64,000 bases of DNA from the NCBI GenBank assembly GCA_003707115.1, contig PPNB01000033.1:1-64000 (forward strand), read 5' to 3'. How positions within the stretch are numbered: position 1 is the first letter of the stretch; each line of letters starts with the position of its first letter. This stretch comes from Tortispora ganteri (Eukaryota). The notes below the pieces were generated by a model. The model was not told the origin of the DNA. It did no database searches and worked only from the letters and a program-made list of their open reading frames with translations. Positions 1-64,000 of this stretch are shown here, piece after piece. Both the position numbers and the translations under genes were made by a program.

Positions 1-483
1 AAGGCGCTCGACAACAAACAAGGCGACCCACTTTTGCGTTACTCTGTGCTATTGCGCCAGCTAGGCATGGCGTTGTATTTTACGCACGACGGGCTGAATA
101 TTCTCTACCAACTAAAAGTATTAACACCAACGAAGGCGATGTCAGGCCCAATCGTGCAGCGCCGTGGATTCATTTTCTGGACGGTGGCGCTGTCTGCGGG
201 CATTGCGGGGGGCGTATACAAGCTGGTCGGTTTGGGGGCGCAAATTAGGGCGCTGCGCAAGGTGACGGCATCGAAGTATAGTGAGGCAGAGGATAAGATA
301 GCACTGGAGAAGGCAAATGCGCAAGTGAAAGCGGTTGTCCTGCAGTTGATTCAGGATGCATGCGATCTCACTATCCCGACGACCGGGCTTTATGGCACCT
401 TCACCGACGGTACGGTTGGTGCTGCGGGCATTATTTCATCATTACTTGGATTCCGAACGGAATGGATGGCTTCTGCTAATTAA
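1..483 (+). CDS. PEX11: Peroxisomal biogenesis factor Pex11, C-terminal part (5' end outside window)
   Basis: Frame open from base 1 (KALDNKQGDPLLRYSVLLRQLG...). C-terminal LQLIQDACDLTIP...DGTVGAAGIISSLLG..W is Pex11-like. Confidence 0.85.
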   Translation, partial: KALDNKQGDPLLRYSVLLRQLGMALYFTHDGLNILYQLKVLTPTKAMSGPIVQRRGFIFWTVALSAGIAGGVYKLVGLGAQIRALRKVTASKYSEAEDKIALEKANAQVKAVVLQLIQDACDLTIPTTGLYGTFTDGTVGAAGIISSLLGFRTEWMASAN

Positions 484-1175
484 TAATAGCACCATCAAGA
501 TTATATATAGTCAGTGGACAACCTTTAGACTGTAGTCTCCTCACGTAACCTGCTATGGGCCATTCGTTGACATCACCAACGACAGAGACGGCAGTAGTTT
601 GTGCAACAAATGCGTCTATGTGATCGACGTCTGCGAGACGCAAAGGTTCGCCATCCCATACGACATCTGGTCGCATGATTGTGCCGCAAAGTGTGCAAAG
701 CGGCACTTTAACGGTATCTGACCAAGCGGCCGCCGACAATGTTTCAACGTTTGTACAATCAAAACCTGTACATTTCTGTCTGAATAGATCTCCGCGGACT
801 TTTATGAGGCTCGTTCCACCAGGATGACCAGCAGCTTCAAGGCGGACATCCGGATCGAGCGAGACGGTGAGCATTGCAGGACCAAGAGCACGGGCCCACC
901 GGACGATTTGTGAAACGGCTATGACAGGTTCCTCATTGAGGCTATCGTGAGCAACTTGCCTTTTCTCGCGGTAAATACTCCAGATTGCTGCTGGGTCTTC
1001 ATAAAACATTTCTGGAAGGATTCGTCGCGGAATTGTTTGTGGGCCTAGGCTGACTATTATTTTGACCTGTTAGAATGACAATTATTAAAGGAATAATAAA
1101 TTTAATTAAATCACAATATTGTTTAAATTACTTACCTAGCACTAATAATTTTCCATTAAATTCATTTAGATTCAT
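476..1175 (-). CDS. Degenerate class III (SIRT5/CobB-like) sirtuin. Exon 1 1175-1136 (alternative ATG 1184), intron 1135-1054, exon 2 1053-476, ~205 aa
   Basis: PEMFYEDPAAIWSIY, CTGFDC...PLCTLCGTIMRPDVVWDGEPL and VVG are sirtuin hallmarks. Donor AG|GTAAGT at 1135, branch CTAAC 1073-1069 and TAG acceptor at 1054 give in-frame MNLNEFNGKLLVLV-SLGPQ. Confidence 0.75.
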
Positions 1176-2568
1176 CGATTGCATAATCTTCGTCGTCTAA
1201 TGCAGCAGCAAATCGAGAATCTTGAAGTATTGGTTTGGGAGCTTTAGGTGTAATAGGTTGTGCAGCTCTGATTCTCGAAGCTCGTTGTGCTTCCATTTTC
1301 TTCCGAATTGTATCTTTACGAACAGTTTCAGCAGAATTAGGATCAAGTAATAGTTTGGCTTGATCATATAATCGTTGATCAATAAAGAATCCATGCATGT
1401 AAGCCCGTACAGTCTTTGTACCTTTAAGATGATCCAGACCTAGAGCTGAAAGTTCACGACGCGTAACAAATCTGTAATTCTGATAAACACTCTGTTCTCC
1501 AGATTCTTCCATTTCTTCTGTAATAGAATCAAGAAATGAACACCATTTAGGAGCAGGACCAAGCGCAGGAATGTAGAATGCATGCATCGGTTTACCTTCA
1601 TTAGCTGTCATTACCATTCCACTATCTTTATACCATACAGCATCGTTCATACCCTCCACAGAGACAGACCATACTTGAGAGTTTTGTGTTGGTTCCCATA
1701 GTTTTAGTCCTGCACGATCACCAGACATCACCCTGTTCTGTCCCACAAACTCTAGCGTGTTAATAGCAAACCCAAATCCTTGATCGCGTCGAGTTAATGG
1801 CGTCGACTTACGCAGATCCCATATTATTGTGTATCCATCACTTGTACCCGCTGCAAAAGTCAATCCATCTTTGTAAGCCAATTTGCTCACACCACCTTTG
1901 CTACCTTCGTCTACTGACAATGCCACCACCGGCCGTGGTCGCGTCCGTGAATCAAAAAATTCTACCACGCCCTCTTCTGTCCCACATGCCACTAAACCAT
2001 GGTATTCGTTCACAACAACATCGTTCACTCCACCTGTTTCGTTCAACTCCGCAGAAGACAGAAATTTGCCTTGGTCGAGGTTCAACCTGAACACTTCTGA
2101 GCCTGCAGCCGCCACGTACAAATCGCAGTTTCTTCGGTCGTAAGCCAGACTCCTACCAAACCGCGGAATTCGCGTCCGAGTATATATACCACCTTGTGCT
2201 TGAAACTCGATCCATCGGTCGTTTTGAAGATGTACTGATTTAGTCCAGTCGTCTGAAATTATCTCGAAATCGACGTTCTCAGCGTCAGTGTGTCGTGTGA
2301 ACTTCATAGATAAGTTCGCCAAATCGTATACATGCAGCTGAGGCTTGTATGTACCTGTAGCCATAATGAACTCCCCATCCTGCGAAATTTTCAGCCGGTT
2401 TGATGCTTCTTCGAACTCAAAGTCTTGGATCAACTCAATCCGATTCGCATACTCTAAGTCTTCTTTTAGCTCCCTTTTTTTCTTCCGTGCAATCCATTCA
2501 GGCAGTGATCGGCTTGTATTAGTACCGGCTACTTGATAGATCGTCGTTCCTAGGTTGGTCTTCAACAT
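1162..2568 (-). CDS. ENP2: Ribosome biogenesis WD40 protein Enp2/NOL10
   Basis: RIELIQDFEFEEAS, MATGTYKPQ, HLQNDRWIEF, IPALGPAPKWCSFLD, RAYMHGFF; ends at a NUC153-like DSRF motif. Confidence 0.96.
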   Translation of the reverse strand: MLKTNLGTTIYQVAGTNTSRSLPEWIARKKKRELKEDLEYANRIELIQDFEFEEASNRLKISQDGEFIMATGTYKPQLHVYDLANLSMKFTRHTDAENVDFEIISDDWTKSVHLQNDRWIEFQAQGGIYTRTRIPRFGRSLAYDRRNCDLYVAAAGSEVFRLNLDQGKFLSSAELNETGGVNDVVVNEYHGLVACGTEEGVVEFFDSRTRPRPVVALSVDEGSKGGVSKLAYKDGLTFAAGTSDGYTIIWDLRKSTPLTRRDQGFGFAINTLEFVGQNRVMSGDRAGLKLWEPTQNSQVWSVSVEGMNDAVWYKDSGMVMTANEGKPMHAFYIPALGPAPKWCSFLDSITEEMEESGEQSVYQNYRFVTRRELSALGLDHLKGTKTVRAYMHGFFIDQRLYDQAKLLLDPNSAETVRKDTIRKKMEAQRASRIRAAQPITPKAPKPILQDSRFAAALDDEDYAIDESK

Positions 2569-2631
2569 TCTATAGGTATCTAAAATGCAATGAAGAGGAA
2601 AGAAAAAAAATCCTGAAAGTGGAACGGCGAA

Positions 2632-2638
2632 TTACCCG
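2632..2638 (+). promoter_or_regulatory. Reb1-like site upstream of ENP2
   Basis: TTACCCG about 65 bp upstream of the ENP2 ATG; the same motif recurs upstream of SAH1 and RKI1. Confidence 0.45.
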
Positions 2639-2794
2639 TTTAGGTATTTCCCAGTAACAATTGTGCATTGTGATTGGTCATTTACATTTAAAGTTAAATA
2701 TTTACGCCAAAATGTGCATGTTTCTATCTAGTTTTATATCTTGTGCTGTAGCGTTATACGATATAGCCGTCCTTTATACTGGAAACAAGCAGGT

Positions 2795-4447
2795 CTAGGA
2801 TTTCTGGATCTCTTCGATGACACTCATGGCAGCAAATACCTTTTCATCCTGGTAACGGAAACCAACAAGTTGCAGTGCCACAGGAGACTTTGCGTACTCT
2901 TCAGGTCCACCGTAAAGGTTGTATACGAATTCGTCCATAGTACTGACGGGTTTGTAATCGGGCACGGGGAGATCGGTATCCTTGACTTCGGACGCAGGGA
3001 AGATAATGCTCGGATAGTCGACCAAGTTCCAGTGCGAAGTGTACGGCCAGTACTTAGTAGTATGAGGCTTAGGCGCCGAGAAAGGACTAACAGGGCAGAT
3101 TAGCACATCGATATTTTTCGAGAGCCAATACTGCGCGTGCTCTGAGCGGAACTCATCTCTTTCGTGGTTCTTAGCCCATAGTTCAGTGACCGACAGCGGT
3201 TTAACGAACTCGTGGTTCATGATATAGTCGGTCATGAAGCAGTGGGGCTCATTCACGGCATCCATAGTACGCTTGTCGTCAGCACCAGCGTCAGGGTAGT
3301 AGAGTTGAGAGATAATGCTCCATGCGTACCAGGGCTTGTAGCATTCATAAGGGACGACCTCGATTTCAACGTCGCCTTTGTACGCCTTAATCTTAGCCTC
3401 GAGCTCCTTTATAGCGCGTACGACTGGCGGATGAGGCATAACATAGCCGTCCCAGACCTCAACACCGACTCTAAGTTTCTTAGGTTTGGGTGCGGGGGTC
3501 CAGGGAAGGTCGATGTTGGAGTGATCGTACAGATAGGGCTTATAATCGATCATGACCTGCATGAATAAGTCAGAGGCAAACAGCGATCTAGTGATCGGGC
3601 CAATTGCCAGGCCAATAGCATCATTACCGGTCATCGGGTTCTTGAAACAGCCTTTTAAAGAAGAACGTCCAACAGTAGCACGAACACCAAAGAGACCATT
3701 ATGCGCGGCAGGGGAGCGGATACTGCCACCGATATCGGTACCGATTCCGAGCGGCGAACCATAGCCACCGACAAGCGCGCCTTCTCCGCCAGAAGAACCG
3801 CCAGAAGAAAGAGCAGTATTGTAGGCGTTGCAAGTGCGACCCAAGATAGCACTTTCGCACTCAATGTGCATGATACTCTGTGGCTGAGTGGTACGTGCGT
3901 GGATAATAGCGCCAGCGCCGACGACAGCCTTTATCACTAAAGCGTCGTCATCAGCAACAAAATCAGCACCTACAGAGTAGCCTGTATTGCAAGTTTTGCC
4001 CTTAATGCCTATATGTTCTTTAGAAGAGATAGGCAGACCGTGCATAGGTCCGACGGGTTTGCCGGTCTCCTTGAGAATCTTGTCAAGTTCAGTAGCGCGC
4101 GCAATGGCTTCATCCCAGAGCAGTTCAGTGATACAATTGGTGGTCAACTGGCAGAGCATTGCTCTACGCATGAATGCCTTAACGCAAGTGACAGCGCTGA
4201 GTTCACCAGAAGCAAGCTGAACGAGCAAATCCTTGACGCAGGTTTCTGTAATTTTGACTTCCTCGGCAGTGAGAACCTGCGCGGCAAGTGACTGAGGGAA
4301 TTGTAAATCTGCACCTTCAGGCAGCACAACTTGCGGTTCAACTTTCTTAAGAGACTCATCGCGCAAAGCTACGATCTTCTTGCGGTTCTTTTCGAAGATT
4401 GACTCATTCGGGTCAGAGTAGATATTAACGGCGCTGAGACTGTTCAT
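2795..4447 (-). CDS. Amidase-signature family enzyme (acetamidase/AMD2-like)
   Basis: GPMHGLPISSKE (catalytic Lys), SSGGSSGGEG, GTDIGGSIRSPA (Ser-cisSer-Lys triad). Confidence 0.95.
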   Translation of the reverse strand: MNSLSAVNIYSDPNESIFEKNRKKIVALRDESLKKVEPQVVLPEGADLQFPQSLAAQVLTAEEVKITETCVKDLLVQLASGELSAVTCVKAFMRRAMLCQLTTNCITELLWDEAIARATELDKILKETGKPVGPMHGLPISSKEHIGIKGKTCNTGYSVGADFVADDDALVIKAVVGAGAIIHARTTQPQSIMHIECESAILGRTCNAYNTALSSGGSSGGEGALVGGYGSPLGIGTDIGGSIRSPAAHNGLFGVRATVGRSSLKGCFKNPMTGNDAIGLAIGPITRSLFASDLFMQVMIDYKPYLYDHSNIDLPWTPAPKPKKLRVGVEVWDGYVMPHPPVVRAIKELEAKIKAYKGDVEIEVVPYECYKPWYAWSIISQLYYPDAGADDKRTMDAVNEPHCFMTDYIMNHEFVKPLSVTELWAKNHERDEFRSEHAQYWLSKNIDVLICPVSPFSAPKPHTTKYWPYTSHWNLVDYPSIIFPASEVKDTDLPVPDYKPVSTMDEFVYNLYGGPEEYAKSPVALQLVGFRYQDEKVFAAMSVIEEIQKS

Positions 4448-5449
4448 GGTTTTAAGTGAAAATGTGCTGAATTGACCTGAGAAATTGACAGAATCCGCGG
4501 TTATTTATATATTATCGCATTCTAATTGTAAATTGCTATAGATAACGTTCAATAAAGGAGGTTCGATCGCGCTGGTTGGCTAGTTGTTCACGCTAATCCG
4601 TCCGCGATAGGCGAGTGTATGAACGTTAATCTATTTAAACTTCTGGCAGTTTTACTGGGCTTTCTTATCACACTGATTACGGAAACTTGCGCCCCTACAG
4701 TTTCTATTTTTATAATATCATATGGGATCGATAATTATAAGAAATTTATGTAATTGATTTTATATGTATATTACTAGATTGTTTTTTTTTTGGTATATGG
4801 ATTGATTTGCTGCCTCTAGCCGTTTATAGAGCATTCATTAGTTTACTATCGCGTACCCCACAAGGAAATTAATTGCTTTTTGACTAATACATTTTAAAGT
4901 CATAAAACTAATCATTATTTTTTTAGATAAATAAAAAACAAATCTAACAGCGCTATTAGAGTTTTTAACCACCATCTCAATTTCAATTAAGCCAATAACT
5001 ATGCGTTTTTTGAAACAAATTTACCGCCATTTTGATAGATTAAGCATCGCGCTTTCATGTCCCAAAACGGTAATCAATGATTGGTAAAAAGAGAAAAAAG
5101 CAAATCTCCCTTGGCGTTCAAAATGTTCGAATTCGGCTCGGTTACCGCTAGCCATTATTCACTGTATTACGTAATTTTATAAACAATACAAAAGCAAAAA
5201 AATAAAATAAAATACTTGTACAAAAATTTAGAACTTTTGTTTAGTAAAGCAAATGATGCCTCTTGCTCTTATTGTAGTAGTTACAATGGTCCCCTGATTT
5301 TCGTCCATTAAACCTATTCTCAACTGTTTTTTTTCCTAATTAAGACAGTGCCGTTTTACAGTAGCTAAAAATTTATTCCATACATTTGTAATATGGATAA
5401 TAAATAAATAACAGAAAATGATCATTAAGCATTTAGGGCTGTAATTATC

Positions 5450-7252
5450 CTAGTCATCATCAATTTTACGTGTTTCGATCGATGGCCTCTTATCAAACTC
5501 CTCCACAGGTGCAGCCGGTTCAGCTGTCTCAGTCGCAGGAGCCTTATCTTCGCTTTGCATATGCGAATCTTCTGATCCTGTAACTCTACCTTCAGACATA
5601 TCCTTATCAAGCTTGCCTCGAGGTCCACTACCACCAGGCCCACTGACCCGTCGACCTTTACCTCCTCCTCGAGGAGGACGCGCTCCTCGAGAAGACGCCG
5701 AAAAAACACTGTGTCCATTAGATCCATTATAAGTTCCATTGCCAAACCTGTTCGCTCTTTGAGAAATAAGCGACGCTTTGCCGGCCTTCTCGGCATCTAG
5801 CCGGTTCAATGCCGTTTCGGCTTCTTCCTGAGTAGCAAAATGAACAAGTGCAAATCGCGAACCAGTAGCCGTAGCAGCCTTAATACTGATCTCAGTGATA
5901 AGAGGAACGTCTGATGAATCAAATAGAGCTTTAATAGCTTTCTCTTCCGAAATATCCGTATTGCTTACTTCTGGAATCTTAGCAATCCAAACTCCAGGCT
6001 TAAATGTACTTTGCACAGAGCTTTGATTACTCTGTCGAGCATCTGCTCGTCTGTTCGCAAAGTGCCTAGTGTCACCTGGACCTGAATCTGTTGAAGAAGC
6101 ACCTGCAGCAGTATGAGACTGCCTGTAATTGAACGAAAATCCTTTACTCTTCATTTCCATTCCAATGCGTCCGTCTACGACTTCTAGAATCAAAGACCCG
6201 ATTTGAATATCAGACAAATTGAAATTCCATTGGTTCTTAAACCCAACAGATATAGCTTCATCACCTTCGGCTGACGGTGTATCGTCTACCCATGGCATCT
6301 TGTCAACAACAGAGAGCGCAGTTCCTAGTAGTGCTTTCTGTATAGGATCTGTCTGTAAAATTTGTATGACCTCGTCTTTAACGGTAGACCATACGTCATT
6401 AAACTGAGCATGCGCAGCTGCAAGCTTACTGCGGAAATGATTCAGCGATGGGTTGACACTGAATTCGTTATAGGAAGTGCCGCAGCGGAAATGAAGACCG
6501 GCAGATACAGTGAAATCAGCCTTCAGCGTTAGAGCAATTTGAGCCAAAATACCGTCACGCGCAGTAGAGGCGTGCGACAAAAAAATTCTTGTTTCAGAAG
6601 GATCAAATACAGAAGAAGCTGTTTGTATGAGGCGTCCTAGCTGAATCATAGTCACCCACATCGTGCCTTGGCCGCCGGCAATAGTAGAGGTGCCTACACC
6701 GTTGTCAAAAAGCTTATGCATTACAACGGCGCCGCCAAGCCCAAACACGCGAAGTTTGACGCCTTGATTAGTTTCGATCAAATATGTAGAGGCTTCATCG
6801 ACGATGTGGAGGTTTTCGATTACTATATCCTTGCGTCTGATCTGTTCCAGCACCTCAATATCCTCGCACGCTCCCCATACTGTGTAAATAGGGACTTTGA
6901 ACTTTTTGTGACCAGATATGTACGCGGGAAAATGCGATAGAGGTGTGCTACCAGCAGCTGCAGCTGCAGCAGAGGTAGATTGAGAGCTCAATACAGATCG
7001 AAGGTCAGAGGAATCGTGTGGTAAAGATTTGAAATCAACTAGCGGACTATACTGCGCGAGGTGGCGTAGCGTGTTGTCAGATATGCGTCCTACCGAGTTT
7101 CTATCAAAAAACCCAAAATCGCCCGAATGAAAAATACAATCGACTTTATGTTCAGCAGCTAAAGCATTCAGCTGATCCAAGTTTCCCCTTGCATCGGCGA
7201 CTAACAGCAGTCGATAGCCATTCTGCTCTACTACGCGTCCATTCAGCGTCAT
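5450..7252 (-). CDS. Fungal calcineurin-like metallophosphoesterase-fold protein (DUF2433-like) with C-terminal RRM and RGG tail
   Basis: LLVADARG, HSGDFGFFD, YTVWGACED, FLSHAS, SAGLH; RNP1-like RFALVHF..QEEAETAL; RGGGKGRR tail. First ATG at 7252. Confidence 0.7.
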   Translation of the reverse strand: MTLNGRVVEQNGYRLLLVADARGNLDQLNALAAEHKVDCIFHSGDFGFFDRNSVGRISDNTLRHLAQYSPLVDFKSLPHDSSDLRSVLSSQSTSAAAAAAGSTPLSHFPAYISGHKKFKVPIYTVWGACEDIEVLEQIRRKDIVIENLHIVDEASTYLIETNQGVKLRVFGLGGAVVMHKLFDNGVGTSTIAGGQGTMWVTMIQLGRLIQTASSVFDPSETRIFLSHASTARDGILAQIALTLKADFTVSAGLHFRCGTSYNEFSVNPSLNHFRSKLAAAHAQFNDVWSTVKDEVIQILQTDPIQKALLGTALSVVDKMPWVDDTPSAEGDEAISVGFKNQWNFNLSDIQIGSLILEVVDGRIGMEMKSKGFSFNYRQSHTAAGASSTDSGPGDTRHFANRRADARQSNQSSVQSTFKPGVWIAKIPEVSNTDISEEKAIKALFDSSDVPLITEISIKAATATGSRFALVHFATQEEAETALNRLDAEKAGKASLISQRANRFGNGTYNGSNGHSVFSASSRGARPPRGGGKGRRVSGPGGSGPRGKLDKDMSEGRVTGSEDSHMQSEDKAPATETAEPAAPVEEFDKRPSIETRKIDDD

Positions 7253-7592
7253 TGTGCAAAACAAACTTGTTTAATTTTTGACCACAAATAATCAAATAAA
7301 TTAAATATGTGCCTCTGTCTTTAAAAATTTAATTGATCACTCAATAGTAGGAATGTCGATCGGATGCAGAGAACGTATACTTACACAGTGCAAAAGAGAG
7401 AGGAGGAAGATGTATGTATGTGCAAATCAAGTTGGCACAGCAACAACAAAGCAAAACGACTTATGATTGGTCAGAACCTAATTGTCTGTACCACCAGGTT
7501 TTGAGAATGGAAACCTACACCATCACTGAAGTGCGAGCTTGACGCATACAGCGATCGATCGTTGCACTAAATACTTATTGCTCTGCTAGCCA

Positions 7593-10500
7593 ATGGACAC
7601 GAATTCATGGGGAAGCACGCCTACAAATGTACTACGGCTAGCACATCCTCTACCGAACGTGTCTTTCCGCGTCTACGTAGACTCTTCATGGGCTTCAGAT
7701 GATCATATGCGGCTCGAGAGAGCCGTCAACCAAATTCGACTCCTTCATCCAAATTCCCTCGTCGCTTCTCACCAATCAGAACTCTTTGTTTTTGCATCGC
7801 TAGATGCAAGCGGTAAAATGCCAGATTTAAACGATTTACTTGTTAACAGACTTCACCTCATAGAGACTACAATGGGCACCTTTATGCCTGCAAGCTTATC
7901 GGTTTCTTCTAATCGGACCCCACCTGTATATATCGCATTTACTGAAGCACTGAGAGGATTAATATTTAACCACCTGATTGCATCAGCGCGTGCTGTACCT
8001 ATCCACTCTTCTGAACGTCCAAGATTGCTCGTAAAACATCCAGACTCACCTTCAATGGCTCTCCTTTCTGTCAGCATTACGGTATCTCCAAAGTCAGATA
8101 TTATCATAATCCCGCAATGCACCTCATCTATGCTCTATCCTGCTGCAGATCTATTGCCTGGCTCTGTTGTCATGCTTGCCCCTACCTACTCAGTGACTAC
8201 ATTCATATCGGCCACTGCTGCCCCTATCTATGCTTCTACGATCGTCTCTGAGTTACAGGCATCCTACGGTCTCTACCAGACATATACACCAGATAAGTGG
8301 CTACTTCTCAGTATATCAAGTGGCAATTCCTTAAAGAACATCTCCTGGCCGGCCGATCTCTGCTTTAGTGTGCGTACAACGGCTGCCGTCCCTTCTCAGT
8401 ATTCCTATCAGCGTTATATAGAATGGTTCAATCTGCCACGACCATCCTCTTTTTTCTTCTCTTCTAAAATCCGCAGCTCCGGCCCTTCACCCGTTAGAAC
8501 CTCTTCGGGACCTTCGTCTGATGCGCACACTGTTCCACTAGAACCAGAGATATCAGTCCATCTGCCTACTGTGATCAAACCCGTCGATACTAAAAATACT
8601 CTTGATTCCAGTCTTAATCGTCCTACCATTGCAGCAAATTCTGATCCCTTGGAAGGTTCTGCCGTAGAATCCACTGCTCAGCCTGCCAACATGGTTGCGG
8701 ATACCGAACAGTCATGGAACCAAGTAACCGCATTGGATTCAAATGAAATGCTGTGGAAAGACTTTGCGGACGATGACGAATTGTTTCAAGGGCCAATAAA
8801 CGATGACGATTTTGATTTCTTCGATGCACCATACCAACCTGTCAAATCAGCGGAACCACAGAATGAAGAAATCCCGCAAATTGTAAAAGACGACGAAAAG
8901 ATACTCATATCGACAGGAGAGTCTGCTACTAAAATCGAATCGGCAAAAGAATTCGATGAAATAGATGAAAACGAACAGACAGACCCGACACCAGATGTTG
9001 ACATGCTGGACATGTCCTCATACAAACAGGCAATCCTTGAACCGGCTCAAATACAGTGTCAAGTGTCTTGCAAGGAAGAAAACACGGAAAAGGACGCGTT
9101 CAGCCCTGTCAAGTTTTCTAAAAACTTACCAACACTGCTGGACTCCAAGTACTCGGTAGGAGGGAAGTTTTTTGTTAATGACCAGGACCCTTCAAAGGAT
9201 ATATCTGCTATGTTTATCGATGATTATGATGAGTACGGTAGCAGCGATGTTAGCAGCGTGGTCATTGAGGACTCCAACGAATCTAACCTTCGTCATTCGG
9301 CGCACTCTGAAACGATTCTTAAGTCCCGGATGAATTTAGAACGGCAAATTGGCGCCATTCAACATTCTGTGGAGGCAGAACAAAATAAAAATAACGATTA
9401 TGATGAGGATGAAAACAAAAAAGATAACGAAAACGACGAGATAACGAATTCGGTATTGAATGATTTACTGTACCAGCCGGATTTAAAAAATAGAGGATTC
9501 AGCCGTCTTATTGAGATTATGGATTATCCTCATATGAGCACTAGCGATATCGAGAAACTTACTTTGATGGTCAGCCGTCAGCTCGCTTTTGCTCAAAAAA
9601 GGTATATTAGTCAAAGAGGTAATACCTTTGCTGACTGGGTTATAGATGAAGGGGAGTCACTGGACATACCTGAAGATTTTCTAGATATAGTGAGGAAATT
9701 AGTAGGCTCATACAACAAAATTGGACTTCTCGAGTATTTGGAGTTGCACGAATCCTCATACGGAGCTATTACCAGACTGCAACGCGTTCCTACGACTTCA
9801 TCGGAGGATATGCTGCTGGATGATTCAGATCAGACGTCAATTTCATTAAACTCACTGGTATTTGATATGCCGCATATTATGATGAAACGGTTTGGCCGAC
9901 CACTTAAAATCCTGCCTAGTGTTCTACCCTTTTGGCATTTTTTTGGCTGCCAACCGTACTCTGGACCTCTAGACGCTACAGTGTACTTCGCTGTACCTGG
10001 AAGCGACGGAGTCCAACACGCCGCTATGTTGTTCCTCAACTCCTTGAAGCAGTGCTACAAGAAGTGCGAACTCGGTACGCTGACTTTGGGTAGTAGCTTG
10101 ACGCAATCGAAGAACGACTCGGAAGAGCCGAGTGGTTTGGTACCAATCCAACTGAATATGGATAAACTAGCAGATAAGTCTCTATTGCAATCTTCCGAGA
10201 TATTAGTGCAATACAGTCACGCAATATCTCAATTGAAAAAAGCATTGACCAAACATACTGCTTTTGAAGACAGAATTTTATTACTAATTGCCAACCCTTT
10301 TGACGAAGACGTTTCTTTGTTTGAAATTTGCAGAAGCTTTTGCTCCATTAAAGAAGAGCTAGGTTCACGTCGCATTCACCTCCAAATTATACCTGTCGAC
10401 AGATTCTGTTCGCTTGATGGCTATACTGTTCCTACGCCAAAAGAATATACCAACATCGCTTTGAGATTATACGAAGGGCTAGGTGCGTCAGACAACTTAA

Positions 10501-11864
10501 AGGAAGATCTAAATGAAGTGCCCTCTAGTTTTCAACTAGCCAAACCTATTCCGAACATTATTCCATTCAATTTTGGCCCAGCTGTATCAGATCCGCTATT
10601 TGAGGACAATTCTGCTGTACACATTAGTTACTCACGAACTGCTGATCGTCGCTGGATTGTAGCTTCATGGACTGACAACAGAGGTTCGTTTTTGTTCAGT
10701 CGCAGCTTTTGTTTGACAAGAGGAAGCCAGCGACCAAAGTCAATTGAGGAAGTGATTGGTAGTATATGGGAGAAAACCATGACCTTTATTCGCAGAAAGA
10801 AGATCAGATGGAGAATAATCGTAACTCGACTAGGTATAGTTGAAGAAGATGAGCAAGTGGCATGGACCAACATGTTCGCAAGTGCAGAAATGGAATTCAG
10901 CACCACAAAAACGGTTGCGCGATCTGGTTCTGCTACACCAATTACCTCAGTTCTGCCAGTCGGAAGTCATATCGATTCCTCAAAGCACAATAGCTTTTCA
11001 ATGCCAATCAGTACTGGAAAATCAACCGATTTATCGCATTCCAGCATGACCCTGCCTGTGGGGCTAGACACGCAATCTTCCGCGGGCGGTTTAATTGAGT
11101 GCGATATCCGAATTGTTTGTGTGTTGGTGAGTATGGTCCCGTGTACTGAGATTGTGTTTGGGAAACAACAATGCAATTACACTAACAAATACGGTCTTGG
11201 AGGTCCTCTGACTGGCGAGTGGTCAATGACTCCTTCTGCTGCGCTTGACCTGCTCGGTTCTACACCACTTGGTCGCGGCGACTCTCCAAATCTGTTTGGA
11301 GTTGGCTCTGTTTGTGGTAACTCAGGATTCACGCCTCATACTGGTGGAGCGCATGATATTCTTAGTACCAATACACCTGCAAAGAGCGGGGCTACTCCTG
11401 GCCCGGACGAGTTTGACGGCGTTGGTGCACCGCAGACAACAGGGATAGTGCACATTGAGGATACAAACGAAGTAATTATGGATGCGTGCGAGGAGATAAT
11501 CACTATTATTCTGAAAAACCGCCGGTCGGTAATGTCCACCATCGATACCAGCATGGAGAGCTATTCGACGAAGAGTTACCTGGACATAGGGTTATTCATT
11601 AAAGGTCCTGGACGGATGGCGAGTGACGCGAGCAATCGCAGTAGAAGCAAGCCATCGCTACTTGAGATAGGAATGTTGTATATGACAGAAGGAGGGCTTC
11701 TAGGGAACAGCAGTAGCGGTTCCATGTTCAAAGAAGTTTTACAGGAATTCCGGCAGCTGGTGACATTAAATAACTGTCGTAAGCCGGAGGAAGAACAGGG
11801 AATATATCCTGTTCATGTGGAAGCAGTTGATCTGCTTGAAAGAGTAGTTGATGTAGTGAGATAA
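7593..11864 (+). CDS. SSN2: Mediator kinase-module subunit Med13
   Basis: 1423 aa; DDDFDFFD, LDSKYSVGGKF, LPFWHFFGCQPYSGP, HISYSRTADRRWIVASWTDNRG, EFRQLVTL, YPVHV. Confidence 0.9.
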   Translation: MDTNSWGSTPTNVLRLAHPLPNVSFRVYVDSSWASDDHMRLERAVNQIRLLHPNSLVASHQSELFVFASLDASGKMPDLNDLLVNRLHLIETTMGTFMPASLSVSSNRTPPVYIAFTEALRGLIFNHLIASARAVPIHSSERPRLLVKHPDSPSMALLSVSITVSPKSDIIIIPQCTSSMLYPAADLLPGSVVMLAPTYSVTTFISATAAPIYASTIVSELQASYGLYQTYTPDKWLLLSISSGNSLKNISWPADLCFSVRTTAAVPSQYSYQRYIEWFNLPRPSSFFFSSKIRSSGPSPVRTSSGPSSDAHTVPLEPEISVHLPTVIKPVDTKNTLDSSLNRPTIAANSDPLEGSAVESTAQPANMVADTEQSWNQVTALDSNEMLWKDFADDDELFQGPINDDDFDFFDAPYQPVKSAEPQNEEIPQIVKDDEKILISTGESATKIESAKEFDEIDENEQTDPTPDVDMLDMSSYKQAILEPAQIQCQVSCKEENTEKDAFSPVKFSKNLPTLLDSKYSVGGKFFVNDQDPSKDISAMFIDDYDEYGSSDVSSVVIEDSNESNLRHSAHSETILKSRMNLERQIGAIQHSVEAEQNKNNDYDEDENKKDNENDEITNSVLNDLLYQPDLKNRGFSRLIEIMDYPHMSTSDIEKLTLMVSRQLAFAQKRYISQRGNTFADWVIDEGESLDIPEDFLDIVRKLVGSYNKIGLLEYLELHESSYGAITRLQRVPTTSSEDMLLDDSDQTSISLNSLVFDMPHIMMKRFGRPLKILPSVLPFWHFFGCQPYSGPLDATVYFAVPGSDGVQHAAMLFLNSLKQCYKKCELGTLTLGSSLTQSKNDSEEPSGLVPIQLNMDKLADKSLLQSSEILVQYSHAISQLKKALTKHTAFEDRILLLIANPFDEDVSLFEICRSFCSIKEELGSRRIHLQIIPVDRFCSLDGYTVPTPKEYTNIALRLYEGLGASDNLKEDLNEVPSSFQLAKPIPNIIPFNFGPAVSDPLFEDNSAVHISYSRTADRRWIVASWTDNRGSFLFSRSFCLTRGSQRPKSIEEVIGSIWEKTMTFIRRKKIRWRIIVTRLGIVEEDEQVAWTNMFASAEMEFSTTKTVARSGSATPITSVLPVGSHIDSSKHNSFSMPISTGKSTDLSHSSMTLPVGLDTQSSAGGLIECDIRIVCVLVSMVPCTEIVFGKQQCNYTNKYGLGGPLTGEWSMTPSAALDLLGSTPLGRGDSPNLFGVGSVCGNSGFTPHTGGAHDILSTNTPAKSGATPGPDEFDGVGAPQTTGIVHIEDTNEVIMDACEEIITIILKNRRSVMSTIDTSMESYSTKSYLDIGLFIKGPGRMASDASNRSRSKPSLLEIGMLYMTEGGLLGNSSSGSMFKEVLQEFRQLVTLNNCRKPEEEQGIYPVHVEAVDLLERVVDVVR

Positions 11865-11909
11865 TGACAAACTTGACGAGACTAATAAAAGAAAAAAGAA
11901 GTATATATA

Positions 11910-12623
11910 TCATATGGACTCGAATTCGGCCATTGGTTGCAAAGAACGCAGATGACGGGCGAGTCTTCGTTCAAGAGCAGGATTCGCGGTCAAGACGTTC
12001 GTAGAGACAATCTGAGTGCATCCTGCGACAGGGCAAGGGTATTGAATTGTAGGGTCTCTTTCAATATACTGCATAATAGCTTCCTTGGAGTAAGCGTGTT
12101 TGCACAGGCTGTTGGTGACTGGATTCTGAAGCAAGTCGCCAGTCAGGGGGCACTTAAAGCTCTCTATGGCACGCTGTACGACAAGATCATCGTCGTTTTC
12201 ATCGTCATCATCTTCACCGCCAGATGAGTCGGAGTCGAACCATCTACGCGGGTCTTCAGGCAAATCTTCGTCGGCATGTCGGATCGCGTAGATGATACGT
12301 TTGATCTCTTTGTACAAGGGGTCGTTACCGAACCGCTTACTCTTTGGAAGTGCAGCTATTTCTAAGGCTATATCTTTCTTGTGTTGTAAGATTGCATTTA
12401 CGTCGCCAGTCAGGAGATCGGTCTTTGCGCGATCGCTGACTAGTTTCGCGATGACCATTTGTCTTGCAGACGCGTCAATATCTTTGGCAGCATCGCGTAC
12501 TTTTGGAGCGAGTTCGGGAATTTCACGCAGATCTTCAAATGCAGTCAGTGATTTACTGATCTCGTCCATACATAATTCATAAGTCTTTGTTTCAACAGGA
12601 ACTGTTCTAGAGATATGAGGCAT
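11910..12623 (-). CDS. MMS21: SUMO E3 ligase Nse2/Mms21 (SP-RING)
   Basis: DDDLVV...FKCPLT..LQNPVTNSLCKHAYSKEAIMQYI...CPVAGC. Confidence 0.88.
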   Translation of the reverse strand: MPHISRTVPVETKTYELCMDEISKSLTAFEDLREIPELAPKVRDAAKDIDASARQMVIAKLVSDRAKTDLLTGDVNAILQHKKDIALEIAALPKSKRFGNDPLYKEIKRIIYAIRHADEDLPEDPRRWFDSDSSGGEDDDDENDDDLVVQRAIESFKCPLTGDLLQNPVTNSLCKHAYSKEAIMQYIERDPTIQYPCPVAGCTQIVSTNVLTANPALERRLARHLRSLQPMAEFESI

Positions 12624-12699
12624 AATTTTGTAGGTATAGTCAAAGTAGGTATTGTGTTAGTTAAAATAAGGTTTGTAGTGTGGATTTGACCTGGTCCCG

Positions 12700-12708
12700 T
12701 TGGCCACC
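12700..12708 (-). promoter_or_regulatory. PACE-like (Rpn4) element
   Basis: GGTGGCCAA on minus strand, one mismatch to GGTGGCAAA, 15 bp before the RPN7 ATG. Confidence 0.45.
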
Positions 12709-12723
12709 TTAGAAAACAACACA

Positions 12724-13941
12724 ATGACAGTAGAAGAAGCCAATAATGACGGTCTTACAGGCAATGTACCTGATTTAAGACTAGGTCAACTTGTATTCGA
12801 AGTTCATAGTGAACATTTTTCTAAAGAAAAAAGAGAATCTGCCAGGATTGAGCTCTTGGATACCATTATGGCGAATAACATGTCCGGGTTTTGGTACTAT
12901 CTGCATACCACTTACCCGAACCTGAATGTCGAATGGGACGAAAAAAAATATGAGGAAATGCTTGGTAAAGCTGCAGATGTTTTGGCCGATTTAGAGACTA
13001 AGATTGCTGAAGCTGAAGAAGCGGACGGTGAAGTTGAAGTGGCAAGAGGCTGGACAAAAGTAGGTGAGTTCTGGGCTCGCAATGGTAATAAGACTAGAGC
13101 GCTCGAGACTCTTAGAAACGCCTATGAAAAGACATCAGGTGTAGGCAATCAGGTCGATATTTTGCTTACCATCATTAGAGTTGGTATGCTGTTCGACGAC
13201 AAGGAACTCATCCGCACAGAACTCGAAAATGCAGAGCTGCTCATCGACAGGGGTGGCGATTGGGACAGACGTAATCGTCTCAAGACTTACAAAGGGTTAT
13301 ACTGTATTTCTGTACGTAACTTCGAAGAGGGCGCTAAACTATTGATCGAATCCAGGTCTACATTCACCTCTACAGAAGTATGCACTTACGAGTACGTCGT
13401 CGCCTTGACCGTGCTTGCAGGTGCTCTAACCCTGGAACGAGTCGAGCTAAAAACTAAAGTCATAGACTCTCCTGAAGTACTTCAGCTCATTCCTACCACA
13501 CCAGCTCTTGAACCACTTACCTCGCTTACTAACTCGTTGTACCTCTGTGATTACGCCACTTTTTTCAAATCACTGGCCCAAGTCGAAGAGACATTTTTAG
13601 CGCTACACCGTGAACTTGTTCCCCACAGTGCCTACTATGTCCGCGAAATGCGCCGTAAAGCTTATGCACAGCTTCTCGAGTCATACAGGGCGTTGTCTCT
13701 ACGTTCGATGGCTGATGCCTTCGGCGTGACAGTTGAATTCCTTGATGCAGATCTCTCCAAATTTATCCCGAACCGACAACTTAACTGTGTCATTGATCGC
13801 GTAAATGGCGTCGTCTTGACTAACCGTCCAGATACTAAAAATGCACAATATCAGGTGCTGTTGAAGCAGGGCGATATACTCCTGACGAAGCTCCAGAAGT
13901 ACGGCGCAGCAGTCAGGCTATCACCAGCCGAAAGAGTTTAG
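12724..13941 (+). CDS. RPN7: 26S proteasome lid subunit Rpn7
   Basis: GGDWDRRNRLKTY, YYVREMRRKAYAQLLESY, PCI domain. ATG at 12724. Confidence 0.97.
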   Translation: MTVEEANNDGLTGNVPDLRLGQLVFEVHSEHFSKEKRESARIELLDTIMANNMSGFWYYLHTTYPNLNVEWDEKKYEEMLGKAADVLADLETKIAEAEEADGEVEVARGWTKVGEFWARNGNKTRALETLRNAYEKTSGVGNQVDILLTIIRVGMLFDDKELIRTELENAELLIDRGGDWDRRNRLKTYKGLYCISVRNFEEGAKLLIESRSTFTSTEVCTYEYVVALTVLAGALTLERVELKTKVIDSPEVLQLIPTTPALEPLTSLTNSLYLCDYATFFKSLAQVEETFLALHRELVPHSAYYVREMRRKAYAQLLESYRALSLRSMADAFGVTVEFLDADLSKFIPNRQLNCVIDRVNGVVLTNRPDTKNAQYQVLLKQGDILLTKLQKYGAAVRLSPAERV

Positions 13942-14209
13942 CGATAAACCTATGCACTTCATACTCTGAGAACTAATTTAATTAGTGCCATTCTCTTTTA
14001 TATACGCCGAAATTCGGCACATAGTGCATATTTAGTGTCGTTTCTGCTGTCTAATTTCCGGTCTCACCCATAACCTGTTGCCAAATCGGGCAACTCCCAG
14101 ACATCAGCATTCTTCACCACTTGGAATTTTTTACCTTCTTCTTAGTCCTTACATCAGAACGGTGAAAAAAAAACCGAAAAACTCTCTGTAGCAACAGTTT
14201 TTACCAGTA

Positions 14210-15949
14210 ATGACCCTTAAACCTGAGAATGCTCTTGAAGTACTCAAAGAGTACGAGCACCAAGATGGATTAGATGTTCATACGCTTATGGACTCGAAGA
14301 CCAGAGGTGGACTCACCTATAATGATTTTCTGATCCTACCGGGCAAAATTGATTTCGCCTCTAACGAGGTTTCACTGGAAACAAAGATCACCAAAAATAT
14401 TTCGATCAAGACTCCTTTTGCTTCTTCACCTATGGACACAGTCACTGAAGTTGATATGGCTGTGCATATGGCTCTGCTTGGTGGCGTGGGAATTATTCAT
14501 CATAACTGCACCGCCGAAGAACAGGCTGCTATGGTCCGCAAGGTCAAGAAGTATGAGAACGGTTTCATCACTGACCCTGTTGTCGTTTCTCCTGAATTAA
14601 CTGTCAAGGAGGTTTTGGCCTTGAAAGACAAACTCGGCTTTGCTGGGTTCCCTGTTACAGGTAAGTACCTTTTTTATTGCGAAAAAAAGCAAAACGCGCA
14701 CTATGATGTTTCTACAAACTTTCGTTCTACCAAGAAGCCGTAAAAGGCCTGCTGGACACCATATATAAAGGGCTTAAAGCCTGATCTGAGAGTGCCTTAA
14801 CTTTTGTTGTGGTTTGTGTATACTAACAATTATGTAGAGAACGGAAAGTTCCCTGCCAAGCTCATTGGTATTGTAACTTCACGCGATATCCAGTTTGAGG
14901 ACCCCAACGCCCTAATCAAAGATGTTATGACTACAGATGTCATTACTGCTTTTGAAGGTGTCACACTTAAAGAAGCCAACGAGGTTCTACGTCGTTCGAA
15001 GAAGGGCAAACTACCTATCGTGGACAAACAGGGCGTCATCACTTCTCTTCTTTCCAGAACCGATCTGAAGAAGAATTACCATTATCCCTTAGCGAGCAAG
15101 GAACCGCATTCCAAACAGTTACTCTGTGGTGCAGCTATTGGTACACGTCCTGCTGATCGCGACCGTTTAAAGCTCCTTTCTGATGCGGGTCTTGACATTG
15201 TGGTTCTTGACTCTTCGCAAGGCAACTCCATCTACCAGATTGAGATGATCCAGTGGATCAAGAAAAATTTCCCAAAAATAGATGTTATTGCTGGCAATGT
15301 AGTGACCCGTGAACAGGCTGCCAGCCTTATTGCTGCTGGTGCAGACGCTTTACGTATTGGCATGGGTTCTGGATCGATTTGTATTACGCAAGAGGTCATG
15401 GCTGTTGGACGTCCCCAGGGCACTGCAGTCTACCAGGTATCGCAGTTCGCTGCCAGATTTGGCGTTCCCACTATTGCTGATGGCGGTATTAGTAACGTTG
15501 GACACATAACTAAGGCTCTTGCACTCGGTGCGAGTGCTGTAATGATGGGTGGTCTACTTGCCGGCACTACTGAAGCACCTGGTGAGTACTTGTACCGGGA
15601 GGGTCAGCGCGTCAAAGCATATCGTGGTATGGGATCTATCGATGCGATGCAACGTTCTGGAAACAACGAGAATGCTGCTACCAGTAGATACTTCTCGGAA
15701 GCGGACTCTGTACTTGTTGCACAGGGAGTTTCTGGACAAGTCGTCGACAAGGGCAGTATTACCAAGTTTGTACCTTACTTGGCATCAGGCTTACAGCATG
15801 GTCTTCAGGATATTGGCGTGAAGAGCGTCAGTGAGCTCAGAGAAGGCAGCAGTAGTGGCAAAATTCGATTTGAAATGCGCTCGGCGTCCGCTCAGCTGGA
15901 AGGAGGAGTACACGGACTGTTTAGCTACGAGAAACGTCTGTACAACTAA
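14210..15949 (+). CDS. IMD4: IMP dehydrogenase. Exon 1 14210-14660, intron 14661-14837, exon 2 14838-15949
   Basis: [46 protein letters not shown]...TACTAAC...TAG intron joins FPVT-E-NGK in frame. Symbol chosen because the intron hosts an snR54-like RNA, as in S. cerevisiae IMD4. Confidence 0.96.
14698..14795 (+). ncRNA. SNR54: Intronic box C/D snoRNA, snR54-like (18S rRNA Am974 guide)
   Basis: Terminal stem GCACT/AGTGC; C-like ATGATGT 14703-14709; D box CTGA 14786-14789; guide AACTTTCGTTCT 14717-14728 complementary to conserved 18S AGAACGAAAGUU. Confidence 0.85.
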
Positions 15950-16142
15950 ACGAAACCAGAAAGGAAGACTATAATATAAAAGAATTATTCTGTACAACGC
16001 TAGAGCTATTATCTACCAGTAAAAGATTATAAAAATTTAGGATCATGAATTTAATACACACTACAGCTGATAATGCGTCATCCGTTAAAGCGTTGGAGAA
16101 GTAGAGTACGTAAACAAGAAGATATTTGCACGTGAGGCATGT

Positions 16143-16571
16143 TTACTCTTCTAATGTCTGGGCAGCGATACGGTCAAGATCGCGCTGTCCAAAAGCAGAT
16201 ATTCTTCGTCCACCAGTAGCAGCCTTCTCTAAGACACCGATCTTCTCAAGGGCTTGGAGAGCCTTTCTGTTGACGGAGCCAGAGGCGTCGCGGTGGTGAG
16301 AAGGTCTGGATCCACGGTTGATGGCACCGCCGTAAACACGGTTCAACTTGCCGGTACCGATTGTCTTTCTCAAGTAGATGTGACGGGCAATAGAAGCGGC
16401 TCTCATGTAGAACCACTTTTCAGCGTTTTGAGGGGGAAGTTCGTTTCCGCTTGAGGTCTTGACGAGCTCGACATATCCGGGAACTTCGAGACGGCCTTGA
16501 CGCTGTAAGAATTCAGCATAAGCCTCAATAAATTTTTGAGCCGGAACGTCTTTAACAGATACACCAGGCAT
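16143..16571 (-). CDS. RPS19: 40S ribosomal protein eS19, intronless
   Basis: MPGVSVKDV, WFYMRAASIARHIYLR, GQRDLDRIA. Confidence 0.98.
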   Translation of the reverse strand: MPGVSVKDVPAQKFIEAYAEFLQRQGRLEVPGYVELVKTSSGNELPPQNAEKWFYMRAASIARHIYLRKTIGTGKLNRVYGGAINRGSRPSHHRDASGSVNRKALQALEKIGVLEKAATGGRRISAFGQRDLDRIAAQTLEE

Positions 16572-16602
16572 TTGGATTTGTTTTTATCGATAGATTAGGT
16601 AC

Positions 16603-16668
16603 GTGAGTGGGTGTTAGTGTGGGTATGGGTGTTTAATGATGTGCGCTTGGGTATTTCTCGTTAGGGTT
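16603..16668 (-). promoter_or_regulatory. RPS19 promoter: two Rap1-like sites plus a Tbf1-like site
   Basis: Minus strand ACACCCATACCC (16632-16621) and ACACCCACTCAC (16614-16603); TTAGGGTT at 16661-16668. Confidence 0.5.
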
Positions 16669-16828
16669 CGTGACTGTTATGATATGGGGTAGGGCTGGTT
16701 CATCTGTACCTTGTGCTGAAAACTTTATATTCGTCTCAACCAATCACAGTTATTGCTGTATTTTTGACGTGAAACCGGTCGGCTTTGTAGACAGTAGTAG
16801 TATGCAGCGACGTAGAGGGCGAGCAGCG

Positions 16829-17656
16829 CTATAAATCGATGCAAAAATTATTACGCGTTGATCCAGAGCGTATTTCTCGTTTCGGGAACAATTTTGCAGC
16901 GCCTTTAGAGGCAGGGAGGAGCGTCCAGAGCCAGTAAGCGAGTTTATGCGAGATCTTTTCGCGGGACAGCGTGTAGCCCAGACTGGTCATTATATCGAGG
17001 AGCAGTTGTCTGTCACAGTAGCGTGAGTTGTGTATGCATGCAGATGGAAGCACTAAAAATACGCAGGGTAACGGAGATGTACAGGATTCAGGCTGCAATA
17101 GGAACGATCGCAGCAGTTTGAGCATGAGCCCTCTGCGAGTACGATCGGGCACGTAGTTCACCACGAGAGAGAGCGAAATCACGTGAAACTGGTCGTCTGT
17201 TGATTGAGGAAGCGGTCGCTCAAAAAAATCTTGTTGCTTTATGTATTTATCCTGCGAGTTGAGATCAATCCGCTCAATAGTGGCGAAAATACCGCTTCTT
17301 GAGCAGGCATTCTTGGACGAAAGAGCACCGACTTCCAGCAGTCGCAAGTCTTGCGGCAAATCGAATTGTTTAAGCCAATCCACTAACAGTATAGAGGTGT
17401 CACCACCTCTTGATTTATCCTGACCAAGCAGCGATGCCTGCTGATATATCTGAATGCCACCGAGATCGTCCAACTGCTCTTCGATCTGCTTCACTTTGAG
17501 AGCGTCGCCTTCCCGCTCAAACCGTTCCTTGTCCTTGAGGAGCGCATGCCGTGATCTGATAATTTTGCGTGTTGTTTTAGCCGAAACTGAACGCAATTTT
17601 CGTGTATTTGTCAGCGTCCTAGGCGTCGCACAGATCCCACGGCTTTTCCGTGCCAT
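16829..17656 (-). CDS. BMT2: 25S rRNA adenine-N1 methyltransferase Bmt2
   Basis: LGGIQIYQQASLLGQDKSRGGDTS, LLEVGAL, QQDFFERPLP, ISLSLVVNYVP, RNNFCI. ATG at 17656. Confidence 0.92.
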   Translation of the reverse strand: MARKSRGICATPRTLTNTRKLRSVSAKTTRKIIRSRHALLKDKERFEREGDALKVKQIEEQLDDLGGIQIYQQASLLGQDKSRGGDTSILLVDWLKQFDLPQDLRLLEVGALSSKNACSRSGIFATIERIDLNSQDKYIKQQDFFERPLPQSTDDQFHVISLSLVVNYVPDRTRRGLMLKLLRSFLLQPESCTSPLPCVFLVLPSACIHNSRYCDRQLLLDIMTSLGYTLSREKISHKLAYWLWTLLPASKGAAKLFPKREIRSGSTRNNFCIDL

Positions 17657-17911
17657 AATGTCGAGAAGACAACTAACTGCCAGTCCCAAACTTATCTCTT
17701 TATATACCACACCAGATCAAGGATGTGATATATATATCCGCCAGATATGCTCATTTGGTCAGTTAATTATATTAATACTTAACTAGGATGAGCTCTAACG
17801 GATAAACAAGCGCAGGTTTTCTTTGCAGATGGCTCCATTGTCGTTCAAGGGTCCTCCTACTAAGTAAGCCTTTGCACCTCATTTGTTCTCCTTTTGCCGT
17901 TCGAAAGAGAT

Positions 17912-19735
17912 ATGGAGAACAAAGGTAACCCCTTGTTCCCAAACTCCACTATAATTCACAGAACAGATGCTGTTTTCCCACTAAGATCGTTCTTCGATAG
18001 TGATATTTCGGATCAGACTGAAATCCAGCTTGACCTCGCCCAGTCGTCTCATCGTGAATCGAACTTGACGATCCCCACGCCTTCGGATGAGATAAAACCA
18101 TCTCTTTCTTCAAGGCATACACAGGCTATTGCGTTCAACTGTGTATTAGGTGTAGGACTTTATATAACGTCAAGCGCTTACTTCTACAAATCTGGCCCAC
18201 TTGGCGTGCTACTGGGGTTCATCATTACCGGTACTATTCTCTTCCTCTTTCTGCTCACAATCAAGGAAATGACAAGCTTTATCCCTGCCAGCGGCTCATT
18301 GTCTACGTTTGGGTCTCGGTTTGTGGATGACTCCATAGGCTTCTCCATGGGTATCCTTTACTGGTTATCGTATAACTTCCTCACAATGAGCCAGATCATT
18401 GTCGCCTCCGAGATGATCAGCGCGTTCACCTCAATTGGAACCTACACTACTACAAAAATCTTCTGGATATCAATATTTATTATCATTATCACTGCCGTCA
18501 ACTTCCTGCCTACACGTACCTTTGCTGAATGTCTCTTTGTCGCCGCTCTCGTCAAGTGTATAATAGCCATCATGCTTGTCATCTTTCTGTTTGTCGTTAA
18601 TCGTTCACCTAATTCCACAGACACACGATACACATACCCGTTGTCCTTCATCTTCTGGAACTCCAACAGAGGTGAGCCCAATCTCGCGCTTACTGATGCG
18701 ACTCGTTATGGCCCGTTCCGGCCATACTTCATACCGTCCCCCGTCACATCTCCTGAGCGGCCTATCACGACCATCTCCGGAGATTTGGGAAGGTTTCTGC
18801 AGGTATTATATGCAGTTATCCATACGGTGTTTGCGTATACCGGTCTGGATGGCTTTGCGATTGCCGCTACGGAGTCCAGGTCTATAAAACGCGATTTTGC
18901 AGACACGTTCCCCTATTTCTACCCCATTTTGACGTGTATCTATATTTTCGGAGCATTCGCATTTGGTATTGATTCTTGGGCTGGCGACAGCCGGCTTGTT
19001 GGAATATTCGACCCTGCAACCGTATTCTGTCCGCGGATAGGCAACCACGATAATAATGTGATCCTGCATTCTCCTGGCGAGAAGTCAGCTTTTGTTATTT
19101 CATTGCGCAATGCCGGCTACTGCAAAATGTCGCAGCTCGTTATTGCCTATTTTATTTTCTCTGCAGTCTGCGCTGGCGCTGCGCAAATGTACTGCGCAAA
19201 CAGAACACTCTATGCGCTCGCAAAGCAAGCCAAGGCGCCTAAGATATTCGCTAGAACCAAAAATGGCTCCACAGTTTACGCCATTTGGATGACCGCGCTG
19301 ATAGTATGCTGTTCATACTTTGGCGTGATTGAACCTGATACTTCCAGCTTCAATTTCACATGGGTACTTACGCTATCAGGGAACTCCATGCTGATCGCGT
19401 GGATATGCACTGCAGTAGCGTATATTCGCTTCTACAAAGGCCTCAAACACCACCCATACGTTCTTCAACGCGACTCAGTCAACTTTCCTTTCCACAGCCC
19501 TTTCCAGCCATACTCCGCCTATGTTGTCGCCATCTTCCTGTCAGTTTTGGTTCTGTTCAGTGGATTCTATGTGTTCTTTAAGAGCAGCTGGAGTACAGCT
19601 GATTTCATATCAAGCTATTTCCCTTTGTTCATCTTCGTCGTCTCCACAATCGCCTACAAGCTCTATCGCCGTACCAGGCACGTCAAGTTCAAGGACATGA
19701 ACTTTTCGATAGGTCGCGTGATGTCGGAGGAATAG
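17912..19735 (+). CDS. Amino acid permease (APC/YAT family), divergent
   Basis: LSSRHTQAIAF..LGVGL, SRFVDDSIGFSMG, FAYTG, RTLYALA...APKIF, SPFQPY; about 12 hydrophobic segments. Confidence 0.88.
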   Translation: MENKGNPLFPNSTIIHRTDAVFPLRSFFDSDISDQTEIQLDLAQSSHRESNLTIPTPSDEIKPSLSSRHTQAIAFNCVLGVGLYITSSAYFYKSGPLGVLLGFIITGTILFLFLLTIKEMTSFIPASGSLSTFGSRFVDDSIGFSMGILYWLSYNFLTMSQIIVASEMISAFTSIGTYTTTKIFWISIFIIIITAVNFLPTRTFAECLFVAALVKCIIAIMLVIFLFVVNRSPNSTDTRYTYPLSFIFWNSNRGEPNLALTDATRYGPFRPYFIPSPVTSPERPITTISGDLGRFLQVLYAVIHTVFAYTGLDGFAIAATESRSIKRDFADTFPYFYPILTCIYIFGAFAFGIDSWAGDSRLVGIFDPATVFCPRIGNHDNNVILHSPGEKSAFVISLRNAGYCKMSQLVIAYFIFSAVCAGAAQMYCANRTLYALAKQAKAPKIFARTKNGSTVYAIWMTALIVCCSYFGVIEPDTSSFNFTWVLTLSGNSMLIAWICTAVAYIRFYKGLKHHPYVLQRDSVNFPFHSPFQPYSAYVVAIFLSVLVLFSGFYVFFKSSWSTADFISSYFPLFIFVVSTIAYKLYRRTRHVKFKDMNFSIGRVMSEE

Positions 19736-19977
19736 AGAACTACGCTACGCGTGATCTAATTGAACTGAAAACAAGTCTGTTGAACTTATACATAATTGCA
19801 CGCAGTTGCCGTTGAGGACTGGCGCATGGTGCCACCCGCTTCTATAGCGTGCAGCGGGCGTGGAGACAGAATCTATCTGACTCATCCATTTTTGACAAAA
19901 TTAAGTTGAGAGTATTTCGTAAAATCATGCAGTTGAAGCAGTGAGAGAGGTATAGAGATAAAAAAAAAAGTGCGCCT

Positions 19978-21324
19978 TTAGTATCTGTAGTGATCGTTCT
20001 TGTAAGGACCCTCGGGAGCAATGTCAAGGTATTCGGATTGAACTTCAGTAAGAGTAGTGAGCTGGACACCAAGGTGGGCAAGATGGAGACGAGCAACAGT
20101 CTCATCCAATATCTTGGGGAGAACGTGCACACCAATCTCAAAAGGACCAGATTTGGCAAACTCAACGTGCTTGGCACGGAATTCGGCATTGTTGGCATTG
20201 TACAGAGCAATCTGAGCCAGAACTTGGTTAGTGAAAGAGCAGGACATGACAAAAGAGGAGTGTCCAGTAGCGCAACCTAAGTTGACAAGACGTCCAGAGG
20301 CCAAAAGGATGATGTGGTTGCCGTTCTTGAGAAGAAAGCGGTCGACTTGAGGCTTGATTGTAACCTTCTCGACAGCATTAGCCTCGAGCCAGGCAACATC
20401 GATTTCAACATCGAAGTGGCCAATGTTGCAAACAATAGCATCATTAGGCATAGCTTCAAAATGCGTTTGAGTAATGATGTCACGGCATCCAGTGGTAGTG
20501 ACGAAAATCTGACCAATGCTGGCGACCTTGTCGATGGGCTTGACTTCGTATCCGGAAACGGCAGCCTGGAGGGCATTGATAGGATCGATTTCAGATACAA
20601 TAACACGAGCTCCCATAGAGCGGAGAGCCATAGCGCAACCTTTACCGACATCACCAAAACCACCAACGACAGCGACCTTGCCAGCGATCATTACGTCGGT
20701 AGCACGCTTAATACCATCGATGAGAGACTCGCGGCATCCATACAAGTTGTCAAATTTTGATTTAGTAACGGAGTCGTTAACATTGATAGCAGGGACCTTA
20801 AGAGCACCGTCACGGAACATCTTGTAGAGATGGTGAACACCGGTGGTGGTCTCTTCGGAGAGACCGAAACATCCCTCAAGCATCTCAGGGTAGTTCTTGT
20901 GGACCAAAGAGGTAAGATCTCCACCGTCGTCAAGGATAAGGTTGAGGGACTTTCCATCCTTGAAAGCCTTGAGCTGCTGCTCAATACACCAGGTATACTC
21001 TTCTTCGGTCTCGCCCTTCCAGGCAAAGACTGGGACACCTGCGGCAGCAATGGCGGCAGCAGCGTGGTCCTGAGTGGAGTAGATGTTGCAAGAAGACCAG
21101 GTGACTTCAGCACCAAGAGCGACCAAGGTTTCGATAAGAACAGCAGTCTGGATGGTCATATGCAAGCAACCTGCGATGCGAGCGCCCTTGAGAGGCTGAA
21201 CGTCGGCGTAGAGACGGCGGGTTTCCATGAGACCAGGCATCTCATTCTCGGCGAGTTCAATTTCGCGGCGTCCGAAGGCGGCAAGACCAATATCGGCGAC
21301 TTTGTATGAAGCAGCGGGGGCCAT
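19978..21324 (-). CDS. SAH1: S-adenosylhomocysteine hydrolase
   Basis: [62 protein letters not shown]. Confidence 0.99.
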
Positions 21325-21457
21325 TATTGTAGTTAGTGTATTATGTACCGGGTGAGGTTTTGACTAAAGAAGAAAAAAGGGGGTTTAGTTAGCAGGGGCG
21401 CACCTTGGGATCGCAGTGCGGTAGAATTTTTCATAGTGAGAGATTAAAGTTTTAAGG

Positions 21458-21465
21458 CCGGGTAA
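21458..21465 (-). promoter_or_regulatory. Reb1-like site in the SAH1/MIX23 divergent promoter
   Basis: CCGGGTAA; an RRPE-like GAATTTTTCA lies just to its left (~21424). Confidence 0.5.
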
Positions 21466-21712
21466 CAGTTATTGAATGGAGTATGTTTTCTTATACGGCA
21501 GAGGAAGAAGGCCTATATGATTGGGGTTATATTAGGCCACAGAAAGCAATTCACAAAGCAGGCAAAGATTTTGTGAATATGCAGGTTAGTTGATTGTGTA
21601 GTGTAACGAAGATAAAGAAATGACAATCGGAGTAGCCCACAGTAGTGTAGGTGTAGAGCCTGTTGGGAGCAAATGGCGACAATTCTAGGAATCGAGACAG
21701 GACCGAACAGCT

Positions 21713-22225
21713 ATGGCTAATGCAAGACGCAACGATATGCCTATAACGGCAGGCAACTGTTACGATTATATGATGATTCGGTCATTTTTGCGGTCCGCGC
21801 GGCGAATTGATGACCTGCTGCCGAATGATGTGAACACGATGCCGAAACCTAGCGGCGTCGCGGGAACGCCTGGGAAACCACGGTTTCTGTGTGAGCAGTA
21901 CATCTATGAGAAGCTTTTTCCGACGTATAGGAGCCGAGACGCGGTGTTGAATATGTGTGAAGAGGTGGCACAGCAGAATAAACAGGCAGCAGCGGCCCCT
22001 GCGGTGGAACAGACCGCAAAGGTCGATCCGCGGATCGATCCATACGGATCAAGACACCTAGAAGGACCCAGCCGGGAGGATGCCATTCTGGAGTGGGTAT
22101 GGAAAGAACGGCAGGTGGAGGATATTATCCGGAATACATCATTCGGTCTGCTATCGGAGAAGTGCATTGACTGCAGCAGTGACTGGAAGAGCATGTACAG
22201 GGCATGGGGGCGATATGTGGACTGA
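21713..22225 (+). CDS. MIX23: Mitochondrial intermembrane-space protein Mix23 (Cid2/CCDC58 family)
   Basis: C...FLRSARRIDD, RDAVLNMC, DPRIDPYG, VEDIIR...C. Confidence 0.82.
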   Translation: MANARRNDMPITAGNCYDYMMIRSFLRSARRIDDLLPNDVNTMPKPSGVAGTPGKPRFLCEQYIYEKLFPTYRSRDAVLNMCEEVAQQNKQAAAAPAVEQTAKVDPRIDPYGSRHLEGPSREDAILEWVWKERQVEDIIRNTSFGLLSEKCIDCSSDWKSMYRAWGRYVD

Positions 22226-22367
22226 TTGACGAGGCCACCGGCGTTGGCGGCGAGAGGCGGAAGGGGCCCCTACGGTTGGGACATCAAACCCGCATCCCAT
22301 ACAGAGAGAAGAAAAAAAGAAGAAAAAAAAAGACATACCAACGTTGCACAGAGACAAACGGCGATTG

Positions 22368-23315
22368 ATGAGTGTGAGCAAGGCGTTACAAAAAGCAAAA
22401 GAGCAGCTAGATTTGTCACAACCGGAACTCGCAGAAGGCGAGCTGCTTAGTTGGCTAGCTAAAGAGCCAGACAATGTCGAGTTGCTGCAAATGATCGGCG
22501 AAGTGTACTTTGAAGAAGCACGCACTGAAGACGGTTTCAAAGCATTTGCTAAGGCGGCAGAACTGGATAACGACGGAATTTACGGGTTCGAAAAGTTTTT
22601 ATGGCTAGGTCAGCTTACAGGCGGCCGCGAGTCAGCCAGGTGGTATACTAAGGGTATCGAGGGGCTACGGCGGACCCCTGAATCAAAAGATAAGCTCTGC
22701 GATGCGCTCATCAGCATGATAGAACTCTGGATGACAGATCTGTGCTTTGAACCGGAAGCTGAGTCTGAATGCGAAAAACTTATTACAGAGGCGCTGGCAA
22801 TTGACGATAACAACGCAGCTGTCTGGTCCACGCTTGGGTCAATACGTATTAGCCAGAACCGGATTGACGAGGCCAAAAAGGCTCTTTTACGCAGCCTAGA
22901 AATATATTCTAACGAAGAAGACCCGCAGATTGAAGGATTGCTGCCTTTGGCGCGCATGTGTATTGAAATAAGCATGTTCGAAGAGGCTATTCAGGTAACG
23001 TCAACGATTAGCTCTATTGACGATGAGATCGTCGAGGCATGGTACTTAGAGGCTATGGCATACAATGAAGCCCGGCTCGAAATGGAACAGAAAAGTGACA
23101 CAAGTGCTGAAATTATCGAAACGCTTATTCAGGGTGCCAGCGCAGCCCTGTTGTCGGCGCACGCTCTTATTCAGCAAGGCCACGAGTGCGACGAAATCTT
23201 GCTCCAGGACATTACTCAGCTGATGGATGACCTCAAGGTCGAACCTGACCAAAAAGAACAGGAAAGCGAAGGCGAAGATGTAGACATTGAAGAGATTAAC
23301 GTCGAATCAGACTGA
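22368..23315 (+). CDS. ACL4: TPR protein, assembly chaperone of Rpl4
   Basis: EKFLWLGQL.GG, IELWMTDLCFEPEAESECE, LGSIRISQ, acidic tail. ATG at 22368. Confidence 0.88.
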   Translation: MSVSKALQKAKEQLDLSQPELAEGELLSWLAKEPDNVELLQMIGEVYFEEARTEDGFKAFAKAAELDNDGIYGFEKFLWLGQLTGGRESARWYTKGIEGLRRTPESKDKLCDALISMIELWMTDLCFEPEAESECEKLITEALAIDDNNAAVWSTLGSIRISQNRIDEAKKALLRSLEIYSNEEDPQIEGLLPLARMCIEISMFEEAIQVTSTISSIDDEIVEAWYLEAMAYNEARLEMEQKSDTSAEIIETLIQGASAALLSAHALIQQGHECDEILLQDITQLMDDLKVEPDQKEQESEGEDVDIEEINVESD

Positions 23316-23510
23316 TATTTTATTCATTTATATTGTCTATACTTCTACCACCATTGTGGCTTTTATATCCCAAATCTTGCTGGGAGTTGCTCGACCTTCG
23401 TTTTACTTCTCCCTCTCCCCAGCAGCCTTGCTTAAGGCCCTTCAAACTCCTGTATAGGTAGCACCACCTCGCCTTTTTTTATCCATTATTTATTACATAT
23501 TTATTTTGCA

Positions 23511-26500
23511 ATGACAGAATCTGTTTATTCTGACGATGAATCGCCGCGACCGCTGACTAAAGGCGATGATACTTCTTCATCAAAGCATGAACATGAGAAT
23601 TTACCAGAAAACCCCGATTCGCCTAGACAATCCAGTCACGCACAGCAAACTTCATCAAACAAATGTAAATCGGTGTTTCGAAATATAATGATTTTTATAT
23701 CTAATTATATAGGCAGTAAGTTTACGCCTTTGAACTGGCAAGATTTGATCAGATGCGGTATTCCACTCTGGATCGGATTCATGTTCATGAACATTCCAAC
23801 TACTGCCCATTACTTCAGCGTGGTAGTGTTCCTGAGCCCGATTATGGCAGCAGTTCTTGCTCCATCGGCGCCATACGTATTGATGACTATGATACTGATG
23901 CTCACGCTCACATGTGCTCTGTGGTCAATGGCTGTGAACGTCGCCGCCCAGGGGATTGCGTACAGGCTACGAGGTGGTCATGACGTCTCTTACTATATAC
24001 AGCAGGCGACTGATTTTTATAACTGTACAGCTGTAAATGCTGATGAATGCTTTCTGAAAGCAATACATGAAGGCTATTTCCTTCAAACAAACGTATCAGC
24101 AATATACTTGGCTGCGCTCTTCATCGATGTATCCTGTCTCATCTACCTGAAGGGTTTGAATCGCATGTTTATTCCAGCAGCTATAATTGGTATTATTATT
24201 GGTTCTGTTTGCAACACGTTTAGTCCTTTGTTTCCACAGTTCTTCCCTGATCTGCCGATAATGATGCTCAAAGCTGCAGGAATTGAGTTGGCTCTTATAT
24301 TTGTCTGCTCTCTGATTATATTCCCAAAAACCATCAATAGCATGCTAGTTAAAAATTTAATTACGATATCTTCTTCATTGACAAATATCGTATCTATTCA
24401 CAGAGACTGCCTCGAGGCCTCTGTCGCTTCAGAGCAATTTGCCAAGTACGTGGACGCCGATGAGATCGGTAAATCAACTGCTCCTGTGATAGGTCAATTA
24501 AGGGCATTCATTCCATTTGCATCTAGTGAATTGTCTTTTTGTCGGTTAAGTGATCCTGAAATTGGTTCAATAGCCGATCCGCTGTTTAAAATTGTTCTCA
24601 GATTATCGTCCGTGAAATTGTTTTTTCAGAATTTACATGACCGCCAGATATCTCGACAGAGATCAGCCTCTATCTCAGAAATCCTTCACAGAAGAACATC
24701 TTTATCTTCAAAAGGTTCTAATTCTGTTCGTTCGAAGCTTTATCGCGCGCTGCATAAGTCATACGGACCTGTTGGTGAGATCGATTACCTTCATGAATTC
24801 GATATTGATCTCGATTTAACCAAGTTTCCAACGGATCGATTGGACCATATTATAACAGTTGTTAGAGAAAGTTGTGGTGATTGTGTAACTGCTGCAGCTG
24901 ATGCTATTGCGCTTTGCACTGAATGGCTGAGGGAAGTCGATAGAGATCGTCTTTTCACATGGATTTTTCGCAGAACGACTCGCCGCCAAAAAGAATTAGC
25001 AAGACAGGTCGTACAAGCTCGATCTCGGCTGAAGGATGCTTTAGCAGAATTTGAGAATAATAAGTCAGGAATAATGATTCGCCTTTACAGGGAGGGATTG
25101 TTTGAGCATGATCTGTTTACGATGGCCCATGGCTTTCTATATCAGGTCTATGCAGAAGAAGCAATCCGCAAAATGCTTGAAATCATGGACCGCATGATGG
25201 AAATCGACGCAAAACATCCAGAACCTCGATTGAACTTCCCTAAATTTGCGTCTTTCTATAAAAATATATCCGAGTTTCAAAGTCCTGAAGACTTAGGATT
25301 AGAGGGTACAACATTAATAACTAAAAAGCATGCTCAACGAAGAGACGCTGATGCCCTTCCTCCGAAAACTTTTTGGCATTTAATTGGTCGAAAAATTCAT
25401 GCATTCTACAACTCTTTTTTTTCTGACGATGTTATGTTTTCGGTCAAACTAGGACTGGCTGCTGTGCTTTGCGCCCTCCCGGCAGTTTTCAAGTCAACCG
25501 CACATTTTTTCCTTGCTAATAGAGGTATTTGGGCTTTGATTATGGCAGGACTTACGGCTACACGATCTACAGGACAGACAATTGGTGGAGTAATTACTCG
25601 TATTATTGCTACTTTTGTTGGTTCTCTAGCTGGAATGATTGCCTGGTACATATCTGCTGGCAACTCGAAAAGCCCGACAAGTGTAGCTCCATTATGGGGA
25701 TTTGGTGCTACCACATTTGTTTGCTCATGGTTTTTAATGTATTTCAGACTTCATTACAAAGCCAAAAATCCGATGCCTAATATACTACTACCCATATCTT
25801 TTGTGTTGGTTATGGGTTTAAGTTTTGCTGCCGTTAGGATATCAAGTATATTTCCAGTGATACCTGCAGGTTATACTGTGGCTTGGAAGAGATTTGTAAT
25901 TGTCACTATTGGTGTTGCAATTGGATTTCTGGTATCTATATTTCCACATCCAAATACCAGCAAATCATTCATTCGCAAGACTCTTGGAGACGTCATTGAT
26001 AGCATTGCTAAAAGTCACAGTGACCTTCTGGGATTCACATTATCTAAAGTTCAAAATCCGGCTTGTCTTCCGCTTAAATCTCTAGCAGATGAATTCCTCT
26101 ACACATCATATATGATTGGAACAGTGCGAGAAGAGATGTTATATGTACCATATGAACCCTCACTCGATGGACCATGGCCAGCTAAAACTTACAATCGTGT
26201 TGTGACTTTAGCATCAGAGGCCAATTCCTTACTCAGTTTAATTTATTCCATGATTCAGCGATTTGACTCGTCTGAATGGCTAGCTCATTGTATTGAAACT
26301 TCGGGTCTGAGAGACAAAACGTTTGCAGGTGCTGAGTTTTCAATGCTTTTTATGATGTCGCGTGCTTTATTATTGAATGCTCCTATTCCCCAAGTGACGC
26401 CTGCTCCACTTGTTCCTCGCTTTATTGAACTTGTTACTACAAGTGCTGCGAAACTACAAGCTACGGATGGAACTGCATTGACAGGCCTACCGGAAGATGA

Positions 26501-27008
26501 GGAAGAAGACATTACAGAGAAGATGCAAAATGATTTTACAGATAGTAATCTGACTACTTCTCCTGCACAGCGTGCTACAATGTCTGTTCCAGCTTTTGGA
26601 ACAGCATTACAGTCCACCAAGTCTTTTGGCACCGCCACAGGCTCTGCTCTTGAGCGTGTTTGGACTTCTTCTGGTGCTCGACATCACAAACGTCGTCTTC
26701 GCGCGTATAGTGATGTCTCTTATAAAGAAAGGCTTGAAAAGTTATCGGCAGATGAAAGAAATCATTACGGTAACTGGGAATTCTATCTGGACAAGTATCC
26801 TATTTTGTTTGCCGATAAAAAGATTACTCCTGAACTAGCTAAAAGCAAGAACTTTCGATACTACGCTGCTAATGTCATTTTAGATATGACATTTTATGAC
26901 CATATTGACCGACTAATGCTTTATATCAAAGCTCTAGTGGGAGAAGTATACGAGAACCCTCAGTTGTATAACGATTTATGGGATAAAATTACAAGTGATA
27001 TGGTATAA
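23511..27008 (+). CDS. Large multi-pass membrane protein, ArAE_2/FUSC-like (YGL140C/BRE4 group)
   Basis: Two TM clusters; RRDADALPP, NRGIWALIM, RIIATFVG..GMIAWYI, AWKRF, EPSLDGPWP..Y. Confidence 0.8.
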   Translation: MTESVYSDDESPRPLTKGDDTSSSKHEHENLPENPDSPRQSSHAQQTSSNKCKSVFRNIMIFISNYIGSKFTPLNWQDLIRCGIPLWIGFMFMNIPTTAHYFSVVVFLSPIMAAVLAPSAPYVLMTMILMLTLTCALWSMAVNVAAQGIAYRLRGGHDVSYYIQQATDFYNCTAVNADECFLKAIHEGYFLQTNVSAIYLAALFIDVSCLIYLKGLNRMFIPAAIIGIIIGSVCNTFSPLFPQFFPDLPIMMLKAAGIELALIFVCSLIIFPKTINSMLVKNLITISSSLTNIVSIHRDCLEASVASEQFAKYVDADEIGKSTAPVIGQLRAFIPFASSELSFCRLSDPEIGSIADPLFKIVLRLSSVKLFFQNLHDRQISRQRSASISEILHRRTSLSSKGSNSVRSKLYRALHKSYGPVGEIDYLHEFDIDLDLTKFPTDRLDHIITVVRESCGDCVTAAADAIALCTEWLREVDRDRLFTWIFRRTTRRQKELARQVVQARSRLKDALAEFENNKSGIMIRLYREGLFEHDLFTMAHGFLYQVYAEEAIRKMLEIMDRMMEIDAKHPEPRLNFPKFASFYKNISEFQSPEDLGLEGTTLITKKHAQRRDADALPPKTFWHLIGRKIHAFYNSFFSDDVMFSVKLGLAAVLCALPAVFKSTAHFFLANRGIWALIMAGLTATRSTGQTIGGVITRIIATFVGSLAGMIAWYISAGNSKSPTSVAPLWGFGATTFVCSWFLMYFRLHYKAKNPMPNILLPISFVLVMGLSFAAVRISSIFPVIPAGYTVAWKRFVIVTIGVAIGFLVSIFPHPNTSKSFIRKTLGDVIDSIAKSHSDLLGFTLSKVQNPACLPLKSLADEFLYTSYMIGTVREEMLYVPYEPSLDGPWPAKTYNRVVTLASEANSLLSLIYSMIQRFDSSEWLAHCIETSGLRDKTFAGAEFSMLFMMSRALLLNAPIPQVTPAPLVPRFIELVTTSAAKLQATDGTALTGLPEDEEEDITEKMQNDFTDSNLTTSPAQRATMSVPAFGTALQSTKSFGTATGSALERVWTSSGARHHKRRLRAYSDVSYKERLEKLSADERNHYGNWEFYLDKYPILFADKKITPELAKSKNFRYYAANVILDMTFYDHIDRLMLYIKALVGEVYENPQLYNDLWDKITSDMV

Positions 27009-27105
27009 TGCTAACTTGTTATGCATCTGAATAAAATGGAGTATTATATTTCTGTTTTGAATTATTAAGCTGCCATAATATTCTTATAATGTGGAAAATC
27101 TCAGT

Positions 27106-28542
27106 CTAAAGAGCAACAGCGATTAGAGTGACAACAGCGAGCCAACTAGATATAGACGGTTTATATTTCAAAGCCTCACTGGCCTTTTTGTTTCCCGTAG
27201 CTTTGGTACTGCTGCTTTTTTTATCTGATTTTACGTTTTTTTTTTCAACAGAAGAGGGGCTTGTTTCTTGAACATCGTATACAGGAATGATACTAGTATC
27301 TGTCCAATGGACTCCGTTCGTGTTGATAATGTTACATTTTGACGCTCTCAATGAGGGCTTGACAAATCTGCCGCGCTTTACTTCTACCCCATTATCGATA
27401 AGATCTGCTGCAATATCGGGTCCCGAATCAGCCATTTCAAGGTGCTTATATAATACCGGACACTTATTTGGTTTTTCAGGTGCTGGTAAAGTAGCAGGGA
27501 CTTTAGGGATAGTGTCAAGAAAAAGAGCGCCCAAAGTCATGAAATCAGGAAGAAGTTGTGCTGTGCAGGTACTGTCATCAAGCTTAACTATTCCATAATT
27601 GTTAGCTTCCATGGAATATTCATAAGCAATTCCGCCCGAGAATACATCTGCCATGGTTGTGAAAAGATCAGGAATTTCTCCGAAAGTTCTTGGTTGAACT
27701 TCATTGCATCCAAATTCCGAATAAAATACAGGAACCTTTGTGTTGGCATATGACGCTTTCAGTTTATCGAGACCTGATTTCTCGTATGTTGTTTCACCGC
27801 ACCATTGGTAGCTGTTTATACCAAAAAAGTCGGCGATTTCATCCTCGTCCCCGCAAGTCAAATACTCGAAGAGCTCTTCTCTCAATTCAAAAACATCTGC
27901 ATTAGAGTAGCCAACGGGAATTTTTCTCTCCAAATTTTCAGCAATATAGTCTTTAAGATCCTTTATGACTGCTTTCATAGTCTGGTGAGCATACGGAGAA
28001 GTTTTTTCCTTGTTATCGCTAATAACCTCATTGCCTGCTATGTAAGCGAGTGTATTGGTGTAAGTGGAAAACTGATCAACGACTTTGAAGATATGCTCCA
28101 AGTATGCAGTGGTATATGTTTCCCAGGGGCTTGCGCGATTGATATGCTGACCGTACACTGGCGAGTTGACATCGAGTATGAGGTAAATTCCGGCTGCGGC
28201 CAATAGAGACATACATTCATCATGATTGAGATCAGGATTAACAGAGTATACTCTAACAGTATTGACTCCGAGTTCTTGGAATATAGCTATATCTCTAGCA
28301 CAGGTCTCAATATCGGATAGGGGATCGTGTTTGCCGTCAAATGCGCTAGATCCTCCTGGCTGATATGCGATACCTTTAATATAGAAAGGCTCTTTGGTTT
28401 CACTGTTGATAAAATGTCTGCCATATATTTCTATAGCAGGGATGGTATCTGTATTGATTGATGCAGCAGCTGAAGTCACGGCGCCTTGGTTCGCATAGGC
28501 TGAGACAACAGTGGCGATTATGAGCGACAAGTGTGTCCGCAT
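27106..28542 (-). CDS. GH72 1,3-beta-glucanosyltransferase (Gas family, no X8 domain), GPI-anchored
   Basis: Signal peptide from ATG 28542; FYIKGIAYQP, GVNTVRVY, AGNEV, YSEFGCN, SGGIAYEY; hydrophobic C-terminus. Confidence 0.95.
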   Translation of the reverse strand: MRTHLSLIIATVVSAYANQGAVTSAAASINTDTIPAIEIYGRHFINSETKEPFYIKGIAYQPGGSSAFDGKHDPLSDIETCARDIAIFQELGVNTVRVYSVNPDLNHDECMSLLAAAGIYLILDVNSPVYGQHINRASPWETYTTAYLEHIFKVVDQFSTYTNTLAYIAGNEVISDNKEKTSPYAHQTMKAVIKDLKDYIAENLERKIPVGYSNADVFELREELFEYLTCGDEDEIADFFGINSYQWCGETTYEKSGLDKLKASYANTKVPVFYSEFGCNEVQPRTFGEIPDLFTTMADVFSGGIAYEYSMEANNYGIVKLDDSTCTAQLLPDFMTLGALFLDTIPKVPATLPAPEKPNKCPVLYKHLEMADSGPDIAADLIDNGVEVKRGRFVKPSLRASKCNIINTNGVHWTDTSIIPVYDVQETSPSSVEKKNVKSDKKSSSTKATGNKKASEALKYKPSISSWLAVVTLIAVAL

Positions 28543-29625
28543 ATTTATTTTCTGGTTTGTTTTTATCTGTGTATTTTTTATGCGTGGCAACTTATGCCTA
28601 GGTTTTATCCTTACAATTAGGAGAGCAGATAGTGTGATTTATATACCATGATACCGAAATTTATAATTTGTGTTTACGCGGAAAGAGGGTCTGATAATTT
28701 TTGTCACTCAGCCATTTTGCTCGTTTCATTTAACGGGGTATGTAGTGCTCTGTTTACTGCTATTGGTATATTGGCGCGCGAGAAATTCAGGGTCCTCGTA
28801 TACCAGCGAAGGATGATGTTACAACTGCTGTTTATGGAAGATACGGCCACATCAATTTCTTGGCATTGCTACCTGAAAAGTGACAAGAGTTTTTTAATTC
28901 TCTTAACAGAATAGTCGATATTTATTATTCTCTAGTTTTGAGTTTGGTTTAGTAATTGGCTTGATTTTACTAGACCTGAGCTAAGCCATGTTCTGATAAC
29001 GTTTATTGGTGACTAGACTTCTGCTTTTGCATGTTTAATTAGCAGTCAAAGACTTGTCAACTAAGTTTGTTACTCTTTAATATTTACTGTGATGCTCGTT
29101 AGACGGACTTGATATAGGTTTACGATAAGGAAGCTAATCGATAAGTTGCAGTGATCTTTGTTCAAGGTGTTGATGACTTAAATCATTTATTTGGAGTGCA
29201 TTAATAGCCACGGAATAACAGATTATGTTGTTTAATTATTGGTTATTGTTGTACTATAATCACGATAACATCTACTTCCATGCGACAGATATCACAATGA
29301 AAATATTTTGCCGTTATGGATTTATGTGTAGCCTAGCATTACATCTAGAGTGATATTGTAATGCCTTCAAACTATATCGAAGGTATTTAAAACTATATAA
29401 TGATATTTATTATAAATAACATAACGACCAAGGTATATGTTTTACAGATATATTATCGATAAATATTTGAGAAAGTATCGATTCGATTTATTACGTACGA
29501 ATAAACCTTAAACCGATTAAAGTTTAACACTAAACAAAACGAACCGAAGTCATAACTATTGTTTAAACAAAAGCCAAACATAAATAAATTAGAGAACTCC
29601 ACAAATAAAGGTATCCTTATCTCAA

Positions 29626-31053
29626 ATGATACCATGGCAATTCCTTGCGGCATGGTCATTTGGATATATTCACCCAGATGAACATATTCAAGGGATGGAT
29701 ATGGGCATACATTCTTACTGGCATTCACGTGTACCGTGGGAATTCTCTAAAAAGAGCGTCAGATCTATTTCACTGGTTCATCTTTATTACGGGCTCCCCG
29801 CTGCAATTGCTGCCTTTTTCGAATCTCCTTTGCTATATTTCTTTCTCGTGCGCCTCTTTTGGCTGCTTTTAGTCATCTTAACAGGGCGCTTGATCCGCGC
29901 ACATAACCCGGACGGCGCGCGAGGCTACTATACCTCTTACTTGGCTTGTTGTCTCTCGACTCGATCTCTCTCAAACGGCATTGAGTCCTTTTTGCTTATA
30001 TGGTGTCTTAGCCTTCTTCCTTATAAATCCTACAAGTCTCGATTCCTTCTCGGCAGCTTAGCTGGCCTTGGCCTATCAACTCGCCCAACGTTCCCTGCTT
30101 TCCTCCTACTCCCTGTTCTTAGCCATTTCCGCAGCTTCTTCTCTATGACTACGGCCGGTGCTCTGCTCGGATTTGCGCTTGTTCTTAACTGTGTTTTTCT
30201 CCTCGACTCCTTACAGGTAGATTATCTCAACTTCTCCCTCTTGAATAACATTCAGTATAACACAAACACACACAACCTCTCCCTCCACGGCCTGCATCCA
30301 TTTTACACTCATCTTTTCGTCAATATACCAACGCTTTTGGGACCTGGTTTGGCCTTTATAGATATGAAGAATTTAAAAAAGCATTGGAGGTTTATTTCCT
30401 CAGGAATATCGGGTACCTTGCTGTTATCGTTTATTCCGCACCAAGAAACCAGGTTCATGATCCCTGCTGCTACCGCACTATGTGCCACATTCGACATTTC
30501 CTCTACAAAGTTCCGTCGCTCGCTTTTTTATTTTTGGATTGCATATAACTTGATTGCTGGACTGGTCTACTCCTTCCACCAAGGCGGCATCATACCAGCA
30601 CAACTATACCTCGCCCGCGACCCTCCAATATCTATGATATGGTGGAAAACTTACTCGGCGCCTATGTGGCCTCTAGGCCCCGTGCCTGGTTCAATTAACG
30701 CTTTTCAGCCAGAAGACTCTACTTTACTGGTAAGAGAACAGCCTGTATACTTTCACTCCTCTAAATATTTCCTTGCTTCAGAAGAAAAAGAGTTAGGATC
30801 ACCAGCTAGATATATCTTTGACATGTATGGCTCTTCGGTTGAATCTGTCATAAAAGCTATAGATGATACTTTTTCAATTGGATCTGTTGTATTGATTACT
30901 CCAAGCTCCTCAGATATATCTGAGATTCCTTACAACCTGACTGTTATCTGGTCTACTATATTTCACTTGAACCTGGACGGCCTCATTGATTCAGTAATGC
31001 CACCTGGTCTGGCTATCTATAGAATCGACGCTAATCACTCTGAAATTAGTTGA
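29626..31053 (+). CDS. SMP3: GPI mannosyltransferase 4 (PIG-Z)
   Basis: YIHPDEHIQ, PWEF, TRSLSNGIE, RPTFPAF, NL.LHGLHP, PHQETRF, HQGG, WWKTYSAP.W. Confidence 0.92.
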   Translation: MIPWQFLAAWSFGYIHPDEHIQGMDMGIHSYWHSRVPWEFSKKSVRSISLVHLYYGLPAAIAAFFESPLLYFFLVRLFWLLLVILTGRLIRAHNPDGARGYYTSYLACCLSTRSLSNGIESFLLIWCLSLLPYKSYKSRFLLGSLAGLGLSTRPTFPAFLLLPVLSHFRSFFSMTTAGALLGFALVLNCVFLLDSLQVDYLNFSLLNNIQYNTNTHNLSLHGLHPFYTHLFVNIPTLLGPGLAFIDMKNLKKHWRFISSGISGTLLLSFIPHQETRFMIPAATALCATFDISSTKFRRSLFYFWIAYNLIAGLVYSFHQGGIIPAQLYLARDPPISMIWWKTYSAPMWPLGPVPGSINAFQPEDSTLLVREQPVYFHSSKYFLASEEKELGSPARYIFDMYGSSVESVIKAIDDTFSIGSVVLITPSSSDISEIPYNLTVIWSTIFHLNLDGLIDSVMPPGLAIYRIDANHSEIS

Positions 31054-31264
31054 CTAAAAACGTAAATTAATCATTAAAATAATTTACATCCTAATTAGCA
31101 TTGTATTTCCTTCCATATCAGAAAGGAATAAATAAATAAGCATGGTCATTGATAAAAAGAACATCGTACACTTTCCGAATAGCTCGTGCGTCAAGTAGAA
31201 CGCAGGCACTTTTATTGTCATCATAAGCCGCAAAACCTCAATCATTTTTTCATTATGTATTCTC

Positions 31265-33628
31265 TTAATAGTATCGCCCGACATGGTATGGGTCATTGTT
31301 GGAATTATGTTGAAGATGTTGCCCAGCATTACCAGCCTCCGTACTCGCGTCATGACCACCATTATAATATGGTCGTGCTTCAGGTTCTTTCGGAGGACCG
31401 TAAGAGGTACTGTTTTGCACAGGGTTTGAGCTTCCAGCAGCTACTTCCCTCATTTGGGGCAATGACATCTGCTGTCTTTCAGGAGGCCCTCCGCCATAAC
31501 CTGCCATCATCTGGGGCATCGGCTGTTGTCCAGGTAGCACAGTCATCTTACCGTCAAATGGTACGTGCTGTACGCGAACGGAGTCGCCTTGCTTTGCGCG
31601 TTCAACAAAATATCCTGAACCTTGCTGAGCATACCACTGTCCTCTATTAGGCTCTGCACTAGACGGCATTTCGAAGGGGTACGACGGTGCATAGCCAGGC
31701 GTCGGAGGAAGCATTCTTCCCGTCATTGGATCGACAAACGAAACAATTTTATTCATATTCATTTCAGCCTGGTATGGATCGTGAGACGGTATCGACATAG
31801 ACGCTGGAGCACCTAATGGAAGACCCATAGGCGGTAGGTAAGGATATTGAACACCATGTTGTTGAGAATTAGCGCTATTGGGGTTCATAGGAGCTCGAGA
31901 CAACAAGTTATTGTCCTCGTATGCCATATAAGAACGGTCGTTCTGTACTGGTGGAGGGGGTAAACTATATCGGTGAGAACCGTCGGGAAATAGCGGACCA
32001 AATCTCGCAGCAGGTGGCGGCACGCCAGAATACCATCTCATATCGTACTGTGGCTGTGAAGAATAGGCCGAATTGTACGAAGGACCAATAGAGGCACCGG
32101 GATACATTCCAGCATGCATAGGGTGCATGGTAGGGTGATGTTGACCTGGCATTTGTTGCTGTGGCTGATGTTGAGGAAGCACTTGAGATTGTCCTTGTTT
32201 TGGCGAGCGTAGCTTTTGGTCTTGCTCTTGCTGGTAAATTTGTGGCGGTTGCAACATATGTTGTAAACCTCCAACTTCTTGAGATTGCGGTGCATTGTGG
32301 ACCGCTTGAGTAGTTTGGACTGCTGGAGACTGCGGCTTGAAAGCTGCCTCATCTGATTCATCCAATCCTGCTTCAGAGTACGTCCTCTTCGGAGGATACA
32401 TCCCGCTCTGTTGTTCGTAATAGTACATCCTCTGTTCAGCAACAGGTATATGCTGCTGAACATAAGCGAAAGGTTTCACCGGAATTGGGGGCGGAGAAGG
32501 GGTATCAGGCTCACCAGTGCCATATATCGATATTGGGTGATAATCAAATCCATCACAGTTTGCAGGTATGGAAGTTGGAGACGATATACTAGAAGAGCAT
32601 TGTTTGCCTTCTTTTATTTGCGGCGTAGAATCCGACATAGTTTGTTTTTCATCCTTAGGTATAGAAATTGAGTGTTCCACATCTTGTAGAAACTTTTTGT
32701 ATTCTCTCTTAACTTGCTCAATTTCACTTTGCAACGAGACAATCTTATTATACCGTACATCAGATAAGGATTTCGAATAAAATTGCCAAATAGCTAATCT
32801 GGAAGCACTGGTTGTGCGATTTATCTTTCCGATCTCGAGATCGAGTTGGTTCTGGTTATGAACTGCGCGTTTGTGAATTTCTTGCATAGAAGAAACGTAA
32901 TTCTTATCTGATTCTGCGCAAAAAGAAGAGCTTAAGCGTATAGGTACAATGCTATCTTGTCCTATTGAGAACAAAATTTCTTTGTCGTCTGCTGCGTGGC
33001 TGTCAAAAACTTGAACAAATCTGGCCAGTATTTCGTCAATTTGTTTTGATATAGGGTCTTCGAGTTTATTTTTTCGACGACCTTTACGTTTTAAAGCAAC
33101 AGATAACACTTCAGATTCCATTTCCAATTCAGCCTCCGCATCTTCGTCTGGATCTGCGTCAGCATCTGTATCTGCCTCGATATGCGAAGAGGAGGTGACG
33201 ATTGGCATACGATTGATACCGTTTGCAGCGTTGTCAGTAGAATTGACAGGCGGCAAAATTTCAGAAAGTGTTTTTGTCATCATTGGCACATGAATATCCG
33301 ATGCTGTTAAAGAATATTGAGGAGTTTCTTGTATTTGAATAGCAGGATTGGCAAGTGTTCGTGAGTCTGGGGTAACGTTAGAAGATGCATTTAAGGTTAG
33401 AGTTTTGTCGTTCAGATTTAGAGTATGTCCTTGTTGAAGAGAAGAAACGGGAGGTTGCTGGTGACGAGAGTCCCTATCGTCCACAGTCAAGATACTTCTG
33501 GTTTCGTTGGGGTCTTGGTGATCGTCGGGTTTGGCAGGAATAAAAGGGGCAGGAGAATTTTGCAAGGTAGGAAGGCATGATGAATTAGGGGCATTAGCAG
33601 AAGAAGAACTAGGGGGAGGAGACGGCAT
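31265..33628 (-). CDS. Low-complexity nuclear protein with central Sds3-like helical region (Dep1-like, tentative)
   Basis: Long ORF; acidic patch, basic NLS KRKGRRK, helical region (...SRLAIWQFYSKSLSDVRYNKIVSLQSEIEQVKREY), Q/P/Y-rich tail. Confidence 0.5.
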   Translation of the reverse strand: MPSPPPSSSSANAPNSSCLPTLQNSPAPFIPAKPDDHQDPNETRSILTVDDRDSRHQQPPVSSLQQGHTLNLNDKTLTLNASSNVTPDSRTLANPAIQIQETPQYSLTASDIHVPMMTKTLSEILPPVNSTDNAANGINRMPIVTSSSHIEADTDADADPDEDAEAELEMESEVLSVALKRKGRRKNKLEDPISKQIDEILARFVQVFDSHAADDKEILFSIGQDSIVPIRLSSSFCAESDKNYVSSMQEIHKRAVHNQNQLDLEIGKINRTTSASRLAIWQFYSKSLSDVRYNKIVSLQSEIEQVKREYKKFLQDVEHSISIPKDEKQTMSDSTPQIKEGKQCSSSISSPTSIPANCDGFDYHPISIYGTGEPDTPSPPPIPVKPFAYVQQHIPVAEQRMYYYEQQSGMYPPKRTYSEAGLDESDEAAFKPQSPAVQTTQAVHNAPQSQEVGGLQHMLQPPQIYQQEQDQKLRSPKQGQSQVLPQHQPQQQMPGQHHPTMHPMHAGMYPGASIGPSYNSAYSSQPQYDMRWYSGVPPPAARFGPLFPDGSHRYSLPPPPVQNDRSYMAYEDNNLLSRAPMNPNSANSQQHGVQYPYLPPMGLPLGAPASMSIPSHDPYQAEMNMNKIVSFVDPMTGRMLPPTPGYAPSYPFEMPSSAEPNRGQWYAQQGSGYFVERAKQGDSVRVQHVPFDGKMTVLPGQQPMPQMMAGYGGGPPERQQMSLPQMREVAAGSSNPVQNSTSYGPPKEPEARPYYNGGHDASTEAGNAGQHLQHNSNNDPYHVGRYY

Positions 33629-34260
33629 TGGCAAACAGGAAGGTCCAGGTTCAAAGGCAAAAAAAAGGGTTTGTCACCAGAAAAACCCGCCGAAAAAACA
33701 CACTGCGTGTGTATCGCAACTACAAGATATAACGCTAAAAGCGAACCGATAGAACTGAAAACTCCTGCAATGAAGAAAGAGAAAAACGGGGTTTCAAATA
33801 TTGAAGCGAAATTAACGTGAACCAATGGTTTCAGAGGGGAATGAACGCAGGTTTAAACAATTCGCTTATAGGTAATTAGGGCAAGTATCTGGCAGGAATT
33901 AAGAGTAAGCAAAGTGGGAGGTATGTGAAAGGCAAAAGATTGAAAAAGATTAAGCAAGTTAAAGTTTATGAATGTAATATTTACAGTTCAAAACTGTACT
34001 TTCAGCCAATAGGTAAACTCCAAAATTATTTTAAGGTTTATACAGTACACTTTATTGTTTCGGCAGTTCTTTGATGTAATTCACATTATCGCACGGGGGC
34101 ACTATATGCCACCAAATCGGCCACGGTAGTTCCTTTTAAAGAATTAAATATCTATTTTCAAAATTTTAACTGAAATATATGCCAAAAGGCATTGAAATTA
34201 AAGGATAAAGATAATAGCAGAGCTCTTTTACTGCTACCAGGCGTTAGTTAAAAATTGACT

Positions 34261-34980
34261 TTAGCTAGCCCTTAGTAAAGTCTTGGTGGTACCGTCGGAC
34301 ATCCCCAGATAGGCTTTCTCGGCCATACCAGGGAACAAACCGACGTCCAGGACGCCTACCAATGCCTTTATTTGGGCTTCTAATTTAACGACATCTTTGA
34401 TAATACCGAAGTCAGCATCAATGATAAAAAACCCGTTGTCAGTTACTACAGGTCCAGCTTTGGCAGGAGCACCCATTCTTAGCAGTGGATTTTGACATCC
34501 CAAAGCTATTAGATCGTTCATAACTTTGAGGTATGCATAGGGTGATACTTCTATCGGTACACCTTGTTTCCATTTCGATCCAAGTATTTCTGAATCTTTT
34601 CTGTCGTCGGCAACAAGTATGAATCTTTTCGACATACTTGCGATCAGTTTCTCTTGAAACAAGCACGCACCTCCGCCCTTGATACAGTTAAGACTCGGTT
34701 CTATCTCGTCAGCGCCGTCAAATGTGATATCAATAGACGCTACTTCATCAATATTACCGGCACGAAGTCCGTATTGCAAAATCAGCTGTTTTGACTGAAA
34801 TCCAGTAGGGATATATATCGTATCCTTAAGATCTGCTCGCTGACTGATTCTCTCCACCACATATACTACTGTAGTTCCGCTACCTATACCTACGACCTTT
34901 GCGTCTGATTTCAGCTCATTATCGACAGCGGCATATGCACACGCTCGCTTAGCTTGCTCTATTAAAGATTTAGCGGCCAT
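34261..34980 (-). CDS. RKI1: Ribose-5-phosphate isomerase A
   Basis: GIGSGTT, DGADE, IKGGGACLFQEK, GPVVTDNG. Confidence 0.97.
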   Translation of the reverse strand: MAAKSLIEQAKRACAYAAVDNELKSDAKVVGIGSGTTVVYVVERISQRADLKDTIYIPTGFQSKQLILQYGLRAGNIDEVASIDITFDGADEIEPSLNCIKGGGACLFQEKLIASMSKRFILVADDRKDSEILGSKWKQGVPIEVSPYAYLKVMNDLIALGCQNPLLRMGAPAKAGPVVTDNGFFIIDADFGIIKDVVKLEAQIKALVGVLDVGLFPGMAEKAYLGMSDGTTKTLLRAS

Positions 34981-35052
34981 TTAGTTGCAGCTCAGAAGTG
35001 GTTTGCGTACTCCAAAGAAAGTACCGATAAAAATTCCTGAACCACCATTCAT

Positions 35053-35060
35053 CCGGGTAA
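35053..35060 (-). promoter_or_regulatory. Reb1-like site upstream of RKI1
   Basis: CCGGGTAA about 75 bp upstream of the ATG. Confidence 0.5.
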
Positions 35061-35533
35061 CTCAGAAGCTTACAAAACGTCAATCGGATTAAAGCTGCAA
35101 TTTGCCATTACATGAGGATGCACTCTCAGCCTGATCTAGAACTGATGCTATATAAACATACAAGATATTACAGTTAAATAGAACAGTGGCATAGATATTG
35201 TGAGTCCCTGGCTGCCTACAAGTAGCGGCGATTTTGAGATCTTGTGCTCTGGCGATCTCGGTAGTCTGATCGCAAAGCAGACAGTTCTCCTTCAAATCAC
35301 ACCAATGGTGCATGTGACTAAAATGAATAAGTTTAAACAAGCGAATTCAGAAATAAGAAAGGATTATTTTAATGAACTGGAAATAGAAATGGGTCTGTCA
35401 TCTACGCGTATCAGTTTGATTTGATACAAACCTAGCAAAGCTATGCCTGGTGATATGTGTGTCATTTATAATAGCCATGATGCAAATTCTCCTGCCAAGT
35501 GAATGGAGTATTTTCCGCAATAAATCTATTGCG

Positions 35534-36841
35534 TCAAACCTGTTGAATATAGATGCTTGAATGTGGTGGCCCACCGACAGGAATGGTCTCAAAGTTAGAC
35601 CACATTTCGTACTCTCTATTAGTCGTAAGGCCGACTGGACTGTTGCTGGGCTTAAATGCCACTGTTGGCTTTGTATTCATTTGCTCAATAATTTCTGAGG
35701 TATCTGATGCTGTTTCCGCAATAGAAAAGTCTCTTAGACTGCGATTAACCGAACTGATCCGACTGGAAGTTATATCTCTAGATTGTGACGAGACTTCCCG
35801 TGAAGATACACCACTTGTCCTAGCATCGCTAGTCCGTGAGCCCGAGCTTGTGTTGCTTTGAGGGGTAAAATCTCTGAAGAACCCGTCACTAATTTGTTTC
35901 ATCGTCCACATTACCTGATCTCGAACTGAATATGTATCCCAGTTATCGAAGTTTATTCGTCTGGAACTGCTGGATACCGTCCGCGCATCGTATGTCAGTT
36001 CAATATTATGAGCTTGTTGAGATTCATAGTTGTTTCCGGTATTTAGATTGCCATATGATTTCTTTATGGGAGAGCTAATGTACACTGGCTCTGCCATAAT
36101 AGGGGTATTGTGACACGCATTCTTGCCTGATAACGAGTGATTGCTGTAGGGTCTTTGATATGCCGACATGCTAGCTCTTAGATGTTCTAGAATTTCTCTT
36201 TCATAGTCATGTTGCTGTGCTTGGGCTTCTCTTGCTGCTCTTAAATTCTCAATGCTTGTAATTGGATGTGCCACAAGAGAACCTATGAGCTTACCTTTAT
36301 TCTTTATGGAAGATCCTAAAGAAGATATAGAACGATAACTCCTCATCGGTACCTTGAAATCGCTAGATTTAATTGTCGTTTTGTCAGAGTTCATAGAAGG
36401 TGCGAATGATTTATGTGTCGCGAACACAGTACTCCCCCATATAATTGCTAAGAAAACGACATGAGTGATCAACGAGACAGACCAGAGTACCACCAAAATT
36501 ATGAGCAGTGTTTGTATAGGTAGCACAAATTTTTGCTGCAAAAAAGACCGATCATCGTGAAGAATTATCTCCTGTATTGAAAAGCAAATTAGAGATAATC
36601 CGAAACCAAGTATGATCGCACATATACAAGCTAGAGCATACACCATCCATTTTTGTGGTGAAACTGCCCATGCTATCTGACAAACAAGATGCACTATAAA
36701 GAATGCGCAAGTGAAGCTGGAAAGTATTGTGAATACATGTGATTGTGAAATCGATGCGAGTAGAAAGAATGCGATGCTAACAACGTCTAATAGTATGTTG
36801 ATTAAGAATGCAGCGTTTTGCGTACCAGAGGTACGACGCAT
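35534..36841 (-). CDS. Uncharacterised membrane protein: about 4 N-terminal TM helices plus Ser-rich tail
   Basis: 435-aa ATG-initiated ORF; four hydrophobic segments in the first ~140 aa. Confidence 0.75.
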   Translation of the reverse strand: MRRTSGTQNAAFLINILLDVVSIAFFLLASISQSHVFTILSSFTCAFFIVHLVCQIAWAVSPQKWMVYALACICAIILGFGLSLICFSIQEIILHDDRSFLQQKFVLPIQTLLIILVVLWSVSLITHVVFLAIIWGSTVFATHKSFAPSMNSDKTTIKSSDFKVPMRSYRSISSLGSSIKNKGKLIGSLVAHPITSIENLRAAREAQAQQHDYEREILEHLRASMSAYQRPYSNHSLSGKNACHNTPIMAEPVYISSPIKKSYGNLNTGNNYESQQAHNIELTYDARTVSSSSRRINFDNWDTYSVRDQVMWTMKQISDGFFRDFTPQSNTSSGSRTSDARTSGVSSREVSSQSRDITSSRISSVNRSLRDFSIAETASDTSEIIEQMNTKPTVAFKPSNSPVGLTTNREYEMWSNFETIPVGGPPHSSIYIQQV

Positions 36842-37404
36842 TGCGGGGAGGATAGTGAACTAGCTGCTTTAAAATCAACGAAGAATACTTAAGTGATATC
36901 CTTCCAGACCTAGTTTCACTGAATCTAATCTGAACAGTTATCCCGAGGACGAGACTGTATTTTACAGGCTGTTTTCGCCGTTTACGGTATCGATCGAAAA
37001 CAGAAAAGGGTCTCGAACGGATCGAAGGGGATATATTGAATAAATAATACTCGAAGTGCAACAACAATCTTCGAAGGAAATAAATAAATAAAAAGTTGGC
37101 TTTGCGAACCACACTATTAACGCCTTGGGTATCGAAAATGCAATAATCAAGTGTACAGATAATAAAAAAAGGTTTATCGTTGTTGCGCAGTCGTTATCAT
37201 AGATGTTTATTTACTTCCAAATAAGGTAAACATACAAACTTCTTTTACCGCCTTCAATCGAATATATCGAAACAATCTAAAATAGACCGTTTAGATATAT
37301 GAAAGATAAATAAAATTGAATAAATATATTTTATGACCTAATAGATTATATTAAACACTATTTAACCCTCGTTCAATTCGCTTGTACTTACAAAATCGTT
37401 CAAT

Positions 37405-39255
37405 TTACTCTTCCCATGGTGCCAAATCCCAATCCCCATTGATGTCACTAGCAGTCTTAGCGCTACCATTCTTGCCGTCAGGCGATAAAGCGGAATTACT
37501 CAGCGTTCGAAGACTGCTGATAACATTACTATGCGAGGCATCTTTCGGATGAGGATCGATATGGGTTTCGCTCATGAATCGTATTAAGTCACTCTCATTG
37601 TCCCAATCATCATCAAAATCGTCAATATCGTCAAACTCGTCCAGATCAAACCAGCTCTTTCCGGACGTATATTCATTGTTCATGCTACGGCCAACAGGAA
37701 CAGACATAGCAAGTCGGCTTTTGGGCAAGCCACTGGTGTTCGTTTGTCCAATAACGCTCTTCCCTCTCACTTCCACATGACCTTTGTTCAAAGCCGCTTT
37801 AAGTTCCTTCCCCAAGTTCACTCGGTCGTATTTGCTCACTGAAGATCCAGAGAGATCGTAAGACGATGGTGAGTCAGATTTAGATTCAGAGTAAAAGTCC
37901 AAATCAGAGCGTCCAGATTCATCATCCTCGATCGTAGCTAGTGGGGATCGCTTATGGTGACTAGCAGGCAAAAACGATTCTCTCACAGGTGGAGTGAAGT
38001 GAATAGCAGGGGTAAAACGTTTTACAGGTCGACTAATAGCAATGGGATTTGCCGATGAATCGCCTGCAAGTACGGTAGGTGTGCGAAGAGGCTCGCGATC
38101 AGCAGTAGTAACAATGATCGAATGTTCGGTAGGAACTTGCTCCTCCTCTGTTGTCTGGATATTATTCAAACCCTCGTCGTCGCCTTTCACAGTGTCAAAA
38201 CTGTAAAGTTCACCGGGAGAAAGCATCTCGTCGTCGGTAGTCCAAACTTCAAGAGATTCAATTGCATTGCGAAGCTTCGAAAGAGATCGGTGTTTCGGAT
38301 CCAAAGCTAAAGCATGGCGCAATGCGTAGAAAGTATGAATAGACATGGATGGGAAAATGTCCATAAGCGATTCTCTAGAACGGCAATAATCCATAAACAA
38401 CTTGTCTTGTTCATCGCATTTCACAAAAGGATTGCGACCAAACAAAATGTTCAAAATGCAAATTCCCACAGCCCAGATATCAGCTTTAGAAGTATCATAC
38501 TGTCTGGTAAGAGAATCAAACATCTCTGGAGCCATATATCTCTCGGAACCCACCCCTAGTTCCTCGCAGACAAGCTCTGTAGTAGCCAACCCCCAATCAG
38601 CCAATTTAATCCTGTTTCCTTTAGTAAGCAAGATATTTTCCGGCTTGATATCGCGATGATAGACGCCTTTCGAGTGACTATAGTCGGTAGCATCGATCAA
38701 ATCCAGTATCATCTGACGGCGGATATCTGGGTCGGTAGGAATGCGATTGCCCTTGATAGCCTCGTACAGGTCACCGTAAGCACAGTATTCAAGGACGATA
38801 TACGCACGAGTTTCGGACTCAAAATGGTCAAGAACGCTAATGATAAAAGGGTGCACGCCTAGAATCTCATGGATAGAAAGCTCATTAGATATATCGTCGG
38901 TTTGTAGATCGATACCGGTAATGGTGCGCGAATATCGTCTGGGGTTTTCAGATATGGGGCCTGCAGACTGTGTACGCACAGCAGATAACTTTTTTCTGTT
39001 GAGATCTCGAGCTACACGGTCTTCAGCTTTCAGAACACACTTGACAGCAACCAATTGATTGTCACGTTTAGTATCATGTGCGACACTGACTACGCCGTAT
39101 GAGCCGTGATTTAAATTAGCAACTTTGGAGTACCTTCCATTGAGTAGAGAGCCGCGATCGTAGGCATGGTAGCTCAAGCTACTGTGTTTGTTTGATCCAC
39201 GACGGTTTCGCCTGTTGCGATAGTATTCCTTACTGTGTTTTGATGTGTTAGCCAT
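37405..39255 (-). CDS. KSP1: Ser/Thr protein kinase, Ksp1/Ran1 family
   Basis: HGSYGVV, VAVK, YHRDIKPENIL, LADWGLAT, GSERYMAPE, ILFGRNPF. First ATG at 39255. Confidence 0.85.
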   Translation of the reverse strand: MANTSKHSKEYYRNRRNRRGSNKHSSLSYHAYDRGSLLNGRYSKVANLNHGSYGVVSVAHDTKRDNQLVAVKCVLKAEDRVARDLNRKKLSAVRTQSAGPISENPRRYSRTITGIDLQTDDISNELSIHEILGVHPFIISVLDHFESETRAYIVLEYCAYGDLYEAIKGNRIPTDPDIRRQMILDLIDATDYSHSKGVYHRDIKPENILLTKGNRIKLADWGLATTELVCEELGVGSERYMAPEMFDSLTRQYDTSKADIWAVGICILNILFGRNPFVKCDEQDKLFMDYCRSRESLMDIFPSMSIHTFYALRHALALDPKHRSLSKLRNAIESLEVWTTDDEMLSPGELYSFDTVKGDDEGLNNIQTTEEEQVPTEHSIIVTTADREPLRTPTVLAGDSSANPIAISRPVKRFTPAIHFTPPVRESFLPASHHKRSPLATIEDDESGRSDLDFYSESKSDSPSSYDLSGSSVSKYDRVNLGKELKAALNKGHVEVRGKSVIGQTNTSGLPKSRLAMSVPVGRSMNNEYTSGKSWFDLDEFDDIDDFDDDWDNESDLIRFMSETHIDPHPKDASHSNVISSLRTLSNSALSPDGKNGSAKTASDINGDWDLAPWEE

Positions 39256-39954
39256 TTGATGCAGCTTAGTGTCGGTGACAGAGGGCAAAGACAGCAGATA
39301 TCTTTAGTGGAAAACAGTGAAGCAGAACGCGAAAGGAATTAGAACTGAGTGCTCGTGCAAAAAAAGTGGATGATATTATGCAATTGACAGTATTATCTAT
39401 GTAGATCTAATAAGATCTATGGAGATGCGCAGCTTAGTCTCCTTCGAGGGCTTCTTTTCCGGCGTTGGCTTGTCGGCAAATGTGAACAACACAGATAATG
39501 GACGAGCCCGGAAGGAAAGCAGACCACAAACTGCAAAGAAAAGAAGTAAGAGGAATGCAGAGGCAACAGGAAGATTAGTACACTGAATAGATTGCTGTTT
39601 TAGAGGAATCAACAGATTGGATCGCGGAATAAAGTCGGCAAACTACAGAAGAGAAGGAGTCAAAAGTAGAGTTGAACCAGATAGTAAGATAGAACCTAGC
39701 GGAACCTGGGAGAGGAGGGGGGGCCATTATTGTTGGGAGTTGTCGTTAGCCGCACAGTCCCTATATGGCGCCATAACGACCATTCTGGGAGTAATAAAAT
39801 ACTAGGGTTGAGGGTTTAACGCCAAACCTCTCGACAAGCATGTTCTCTTCTGCAGCAAGATGCGAAAAACGTTCTAGTGAATGTAAATTTTGCAGAGCGA
39901 ACTAACGGGTACCAAAACTTTTTTTACAGCTTTTGTTTTTCTGCAGCAGTGGGG

Positions 39955-40311
39955 ATGAAGACTAGCGAGGTACTGAACCGTGGGTTCAAGTCATATTCCA
40001 AGAAGAAGAAGCTGAAAGAGTCGCGAGTCGAAGAGGTAGTATTTGACAAGAAAGATCGGCAGAAGTTTTTAAGTAGCAAGACGGGCAAGAAGAATTCCAG
40101 CCGTGAGAAAAAGAAGGAGATTGAATTGAAGAAGAAGAAACAACAGATACAACGACTTCGCCTTAATGCTAAGAAAGACAAACCGCAGTTTACGGGATTC
40201 GCTGATGTCGAGAGTGACGAACCTCGGATCGGTCATGTAGAGACCCAGATATACAAAGGGAACGATGGAGCGCACGAAATCGCTGAAGTGCGAATCGAGT
40301 ACCCAGAATGA
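39955..40311 (+). CDS. RRP17: Rrp17/Nop25-like nucleolar protein, short and divergent
   Basis: EVLNRG..YSKKKK...VEEVVFDKKDRQKFL resembles the Rrp17 N-terminus; Lys-rich; 118 aa. Confidence 0.6.
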   Translation: MKTSEVLNRGFKSYSKKKKLKESRVEEVVFDKKDRQKFLSSKTGKKNSSREKKKEIELKKKKQQIQRLRLNAKKDKPQFTGFADVESDEPRIGHVETQIYKGNDGAHEIAEVRIEYPE

Positions 40312-40345
40312 TACGGATAAGCGCCTTGTATTTATTGTGTGCAGA

Positions 40346-41641
40346 TCATTCTTCGTATGCATGCATTTCAACTGAAGAAGCGTCTTGCTTCTCTGTCCTG
40401 ACCCATTCTGTCTCAACCCTGAAGAACAGCCAGACCCAGCGCCTCAATATTTCCAGTGATTGGAATAGAAACACTGCAAACTCATGTTTCGGAAGATAAT
40501 AGAATGGAGGTGCGAAGCGAATGGCCCATGAGAACCTTAGAACCAGATCAATGGCAACTGCACTATAATAGAGACCTATGCGGCCGTAGTGAAGTCGTTC
40601 GCGGAGACCGTAATGATGCGATTTGTCTAATAATGACCACCAAGAGTTCAGAAGGTTTAAATCCCAGTCAAATACTATATCCCAGTAAAACGAATAACAT
40701 GTGTTAATGATAACGGCGACTATTGATGCCTTGCTGCCCCATGTCGACCAGTAGTTTGATTCTAGGAGATCATTGACGATCCGCGAGAGGGCAAAATCAT
40801 CCAGCTGTTTCAGGGCCTTTTCGCTGTATTTTGAAGAAGAAGTTTTAGCAAATATAGCCGCAATTGCCTTTATATCTTTAGATTTGATAAGTTCTGTCTC
40901 TCTTGTCGACAGCGAAGACTGGTACCCTGATAGAAGGATGACGGGGAAGGCGGAAAAGTACTTTCCGGCATTATAAAGATGAGTTTTGTCCCTTGTGTGT
41001 GAGTAGTCCATCAAACACTGTTTGAATCGAAGGGCCGATGGAAAGCAAAGCACTGCAACGGTGAGTATCTTCCATCCAGCGTCTCTGTTGATGGAAGAAA
41101 GGTAATCCGCGCCTGATAGTGACATGATTATGCAGATCCAGAGATCGCCGAGCACTTTCGAATAAGAAGTAGCCACATCTGCAATAAGTATATCTGTAAA
41201 TCGAGTGGATCTTGTCATTTTACCTGAGAATACTCTAAACATGCAGCTGGCGAAACTGGCTCGTCCTCTATGATTGAACAGGCGCACAGGCAAGAATAAC
41301 ATCATGACTACAGCAATGAAAGGCACCCAGATGAGACACCTCAGAATCCAGTTGACCGAAGCAATATAGGCAGCAATTGTCCAATATATTATTGCTACCA
41401 AGTAGAAAATAGCGGTTAGCGCTGCCGCTTGCAAAAATATGGGCGATGATTCCGTGTTGTAGGCGAGCAGCCGTTTGCACGATATACGCGTCTTTTCAAA
41501 GTGCCGTACATTAATCGCAAATAGCCAGTAGCCTAAAATAAACAACGAAGCCAATCGCAGCGGTAACGGAAATGATATATTAAATATTTTATCAGGATTG
41601 GCGCTGTCCATCGTCGATCGCGTCAGTCTGCTGAACGTCAT
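40346..41641 (-). CDS. ERD1: EXS-domain membrane protein Erd1
   Basis: PLPLR, RFTDILIADVATSYSKV, RFKQC, NAGKY, YSFYWDIVFDW, DLVLRFSW, LEILRRWVW.FFRVE; no SPX domain. Confidence 0.9.
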   Translation of the reverse strand: MTFSRLTRSTMDSANPDKIFNISFPLPLRLASLFILGYWLFAINVRHFEKTRISCKRLLAYNTESSPIFLQAAALTAIFYLVAIIYWTIAAYIASVNWILRCLIWVPFIAVVMMLFLPVRLFNHRGRASFASCMFRVFSGKMTRSTRFTDILIADVATSYSKVLGDLWICIIMSLSGADYLSSINRDAGWKILTVAVLCFPSALRFKQCLMDYSHTRDKTHLYNAGKYFSAFPVILLSGYQSSLSTRETELIKSKDIKAIAAIFAKTSSSKYSEKALKQLDDFALSRIVNDLLESNYWSTWGSKASIVAVIINTCYSFYWDIVFDWDLNLLNSWWSLLDKSHHYGLRERLHYGRIGLYYSAVAIDLVLRFSWAIRFAPPFYYLPKHEFAVFLFQSLEILRRWVWLFFRVETEWVRTEKQDASSVEMHAYEE

Positions 41642-41784
41642 GAGACACGTAGCAGTGTCAGTGCCAGAAACTTAAATAAAGTTCTCATTCAGGAAATTAA
41701 ATATATATGTATTATTACTATTAACAAATAAAACAAAACAATGACACAAATGACGTACAAGAGTAAATCTTTTCATTCATCAGT

Positions 41785-44700
41785 CTAGACTCCAACCCAA
41801 CGGCGGGCTGACATGAACATTCTCATCCACGGTCCATACTGGCCCCATTCTGTTCCTTCTTCTTTAGGGTACCACGAGTTAGCTTCTTTCAAAAAAATGC
41901 GCTCCGGATGAGGCATAAGTGCAAAAACACGTCCGTTCACTGACCTTACACCGGCGATTCCAGATGGTGATCCGTTTGGATTAAACGGGAACTTTTCGGT
42001 GACTTTGCCGTAGTTGTCAACATATCGCAGTCCTACACCTCCAGACGATGTCAGCGATTTCAGCTTACTGATATCCGAAAACTGTGCACGGCCTTCTCCA
42101 TGCGCAACAACAACAGGCAGCTTAGATCCCCACATACCATGCAGAAATACGTTAGGTGCCTTGGCTTCTTCAACAATCTCTACCATGCATACGCGTGCCT
42201 CGTACTGCTCAGATATGTTTCTCTCGAAGGTCGGCCAGTCTTCCGTACCAGGTATGATCTCTCGTATTCGGCTCAAAAATTGACACCCATTGCAAACACC
42301 AAGCGCGAAAGTATCAGTACGCTCATTGAAAAATCGTTCAAATTCTTTGCGCATCTCCGGGTGATACAAGACAGATTTGGCCCATCCGTTACCAGCACCA
42401 AGGACATCGCCATACGAAAATCCACCACAAGCAGCAAGGCCAACAAAATCATCCAACTTAACCTGGCCCCTAAGAATATCAGTCATGTGAACATCTATAG
42501 CATCAAATCCAGCTGCAGAAAAAGCATATGCCATTTCCATCTGCCCATTAACACCTTGCTCACGCAATATTGCAACCTTCGGCCTGCTCGTAACTGGGTT
42601 AGGAATCAGAGTTTCTTTCACATCAAATGATAACCTGTAAAACAAACCAGGATCGGAGTCATCAGTGATAGCCATATATTCTTGATCGGCTGTCTTAGGA
42701 TTGTCTCTCAGTCGCTGCATCTTATATGAAGTGAGCGCCCAAGCCTGTTGCAGATTTGCTCGAGAGCTTTCGAATATTTTAACCTTATCGCTGGTATAGA
42801 TGGCTATCTGTTGACTCTTTTCTTTAGACAACTTGGCAATAGGCTGAATCATGGATTCAGGGAACCCATTTGTTCTGAATGCAGTCATGAAATCTGCAAC
42901 TTTATGATTCTTAACTTGAAACACTGCACCAAGTTCTTCGTTGAACAAGTATTTAACGACATTTCCTGTGGATTTTATCGTTTCTGGCAGTTCAATGTCC
43001 AAGCCAACACGGCCAGCAAAGGCCATTTCAAGTAATGTGGTGATGAGGCCGCCGTCCGAACGGTCATGATACGCTAATACTAAATCGTTATCGTGTAATG
43101 TGCGAGTAGCCGCAACAAATGATTTCAGCAATCCAGCATCGACAACGTCAGGAACACTGTCGCCAACTTGCTTGTAAACTTGCGCCAAGGCAGAGCCTCC
43201 TAGTCGGGCATTACCATCTGCTAGATCAACAAAAAATAACGTAGACTCTGAATCATTAGTATCCCGAATAATTTGAGGGGTCCAAGTAGCTGAGGTATTC
43301 ACAACGGAAGAAAACGCTGTGATAATTAAGGTGAGAGGTGAGATCACTTCCTTGTTCTCTTTGGTAGTAGTATCTTCCCATTTCATTTTCATCGACAACG
43401 AATCTTTCCCAACTGGTATACTTATGCCTAGTGCAGGACACAAATGCATTCCAATTGCCTCCACGGCTTCATATAAACCGGCACCTTCTCCTTCATGATG
43501 AGCAGCTGACATCCAATTAGCTGAGAGTTTGACTGCGCACAGGTCCGGAATATTGGCGGCAACTAAATTAGTAATAGATTCAGCTACTGCCATGCAAGCA
43601 GACGCTTTAGGTGATATCAATGCCAAGGACGGTCTTTCGCCCATCGCCATACATTCACCTAATGTAGATGAACCAAGAGACGACATAGTCACACCGACGT
43701 CAGAAACTGGTACCTGCCACGGTCCGACCATTTGGTCTCGAGCCACAAGGCCACTAACACTTCTGTCACCAATAGTAATCAAGAATGATTTAGAACCAAC
43801 AGCGGGGAGCTTCAACACTCTATTTACACAGTCATAAAGCTTTTCCGACAATTCAGTAGAGTTGATATATGGGGCCAAGGTCTCATTAAAAGCAGGAATC
43901 TTTTGCTTGCGAGTATTAGAAATAAGAGACATCTTTGGCGGTTTACCAAATAGAACAGACATATCAATGTCAACAACGTTGTCTTTAAGTAATCTATCAG
44001 TGACCACAAGTCTTTGTTCTTCAGTTGCAGTGCCTACAACACCGTAGGTACAAGACTCACGTTCGCAGATAGCAATGAACTTATCGACATTTTCAGGCAA
44101 CACCGCCAAAACATAACGTTCTTGAGCTTCACAACACCATATTTCCATAGGAGACATGCTGGGGTCAGTGCACGGAACATCACGGATCTCGAAAACAGCG
44201 CCAAGTCCATTGTCGTGAACAAGCTCGGGGAAGGCATTAGATAATCCTCCTGCTCCCACGTCATGAACTGACAGTATAATGTTCTCATCACCCATAGAAG
44301 CGCAAGAATCTATTACTTCTTGTGCTCTGCGTTCCATTTCCGCATTTTCACGCTGAACTGACGCAAAATCAAGTTCTGCAGCAGCATCACCCGATGCTAC
44401 ACTAGATGCTGCACCACCACCTAAACCAATTAGCATAGCAGGTCCTCCTAAAACAATCAACTTTGAGCCTGGAGGAACTGTGGCATTCTTGAGAGCGTTC
44501 ATTGGTCTCACAGTACCAAGACCACCAGCAATCATGATAGGTTTGTGGTAACCCCTTATTTCGCTCTTTGAGTTTGAGATAGGCACTATAGTGGTGAGGG
44601 TTCTGAAGTAACCTGTAATACACGGACGGCCAAATTCGTTGCTGAAAGATGCGGAACCGATAGGGGCTTTGAGCATAATATCTAGGGCCGATGAAATATG

Positions 44701-45888
44701 CATAGGTTTGCCAACATCTATTTCCCAGGGCATCTGATGATCTGGAATGAGAAGATCAGACACAGTGAATCCTGCAAGACCTGCCTTCGGTTTTGAACCT
44801 CTACCTACGGCACCTTCATCACGAATTTCACCACCTGAGCCAGTGGCAGCGCCAGCAAAGGGAGATACTGCAGTTGGATGGTTATGAGTTTCGACCTTGG
44901 CGACAAAAGGAACATCTTCCTTTCTACGCTGCCAAAGATGAGTTTGCGAATTATAAAAGAAGTAAGACGAAGGTCCAGCGCCCTCAATGACGGCAGCGTT
45001 ATCAGAATACGCCGAAACCGTGTATTTAGGATTAAGCTGGTGAGTATTTCTAATCATTGAGAACAGAGAACGAGGTTTAGATTCACCGTCAATTTTCCAT
45101 TCAGCATTGAATATCTTATGACGACAATGTTCAGAGTTCACTTGAGCAAACATGAAGAGCTCAGCATCTGTGAGAGCTTTATCTGAATTAGCAAAAGCTT
45201 CAGCAAGATACGCAATCTCAGGCGGGGCTAATGCAAGTCCTAAACGTGTATTTGCATCTTCGAGAATGGCCTGGGGCGACTTACCAAGGGGAATTTGGAT
45301 CAGTGGTTTAGGAGAGGAGACCTGGAAAAGATCAGAAGCGGTAGGGGCAGTAGAAAGAAATATTTTTTGAGTCATCCTGTCGTAGAGCAAATCTAAAAAT
45401 GTAGGAGACTCTAAGTATGATGAGAAAGGGAAGCCTTTTCTGACTTGTATCAAATAGATGAGGCCACGTTCGATACGGGAAAGTTGATCGCCTAGGCCGC
45501 ATACAACGGCAATATTGGTAGCTTTAGAAGACCAAGGAGAAGTTGTACCTGGTCGAGGGATGACGCGCACCAGATATGAGTCAGCTTCTGTGTGCGAAAA
45601 ATGAGTGTCTTGCGCTGACGTGACAAGAAGAGACTGCAAGGGATCATTTAGATCGGGGGGATTATCGTACTTCAAGAGAGTCTCTAAAAGCTGACGTTCA
45701 TCAGAGGATCTGGAAAATAAAGGCGAGTTTTCAGATAACACTGCAATGTAATGAACGTAAATCGACGCGATAGCAGTAATTGCATTAGAATTGACAGCGG
45801 TATTCAAGGTAGATTGAAGAGAAGAGATTCTAAAAGGGGACAGAGCGACAGGGCCCGGCAGAGCCAACATTGGGATTTTGTCACTCAT
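41785..45888 (-). CDS. ADE6: Phosphoribosylformylglycinamidine synthase
   Basis: [55 protein letters not shown] at 45888 (or 45870). Confidence 0.99.
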
Positions 45889-46303
45889 TAGTATAAAGAG
45901 TTGCTCAGAAAAAAGAGCAACACTCAAAGATTAGTAAATATAAGAGAAAGCTCAATCTAAAGAAAACAAAGACTGAAAGGTTGTGACTTCGCTGCCAGTG
46001 CTTTCGTAAATTTTTTTTTAGTAGAAGAGGGAGGTTTTTGTGGTGAAGGCCTTACTAGATAGAAACGGGAAAAGCAACGGAGTGATGAAAAAAAAGTTAA
46101 TAAGTATTATCCAATAAAAGTAGTTAATTTAATTTTAATGTTTTGACTTGGCTCATGAAGTCTCACCCTATTCAAGTAAGTAGATCTAGACTTTCGTTTA
46201 AATAAGCAGTAAAATAGTCTAGTAAAAAAGTACAATGATATGAATACAACCAAATAGTAGTTATTTGCGTATTTTAAAGTTCCATTACAGTATAACAGTG
46301 CTG

Positions 46304-47017
46304 CTATTCTGATCTGAGTTTCTTTTGCGGGGGTTCTTCTATCGCATCACCCTCATTATTTTCTTCATCTTCTTCATCTTCTTCATCTTCTTCATCTTCT
46401 TCGCTTAAACTGATATCAGATTCATCTTCTTCCTCATAAAGTTCCTTTATTGCATCTACATAGTATTTCGCAGCATTGGGATACAAATCTTCACATATCG
46501 ATGCAGCTATTTCTACTGCTTCTGGAAACGTTTCTTTATCATCACCATTGAATGCAAAGAAATCAAAAAAGCTAGGTGCAGCACCTTTTTCCCTCTTAGT
46601 CAAATCTTTGCCTGTCTTCCATTTGATCTCTACTGGTGTAGATTCGTATGTTATATCTTGCCCGCGCTTACTGATAGCTTTGAACTTCTTAGTGATCTCT
46701 GTCTGCTCGAGGAACTCGTTATTGCTAAAAACAAACTTGATCTCAAAGCTTCTAATATCATCTTCATCCCTTTCGACTTCAATAGATTCAAGCATTTCAA
46801 GCAGTTCTTGATCATCTGGTGTGATATGCTTCTCAATTGCCTCTCCATACTGCTCTAACACCATAGGCCAGAATTTCGGGATCGATTTCAGCACCGCTTT
46901 CCTCTCTTCAAGAATTGGTTTGTATAGTTTATTCTGAAGCTTCATGACTTCTTCATCAGCTAACGCAAACCTCTCCTCCAGCTTAGAGAGCTCTTTGTGT
47001 GCCGATTCTTCGCTCAT
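46304..47017 (-). CDS. VPS75: NAP/SET family histone chaperone (Vps75-like)
   Basis: IPKFW, F.FSNNEF, ITKKF, PVEIKWK.GKDLT, SFFDFF, EDLYPNA.KYY; acidic tail and NLS PPQKKLR. Confidence 0.75.
   Translation of the reverse strand: MSEESAHKELSKLEERFALADEEVMKLQNKLYKPILEERKAVLKSIPKFWPMVLEQYGEAIEKHITPDDQELLEMLESIEVERDEDDIRSFEIKFVFSNNEFLEQTEITKKFKAISKRGQDITYESTPVEIKWKTGKDLTKREKGAAPSFFDFFAFNGDDKETFPEAVEIAASICEDLYPNAAKYYVDAIKELYEEEDESDISLSEEDEEDEEDEEDEENNEGDAIEEPPQKKLRSE
46361..46402. repeat. Coding 9-bp tandem repeat (TTCTTCATC) x ~4.7
   Basis: Directly visible; encodes (EED)n in the acidic tail. Confidence 0.9.
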
Positions 47018-47231
47018 CCTTAAAAGCAGAAAAATCTAATATGTAAAACAAATAGTGTTATGTGTTCTCGAAAGTTCAGTCCTCTGTGATCATCTAAAGG
47101 CTCACTTTCACACACCCCCGCACACTTCGAATACCATTGTAAACCTCAAGTATTAGTTATGAGAAAGACAAGAAATTTAACATAGAATGCAATTTATTGT
47201 CTTTACAATTCATATACTAAAAGCTACCAGC

Positions 47232-47239
47232 AAAAAAAA
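47232..47239 (-). terminator. Pol III oligo-T terminator of tRNA-Pro
   Basis: T8 run on the minus strand 3 nt after the discriminator base. Confidence 0.85.
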
Positions 47240-47241
47240 CA

Positions 47242-47332
47242 GGGCTCGGCCGGGAATTGAACCCGGGACCTCTCGCATTTAAGCTCAGGAGTTAGACCCT
47301 AAGCGAGAATTATACCACTAAACCACCGAGCC
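47242..47332 (-). tRNA. tRNA-Pro(AGG) with 19-nt intron (47296-47278)
   Basis: GGCTCGG/CCGAGCC acceptor stem, D arm TGGTTTAGTGGT, CTCGC-TT-AGG-G[intron]T-GCGAG, T arm GGTTCAATTCC; T8 terminator follows. Confidence 0.96.
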
Positions 47333-47459
47333 ACTATTTGGTTGATAACAAAATTCGTCGTGCTATGATAAGGTGCTCAGTATTATAATATCTCAATGCA
47401 TAAACAACCTGAACGTCACATATACTTAACTACTTCAGTTAAAACAGGAACAATTGATT

Positions 47460-49631
47460 TCATTCAGATTGTAAATCAGATATAGTATCTGCTACATTTG
47501 CAGCATACTCCAGCATTAAGAAGTTAATCTTGTCTATTCTGCTGACATGGTTGCGAGCAAATACCACTTTGGTGTAAGGCTCGATAACATCGAGGTTCTC
47601 CGAGAATATCGATTTAGGAGGTTCTGGAGCCACAATTAAAGCTTTCAAAGCCGGTAGCCTATAAAAAGTTTGCCATAAAAAAACCCACAAGCATCCCTGC
47701 TTAAGTTGGAAGCATTTTTTGTACATTTCTTCGGCGCATGCCTTCTGTACCTGTTTGATCCAATCGTCCGTTGAATCCGGGAATAAATATTTTTTGATAG
47801 ATTCCATTTGTTCTTCATAAAGTTTCACTATTTGAGAACTTACATGGCTCTTATAATCATAAGAATTCGTTTGAGAACATTGACATTTGCCTTGGGCATG
47901 AACACCTTTTCGGTTGATTGGATTAACACCAAAACAGGGTTCCACTTCTGGAATAACTTCTGCGACTTCTTCAGGATCATAGCTCGCTATTTTATCAGGC
48001 TGACCGTTGAACCTTGTACTTGGTTCAGTTCCGGATTCACTACTAGATGAGGAGTTGTAAAACCAGCGAAATTGGTTATTAAGACCGCCACCGGTACATG
48101 CGATCACTGAGAATTCTCCTGCTGTATCGGAAAATGATTTAACATCCTTGGAATGATCGTCATGAAAAACGTACTTAGGTCTAATTCCGCGATCATAAAG
48201 TATTTTGAAAGCAAACTGGACCGTATCTTTAATGACATCTGGTTGTTCAAATTGAAGAATTTCTGGTATCCAACCATGCCCAATCGGTATGCAAGACCCC
48301 TTATATTCGCAAAAAAAAATGCAACTAATGTGCTCGTGTTTCTTTCCCACTTCTGATTGAATATATACTGCCATATTTTCAACGCCTTCAGCGACAAGCG
48401 GTTTCAGCAGATTCTCATAAAGACAAATAAAAGAACCTTCTAGCGCAACATCGTATCCGTCTTCAGGAAATATGTCATAGTTGGGGATATCCTCATCACT
48501 GTGAAGTAAGCCAACTTCACGTTTCCCATTGATGCATTCTAAGTGACTCCGTTCAAAGCGTTCACTAGAAGCTTGAGCTTCGTCTTCTAAAGTTCTAACA
48601 GTGTAGTCGCGTAATTCTTCGGTGTACTTTCGAGCAGAGATTAAAGGCTGCTCGGGGTCGCGAAGCCAAACGTAGTCTTTCTGCCGATTTCGGAGATTCG
48701 TTAATTGAGCCAAAGTCATATTACAGGAAGCTTGTTTGAGTTCAGGATTTGTAGAGTTCTTCAGCGCTTGAAGTAGCTTCTTCGGGCCAAGTGAAATGTT
48801 CTTGCGAATAAAACGATTGATGCCTGATACATCCCTATTTTGAGGTAAGTGTGCAGGAGTATGGTATATGTGTGAATAAGCACAGTCAAACAATTTGAGA
48901 TGATTCAAATATTTAACTGTAAACTGGCCTCCTTTACAGGGATACTTTTTCCGGTTTTCGTCACTGACAGGTAGTTCATTCAAAATCTTTGGAGGAATCT
49001 CTTGTGAGCAACTAAAGGTGTAGCTCGCGCTATTCTCGCGGTAGGACGTAGATCTGAGTACAAACTTGAAGCCAGTTTCTTCTTGGATACGATCGCGGAT
49101 ATGCTTGTAGATATATTCCAGTAGTTTCTTGCGATATTCTGGTGAGAATTTCCTGTTATATCTGGGTCTTTTGCGACTGCTATTCTCACTATCATCGTAG
49201 GAATCATATTCGCCGCTATTATCACTGTCATTTTCGACTTCTTCGCTATCACTAAGTTCGTCTTTGTCAGTCTCAATAATGAATTTCGTATAAGGAAAGT
49301 CTTTCTTAGACTTATCTGCCAGGGCGTCAAGAAACTCGTTGAACAACAGCGGTTCCTCATCGATTTCGTTAAACATGCTAGAAGAGGAAAACCTATCTGC
49401 AATACGCTCATGACCCGATAACGTCATAAACTGGCGACAACGTTGTGCGCGCTTACGCTCGCGTGCTGCACGTCTGCATTGCGCACAAGTCCGGTGCAAT
49501 CCAACAGGACCATCCGCACGTGTCATCTGGACTTTGCATTGCGAACACAGTTTATATGGTATATTATTGGTTATACTACTACTCTTATGTTTCACAGTCG
49601 AGTCTTCTAAAACGTTACGAGTAGAGTCCAT
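47460..49631 (-). CDS. Mutator-like (MULE) transposase-derived protein, probably domesticated
   Basis: N-terminal CxxC...CxxC plus basic helix; FSCSQ...YPCKG...HIYH WRKY/FAR1-type Zn finger; WLRD...SA, CEYKGSCIPIG, GIRPKYVFHDD, EMY..C...LWVFLW..FY resemble fungal MULE transposase blocks. ATG at 49631. Confidence 0.6.
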   Translation of the reverse strand: MDSTRNVLEDSTVKHKSSSITNNIPYKLCSQCKVQMTRADGPVGLHRTCAQCRRAARERKRAQRCRQFMTLSGHERIADRFSSSSMFNEIDEEPLLFNEFLDALADKSKKDFPYTKFIIETDKDELSDSEEVENDSDNSGEYDSYDDSENSSRKRPRYNRKFSPEYRKKLLEYIYKHIRDRIQEETGFKFVLRSTSYRENSASYTFSCSQEIPPKILNELPVSDENRKKYPCKGGQFTVKYLNHLKLFDCAYSHIYHTPAHLPQNRDVSGINRFIRKNISLGPKKLLQALKNSTNPELKQASCNMTLAQLTNLRNRQKDYVWLRDPEQPLISARKYTEELRDYTVRTLEDEAQASSERFERSHLECINGKREVGLLHSDEDIPNYDIFPEDGYDVALEGSFICLYENLLKPLVAEGVENMAVYIQSEVGKKHEHISCIFFCEYKGSCIPIGHGWIPEILQFEQPDVIKDTVQFAFKILYDRGIRPKYVFHDDHSKDVKSFSDTAGEFSVIACTGGGLNNQFRWFYNSSSSSESGTEPSTRFNGQPDKIASYDPEEVAEVIPEVEPCFGVNPINRKGVHAQGKCQCSQTNSYDYKSHVSSQIVKLYEEQMESIKKYLFPDSTDDWIKQVQKACAEEMYKKCFQLKQGCLWVFLWQTFYRLPALKALIVAPEPPKSIFSENLDVIEPYTKVVFARNHVSRIDKINFLMLEYAANVADTISDLQSE

Positions 49632-49937
49632 TACTAATCGAGCAGGAAGCAAGCCGCGATGATCTCTCAATGCCTTTAGCGTTCATGAGATTGAGACTTT
49701 GATGCTGGTGTAGTTCTGTTTCTATAGCAACCAACAACTTGCCTGCCTCATGCGTCCTCCCCCCACCCATCGACCTATCCATCTAGCTATCTATCCACCT
49801 TCCGGAATCTAGTCGCCTCTGATTATTGGGCCTCCCTGCTACTCGAAGTCACAGCCTGTATTTGCATCAGGTGGACCTTTGTGAAGAATTACTAGTCAAG
49901 TCTTTAAGACGGCGGTAGCTGCACCTTTGTAAACACA

Positions 49938-52900
49938 ATGCCTGCGCCTTCTATCGTACTTACTCCGGCTGAGAAAAGCCTCTTTGCACAGCTTTTCCGC
50001 GCTGCCGATACCGACGGCGTTGGCGTGGTCACTGGCAATTCAGCAAGATCTCTTTTCGAAAAGTCCGGTCTTTCGCCTCTGCAACTAGGTGAGATATGGC
50101 AACTTTCCGATACCGAGAACGCCGGATTTCTAACCCAATTAGGCTTCTCTATCGCATGTCGTCTAATCGGTCATGTGCAGCACGGCAAGCCTACTAGAGC
50201 AGAACTTATATCTTCTCCCGGACCGTTACCTCGTTTTGATGGCATTAAACCTTCTCTGACAACTGCGCCGACTGCGTCCAACGCTGCTGCTGCTGCTTCG
50301 TCCTATAGGAATCCTCTCATAGATTCAGCTACGGATGCCGGATCCTCCGTTCCTCCTTTAAACTCAGCCGACAGGTCTCGATTTGCATCTCTGTTTGAGC
50401 GGACTGCTCCTGATGGTATTCTTTCGGGTGATAAGGCTCGGGAAATTTTTCTCAAGGCGCGCCTATCACCTGAGGTTCTCGGCCAAATATGGAATCTCGC
50501 TGACTTGAAGCAACGCGGCTTTTTAGAGAAGTCGGAATTCATCGTCGCGATGCACCTCATTCAAAATTGTCTGAATGGTTCTTTGAAATCTATTCCTAGT
50601 GCTATACCGCACTCTATTTATGCTGCTGCTGAAGGTGCAATCAATCCTGAACCTGTCGTCGACCTGTTTAACACCTCTCCGAAGGCACTGAATGCTAAGC
50701 CCCCTGCGCCGAATCCAAGGCATTCTATTACTTCACCTATTATCTCGGAAGCGGTGCAATCTTCTGATCGCAACAATTTCACGATGCCGCTTTCTTCTGA
50801 GCCCGCTTTTGCGGAACCACTTCCCGTGCCGCTTTCAGCCCGAGACCGATCCCGCTTTCAATCTCTCTTCAAATCTCTTGACACTAATCACTCCGGTCAA
50901 ATTGGACCTAACGAAGCAGTACCATTTTTGAAAAAGTCAAACTTGTCTGATACTATCCTAGCACAAATATGGGACTTGTCAGATAGACACAACACCGGAA
51001 CTTTTGACCAAGATGATTTCTGCGTTGCAATGTACTTTGTTGAACAAGCTTTGCATGGTAAGCCTCTACCATCTTCTATCGCAGAAGTGTCGCCTAATAT
51101 TGCTAATGAAAAACCTTCTTATCAAACCTCAACCACTCCAGTTGCACCTATGAGCCCCCCTGCAGGCCAGAAGAAAACTACTTTGGATGAATTGTTTGAT
51201 TTAAATGATGCGTTTAGCTCTTCTCCGGGTTTGCAAAATGATTTCACTGGATCATCTGCCAATTCGCAACCACTAACTGGAAGAGCATTGTCGAATGTTG
51301 TCTCACCAAGGGGCTCTGTCTTTGTTCCGCAATCCTCATTTGGGCAGCAAATGGCTGCTAACATCAAAAAGGTACCTATGGAATCATTTGAATCTGTTAC
51401 AGCATTAGGCAAATCTTCTAAAGCCTCTAATCCAGTTGTCACGCCTGTTAAGGCTCCTGAATCTGCATCTAGCTCGACTTTTGTCTCTGCGCCTGCACTT
51501 GCACCTGAGAGGGATCTTCTTGATTCTACAGATGATGTAGCAGTTCCCCAGGAAGCAACAGCTCTAGCTAACCTTGGCAATCAGGTTTCGTCTCTAACGA
51601 GCCAAACTCAGGGTCTTGTAAATAAGCGCTCTAGCCTGGAAGAGTCTGCTAGTTTGGCGAGCAAAGCCAAAAGCGAAATTGAGGCGAAATTATCTCAATT
51701 GCGACAAATATATGATGTTGAAGTGATAAAAGTGCAAGAGGCAGAGGCTCGGTTGGAACAATCACGCAAAGAAACATTGGATTTGCGTCGCGACTTCTCT
51801 GTATTAGAAGCTACTTATCATGCTTTGCAAGCACGTTACCAGGAAACTTCATCTGCATTGGAATTGGACCAAAATGAAAATTTGGCCCTTAAAGAGAAAA
51901 TCAAAGTGACCAACGAAGAGATTTCTCGTCTTAACGTTGAGCTTGAAAAGTTAGAGAAGGAGTCTCGACACGTTAAAGGACTGATTGCTATCAACAAAAA
52001 GCAATTTGCTACTGTGGAGGGCACTATGGCTTCTTCTCAAGCGGAAGCTGCTACTTTACGGCATGAGATACAAGATGCGCAGCAAGAATTATCCTCCTTT
52101 AAGAATAACAAAGAGATAACCGCAACGGACGCTGGTGCTTCCTTTACAAAGTCACATCCAAGTTCATCTCAAGACAACATTCTCTATCCTGTAAGTGATG
52201 CTATTCAAAGCGATGGACTGAATTTGCATGCCGAAAGTGAGACAGAAGATGTGGGTGAAAATGTATCGCGTTCTCTCAATACCGGTAACGTTGCTGCGAC
52301 AATGTCACCGTCCTCTTCCAGTGGACCAAGTTTGGACACCAACATCTCTTCACTCCCTCCTCCTGATGCCAGTACAGGATTTTCTTCATCAATGATGCCA
52401 TTAGTTACCGGAGTTTCGAATGTCAACTCTGTATTATTTGCACGTTCTGGATCTGTTTCGTCTTCTGTCCAAAACAATGCACCATTGTCGGTGCGAGGTG
52501 ACATTGATACGTCTCGACCTATAACTCCTGAGTCCAGCGTCACAAACGCGGCTCATGTGGCATCATTAGCCGATGCATCTGAAACCAATGATGCGCCATC
52601 TGACGTGTTTTCTACACAAGCTGCTGCTTCAGGGTCAGAGCAACAAAGCAGGGCAACCTCTTCTCAGGACAGTAGAGCTTCATATGAATCATTTGAGCCG
52701 GTCAATCTACCTGGAACTTTCCCTGGATCTGAAGATGATTATAGAAAGGCTGAGAGCGGTACGGTTCATGCTAGTGTTGGGGATTCCTTTAACGATCATG
52801 TTGTGGATACATACGGTTCTACTGAAAACCCTGGGTCTACTGCCACTCTCGAAGCGTCTGAGATCGAGGCGTCATCTTTACCTCCCATTTCTGAAAGATT

Positions 52901-53681
52901 ATCGATCAATGAAGAGTTTCCACCTATACATGAATTAGAAATCGATGAGTCAAGCAGCGAAACAGAGGATGAAACTGACAATATGTATTCAGAAAGCCCC
53001 GATGCCAAATCATTGGAACCTATCGATACGGTGAAAGAAAATAGTGATGGAAGCGATATTGTTTCAAACTCTAATAATGATATGCCCGAATTACTGCAGG
53101 TCGCTTTAGACTCTTCTTCTGCCACCACTACTCCTGCAGACCCTAATTCTGATGTGATTCATTCTCCAGTTCCTGTGCACGCCTCTCAGTCTCTATCAGG
53201 TATCAACGGTCTAGATATGAATACCGCCAATGCTGCTGGTAATAGCGTTGTGGAAACTTCTAGAAGTGCAACTGATACTCCAGATTTTGACGATGAATTC
53301 AGCGGACTTCAAGATGCTACAGAGGAAGCAGAAGAAGCCAATCTGAGCGCCGATATTTCCTACGACATGCAAAATGAGGAATCCGTATTTGGAGATTTCA
53401 ATGCATTTGCTAAACAGAACCTTGCAGGAGTAGATGTTGAAAAGATACAAGAGAGCACAGATGGTAAAGACGAATGGGATGAGATTTTTGCTGATTTCAG
53501 TAAACCTGGGGCAGAAGCTGTCATAGAAGACGTGGCGGCGCCTATTGAACTTACTCCGCAAAGAAACGGACCGTTGGGCGAGTTGTTGTCTATGGGCTTT
53601 AAGGAAGAAGCAGCGAAGGCGGCTCTGGATACGCACGGCGGGGATCTGGCTCAAGCTACTAACTATCTTCTAGACAGCTAG
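49938..53681 (+). CDS. EDE1: Endocytic scaffold Ede1/Eps15 (3 EH domains, coiled coil, UBA)
   Basis: Three L.QIW.L.D EH repeats, long coiled coil, C-terminal LLSMGF...ATNYLLD UBA. Confidence 0.95.
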   Translation: MPAPSIVLTPAEKSLFAQLFRAADTDGVGVVTGNSARSLFEKSGLSPLQLGEIWQLSDTENAGFLTQLGFSIACRLIGHVQHGKPTRAELISSPGPLPRFDGIKPSLTTAPTASNAAAAASSYRNPLIDSATDAGSSVPPLNSADRSRFASLFERTAPDGILSGDKAREIFLKARLSPEVLGQIWNLADLKQRGFLEKSEFIVAMHLIQNCLNGSLKSIPSAIPHSIYAAAEGAINPEPVVDLFNTSPKALNAKPPAPNPRHSITSPIISEAVQSSDRNNFTMPLSSEPAFAEPLPVPLSARDRSRFQSLFKSLDTNHSGQIGPNEAVPFLKKSNLSDTILAQIWDLSDRHNTGTFDQDDFCVAMYFVEQALHGKPLPSSIAEVSPNIANEKPSYQTSTTPVAPMSPPAGQKKTTLDELFDLNDAFSSSPGLQNDFTGSSANSQPLTGRALSNVVSPRGSVFVPQSSFGQQMAANIKKVPMESFESVTALGKSSKASNPVVTPVKAPESASSSTFVSAPALAPERDLLDSTDDVAVPQEATALANLGNQVSSLTSQTQGLVNKRSSLEESASLASKAKSEIEAKLSQLRQIYDVEVIKVQEAEARLEQSRKETLDLRRDFSVLEATYHALQARYQETSSALELDQNENLALKEKIKVTNEEISRLNVELEKLEKESRHVKGLIAINKKQFATVEGTMASSQAEAATLRHEIQDAQQELSSFKNNKEITATDAGASFTKSHPSSSQDNILYPVSDAIQSDGLNLHAESETEDVGENVSRSLNTGNVAATMSPSSSSGPSLDTNISSLPPPDASTGFSSSMMPLVTGVSNVNSVLFARSGSVSSSVQNNAPLSVRGDIDTSRPITPESSVTNAAHVASLADASETNDAPSDVFSTQAAASGSEQQSRATSSQDSRASYESFEPVNLPGTFPGSEDDYRKAESGTVHASVGDSFNDHVVDTYGSTENPGSTATLEASEIEASSLPPISERLSINEEFPPIHELEIDESSSETEDETDNMYSESPDAKSLEPIDTVKENSDGSDIVSNSNNDMPELLQVALDSSSATTTPADPNSDVIHSPVPVHASQSLSGINGLDMNTANAAGNSVVETSRSATDTPDFDDEFSGLQDATEEAEEANLSADISYDMQNEESVFGDFNAFAKQNLAGVDVEKIQESTDGKDEWDEIFADFSKPGAEAVIEDVAAPIELTPQRNGPLGELLSMGFKEEAAKAALDTHGGDLAQATNYLLDS

Positions 53682-53740
53682 CGGTGAGATATCTATTATT
53701 ACTTTATAACTGGAGTAGTTTTGTAAGAAGATGCAGAGAG

Positions 53741-54436
53741 TCATTGTATTTCCGATACGTGATCAGGTTCGTGGAAAGTAGGGGAGCAATGTGCTAATGT
53801 GACTCTTTTGTGATTTCTACCTCTAAGAGAGAGGTTCTGAAGCCAGGCAAAAAATTGAGGAGCAACAAAGAGGTACGCTGATATGGCGACGAGAGCAACT
53901 AGCGCGATTATAGATGTGAGTGATCTGGGCACCAGGCCAAAGAGTAGTGGGTCGAAAGCAATGTCAAACGTTAGTAGCTGAGGCACAGTAGATAAAGAGA
54001 GATTGAACGGTACGTATGTGGGTGTAAAAGTCAAGGTTAGCATGTAATTGTCAGATTGAACTTTTAAGTCGCAGGGCGGAGACGCTGGTAGACTGACACG
54101 CAGGGAATAGCGGTTCGCGGGGATGCGATCTGTAGCGTAGCGACGCACTACTGGCCTAGGTAGATACACATCAGTCATGTTAGGGTCTAACAGTGCGTTA
54201 TCAGGATAGGAGATGTTATCATAATATGCATGCTTATCATAAATCAGCGAAACCATGTCTGTGAATGTTAAAGGGTATACTGCAGCCAAAGACGGGCTAA
54301 CTTTGATCGGGAAAATGGGGGAATCATTGGGCGGCAGCAGGGCTGGAGGGTCGCTAGAAGTACCAACAAACTCCACTGTAATAATCTCAGTGTTCGCTAA
54401 AACATAAGTGATAAATATAGGTACCAGAAGTAGCAT
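53741..54436 (-). CDS. PGA1: Pga1-like subunit of GPI mannosyltransferase II
   Basis: Signal peptide then ANTE; YSLRVSLPASPP (cf. Y.I.VCW.A..P); DP.LFGLVPRSL followed by one TM helix. ATG at 54436. Confidence 0.6.
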   Translation of the reverse strand: MLLLVPIFITYVLANTEIITVEFVGTSSDPPALLPPNDSPIFPIKVSPSLAAVYPLTFTDMVSLIYDKHAYYDNISYPDNALLDPNMTDVYLPRPVVRRYATDRIPANRYSLRVSLPASPPCDLKVQSDNYMLTLTFTPTYVPFNLSLSTVPQLLTFDIAFDPLLFGLVPRSLTSIIALVALVAISAYLFVAPQFFAWLQNLSLRGRNHKRVTLAHCSPTFHEPDHVSEIQ

Positions 54437-54533
54437 TTTTGTGGGTTTGCCAAAAATTAAGAAGGTGAATGTAACGGAAGACAAAGATGAAGTAACGTGA
54501 GATGGGAGTTGGTGTTCTAGAAATCGTCAAACC

Positions 54534-55067
54534 ATGTCTGTAGACGAAGCAACATTTGTCCGTGCTTATTTAAGCCTCTTGAATAGTAAATCTATTGGCT
54601 CGCGTACATTTGATGGTGGCGCTCCAGAAATTTTGCCGCCGCTAGATAATATGAAAGCGCAGGCGATCGACCAGAACACCGATGACTGCCTAGTGTCAGT
54701 GAGTGTTAAGACATTGCGGCCGCCTGTTAAGTCCACAGAAATAACTCTGAAGCCTACAGACACTGTGTTTTATTTGAAAGAGCAACTGAAAAAAGTGGCT
54801 GGCTTTGAGAATGTTCTCAAATTGTTGATTAAGGGAAAAGTTCTCAAAGATTCGATGCAGATCAGAGAGGCGTATGATGGCACGTCAACAATCATAGCGA
54901 TGTTGGGTACTACTCCAACTGCTAACGAAATGAAGATGCAATCTTGTGCACAATTTGAGATGACGGACAAAGTCTGGAGCGAAATTCGCAATTGTCTCGT
55001 CAAATCGGATAATGTTCCGAACAACGCTGTCGATGATATACTGCAGCGATTGAAGCAAAACTGGTGA
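54534..55067 (+). CDS. MDY2: Get5/Mdy2 ubiquitin-like GET-pathway protein
   Basis: EATFVRAYLSLL Get4-binding helix, UBL (KLLIKGKVLKD), W.EI...L...L..W dimerisation tail. Confidence 0.82.
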   Translation: MSVDEATFVRAYLSLLNSKSIGSRTFDGGAPEILPPLDNMKAQAIDQNTDDCLVSVSVKTLRPPVKSTEITLKPTDTVFYLKEQLKKVAGFENVLKLLIKGKVLKDSMQIREAYDGTSTIIAMLGTTPTANEMKMQSCAQFEMTDKVWSEIRNCLVKSDNVPNNAVDDILQRLKQNW

Positions 55068-55277
55068 CAATGGGTTCTCAAAACATGATACATATATTTT
55101 ATGATCTATTTACTGTATAGTTATAATACAATGAACCCCTGGAATGTGAATAAAGACACTTATAATCTGCTGCAAGCTCTGCAGCCTGTAGAAATGGTGT
55201 CGCCGTTGCTATGAGACAGGTCACAGAGATCGATATTAATACTGACCGTCAAAGTACTCCATACCATATAACTCGTA

Positions 55278-56333
55278 ATGTTCAATTTGCACGCCTTCCA
55301 TAATCCTAATCAGAAGTTTCACGACTATTTCCGATGCTACCCGATATCTATGATGGCTGGTCCGTCAAGAGAGTCGCTGAACTACGGTGGTAAAATTATC
55401 TTACCACCGAGTGCGCTGGATAGATTGTCTCGCCTCAATATCACGTATCCTATGCTGTTTGAACTCAAGAACGAATTCTCTGGAAAGATTACATATTCTG
55501 GTGTTCTTGAGTTTATAGCTGAAGAGGGAAGGGTCTATTTGCCTAACTGGATGCTTAGATCTTTAGGACTAGGCTCTGGCGAACTCATAGTTATCGAATC
55601 TGCTACTTTAATGCAAGGTTCGTTTTTGAAAATACAGCCTCAATCAACTGATTTTCTCGATATTTCTGACCCAAAAGCTGTATTGGAAAATTCTCTCAGG
55701 AACTTTAGTACACTCACTGTTGACGATATCTTTGAAATATCTTATAATGATCATATCTACGCTATCAAAGTGCTGGAAGTAAGACCGGAATCAGATTCTC
55801 ACTCGATATCGGTTGTGGAGACTGACATAGAAGTTGATTTTGCCCCGCCCGTGGGCTACGTCGAGCCAAATCCTGCATCCAGTATATCTACAGCTGCTTC
55901 GCGAAGTATGACGCCAGCAATTAATACGCCTGGTGCTATGGCTGCCACAATAGGCTACAACGATATGCTGGCATCTGCTTCGCAATCTTCTCTATCGTCG
56001 TTTCAAGGCCAGGGCCAACGTTTGTCTGGCCGATCACGATCCGTTATACCTTCACCAGCATCTACTGATGCTAAACCAGCTACCGTATCTGCACATCTGC
56101 AAGCCGATAGCACGCCTCTGCCTCTGAATTTGAGCTACGGTACTTTCTTTTTTGGGTTTCCGATAATCCCTGTGCCAGCTGAAACGAGCAACGACGATAC
56201 TCCGGAACTGTCTGAGTCGCAGGTATTCGCAGGCGTCGGCCAGAGTCTTCGCACGAACCGTAAACGCAAAGAGAGCAGTGAACAGTCTAGAAGAGTACGC
56301 CAGCACTCCGCAGACGCTATCGAAGTCGATTGA
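55278..56333 (+). CDS. UFD1: Cdc48 cofactor Ufd1
   Basis: FRCYP, YGGKIILPPSAL, YPMLFEL, GVLEFIAEEG, DFAPPVGY, two SHP boxes (FQGQGQRL, FAGVGQSL). Confidence 0.97.
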   Translation: MFNLHAFHNPNQKFHDYFRCYPISMMAGPSRESLNYGGKIILPPSALDRLSRLNITYPMLFELKNEFSGKITYSGVLEFIAEEGRVYLPNWMLRSLGLGSGELIVIESATLMQGSFLKIQPQSTDFLDISDPKAVLENSLRNFSTLTVDDIFEISYNDHIYAIKVLEVRPESDSHSISVVETDIEVDFAPPVGYVEPNPASSISTAASRSMTPAINTPGAMAATIGYNDMLASASQSSLSSFQGQGQRLSGRSRSVIPSPASTDAKPATVSAHLQADSTPLPLNLSYGTFFFGFPIIPVPAETSNDDTPELSESQVFAGVGQSLRTNRKRKESSEQSRRVRQHSADAIEVD

Positions 56334-56689
56334 TTGATAATACACCATGTAGGTCGCGTTCTCAAAGTTACACTCTGCGAACTTTATTTTCCCGATACGG
56401 AAACCACTATCAGGAACGTGCGCAACACCCGTTTCCCCATACATCACAATATCGCCTACCCTTTGCCCCGTCATTCGCCTACAAAACTATTCACCGATAA
56501 TAAGGGCACCAATCCGTGTAGATCTCGTTTCAGTTTTTTAAGGAACAGATAAATCAGTACGGTTTCCATTGTGATTCATTCTGTGTTGTCATTTCTATCG
56601 CAGTAAGGATAAGATAACTCACCCTCTCACGTCTACTTGACCTCGTTGTTTTCCTATAGCAGTGGGTTAAACCCGTGTTTTACCGCCAT

Positions 56690-57567
56690 ATGAAAGTAAG
56701 TAAATTATCGCATCCCCCAAACCTTTGAAATAAGCACTAACAGTAATCCAGTACGTTGAGCTGCGCGATTTAGACATAATCAATCAGGCACTGAGATTCG
56801 ATGCCCCGGATTGCCGAGTCAAAGGAGGTTGTGATCTGTACACTACTAAATCAGCCGGTAACGATAAGAAACTGTATAAGGCTATCGATGAACATCTAGA
56901 CAACCTACGCGATAATGATGTAGGCCAGCCGATTGTTTCTCCTCCTGGATCGCTCAACGAGTCGACAATGGATAGCTACCTTCTGGGATCCAGCTTAACT
57001 TCTTTAAGCAGCCGCAGAGGAAGCCGATCCTCAGATTCCGGACCCGCGAGCAACGAACTTTCCGCTTCTGTTGGTTCCTCCCCATTTGGGCCCTTAGACC
57101 AAGTTTCGTCTCGGAGAACTTTCGCATATCTCATTGCTGTCCTGAATGCTTCGCATCCTGATCACGATTTTTCGACGCTTCGTCCTGTAGACTTCAAGCG
57201 CGAACGCAATGTTAGTCAAGTAATTAATGCATTCAATAATGCACTCTTTGGTCTGGGCATGCCTGTACCTCCGACTCTATGGGACATCGTGGATGACCAT
57301 ATTGATCTGAAAGAATCCGCAATTTATTCATACCAGCCTTCAGCATCTTTTCTAGCAGATGAACCATCGACGTTATGGTCTATGATGTGGTTCTTCTTTA
57401 ACAAGCGACGGAAACGTGTTGCATATATCTACTTAAAGACAGTTCGTTTACATTCTCCACTGTACGCAAAGCATCCGGATGGAGATGACGCCAGTATTAG
57501 CGATGCAAGCGGGTACGAACTGAATAACTATGAAGATGGAGTGGTTGGTGATCTTGAAATGAATTGA
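56690..57567 (+). CDS. MAF1: Pol III repressor Maf1. Exon 1 56690-56695 (MK), intron 56696-56751, exon 2 56752-57567
   Basis: ATGAAA|GTAAGT...CACTAAC...CAG|TAC gives MKYVE...GGCDLYTTK..DKKLYK, in frame with PFGPL, SRRTFAYLIA.LNAS.PDHDFS, FFFNKRRKRV. Confidence 0.95.
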
Positions 57568-57694
57568 TCTGTGTATTTTTCTTGTATGAATATAATGTAT
57601 TAATATTTTGCTCCGTTCTTTTCGTATATATATTAGTAGCTGAGGTCTTGAAATCCTCCAATGCAAGATATATCTCTTATATATACTATAAATG

Positions 57695-60223
57695 TCATGA
57701 TCGTACCACTTGACGTCGGGACCCTAAAGTGTACTTCATGAAATTTCTCGAGAGGTTCTTTTTCACGCTTAACTTTTGAGCGCCGATAAATGAATCAATA
57801 GCTACTTTAATAGCACGATCAATATCACCGGCTGAAACGTACTCCGACAGCCTCATACGTGCAAATGCCTCCGCACTTCTAAGAATCGATTCCAGATGCC
57901 TCACTGTAATTGGAAATGCACCAGTAGCCAATGACTCGCGTCGCATGTCTGCATATACTCGCGAAATTTTATCCTCGTCGATCTGCTGAAGCTTTGGCGT
58001 AACTCTAGTTCTCGCATAGTAGATATATTTCATTAGCAATTTCTGATCTATAGGAGAACGAGGCAGCGGTGCGGAGTGATCAGTAGTATCTTCGTTATCC
58101 AAATCTTCTAGATTCTTCCTTGCCGGGTGTGATCGCTCATGAGAAGCGACAACGAAAGATGCCAAATTCTGATCTGCCGTCGGATTCGAAATATCCTTCA
58201 CCACGCAAAGAATATCAAAACGAGACAGAATCGGTTCAGTCAAATCAACATTTTGTGAAAATGGGATTGTAGAATTGTAGTGTCCCATCTTAGGATTGGC
58301 CGCAGCAATAATACCGCAGCGCGCTTGTAATGTGGTGACAATACCTGCTTTCGATATAGAAATTGACTGTTGCTCCATGGCTTCGTGAATAGATGTGCGG
58401 TCTTGATCGTTCATTTTATCAAATTCATCAATTAAACACGTGCCCTGATCCGCTAGTACTAAAGCGCCACCTTCCAAGGTCCACTCATTGGAAGCAGGAT
58501 CTTTTCTTACAGATGCAGTTAGACCCACAGCTGAAGCACCTTGCCCAGTGGCAAAAACTGAACGATATGCTGTCTTCTCAGCATACTTAAGGAATTGAGA
58601 CTTTGCTGTTCCGGGGTCACCGAGAAGCAATACGTTTATATCTCCTCTAATCGAATGCTTTCCATTGACATTCTTTGAGACACCACCAAAAAGAGAGCAA
58701 GCGATAGCAGTTTTGATATCTCTATGCCCATAAATAGACGGCGCTATAGATGATATAATTTTGTCAATGATATCCGGGTCCTTAGACAAGTTTTTAATTT
58801 CTTGCTCATCAGTAGCAGTGCAGGCAATTTTTTCAGATCGTCCTTCGCCACGTAGAATTAAGTTGGCTTCAATTGCAGTTGCAAATACTGGGAATCCATT
58901 CTTAGCATTCAGGTTTCCATCGTAGATATTCTTGTATATGCCAGTTATATCAAGCTCATCGCCTGGTTTAGCAGAGTCGATGAGATCAGCCAGAAGAATT
59001 ACTTCCCTATGTCGAGGCAATCTGCCTGCTGGAACACTTCCAGGGGATTCTTGAAATGTTATCTTCTGATAATTTGAATATACTGTTTGCTGAGTATTAA
59101 CAAGGAACGGTCCGCGTGATTCACAAACGTGGCAAAATGACGGTTTAACTTCGTCGTGGTCAGAATCCTGAAAAAATGGCCCCAACACAGCATGACACTT
59201 CTGACAATCAAATTTAATGTATTGTAGTTGTGGAAATACGTTAGATCGACGTGTTACAACTCCGGACACGCGTATGAGAGTATTCAGTTGTGCTTCTCTG
59301 AGGTCACGGAGGCTGTAACTAACTGGCAAATCCGATACGCGGACATGAATTTGCGAATGTATGCGTTCATAATCAGGGTAGTAGAATTTGACAACATCCA
59401 TTGCAACTTCATCAAAGATGCGTAAAATCTGGCTAGGAGCATCAACAAGAAAATATGCCAATACTGCTCTAGATTCAGCTAAATGGTTATATGAAATAAC
59501 CAGCGATTCAGAATTCTCAGCTCCTAAGTCTGTAATACGTGCACCGTAAACTGATTGCCCATTTTCGTCAGTATATTCCAGCAGGAATCTATGAAACTGA
59601 GTAGAAATTCCACGAGCGACGGAGGGTACTGAAATCCATTCCGGGAGGTTGGTCGCTTTAACATCTGCCAATGCTTCTAAAGACATTTCTTCATTCTCTG
59701 CATCAAACTCCATATCTAAATCACTGTCATCTTCGTAAGCAGCTCGTCTTCGGCGCCGTGTTGTAGGCGGAGCTGCATCGTCGTCAAGCTCGTCAAACAT
59801 TGTCAATCCCTGTCTGCGCATCATTACGCGGTCGCGAATATTTAGTACTTGATCAACTTCACGCCTTTCACGAGCACTCAATTCTCGATGTTCAGTGTTG
59901 TCATCAATATATCGCGCTGATAAATTGTAGTGGTCACGAGAATTATCTGAATTGTAATCCTTTTCGAAATCGTCCGCAAAAAGATCTTGACCGTCTCTCT
60001 CTTCAGCGCGCTCATCTTGCGCGTCTAAAGCGTCTAAGTCAGACAGTTCTTCAGAAATGATATCGTCTTCATATAAATCGTCATCAACAGCGGTATTCTC
60101 TACATTGTGCCTGTACTGTTCAGCGATCGTTGATGCATTATCAGCAGGGGATTCAGGAGGGGTACTCGCAATTCGGCTTCCGTCGCCCTCAGATGGTGAT
60201 GCTGATCTTTTACGCGAGGACAT
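57695..60223 (-). CDS. MCM2: Replicative helicase subunit Mcm2
   Basis: Acidic N-terminus, QESPGSVPAGRLPR, GDPGTAKSQ, IDEFDKM, SRFD. Confidence 0.98.
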   Translation of the reverse strand: MSSRKRSASPSEGDGSRIASTPPESPADNASTIAEQYRHNVENTAVDDDLYEDDIISEELSDLDALDAQDERAEERDGQDLFADDFEKDYNSDNSRDHYNLSARYIDDNTEHRELSARERREVDQVLNIRDRVMMRRQGLTMFDELDDDAAPPTTRRRRRAAYEDDSDLDMEFDAENEEMSLEALADVKATNLPEWISVPSVARGISTQFHRFLLEYTDENGQSVYGARITDLGAENSESLVISYNHLAESRAVLAYFLVDAPSQILRIFDEVAMDVVKFYYPDYERIHSQIHVRVSDLPVSYSLRDLREAQLNTLIRVSGVVTRRSNVFPQLQYIKFDCQKCHAVLGPFFQDSDHDEVKPSFCHVCESRGPFLVNTQQTVYSNYQKITFQESPGSVPAGRLPRHREVILLADLIDSAKPGDELDITGIYKNIYDGNLNAKNGFPVFATAIEANLILRGEGRSEKIACTATDEQEIKNLSKDPDIIDKIISSIAPSIYGHRDIKTAIACSLFGGVSKNVNGKHSIRGDINVLLLGDPGTAKSQFLKYAEKTAYRSVFATGQGASAVGLTASVRKDPASNEWTLEGGALVLADQGTCLIDEFDKMNDQDRTSIHEAMEQQSISISKAGIVTTLQARCGIIAAANPKMGHYNSTIPFSQNVDLTEPILSRFDILCVVKDISNPTADQNLASFVVASHERSHPARKNLEDLDNEDTTDHSAPLPRSPIDQKLLMKYIYYARTRVTPKLQQIDEDKISRVYADMRRESLATGAFPITVRHLESILRSAEAFARMRLSEYVSAGDIDRAIKVAIDSFIGAQKLSVKKNLSRNFMKYTLGSRRQVVRS

Positions 60224-60349
60224 TTACAATTGGCAAAAGCGAATGAAGGTCTTAGGAAATAATGCAAAGAAGAATTCGTACTTTTCAGAATTAAAAAAAA
60301 GGTGAAAAGCGTAACAATGAAGGGGGTTAAATGAGAAATACCGTGCAGT

Positions 60350-60395
60350 ACGCGAGAGTTAAAACTCTAAACTTTCTTCTTTTTATTTCACGCGA
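60350..60395. promoter_or_regulatory. MCB-like ACGCGA sites in the MCM2/UBR7 divergent promoter
   Basis: ACGCGA at 60350-60355 and 60390-60395. Confidence 0.4.
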
Positions 60396-60413
60396 CTTGC
60401 AGTTACCGTTACT

Positions 60414-61769
60414 ATGTCAAAAGACATCAGCGATATTAGTCTTCCAACTTTCGAGCCGATATTCAGCGAAACGGACATGGACAAAATTAAAGAGGATGGC
60501 GAAGTTACTGCACTGGAAGTATTAGAGGAACAATTAAGGCTTGAACGCGAAGCGCGAGAGGTCATGCCTTATGATCCAAAGGAGTGTACTCATACACTTG
60601 GAAGCATCAGGCAACTAGTATTCGCCTGTTTGACGTGTAATAGCACAGACAACACACGCGCTGGGGTCTGTTATTCATGCAGTATTCAATGCCATGCTGA
60701 TCATGAAATTGTAGAGCTGTTCGGAAAGCGCGAATTTACCTGCGATTGTGGCACAGATAGGCTGCCTTCATTTGGGGGGTGTAACCTAAGGAAGAATTAC
60801 ACTGATTTGTCTATAGCATCTCGCGATAACAGATACAACCATAATTACGACGGTAGATTCTGCTCGTGCAATACGAAATACGATCCAGAAACAGATAATT
60901 CCGTATTCTATCAGTGCACGCTTGGTGACGCATGTGGCGAAGATTGGTATCATGAACACTGCTTGTTAGGAGACGAGGTTATCGTATCAGATTCTGATGT
61001 GACTAGCCAAGGGCTGCAGATCATTATTGAAGAAACAGAAATGCCTCTTGAATCAAGCCCTGATACTGCTACAGGTAAAAATGTGCTCCCGAAACTACAA
61101 GACCCGACCCGTACAGAAACGATAATCGACTCCACCAAAGAATCAATACAGCTCAAAACCTCAAATCACACTTTACCAGATTCTGAAGATTTTGACTCTT
61201 TGATTTGTTGGAAATGTGTGGAAAAAAATCCCATACTTCGCAAATGGAATGGTCTCGCTGGCGTAGCGTATCCAGCACTGATTCGAAATGTCAACAATCA
61301 GTCTATAAAACGCAAATGTTCTGACGATTTAGATCTGGTTACTGTCAAGCGTACTAAATTGAATGAATATGGAATAAATTTGAACCAAGCTGATAAGAAC
61401 ACATGCAAACTGCCTCAAAAAATCGAAGGTACCAATAGCGAAATGTCATTGTTACTGATGCATGGGTTTCGCAACCATGTTTGCCGGTGCGCAAACTGTT
61501 TATCATTCCTGGTGAGACATCCCGTGCTATTAGAAGAGGAAATAACTTACGAGCCGCCAGAAGATAATGATGAAAGCTCTGTCTACGAAGCAGGTATGCG
61601 AGCCCTTACAAACCTAACACATGTATCTGCAATGGAAACCTTAAATGCATATAACATGTTAAAAAGTCGCATCTCTGATTTTCTGCTTCCTTTTGCCGAA
61701 CAAGGGAAGGTAGTTACTGCTGAAGATATTACTCGATTCTTTGAATTAATTAAATCAGAACCGAGGTGA
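60414..61769 (+). CDS. UBR7: UBR-box/PHD protein, UBR7/Mlo2 family
   Basis: RQLVFACLTC, VCYSCSIQCH.H, ELFGKREFTCDCG, N.YNHNY.GRFC.C, CGEDWYH, FL.PFAE.GKVVT.EDI. Confidence 0.9.
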   Translation: MSKDISDISLPTFEPIFSETDMDKIKEDGEVTALEVLEEQLRLEREAREVMPYDPKECTHTLGSIRQLVFACLTCNSTDNTRAGVCYSCSIQCHADHEIVELFGKREFTCDCGTDRLPSFGGCNLRKNYTDLSIASRDNRYNHNYDGRFCSCNTKYDPETDNSVFYQCTLGDACGEDWYHEHCLLGDEVIVSDSDVTSQGLQIIIEETEMPLESSPDTATGKNVLPKLQDPTRTETIIDSTKESIQLKTSNHTLPDSEDFDSLICWKCVEKNPILRKWNGLAGVAYPALIRNVNNQSIKRKCSDDLDLVTVKRTKLNEYGINLNQADKNTCKLPQKIEGTNSEMSLLLMHGFRNHVCRCANCLSFLVRHPVLLEEEITYEPPEDNDESSVYEAGMRALTNLTHVSAMETLNAYNMLKSRISDFLLPFAEQGKVVTAEDITRFFELIKSEPR

Positions 61770-61982
61770 TTCGATTAGCCGTCAATCGGCAGATATAGTA
61801 TTCGGCAATATGAAGTGCAATTTTTAGTTATGCGATCGGTGATATTTCCTCATTGAGAAATGCCGCACGAGAGCGGAACTTTAAATCGAACGGTTTTCTG
61901 AAGGGGAACTCCTGCTTTACATAATTCATTGTATTTAACGACTCTTCTTACGACATATCTTTGTGCAGAACGAAGATTTACT

Positions 61983-62645
61983 ATGAGTGATAACTTTTCA
62001 AAACTATCAGACAGAGATATATCCGTTATTGATCAGGTGTTTGATCCTGAAGGAGGTGGAGGGATTAAGAGTGTGGTGGTCCCCGATATTGACGTATCGT
62101 TCGTCAACGAAGGCGTTAATATTGCAGAAGCTCGGGAAGCAGAAGAAGCTGCAGTAAGAGCAGCAGAATCGGGTGATATTGATCGAGCATTGACTAATAT
62201 CAACGAGCTACTTGAGAAGTATCCTAATTACGCCAGTGCATATAACAACAGAGCGCAGATCAGAAGAATGAAAGGTGAAGTCGACAAAGCTCTTATCGAC
62301 CTATATGAATGCCTAAAACATGCTAGACCCGAAGTTTTAAAAGAAGCTCCCGAAACACAATACATACCAAGCGGATCTGTGCCTGCACGAATTCCCTCAA
62401 ATCAAGTTCTGATACTGTCGCAAGCGCATGCACAGCTTGGTAGCATATATATGAGCAAAGCCTCTGACTTAAGCGAAGACGAAGGATGGAGTCTGAAAGC
62501 CCAGGCTAGCAAGCACTTTGCAGCAAGTGGAGTGTATGGCAATGAAATTAGTCGAAAACTGGCTACAGCCATAAATCCATATGCCCGACTCTGTGGCAGT
62601 ATCGTAAAACAGGCGCTAGAGCAAGAGATATGCGGCGGCCAATAA
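61983..62645 (+). CDS. TTC36: TPR protein of the TTC36 family
   Basis: D..VIDQVFDPE, AESGD...AL, YASAYNNRAQIRR, F...G.YG, NPYARLC match TTC36 blocks as recalled. ATG at 61983. Confidence 0.85.
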   Translation: MSDNFSKLSDRDISVIDQVFDPEGGGGIKSVVVPDIDVSFVNEGVNIAEAREAEEAAVRAAESGDIDRALTNINELLEKYPNYASAYNNRAQIRRMKGEVDKALIDLYECLKHARPEVLKEAPETQYIPSGSVPARIPSNQVLILSQAHAQLGSIYMSKASDLSEDEGWSLKAQASKHFAASGVYGNEISRKLATAINPYARLCGSIVKQALEQEICGGQ

Positions 62646-62704
62646 GCTTATCGCGCCCAGCGACAACCTATCCATTGATCTATTAATCAAAAAGTAGTAT
62701 ATTT

Positions 62705-62953
62705 CGGAAAGATCGGAATACAGCGGATGTAGTATAATCTATAGCTTAGAGCAAAAATTGAACCATTCACAGTCTTGAAATATCACTGATCACGTATTAG
62801 GTCTTCTAGGAAGCCCCCGCATATTATGAGGATCGGCAGGACGAGTATAATCAAATTAAGGTTGCTTATTAGCACGAATGCCGCCAAGAGCCGTACATAC
62901 GGAAACGGGGAGAAAGATTCGGCTTCGCAATCATGCGGTTAGCAATTATATAA
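62705..62953 (+). promoter_or_regulatory. HPD promoter: CGG triplets and TATA box
   Basis: CGG at 62705, 62714 and 62724 plus further CGGs; TATATAA at 62947-62953. Confidence 0.5.
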
Positions 62954-63023
62954 GGGTTGTTTATTTTCTCTTCTTCATCACTGCAACTTCTTGATTACAA
63001 AAGCATCTTTATAAATTTCAACA

Positions 63024-64000
63024 ATGACTGTGGTGGCAGAAGCAAACGATGAACTAGACAAATACCAAGGATACGATCACGTTACTTGGTATGTAGGCAA
63101 CGCCAAACAGGCAGCTATGTACTACGTATCGTGCTTCGGTTTCAACTTGCTAGCATATAAGGGATTAGAGACAGGATCCAGAAATATTGCATGCCATGTT
63201 GTATCCAATGGAGTGGTGAAGTTTCAATTTGTGTCGATATTGCGTGCGTTGCACTCAATCGAAGGTCCCGAAAAGGAACTCTGTCAAGAAATACATGATC
63301 ACTGCTCTAAGCACGGCGATGGAGTGAAAGATGTCGCATTTGAGGTCGATGACTGCGAAGCGGTGTTCAAAGCTGCTATCAAGCGCGGAGCTAGGCCCGT
63401 GAGAGAGCCATATTCACTCAAAGACCAGTATGGTTCTGTTGTTCTCGCAACTATTGAAACATATGGCGAAACTACTCATACTTTCGTTGAAAGAATCAAT
63501 TATAAGGGGCCATTCCTCCCTACGTATTCTGCGCCGAGAATGGGCCAGGAGTGTCAACTCAGCAGCATTCTGCCGAAGATCGAACTGATGCATATTGATC
63601 ATTGCGTGGGAAACCAAGACTGGGACGAAATGGAAAAGGCTTGCGAATACTATGAAAAGACATTGAATTTCCACAGGTTTTGGTCTGTTGACGATAAAGA
63701 TATTTGTACCGAGTACTCAGCGCTAAAGAGCATTGTGATGGCGTCCCATGACGAACGAATTAAAATGCCGATTAACGAGCCGGCAGTGGGAAAGAAGAAA
63801 AGCCAAATCGAGGAGTTCATTGAGTATTATGACGGACCTGGAGTACAGCACATTGCTATCCGGGTTAAGGATATTCTTGAAACAGTTGACCACATGCGCC
63901 GCCGCGGCGTAGAGTTTATTGCTGTGCCATCTGCATACTATGATAATATCAAGAAGAGGTTGGCAACGTCAAAAGTGAGTATCGAGCAGGATTTCAAAGA
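63024..64000 (+). CDS. HPD: 4-hydroxyphenylpyruvate dioxygenase (runs off the window end; not in the ORF track)
   Basis: Hand translation: MTVVAEAND...GYDHVTWYVGNAKQAA, AYKGLETG, HGDGVKDVAFEV, IDHCVGN, FHRFWSVDD, KMPINEPA, SQIEEF, GVQHIA. Confidence 0.97.
   Translation, partial: MTVVAEANDELDKYQGYDHVTWYVGNAKQAAMYYVSCFGFNLLAYKGLETGSRNIACHVVSNGVVKFQFVSILRALHSIEGPEKELCQEIHDHCSKHGDGVKDVAFEVDDCEAVFKAAIKRGARPVREPYSLKDQYGSVVLATIETYGETTHTFVERINYKGPFLPTYSAPRMGQECQLSSILPKIELMHIDHCVGNQDWDEMEKACEYYEKTLNFHRFWSVDDKDICTEYSALKSIVMASHDERIKMPINEPAVGKKKSQIEEFIEYYDGPGVQHIAIRVKDILETVDHMRRRGVEFIAVPSAYYDNIKKRLATSKVSIEQDFK

What the first reader, a model, noticed from the sequence alone, without database searches (positions are those of the whole stretch)
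476..1175. Pseudo-sirtuin: Zn ribbon kept, NAD loop and catalytic His lost
Seen: the spliced protein follows class III sirtuin order, but the GAGxS/FRG cofactor loop is replaced by a short SLGPQTIPRRI, TQNxD reads SLDPD, the catalytic HG reads RG (IKVRGDL), FGE reads DGE and GTS reads GDV. All four Zn cysteines, an open frame and consensus splice signals persist. Established: these motifs are required for NAD-dependent deacylation, and the class III YxxR pair binds succinyl/malonyl groups (here YREK). Inference: a maintained, catalytically dead sirtuin, possibly an acyl-lysine reader or scaffold. It differs from class M sirtuins, which have His->Gln and retain NAD binding.
Basis: partly seen in the sequence, partly recalled or inferred. 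Interest (0 to 1): 0.75.

Follow-up and report, generated by a model that had tools for sequence, protein, structure and literature searches.

The report
Catalytically dead sirtuin in Tortispora yeast
A small yeast gene keeps the shape and zinc-binding cysteines of a SIRT5-type sirtuin enzyme but has lost every part needed to bind its cofactor NAD and do chemistry, and it seems to be kept by selection in two related species, so it is probably a non-enzymatic leftover put to another, still unknown, use.

Summary
The minus-strand frame 479-1069 (197 codons) is a class III (SIRT5/CobB-like) sirtuin homologue: Pfam SIR2 31.3 bits against a cutoff of 24, and an AlphaFold model (pLDDT 87.6) that matches SIRT5 at TM 0.80-0.84.

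- **Lost:** the GAGxS/FRG loop is deleted. TQNxD reads SLDPD, HG reads RG, FGE reads DGE and GTS reads GDV.
- **Kept:** all four zinc cysteines.
- **How unusual:** of 153 relatives, 149 keep the His. Only this protein and its one close relative lose all motifs. That relative is Tortispora caseinolytica CANCADRAFT_42871, 92% identical with no gaps.
the C-terminus is about 25-35 residues short. Both gene ends abut or overlap neighbours (a truncated ENP2 and PEX11).

Maintenance is supported only indirectly, because no sister-species DNA and no RNA run could be had. Four of the 14 changed codons need two or more base changes (P<0.001 under uniform neutrality). The neighbouring essential ENP2 is only 96% identical. 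The frame stayed open although 17 of 47 family-conserved columns changed. Three other constraint tests were not significant.

The 5' end is unresolved: either a spliced 205-aa form or a start at Met21. I read it as a maintained pseudoenzyme (0.55). A decaying relic remains possible (0.27). The acyl-lysine-reader idea is untested. The scan held no look-alike stretch in other genomes.

The parts
476..1053 (-). Main coding exon of the sirtuin-like gene, with stop TAA at 478-476. The open frame itself extends up to 1069.
   Evidence: open frame of 197 codons, Pfam SIR2 at 31.3 bits, SIRT5 as best solved relative; 92% identical and gap-free to T. caseinolytica P0001.
1054..1135 (-). Candidate 82-nt intron: GTAAGT donor, CTAAC branch site at 1074-1070, TAG acceptor at 1056-1054. 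Not verified by RNA.
   Evidence: The same GTAAGTAA...CTAAC type is seen just upstream of the ORF at 56734. The region has 32-36% GC, like non-coding DNA.
1136..1175 (-). Candidate exon 1: ATG at 1175-1173, 13 codons plus 1 base. It overlaps the last codons and the stop of ENP2.
   Evidence: joined in phase it gives a 205-aa frame. Its peptide aligns with helix 0 and strand 1 of relatives (NLNEF with d.xSF; KLLVLVSLG with kilaLvGAG).
1007..1009 (-). Alternative start codon (Met21 of the frame). The annotated T. caseinolytica model starts here.
   Evidence: It is the first ATG on this strand downstream of 1155, read.
1019..1051 (-). SLGPQTIPRRI: remnant of the GAGxS...FRG cofactor-binding loop, about 22 residues shorter than in relatives.
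962..973 (-). YREK at the place of the class III YxxR pair (Y33 kept, K36 for Arg).
   Evidence: Y in 118 and R in 124 of 153 relatives.
848..862 (-). SLDPD in place of TQNxD.
791..796 (-). R92-G93 in place of the catalytic HG.
   Evidence: His in 149 of 153 relatives. See also the alignment.
686..772 (-). Zinc-ribbon module with C100, C105, C125 and C128 (CX4C ... CX2C).
   Evidence: Cys in 137-152 of 153 relatives at these columns. The yeast relatives share the CTxxxC form.
647..658 (-). WDGE in place of WFGE.
   Evidence: F in 144 of 153 relatives.
569..577 (-). GDV in place of GTS.
   Evidence: T in 126 and S in 108 of 153 relatives.
1162..2568 (-). Upstream neighbour: ENP2/NOL10 homologue, ending inside its NUC153 domain. 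Stop TGA at 1164-1162.
   Evidence: 468 aa from its Met. It has the same ...EDYAIDESK end as T. caseinolytica P0002. Other yeasts have 572-723 aa.
1..483 (+). Convergent neighbour: 3' part of PEX11, with stop at 481-483, 2 nt from the sirtuin-like stop.
   Evidence: PF05648 at 104 bits, profile matched to its end (222 of 222).

Best explanation
This is a sirtuin-derived pseudoenzyme. It is a class III (SIRT5/CobB-type) sirtuin gene of Tortispora yeasts that has lost NAD binding and catalysis. The cofactor loop is deleted. The Q and N of TQNxD, the catalytic His, the Phe of FGE and the T and S of GTS are replaced. The C-terminal segment is missing. The gene still keeps the Rossmann/zinc-ribbon scaffold, and purifying selection has held it open since before two Tortispora species split.

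Shown: the homology, the motif losses, the kept cysteines and glycines, and the colinear orthologue.

Inferred: selection at omega of roughly 0.1-0.3. This comes from protein differences mapped on this window's codons, not from a codon alignment.

Inferred with low confidence: it acts without NAD as a binding module for a protein or peptide partner. The cleft elements that staple substrate peptides in active sirtuins are still there (the G-E of the FGE loop and the WP.AG loop), and so is the zinc module. It cannot deacylate or ADP-ribosylate.
For: - **Family and fold.** Pfam SIR2 above its cutoff. SIRT5 and CobB are the best matches by sequence. The AlphaFold model has pLDDT 87.6 and pTM 0.83 and matches SIRT5 at TM 0.80-0.84.
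- **Selective pattern of loss.** Of 22 columns at least 90% conserved in 108 relatives, 15 are kept: three of the four Zn Cys (C100, C125, C128; the fourth, C105, is conserved in 137 of 153 relatives) and D74, G93, P123, R133, P134, V137, G140, E141, G165, P26, W30, A80. Seven are lost: N45, V49, L71, D72, R76, R92, D139. Only this protein and P0001 lose all the motifs among 155 sequences.
- **Orthologue.** It is 92% identical over 177 residues with 0 gaps, and has the same dead motifs and the same C-terminal end.
- **Multi-hit codons.** Four of the 14 changed codons need two or more base changes. Under uniform neutral change tuned to 14 differences (d about 0.04), 2.3% are expected, and P(4 or more) was 0-0.0007 in simulations. 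ENP2 shows 3 of 19. Together that is 21%, which fits d of about 0.2-0.6 at free codons. At such d, a neutral frame would show 57-115 differences of 177 and stay stop-free in 0.5-7% of runs.
- **ENP2 as yardstick.** ENP2 differs at 19 of 468 residues. If the sirtuin-like frame were neutral, ENP2's omega would be about 0.45, which is implausible for this essential factor (inference).
- **Frame survival.** The frame stayed open, with only in-frame deletions, while 17 of 47 columns at least 70% conserved were replaced and a stem of 3.18 changes per column accumulated.
Against: - No DNA of a second species could be had, so dN/dS was not measured. The selection estimate rests on 14 and 19 protein differences.
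- 'Multi-nucleotide mutations could cause some double changes; allowing the roughly 3% rate I recall from the literature, my hand estimate is P of about 0.007.'
- Three other tests of constraint were not significant:
  - The substituted columns are not more variable in the family (p 0.22-0.24).
  - Kept conserved residues are not significantly spared (1 of 33 against 13 of 144, p 0.22).
  - Clustering of changes gives p 0.035-0.30 depending on window size.
- There is no room for a promoter if exon 1 is used, because its ATG lies inside the ENP2 coding sequence. If Met21 is the start, as in the T. caseinolytica annotation, the central strand 1 of the Rossmann sheet is missing.
- The C-terminus is clipped at the convergent PEX11 stop.
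- Only two species are known to carry the gene.
- The good AlphaFold model leans on an alignment of active sirtuins.
Confidence: 0.55

Rival explanations
1. It is a decaying relic, a unitary pseudogene with a frame that happens to be still open. A deletion removed the ENP2 tail, the intergenic region and the sirtuin promoter, and another clipped the 3' end. What remains is untranslated DNA between ENP2 and PEX11. It looks conserved only because the two species are close, or because it lies under the 3' UTRs of both neighbours.
For: - All functional motifs are gone and both termini are shortened.
- There is zero or negative spacing to both neighbours.
- ENP2 is truncated exactly here in both species.
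- The yeast clade of this family shows other partial degenerations: P0122 has His to Asn, and P0127 and P0146 have degenerate GAG loops. From recall, S. cerevisiae lacks the family.
- Three constraint tests were not significant.
- The 64-kb window and the searches gave no expression evidence either way.
Against: - There are no stops or frameshifts in 197 codons in two species.
- The excess of multi-hit codons contradicts low, uniform neutral divergence.
- ENP2 at 96% against this frame at 92% gives a rate ratio of only about 2.
- Zn cysteines and structural Gly and Pro are kept while the cofactor residues are lost.
- GC1 at 0.62 above GC2 at 0.45 and GC3 at 0.39, and an overall GC of 0.49, are coding-like. 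Non-ORF DNA has 0.375.
Confidence: 0.27
2. It is a reader of acidic acyl-lysine. In this view the former succinyl-lysine pocket (Y33, K36, now with R92 as well) still binds malonyl-, succinyl- or glutaryl-lysine without turning it over.
For: - Y33 is kept, and K36 keeps the positive charge of the class III Arg.
- His to Arg adds a cationic side chain in the pocket.
- The peptide-stapling loops are kept (G140-E141, W170-P171).
- The fold is closest to SIRT5 bound to succinyl peptides.
Against: - Nothing was tested directly.
- The Phe of FGE is Asp here; from recalled SIRT5 structures, that Phe lines the lysine tunnel.
- The cofactor loop that closes over the acyl-lysine site is deleted.
- Arg to Lys weakens bidentate binding of a carboxylate (inference).
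Confidence: 0.1
3. It is still an enzyme, with a different chemistry or a different cofactor bound in the remodelled pocket.
For: - D74 and N190 are kept.
- Several new charged residues (D72, R92, D139, D166) line the former pocket.
Against: - The phosphate-binding GAG loop, the FR pair, the GTS motif and the C-terminal segment are all absent.
- It scores 56.6 bits against a cutoff of 243 on the CobB-type NCBIfam model.
- No precedent was found in four literature searches.
Confidence: 0.05

Closest known systems
SIRT5 / CobB (class III sirtuins, NAD-dependent lysine deacylases)
   Same: - They are the best matches by sequence (NCBIfam NF001753 and NF040867) and by fold (TM 0.80-0.84).
- The order of elements is the same.
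- The zinc ribbon has four Cys.
- The Tyr of YxxR is kept.
   Different: - The cofactor-binding loop is deleted.
- TQN reads SLD, HG reads RG, FGE reads DGE and GTS reads GDV, and the Arg of YxxR is Lys.
- About 25-35 C-terminal residues are missing.
- It scores far below the family cutoffs (56.6 against 243 bits).
Yeast and fungal class III-like sirtuins found here: clusters P0122, P0125, P0127, P0123/P0126 (Sugiyamaella lignohabitans), P0128 (Metschnikowia sp.), P0146/P0274 (Martiniozyma asiatica), P0130 (Mycena rosella)
   Same: - They are the nearest relatives after the orthologue, at 58-82 bits and 31-38% identity for the clusters named.
- They share the CTxxxC first cysteine pair and the VWPAAG-type loop.
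   Different: - Most keep all motifs.
- Single lesions occur: P0122 has His to Asn, and P0127 and P0146 have degenerate GAG/FRG loops. None combines them.
- The Tortispora pair sits on a stem of 3.18 changes per column, and its placement is unsure.
Class M sirtuins (SirTM, ADP-ribosyltransferases; PMC4518038, passages read)
   Same: The catalytic His of the HG motif is replaced.
   Different: - SirTMs have QG, use NAD, and are linked or fused to a macrodomain.
- Here the motif is RG, the NAD site is dismantled, and there is no macrodomain in the protein or next to it.
Pseudoenzymes derived from lysine deacetylases, such as class IIa HDACs (PMC12383505, search listing and start of abstract only)
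   Same: The logic is the same: an eraser fold kept after loss of a catalytic residue and used for binding or scaffolding.
   Different: - The fold is unrelated (a zinc hydrolase, not a sirtuin).
- Class IIa HDACs keep their active-site architecture, whereas here the cofactor site itself is gone.

Membership tests
Sirtuin / SIR2 family (Pfam PF02146) | Sequence match above Pfam's gathering score | tested here: met
   31.3 bits against 24, E 2.3e-7, but only profile positions 94-172 of 180.
Sirtuin / SIR2 family (Pfam PF02146) | Rossmann domain plus zinc-ribbon small domain | tested here: met
   Predicted only: pLDDT 87.6. Foldseek top hits are SIRT5, Sir2-Af1 and CobB at TM 0.72-0.84.
Sirtuin / SIR2 family (Pfam PF02146) | Four zinc-binding cysteines | tested here: met
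   C100, C105, C125 and C128 lie in columns where 137-152 of 153 relatives have Cys.
Sirtuin / SIR2 family (Pfam PF02146) | GAGxS ... FRG cofactor-binding loop | tested here: not met
   Replaced by SLGPQTIPRRI, about 22 residues shorter.
Sirtuin / SIR2 family (Pfam PF02146) | TQNxD motif | tested here: not met
   SLDPD. Q is present in 134, N in 142 and D in 142 of 153 relatives. Only the D is kept.
Sirtuin / SIR2 family (Pfam PF02146) | Catalytic His of the HG motif | tested here: not met
   R92. His is present in 149 of 153 relatives.
Sirtuin / SIR2 family (Pfam PF02146) | FGE and GTS motifs | tested here: not met
   DGE (F in 144 of 153 relatives) and GDV (T in 126, S in 108 of 153).
Sirtuin / SIR2 family (Pfam PF02146) | NAD-dependent deacylase or ADP-ribosyltransferase activity | not testable with these tools
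   Needs biochemistry. The sequence predicts none.
Class III sirtuins (SIRT5/CobB) | Closer to class III than to other classes | tested here: met
   phmmer E: SIRT5 1e-9, Sir2-Af1 6e-7, CobB 7e-6, SIRT3 6e-3, SIRT2 0.2. The best NCBIfam models are CobB types.
Class III sirtuins (SIRT5/CobB) | YxxR pair that binds acidic acyl groups | tested here: inconclusive
   Y33 is kept and the Arg is Lys (K36). R is present in 124 of 153 relatives.
Class III sirtuins (SIRT5/CobB) | NCBIfam curated cutoff (NF001753, NF040867) | tested here: not met
   56.6 bits against 243, and 48.2 against 320. The intact-looking yeast relatives also score below these cutoffs (120-169 bits), so the cutoffs are mainly bacterial.
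Class M sirtuins (SirTM) | QG in place of HG, with a linked or fused macrodomain | tested here: not met
   RG. SIR2 is the only Pfam family in the protein. The neighbours are ENP2 and PEX11. Definition taken from PMC4518038.
Pseudogene | Disabling mutations (stops, frameshifts) or dN/dS near 1 | tested here: inconclusive
   There is no stop or frameshift in either species, and the indirect test argues against neutrality. dN/dS was not measurable.

The most novel reading that the evidence does not exclude
A sirtuin has become a cofactor-free binding protein. It is kept by selection in Tortispora, and its former succinyl-lysine pocket (Y33, K36, plus the new R92) now reads acidic acyl-lysine marks, or holds a former substrate, instead of erasing the mark. 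That would be an 'eraser turned reader' within the sirtuin fold.
Probability: 0.1. Interest if true: 0.75.

Novelty: new variant of a known kind. Interest (0 to 1): 0.42.

Why it matters
Sirtuins are studied almost only as NAD-dependent enzymes. A member that has dismantled the NAD site but keeps the fold and zinc module under selection would be a natural experiment. It would show what the scaffold can do without chemistry, for example partner binding or regulation of an active paralogue.

It would also add the sirtuin fold to the families with pseudoenzyme members. Four full-text searches found no described pseudo-sirtuin.

The weight of the finding is limited:
- It is known from two species of one small yeast genus.
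- There is no expression evidence.
- The gene model is unresolved.
- Selection is inferred indirectly.

If it turns out to be a relic, it is still a tidy example of gene erosion in a very compact yeast genome, beside an ENP2 gene that lost its tail at the same spot.

Tried and rejected
- **Own genome.** None is held, so other sirtuin paralogues, including an intact class III copy, could not be looked for.
- **RNA evidence.** No RNA holder is listed. The two holders are DNA contig sets of the same organism, and the four other runs listed are other organisms with next to none of the words.
- **Laying reads.** X1 and X2 on 1-12000 gave 19 differing places, none in 476-1175, and no indels or joints. 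That confirms the sequence but says nothing about selection or splicing.
- **Second calibrator.** The amidase at 2798-4504 has no Tortispora orthologue among the 120 listed hits (the best of 1320 at E<=1e-60); the best are 46-47% identical, from filamentous ascomycetes.
- **Family-conservation test of the 14 substitutions.** Not significant: p 0.22-0.24, Fisher p 0.22-0.28.
- **Clustering of substitutions.** The scan gives p 0.035 for an 11-residue window but 0.07-0.30 for 20-40 residues, and the largest gap has p 0.49. Not robust.
- **Tree placement.** The Tortispora pair joins P0130 and P0176 with weak support (73) on a 3.18-long stem. I do not rely on it. Fifty of the 155 sequences in hand were used, picked from the best-scoring hits.
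- **ENP2 frameshift idea.** I considered that exon 1 might be the shifted continuation of the ENP2 NUC153 domain. The resemblance is only E-F and a nearby L, and exon 1 aligns better with sirtuin N-termini. Rejected as the main reading.
- **ENP2-sirtuin fusion by splicing.** Rejected, because the donor lies after the ENP2 stop.
- **Alternative acceptor CAG at 1068-1067.** Rejected. It lies 2 nt from the branch site and is out of phase with the GTAAGT donor.
- **Earlier scan notes.** There are no look-alike stretches. A word search gave only unrelated histidine-less sirtuins in other genomes.
- **bioRxiv 10.1101/2025.10.31.685773.** The passages read concern an alanine-dehydrogenase-like pseudoenzyme, not a sirtuin.
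Full report
**What is there.**
On the minus strand an open frame runs from 1069 to 479, 197 codons from stop to stop, with TAA at 478-476. It matches Pfam SIR2 (PF02146) at 31.3 bits against a gathering score of 24, E 2.3e-7. Only the second half of the profile is matched, positions 94-172 of 180.

Against all solved structures, the best sequence relatives are human and zebrafish SIRT5 (E 1e-9 to 5e-8). Archaeal Sir2-Af1 (about 7e-7) and E. coli CobB (about 8e-6) follow. SIRT3 (6e-3) and SIRT2 (0.2) are far behind. The best NCBIfam models are the CobB-type deacylases NF001753 and NF040867, but at 56.6 and 48.2 bits against cutoffs of 243 and 320.

An AlphaFold2 model was built on an alignment of 110 sequences. 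These are the query and 109 of the 154 relatives in hand, namely those that cover at least 80% of the query and are at most 340 aa long. The model has mean pLDDT 87.6 and pTM 0.83. Foldseek places it on SIRT5 (query TM 0.80-0.84), then Sir2-Af1 and CobB. So the thing is a class III sirtuin homologue. The model leans on an alignment made mostly of active sirtuins.

**The motifs.**

| Family motif | Here | Relatives with the family residue (of 153) |
|---|---|---|
| GAGxS...FRG loop | SLGPQTIPRRI, about 22 residues shorter | not counted |
| TQNxD | SLDPD | Q 134, N 142, D 142 |
| HG | RG (R92) | His 149 |
| FGE | DGE (D139) | Phe 144 |
| GTS | GDV | Thr 126, Ser 108 |
| YxxR | YREK (Y33 kept, K36) | Tyr 118, Arg 124 |
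| Four Zn Cys | C100, C105, C125, C128 all kept | Cys 137-152 |

Only the window protein and its orthologue lose all motifs together. Four other rows lack His at the catalytic column. P0122 has Asn there and P0182 has Leu. Two are short fragments with a gap at that place.

The protein ends right after the last Rossmann strand (TIYNLD...). That is about 25-35 residues before relatives end: SIRT5 chain position 249 of 274, NCBIfam profile position 220 of 252.

**Relatives.**
In a 5.8-billion-protein collection, only one protein passed the word filter: Tortispora caseinolytica CANCADRAFT_42871 (P0001, 177 aa). It is 92% identical over 177 residues with no gap. It has the same dead motifs and ends at the same place. 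So the window comes from a close relative of that species.

A full HMMER scan of 1.84 billion representatives found 243 proteins at E<=0.001. Only P0001 is close (375 bits). The next hit scores 82 bits at 31% identity.

Named members among the nearest clusters come from Sugiyamaella lignohabitans, Metschnikowia sp., Martiniozyma asiatica and the basidiomycete Mycena rosella. These relatives share the CTxxxC first cysteine pair and the WPAAG loop. Most keep all catalytic motifs. A few carry single lesions: P0122 has His to Asn, and P0127 and P0146 have degenerate GAG/FRG loops.

On a quick tree of 50 sequences, the two Tortispora proteins sit on a stem of 3.18 changes per column, against a median end branch of 0.68. 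Their placement is unsure.

**Is it maintained?**
A direct dN/dS was impossible. No genome is held for the window. None of the collections I could search held a eukaryotic genome. The sequencing-run search listed only two DNA contig sets of the same organism and no RNA run. Those contigs agree with the window across 476-1175 with no differing letter or indel. They differ at 19 places elsewhere in 12 kb.

I therefore used the sister protein mapped on this window's codons.

- **Multi-hit codons.** Of 177 comparable codons, 14 differ, and 4 of those 14 need at least two base changes. In simulations of uniform neutral change tuned to give about 14 differences (d about 0.04), 2.3% of changed codons are of that kind. 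Four or more occurred in 0 to 0.07% of runs.
- **Multi-nucleotide mutations.** Allowing about 3% (a rate I recall, not a call), my hand estimate is P of about 0.007.
- **ENP2 as a comparison.** The neighbouring essential gene ENP2 differs at 19 of 468 residues, 3 of them multi-hit. Two of those are Thr to Met changes that also require a change at the third codon position.
- **Implied divergence.** The pooled 7 of 33 (21%) corresponds to d of about 0.2-0.6 at freely changing codons. At such d, a neutral frame would show 57-115 differences of 177 and stay free of stops in 0.5-7% of runs.
- **Resulting estimate.** This gives a rough omega of 0.1-0.3 for the sirtuin-like frame. It is an inference from few events, not a measurement.

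The family comparison points the same way. The frame has stayed open, with only in-frame deletions, while 17 of 47 columns at least 70% conserved were replaced. It keeps 15 of the 22 columns that are at least 90% conserved; these include three of the four zinc cysteines and the structural Gly and Pro residues (the fourth cysteine, C105, is kept too but sits in a less conserved column). The seven it has lost are N45, V49, L71, D72, R76, R92 and D139. Composition is coding-like: GC 0.49, with GC1 0.62, GC2 0.45 and GC3 0.39, against 0.375 for non-ORF DNA.

**Results that do not support constraint.**
- The 14 substituted positions are not significantly biased to family-variable columns (permutation p 0.24, Mann-Whitney p 0.22).
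- Retained conserved residues are not significantly spared (1 of 33 against 13 of 144, Fisher p 0.22).
- Clustering of substitutions is weak: p 0.035 for an 11-residue window around positions 43-53, and 0.07-0.30 for wider windows.
- A second calibrator failed. The amidase at 2798-4504 has no Tortispora orthologue among the 120 listed hits.

**Gene structure and context.**
Two models are possible.

- The ATG is at 1175, the GTAAGT donor at 1135, CTAAC at 1074-1070 and the TAG acceptor at 1056-1054. That gives an 82-nt intron and 205 aa.
- The same GTAAGTAA...CTAAC type occurs just upstream of another ORF, at 56696-56751.
- The 13 residues of exon 1 align with helix 0 and strand 1 of relatives.
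- However, this ATG lies inside the last codons of ENP2, whose stop is at 1164-1162. The transcript would have to start within the ENP2 coding sequence.

(b) *Start at Met21 (1009-1007).*
- This is the start in the T. caseinolytica annotation.
- There is no ATG on this strand between 1155 and 1009. The AT-rich 150 nt upstream could serve as promoter and leader.
- The product would then lack the central strand 1 of the Rossmann sheet.

I cannot decide between the two models without RNA.

At the other end, the stop lies 2 nt from the stop of the convergent PEX11 (481-483), whose own C-terminus is complete.

ENP2 itself ends inside its NUC153 domain at ...EDYAIDESK, in both Tortispora species. 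It has 468 aa, against 572-723 aa in other yeasts. A deletion that removed the ENP2 tail and the spacer in front of the sirtuin gene, before the two species split, would explain this layout (inference).

The genome is compact in general, with spacings of 23-100 nt between several other gene pairs.

**What it most likely is.**
It is a sirtuin that can no longer bind NAD or catalyse deacylation or ADP-ribosylation, on established knowledge of what these motifs do. It has been kept as an open, slowly changing frame in at least two Tortispora species. I put 0.55 on a maintained pseudoenzyme.

The likeliest mode of action is cofactor-free binding of a protein or peptide partner. It would act through the retained cleft loops (G140-E141, W170-P171...A173-G174) and the zinc module. 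This step is inferred and of low confidence.

The rivals are:
- a relic whose open frame and conservation are fortuitous or due to overlapping untranslated regions (0.27);
- a new chemistry (0.05).

**Comparison with what is known.**
It works like no described sirtuin.

- **Class III.** It is a homologue by descent, but it fails five of the family's functional hallmarks, so it should not be filed as a deacylase.
- **Class M.** Class M sirtuins replace HG by QG, use NAD, and are linked or fused to macrodomains (PMC4518038, passages read). None of that applies here.
- **Literature searches.** Four full-text searches turned up no described pseudo-sirtuin. They used the terms 'sirtuin' with 'pseudoenzyme'; 'sirtuin' with 'catalytic histidine', 'catalytically inactive' and 'homolog'; five variants of 'pseudo-sirtuin' or 'inactive sirtuin'; and 'class III sirtuin' with 'Saccharomycotina'. 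The library lacks most subscription journals.
- **Tortispora and sirtuins.** The one paper that mentions both (PMC7145719) was seen only as a search listing.
- **Earlier scan notes.** They held no look-alike stretch. They held only unrelated histidine-less sirtuins in other genomes.

**Verdict.**
'Maintained' is probable but rests on indirect evidence, and the function is unknown. I class it as a new variant of a known kind, of moderate interest.

Noticed in passing
window 1162-2568 (-): The ENP2/NOL10 homologue ends inside its NUC153 domain (...EDYAIDESK*) in this genome and in T. caseinolytica. It has 468 aa, against 572-723 aa in other yeasts. The whole C-terminal tail seems to have been deleted before the two species split.
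   Followed up: partly
window 2798-4504 (-): The amidase-signature protein (PF01425, 272 bits) has no Tortispora caseinolytica orthologue among the 120 listed hits. The best hits, at 46-47% identity, are from filamentous ascomycetes (Exophiala, Xylaria) and some Lipomycetaceae. This could be differential loss or gene transfer.
   Followed up: no
proteins P0122, P0127, P0146/P0274 (relatives, not in the window): Other members of the yeast class III-like clade carry single lesions. P0122 has Asn for the catalytic His. P0127 and the Martiniozyma asiatica cluster P0146 have degenerate GAG/FRG loops but keep His. The family may be relaxing repeatedly in budding yeasts.
   Followed up: partly
window 1054-1069 (-): The last 16 nt of the candidate intron continue the open frame upward and read VKIIV. 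This mimics strand 1 just as the exon 1 peptide KLLVL does. The CAG at 1069-1067 is 2 nt from the branch site and out of phase, so this looks like coincidence or a trace of a moved splice site.
   Followed up: partly
window 1162-1166 (-): The ENP2 stop TGA overlaps an ATG (ATGA). That ATG opens only a 7-codon frame ending in TAG, not the sirtuin frame.
   Followed up: yes
window 1-12000: The two public DNA contig sets of the same organism differ from the window at 19 single-base places in 12 kb (about 0.16%), with no indels. The window is therefore another strain, allele or assembly of the same species.
   Followed up: no
protein P0126 (Sugiyamaella lignohabitans, 668 aa, named Ugo1p): The sirtuin-like part occupies the C-terminal end of a model named Ugo1p. 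This is probably two neighbouring genes merged by annotation.
   Followed up: no
window 14661-14837 (+) and 56696-56751 (+): GTAAGT...CTAAC/TTAAC...AG intron-like signals lie between or just upstream of ORFs. They suggest the genome's intron consensus and some split genes.
   Followed up: no

Follow-up and report, generated by a model that had tools for sequence, protein, structure and literature searches.

In mammals, TTC36 stabilises 4-hydroxyphenylpyruvate dioxygenase (HPD), and loss of TTC36 leads to tyrosinaemia in mice. The mammalian protein binds HPD via the VOC2 domain, as found by co-precipitation, and prolongs the half-life of the enzyme; it blocks the STK33 phosphorylation of HPD at T382, which otherwise recruits PELI1 (PMC6753076).

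A partner of this enzyme has also been described in fungi. In Aspergillus fumigatus, HmgX (AFUA_2G04210) is cytosolic and required for HppD activity, its gene is induced by tyrosine, and in most ascomycetes hppD adjoins hmgX, often on a bidirectional promoter (Keller et al. 2011, PMC3203155). Extracts of hmgX/hmgA double mutants formed no homogentisate despite the iron and ascorbate in the assay; no domain was recognised in HmgX, and tblastn searches of human, worm and Dictyostelium recovered no homologue (PMC3203155). The hmgX mutant of P. marneffei shows the phenotype of the hpdA mutant on tyrosine and departs from it in macrophages (PMC4374905), so that the dependence of HPD on HmgX may be conditional. 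Tyrosine-degradation clusters have been reported from Dothideomycetes and Eurotiomycetes, in a paper whose available passages make no mention of Saccharomycotina (PMC3914699).

Here we analyse a gene pair of this kind in the yeast Tortispora ganteri, at the end of a stretch of 64,000 nucleotides (the window). The module is real and of a conserved two-gene kind that is already known, found here in a yeast and with its orientation changed. The adjacency of hppD and hmgX is itself not new, having been in print since 2011 (PMC3203155).

The gene pair and its counterparts in other fungi

The preliminary description of the window gave the two genes as adjacent, co-oriented and separated by a short gap, and the first of them as a TPR gene equivalent to A. 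fumigatus hmgX, which lies beside hppD and is needed for HppD activity. All of this was borne out, the last point by Keller et al. (PMC3203155). Both ORFs were located on the same strand, in head-to-tail order with the partner gene upstream of HPD (Table 1), and the pairing recurs in relatives. Each gene has one match in the assembly (each is single-copy), and the probability that two such genes adjoin by chance is estimated at about 4e-4, taking 35 genes per 64 kb scaled to 9.63 Mb. The start codon of the partner gene agrees with that of its nearest protein, from Tortispora caseinolytica, which is of equal length and 90% identical. The HPD gene is intact and scores 450 bits on the NCBIfam model 4HPPD against a cut-off of 277; His193, His276 and Glu359, which we take to be the iron ligands, are present. 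Two further observations concern other parts of the window: a 231-aa ORF has hydrophobic ends, and two consecutive ORFs look like halves of one gene, presumably IMP dehydrogenase.

Table 1. Features of the gene pair and of related or nearby loci (window positions unless a contig is given)
Feature	Position	Strand	Remarks
HmgX-family (TTC36-like) TPR protein gene	61983..62645	+	220 aa, intronless, one uninterrupted frame
Spacer between partner gene and HPD, probable HPD promoter	62646..63023	.	378 bp
CCG-N7-CCG site (Aro80/HmgR type), predicted	62714..62726	-	motif scan; third CCG 6 bases further
Second CCG-N7-CCG site, predicted	62881..62893	+	motif scan
4-hydroxyphenylpyruvate dioxygenase (HPD/hppD)	63024..64000	+	391 aa; ORF ends at contig position 64199, past the window
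N-terminal insertion of HPD	63219-63300		HPD residues ~66-92
244-aa ORF	contig C846, 64379-65113 (L002 2880-3614)	+	directly after HPD; no Pfam/NCBIfam family over cut-off
231-aa ORF	53741-54436	-	no Pfam match
Two consecutive ORFs	14210-15949	+	probably one intron-split gene
hmgA and fahA	G000:C557:249772-252803 (L006 6772-9803)	-	457 aa and 435 aa, 350 bp apart
Zinc-cluster gene	G000:C823:483810-484031 (L091)		
Zinc-cluster gene	G000:C557:109848-110324 (L092)		~140 kb from hmgA

The TPR label of the partner protein is supported by a match to Pfam TPR_17 above the cut-off and by a predicted structure in the form of a helical TPR array (pLDDT 79.5). The best fold match of this model is Sti1 TPR2AB (Z 13.9, rmsd 3.6, 131 residues aligned), at a level of Z (about 13) that is ordinary for helical repeats. 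Taken together, the domain match, the model and the fold match give the small three-repeat architecture of TTC36. Foldseek returned nothing for the model at E 0.001. The conserved blocks of the protein comprise residues 8-23, 81-95 and 179-215, and Cys204 is invariant in the 121 fungal sequences aligned (121/121).

As judged from its sequence, the partner gene is a member of the HmgX family and the yeast orthologue of fungal HmgX. The key comparison is with P0108 of Exophiala dermatitidis, which carries the NCBI name 'L-tyrosine degradation gene cluster protein hmgX' and matches the yeast protein over its full length (32% identity over 230 columns, pairwise E 7e-31); a Sphaerulina 'L-tyrosine degradation cluster protein' is 30% identical. 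A profile search in which 8000 proteins were scored gave 448 at E 1e-8, and the named proteins among the matches listed (the best 120 of 448) are from ascomycetes, including Blastobotrys, Sugiyamaella and Trichomonascus. A tree of 42 proteins places the yeast protein beside these same three genera, on a long branch and with weak support (91/48), and horizontal transfer of the partner gene is not indicated. The yeast gene belongs to the same family as A. fumigatus hmgX via the Exophiala protein, and it shares with that gene the lack of introns, a comparable length (771 nt in A. fumigatus, PMC3203155) and the position next to hppD.

Of 123 confirmed metagenome loci, the best 80 served to assess conservation of the linkage; by nearest named protein, none of their clusters is yeast-like. 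HPD is present in 47 of the 80. After 26 loci with less than 1500 bp upstream had been set aside (24 of these without HPD), 54 informative loci remained, and HPD lies in the analysed flank of 45 of them; with the loci clustered at 70% identity, 27 of 28 have it, and the adjacency is thus conserved. The 54 comprise 44 head-to-head pairs, one locus with HPD 2.8 kb downstream beyond hmgA, and nine without HPD. These nine loci form one cluster (L018-L021, L023-L026, L028), in which an HmgX-family gene stands without HPD in flanks of up to 8 kb per side; it is either an unlinked orthologue or a paralogue. The ORF upstream of it is, we assume, P450-like. Also present in 6 of the 80 loci is hmgA, and one locus (L067, 1812-7010) has the order fahA(-), hmgX(+), hmgA(-), HPD(+), with HPD head-to-head with hmgA. 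The genes that flank the pair in Tortispora (UBR-box, MCM2, 244-aa ORF, kinase) were found in 0 of the 80 related loci. Pattern scans for the family gave 6 matches and 0 loci in prokaryote genomes, and 8 matches, none confirmed, in viral contigs; neither scan amounts to proof of absence.

Divergent orientation is found in 44 of the 45 linked loci and in the hppD-hmgX pair of A. fumigatus, whereas the pair in the window is head-to-tail. Most simply, this order would derive from the usual head-to-head arrangement by one local inversion, which would have left Aro80/HmgR-type sites beside HPD.

Promoter sites and the remainder of the tyrosine pathway

The Aro80 sites of S. cerevisiae consist of CCG repeats 7 bp apart (PMC7947893). 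Pairs with this spacing, CCG-N7-CCG, occur twice in the spacer before HPD against 0.06 expected (P 0.002 in 5000 dinucleotide shuffles, 0.009 given the triplet counts). The whole window holds 8 such sites for 9.5 expected, which is no enrichment, and 2 of the 8 are those in the spacer; none lies within the 213 bp that precede the partner gene or upstream of hmgA or fahA. Among head-to-head hmgX-hppD promoters, taken as clusters of loci L011-L089, the motif is present in 25 of 27, with 52 sites versus 10.1 expected (z 16, 40 shuffles), in a scan of 48 pattern-spacing combinations in which ten others reached z 3-6. Of 25 matched 3' flanks, 7 have the motif, with 10 sites in all. HmgR and Aro80 share 40% identity (PMC3203155), and a predicted HmgR site is mentioned in PMC4374905, in a passage that does not print its sequence. 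The CCG-N7-CCG pairs of hmgX-hppD promoters are a candidate HmgR binding site and match the yeast Aro80 site in spacing, although those predicted here are single pairs or triplets and not four repeats as in S. cerevisiae.

It had been suggested for this window that hmgA, fahA, maiA and hmgR might lie past its edge, and that the HPD-partner relationship is kept as a gene cluster in a budding yeast. The former does not hold: 3.7 kb of contig remain after HPD, occupied by the 244-aa ORF, a kinase and a helicase of the HCS1 type, without pathway genes. As to the latter, the pair of partner gene and HPD stands, but there is no larger cluster. A six-gene tyrosine-degradation cluster (TD-E type) at this locus is ruled out, and the locus differs from the A. 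fumigatus cluster in having two genes only. On another contig, hmgA and fahA form a co-oriented, head-to-tail pair, and the tyrosine pathway is thus split into two gene pairs in this yeast. Two zinc-cluster genes, unlinked to either HPD or each other, resemble a regulator gene that adjoins hmgX in locus L081; from this resemblance we take them to be candidates of the Aro80/HmgR type. For maiA (maleylacetoacetate isomerase), a search of the whole assembly, which may be incomplete, gave nothing over the NCBIfam cut-off and two weak GST-type matches, to be explained by loss, by a bypass or by an assembly gap.

Relation to animal TTC36 and proposed function

The yeast partner resembles mammalian TTC36 (HBP21) in several respects: both are three-repeat TPR proteins tied to HPD, TTC36 clusters are the nearest named ones in the Atlas, a language-model resource, and the nearest relative of the yeast protein bears the TTC36 name automatically assigned in UniRef. 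In the Atlas, the partner protein has as neighbours clusters of Chordata and Arthropoda that are named TTC36, at values of 0.93-0.94 and with 188-191 of 256 features shared; for the Exophiala hmgX-named cluster, the value against TTC36 clusters is only 0.85-0.86, which is no more than a lead. In UniRef, the name 'Tetratricopeptide repeat protein 36' is attached to the proteins of Tortispora, Arthrobotrys conoides and Trichomonascus ciferrii and to a protein that clusters with the hmgX-named one, by an automatic procedure that calls many relatives just 'uncharacterized'. The fungal profile also matches P0316, an unnamed 126-aa fragment of the short type that lacks the fungal insertions, with an hhalign probability of 98.9, and Cys204 is kept in this fragment. 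The yeast protein, at 220 aa, is longer than animal TTC36, of which several clusters measure 180-188 aa. Neither a named animal TTC36 nor AFUA_2G04210 is among the matches listed in the homologue searches (for one of them, the best 120 of 448) or the library search (best 150, mostly generic TPR proteins).

By our own estimate, HmgX and TTC36 very probably form one family, and the partner gene product is probably an orthologue of animal TTC36. The preliminary description had proposed both the TTC36-family label and the identity of the two families; the Atlas neighbours, the UniRef names and the fragment P0316 speak for them indirectly. A statement that HmgX is TTC36 was not found in a literature search that left most subscription papers outside. 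The available text of PMC3203155 and PMC4374905 has no mention of TPR or tetratrico-, and that of PMC6753076 none of fungi. The identity is probable, hinted at by database names, and was not found in print.

The mammalian mechanism itself was compared with the enzymes of fungi. The last residue of the yeast HPD aligns with human residue 381, and the enzyme has no T382 tail, so that the phospho-degron of the TTC36-STK33-PELI1 axis is absent. With the loci clustered at 90% identity, 37 clusters carry HPD, and the C-terminus could be read in 30 of these: it lies at the human-381 position in 28 and is extended by one Val in two, and Thr at 382 occurs in none. Since these HPDs lack T382, the literal STK33-PELI1 mechanism cannot operate in these fungi. 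What had been said of TTC36 protecting HPD from degradation is correct for mammals as to binding and stabilising (PMC6753076), but the mechanism via T382 is not transferable. A Pellino search (PF04710) gave no candidate in the assembly, and none in the control genomes either. At the other end of the enzyme, the yeast HPD has an N-terminal insertion of about 10 residues relative to human HPD, shorter than in filamentous relatives (26 versus 28-33 residues between anchors); Keller et al. proposed this region as the contact for HmgX (PMC3203155).

On balance, we lean towards the partner being a client-specific, dedicated folding or stabilising factor for HPD. It would be a small cytosolic protein with three TPR repeats that binds HPD and, in a chaperone-like mode, either helps the enzyme to fold or guards it against aggregation and degradation, so that active enzyme would accumulate. 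An increase in protein aggregates after knock-down of TTC36 in flies (PMC10409296) is in keeping with such a role. It would not be a catalytic subunit, and the activity of human HPD expressed in E. coli (bioRxiv 10.64898/2026.10.22.760921) argues against an obligate subunit. HppD protein level in the hmgX mutant appears not to have been measured, since the available text of PMC3203155 mentions neither Western blots nor two-hybrid assays. There is an even chance, in our judgement, that HmgX/TTC36 is one ancient family dedicated to the maturation or stabilisation of HPD in eukaryotes, older than the animal-fungal split. The T382-STK33-PELI1 degron would then be a late, mammalian addition to a degron-independent function that fungi and yeasts would retain in pure form.

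The main rival, which we regard as unlikely, makes the partner an activator or a metal or redox factor that loads or protects the iron centre of HPD, possibly via the invariant cysteine, with HPD abundance not its main target. Its attractions are that Cys204 is conserved in all the aligned fungal sequences and in P0316, that Keller et al. term HmgX an accessory factor for HppD activity, and that the N-terminal insertion of the yeast HPD is their proposed contact region (PMC3203155); yet iron and ascorbate failed to restore activity to the double-mutant extracts (PMC3203155), human HPD is active in E. coli, and the mammalian data point to protein stability (PMC6753076). A general Hsp70-type co-chaperone serving many clients, HPD being just one of them and the yeast adjacency a relic, is likewise improbable: the best fold matches of the model are indeed co-chaperone TPR domains (Sti1/Hop, Z 13-14), but such values are common to helical repeats. 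Residues 147 and 151 of the third repeat, presumably the positions of the basic clamp residues, are mostly Gln, which would also speak against this role. Other partners of mammalian TTC36 and a link or binding to Hsp70 have been reported in the literature, knock-down of TTC36 in flies affects polyglutamine aggregates (PMC10409296), and a local inversion leaves neighbours together without selection; against a general role stand the linkage to HPD in nearly all clusters and the induction of A. fumigatus hmgX by tyrosine (PMC3203155).

Two further alternatives concern the relation to the mammalian protein. HmgX and TTC36 would very improbably be different, similar-looking TPR families whose links to HPD arose separately. 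In its favour, the comparison with animal TTC36 is an indirect one, the database names are automatic, and Keller et al. found no animal homologue (PMC3203155), a report that is matched by the failure of the fungal profile to find any PDB chain and by the absence of a Pfam match in the Exophiala protein. Nevertheless, TTC36 clusters rank above other TPR families in the Atlas for both queries (the partner and the Exophiala protein); at E 0.001 no PDB chain is recovered with the fungal profile, nor does the PDB have an entry for the family by sequence, so that the profile is not a generic TPR one; the profile of the C-terminal block scores P0316 at 29.5 bits while matching 0 of 140 generic TPR decoys; and independent experiments tie both proteins to the same enzyme (PMC3203155, PMC6753076). 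The least probable reading of all transfers the mammalian mode of action to the yeast unchanged, with the partner protecting HPD against T382 phosphorylation and PELI1-driven ubiquitylation. No other mechanism has been demonstrated for the family (PMC6753076), but in its literal form this one is contradicted by the C-termini of the yeast and other fungal HPDs. A dedicated folding or stabilising factor remains the reading that we prefer.

Significance for HmgX and TTC36

The literatures on fungal HmgX and on mammalian TTC36 probably deal with one protein and do not cite each other. In print, HmgX is essential for HppD activity by an unexplained mechanism, and it was reported to have no human homologue (PMC3203155); joining it with TTC36 provides a testable mechanism. 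The surprise is limited, because such a pair is nothing unusual in ascomycetes and the identity is already hinted at by names that databases assign automatically. The mechanism published for mammals can only be part of the story, since the residue phosphorylated there is missing from fungal HPDs, and the absence of T382 makes a degron-independent ancestral function directly testable. If there is one ancient family, human TTC36 and yeast HmgX would be expected to complement each other, the role of HmgX would be explained, and TTC36 variants in tyrosinaemia could be studied in a yeast as a simple model. In practical terms, the finding bears on the expression of HPD in hosts without the partner and on pyomelanin engineering in yeasts.
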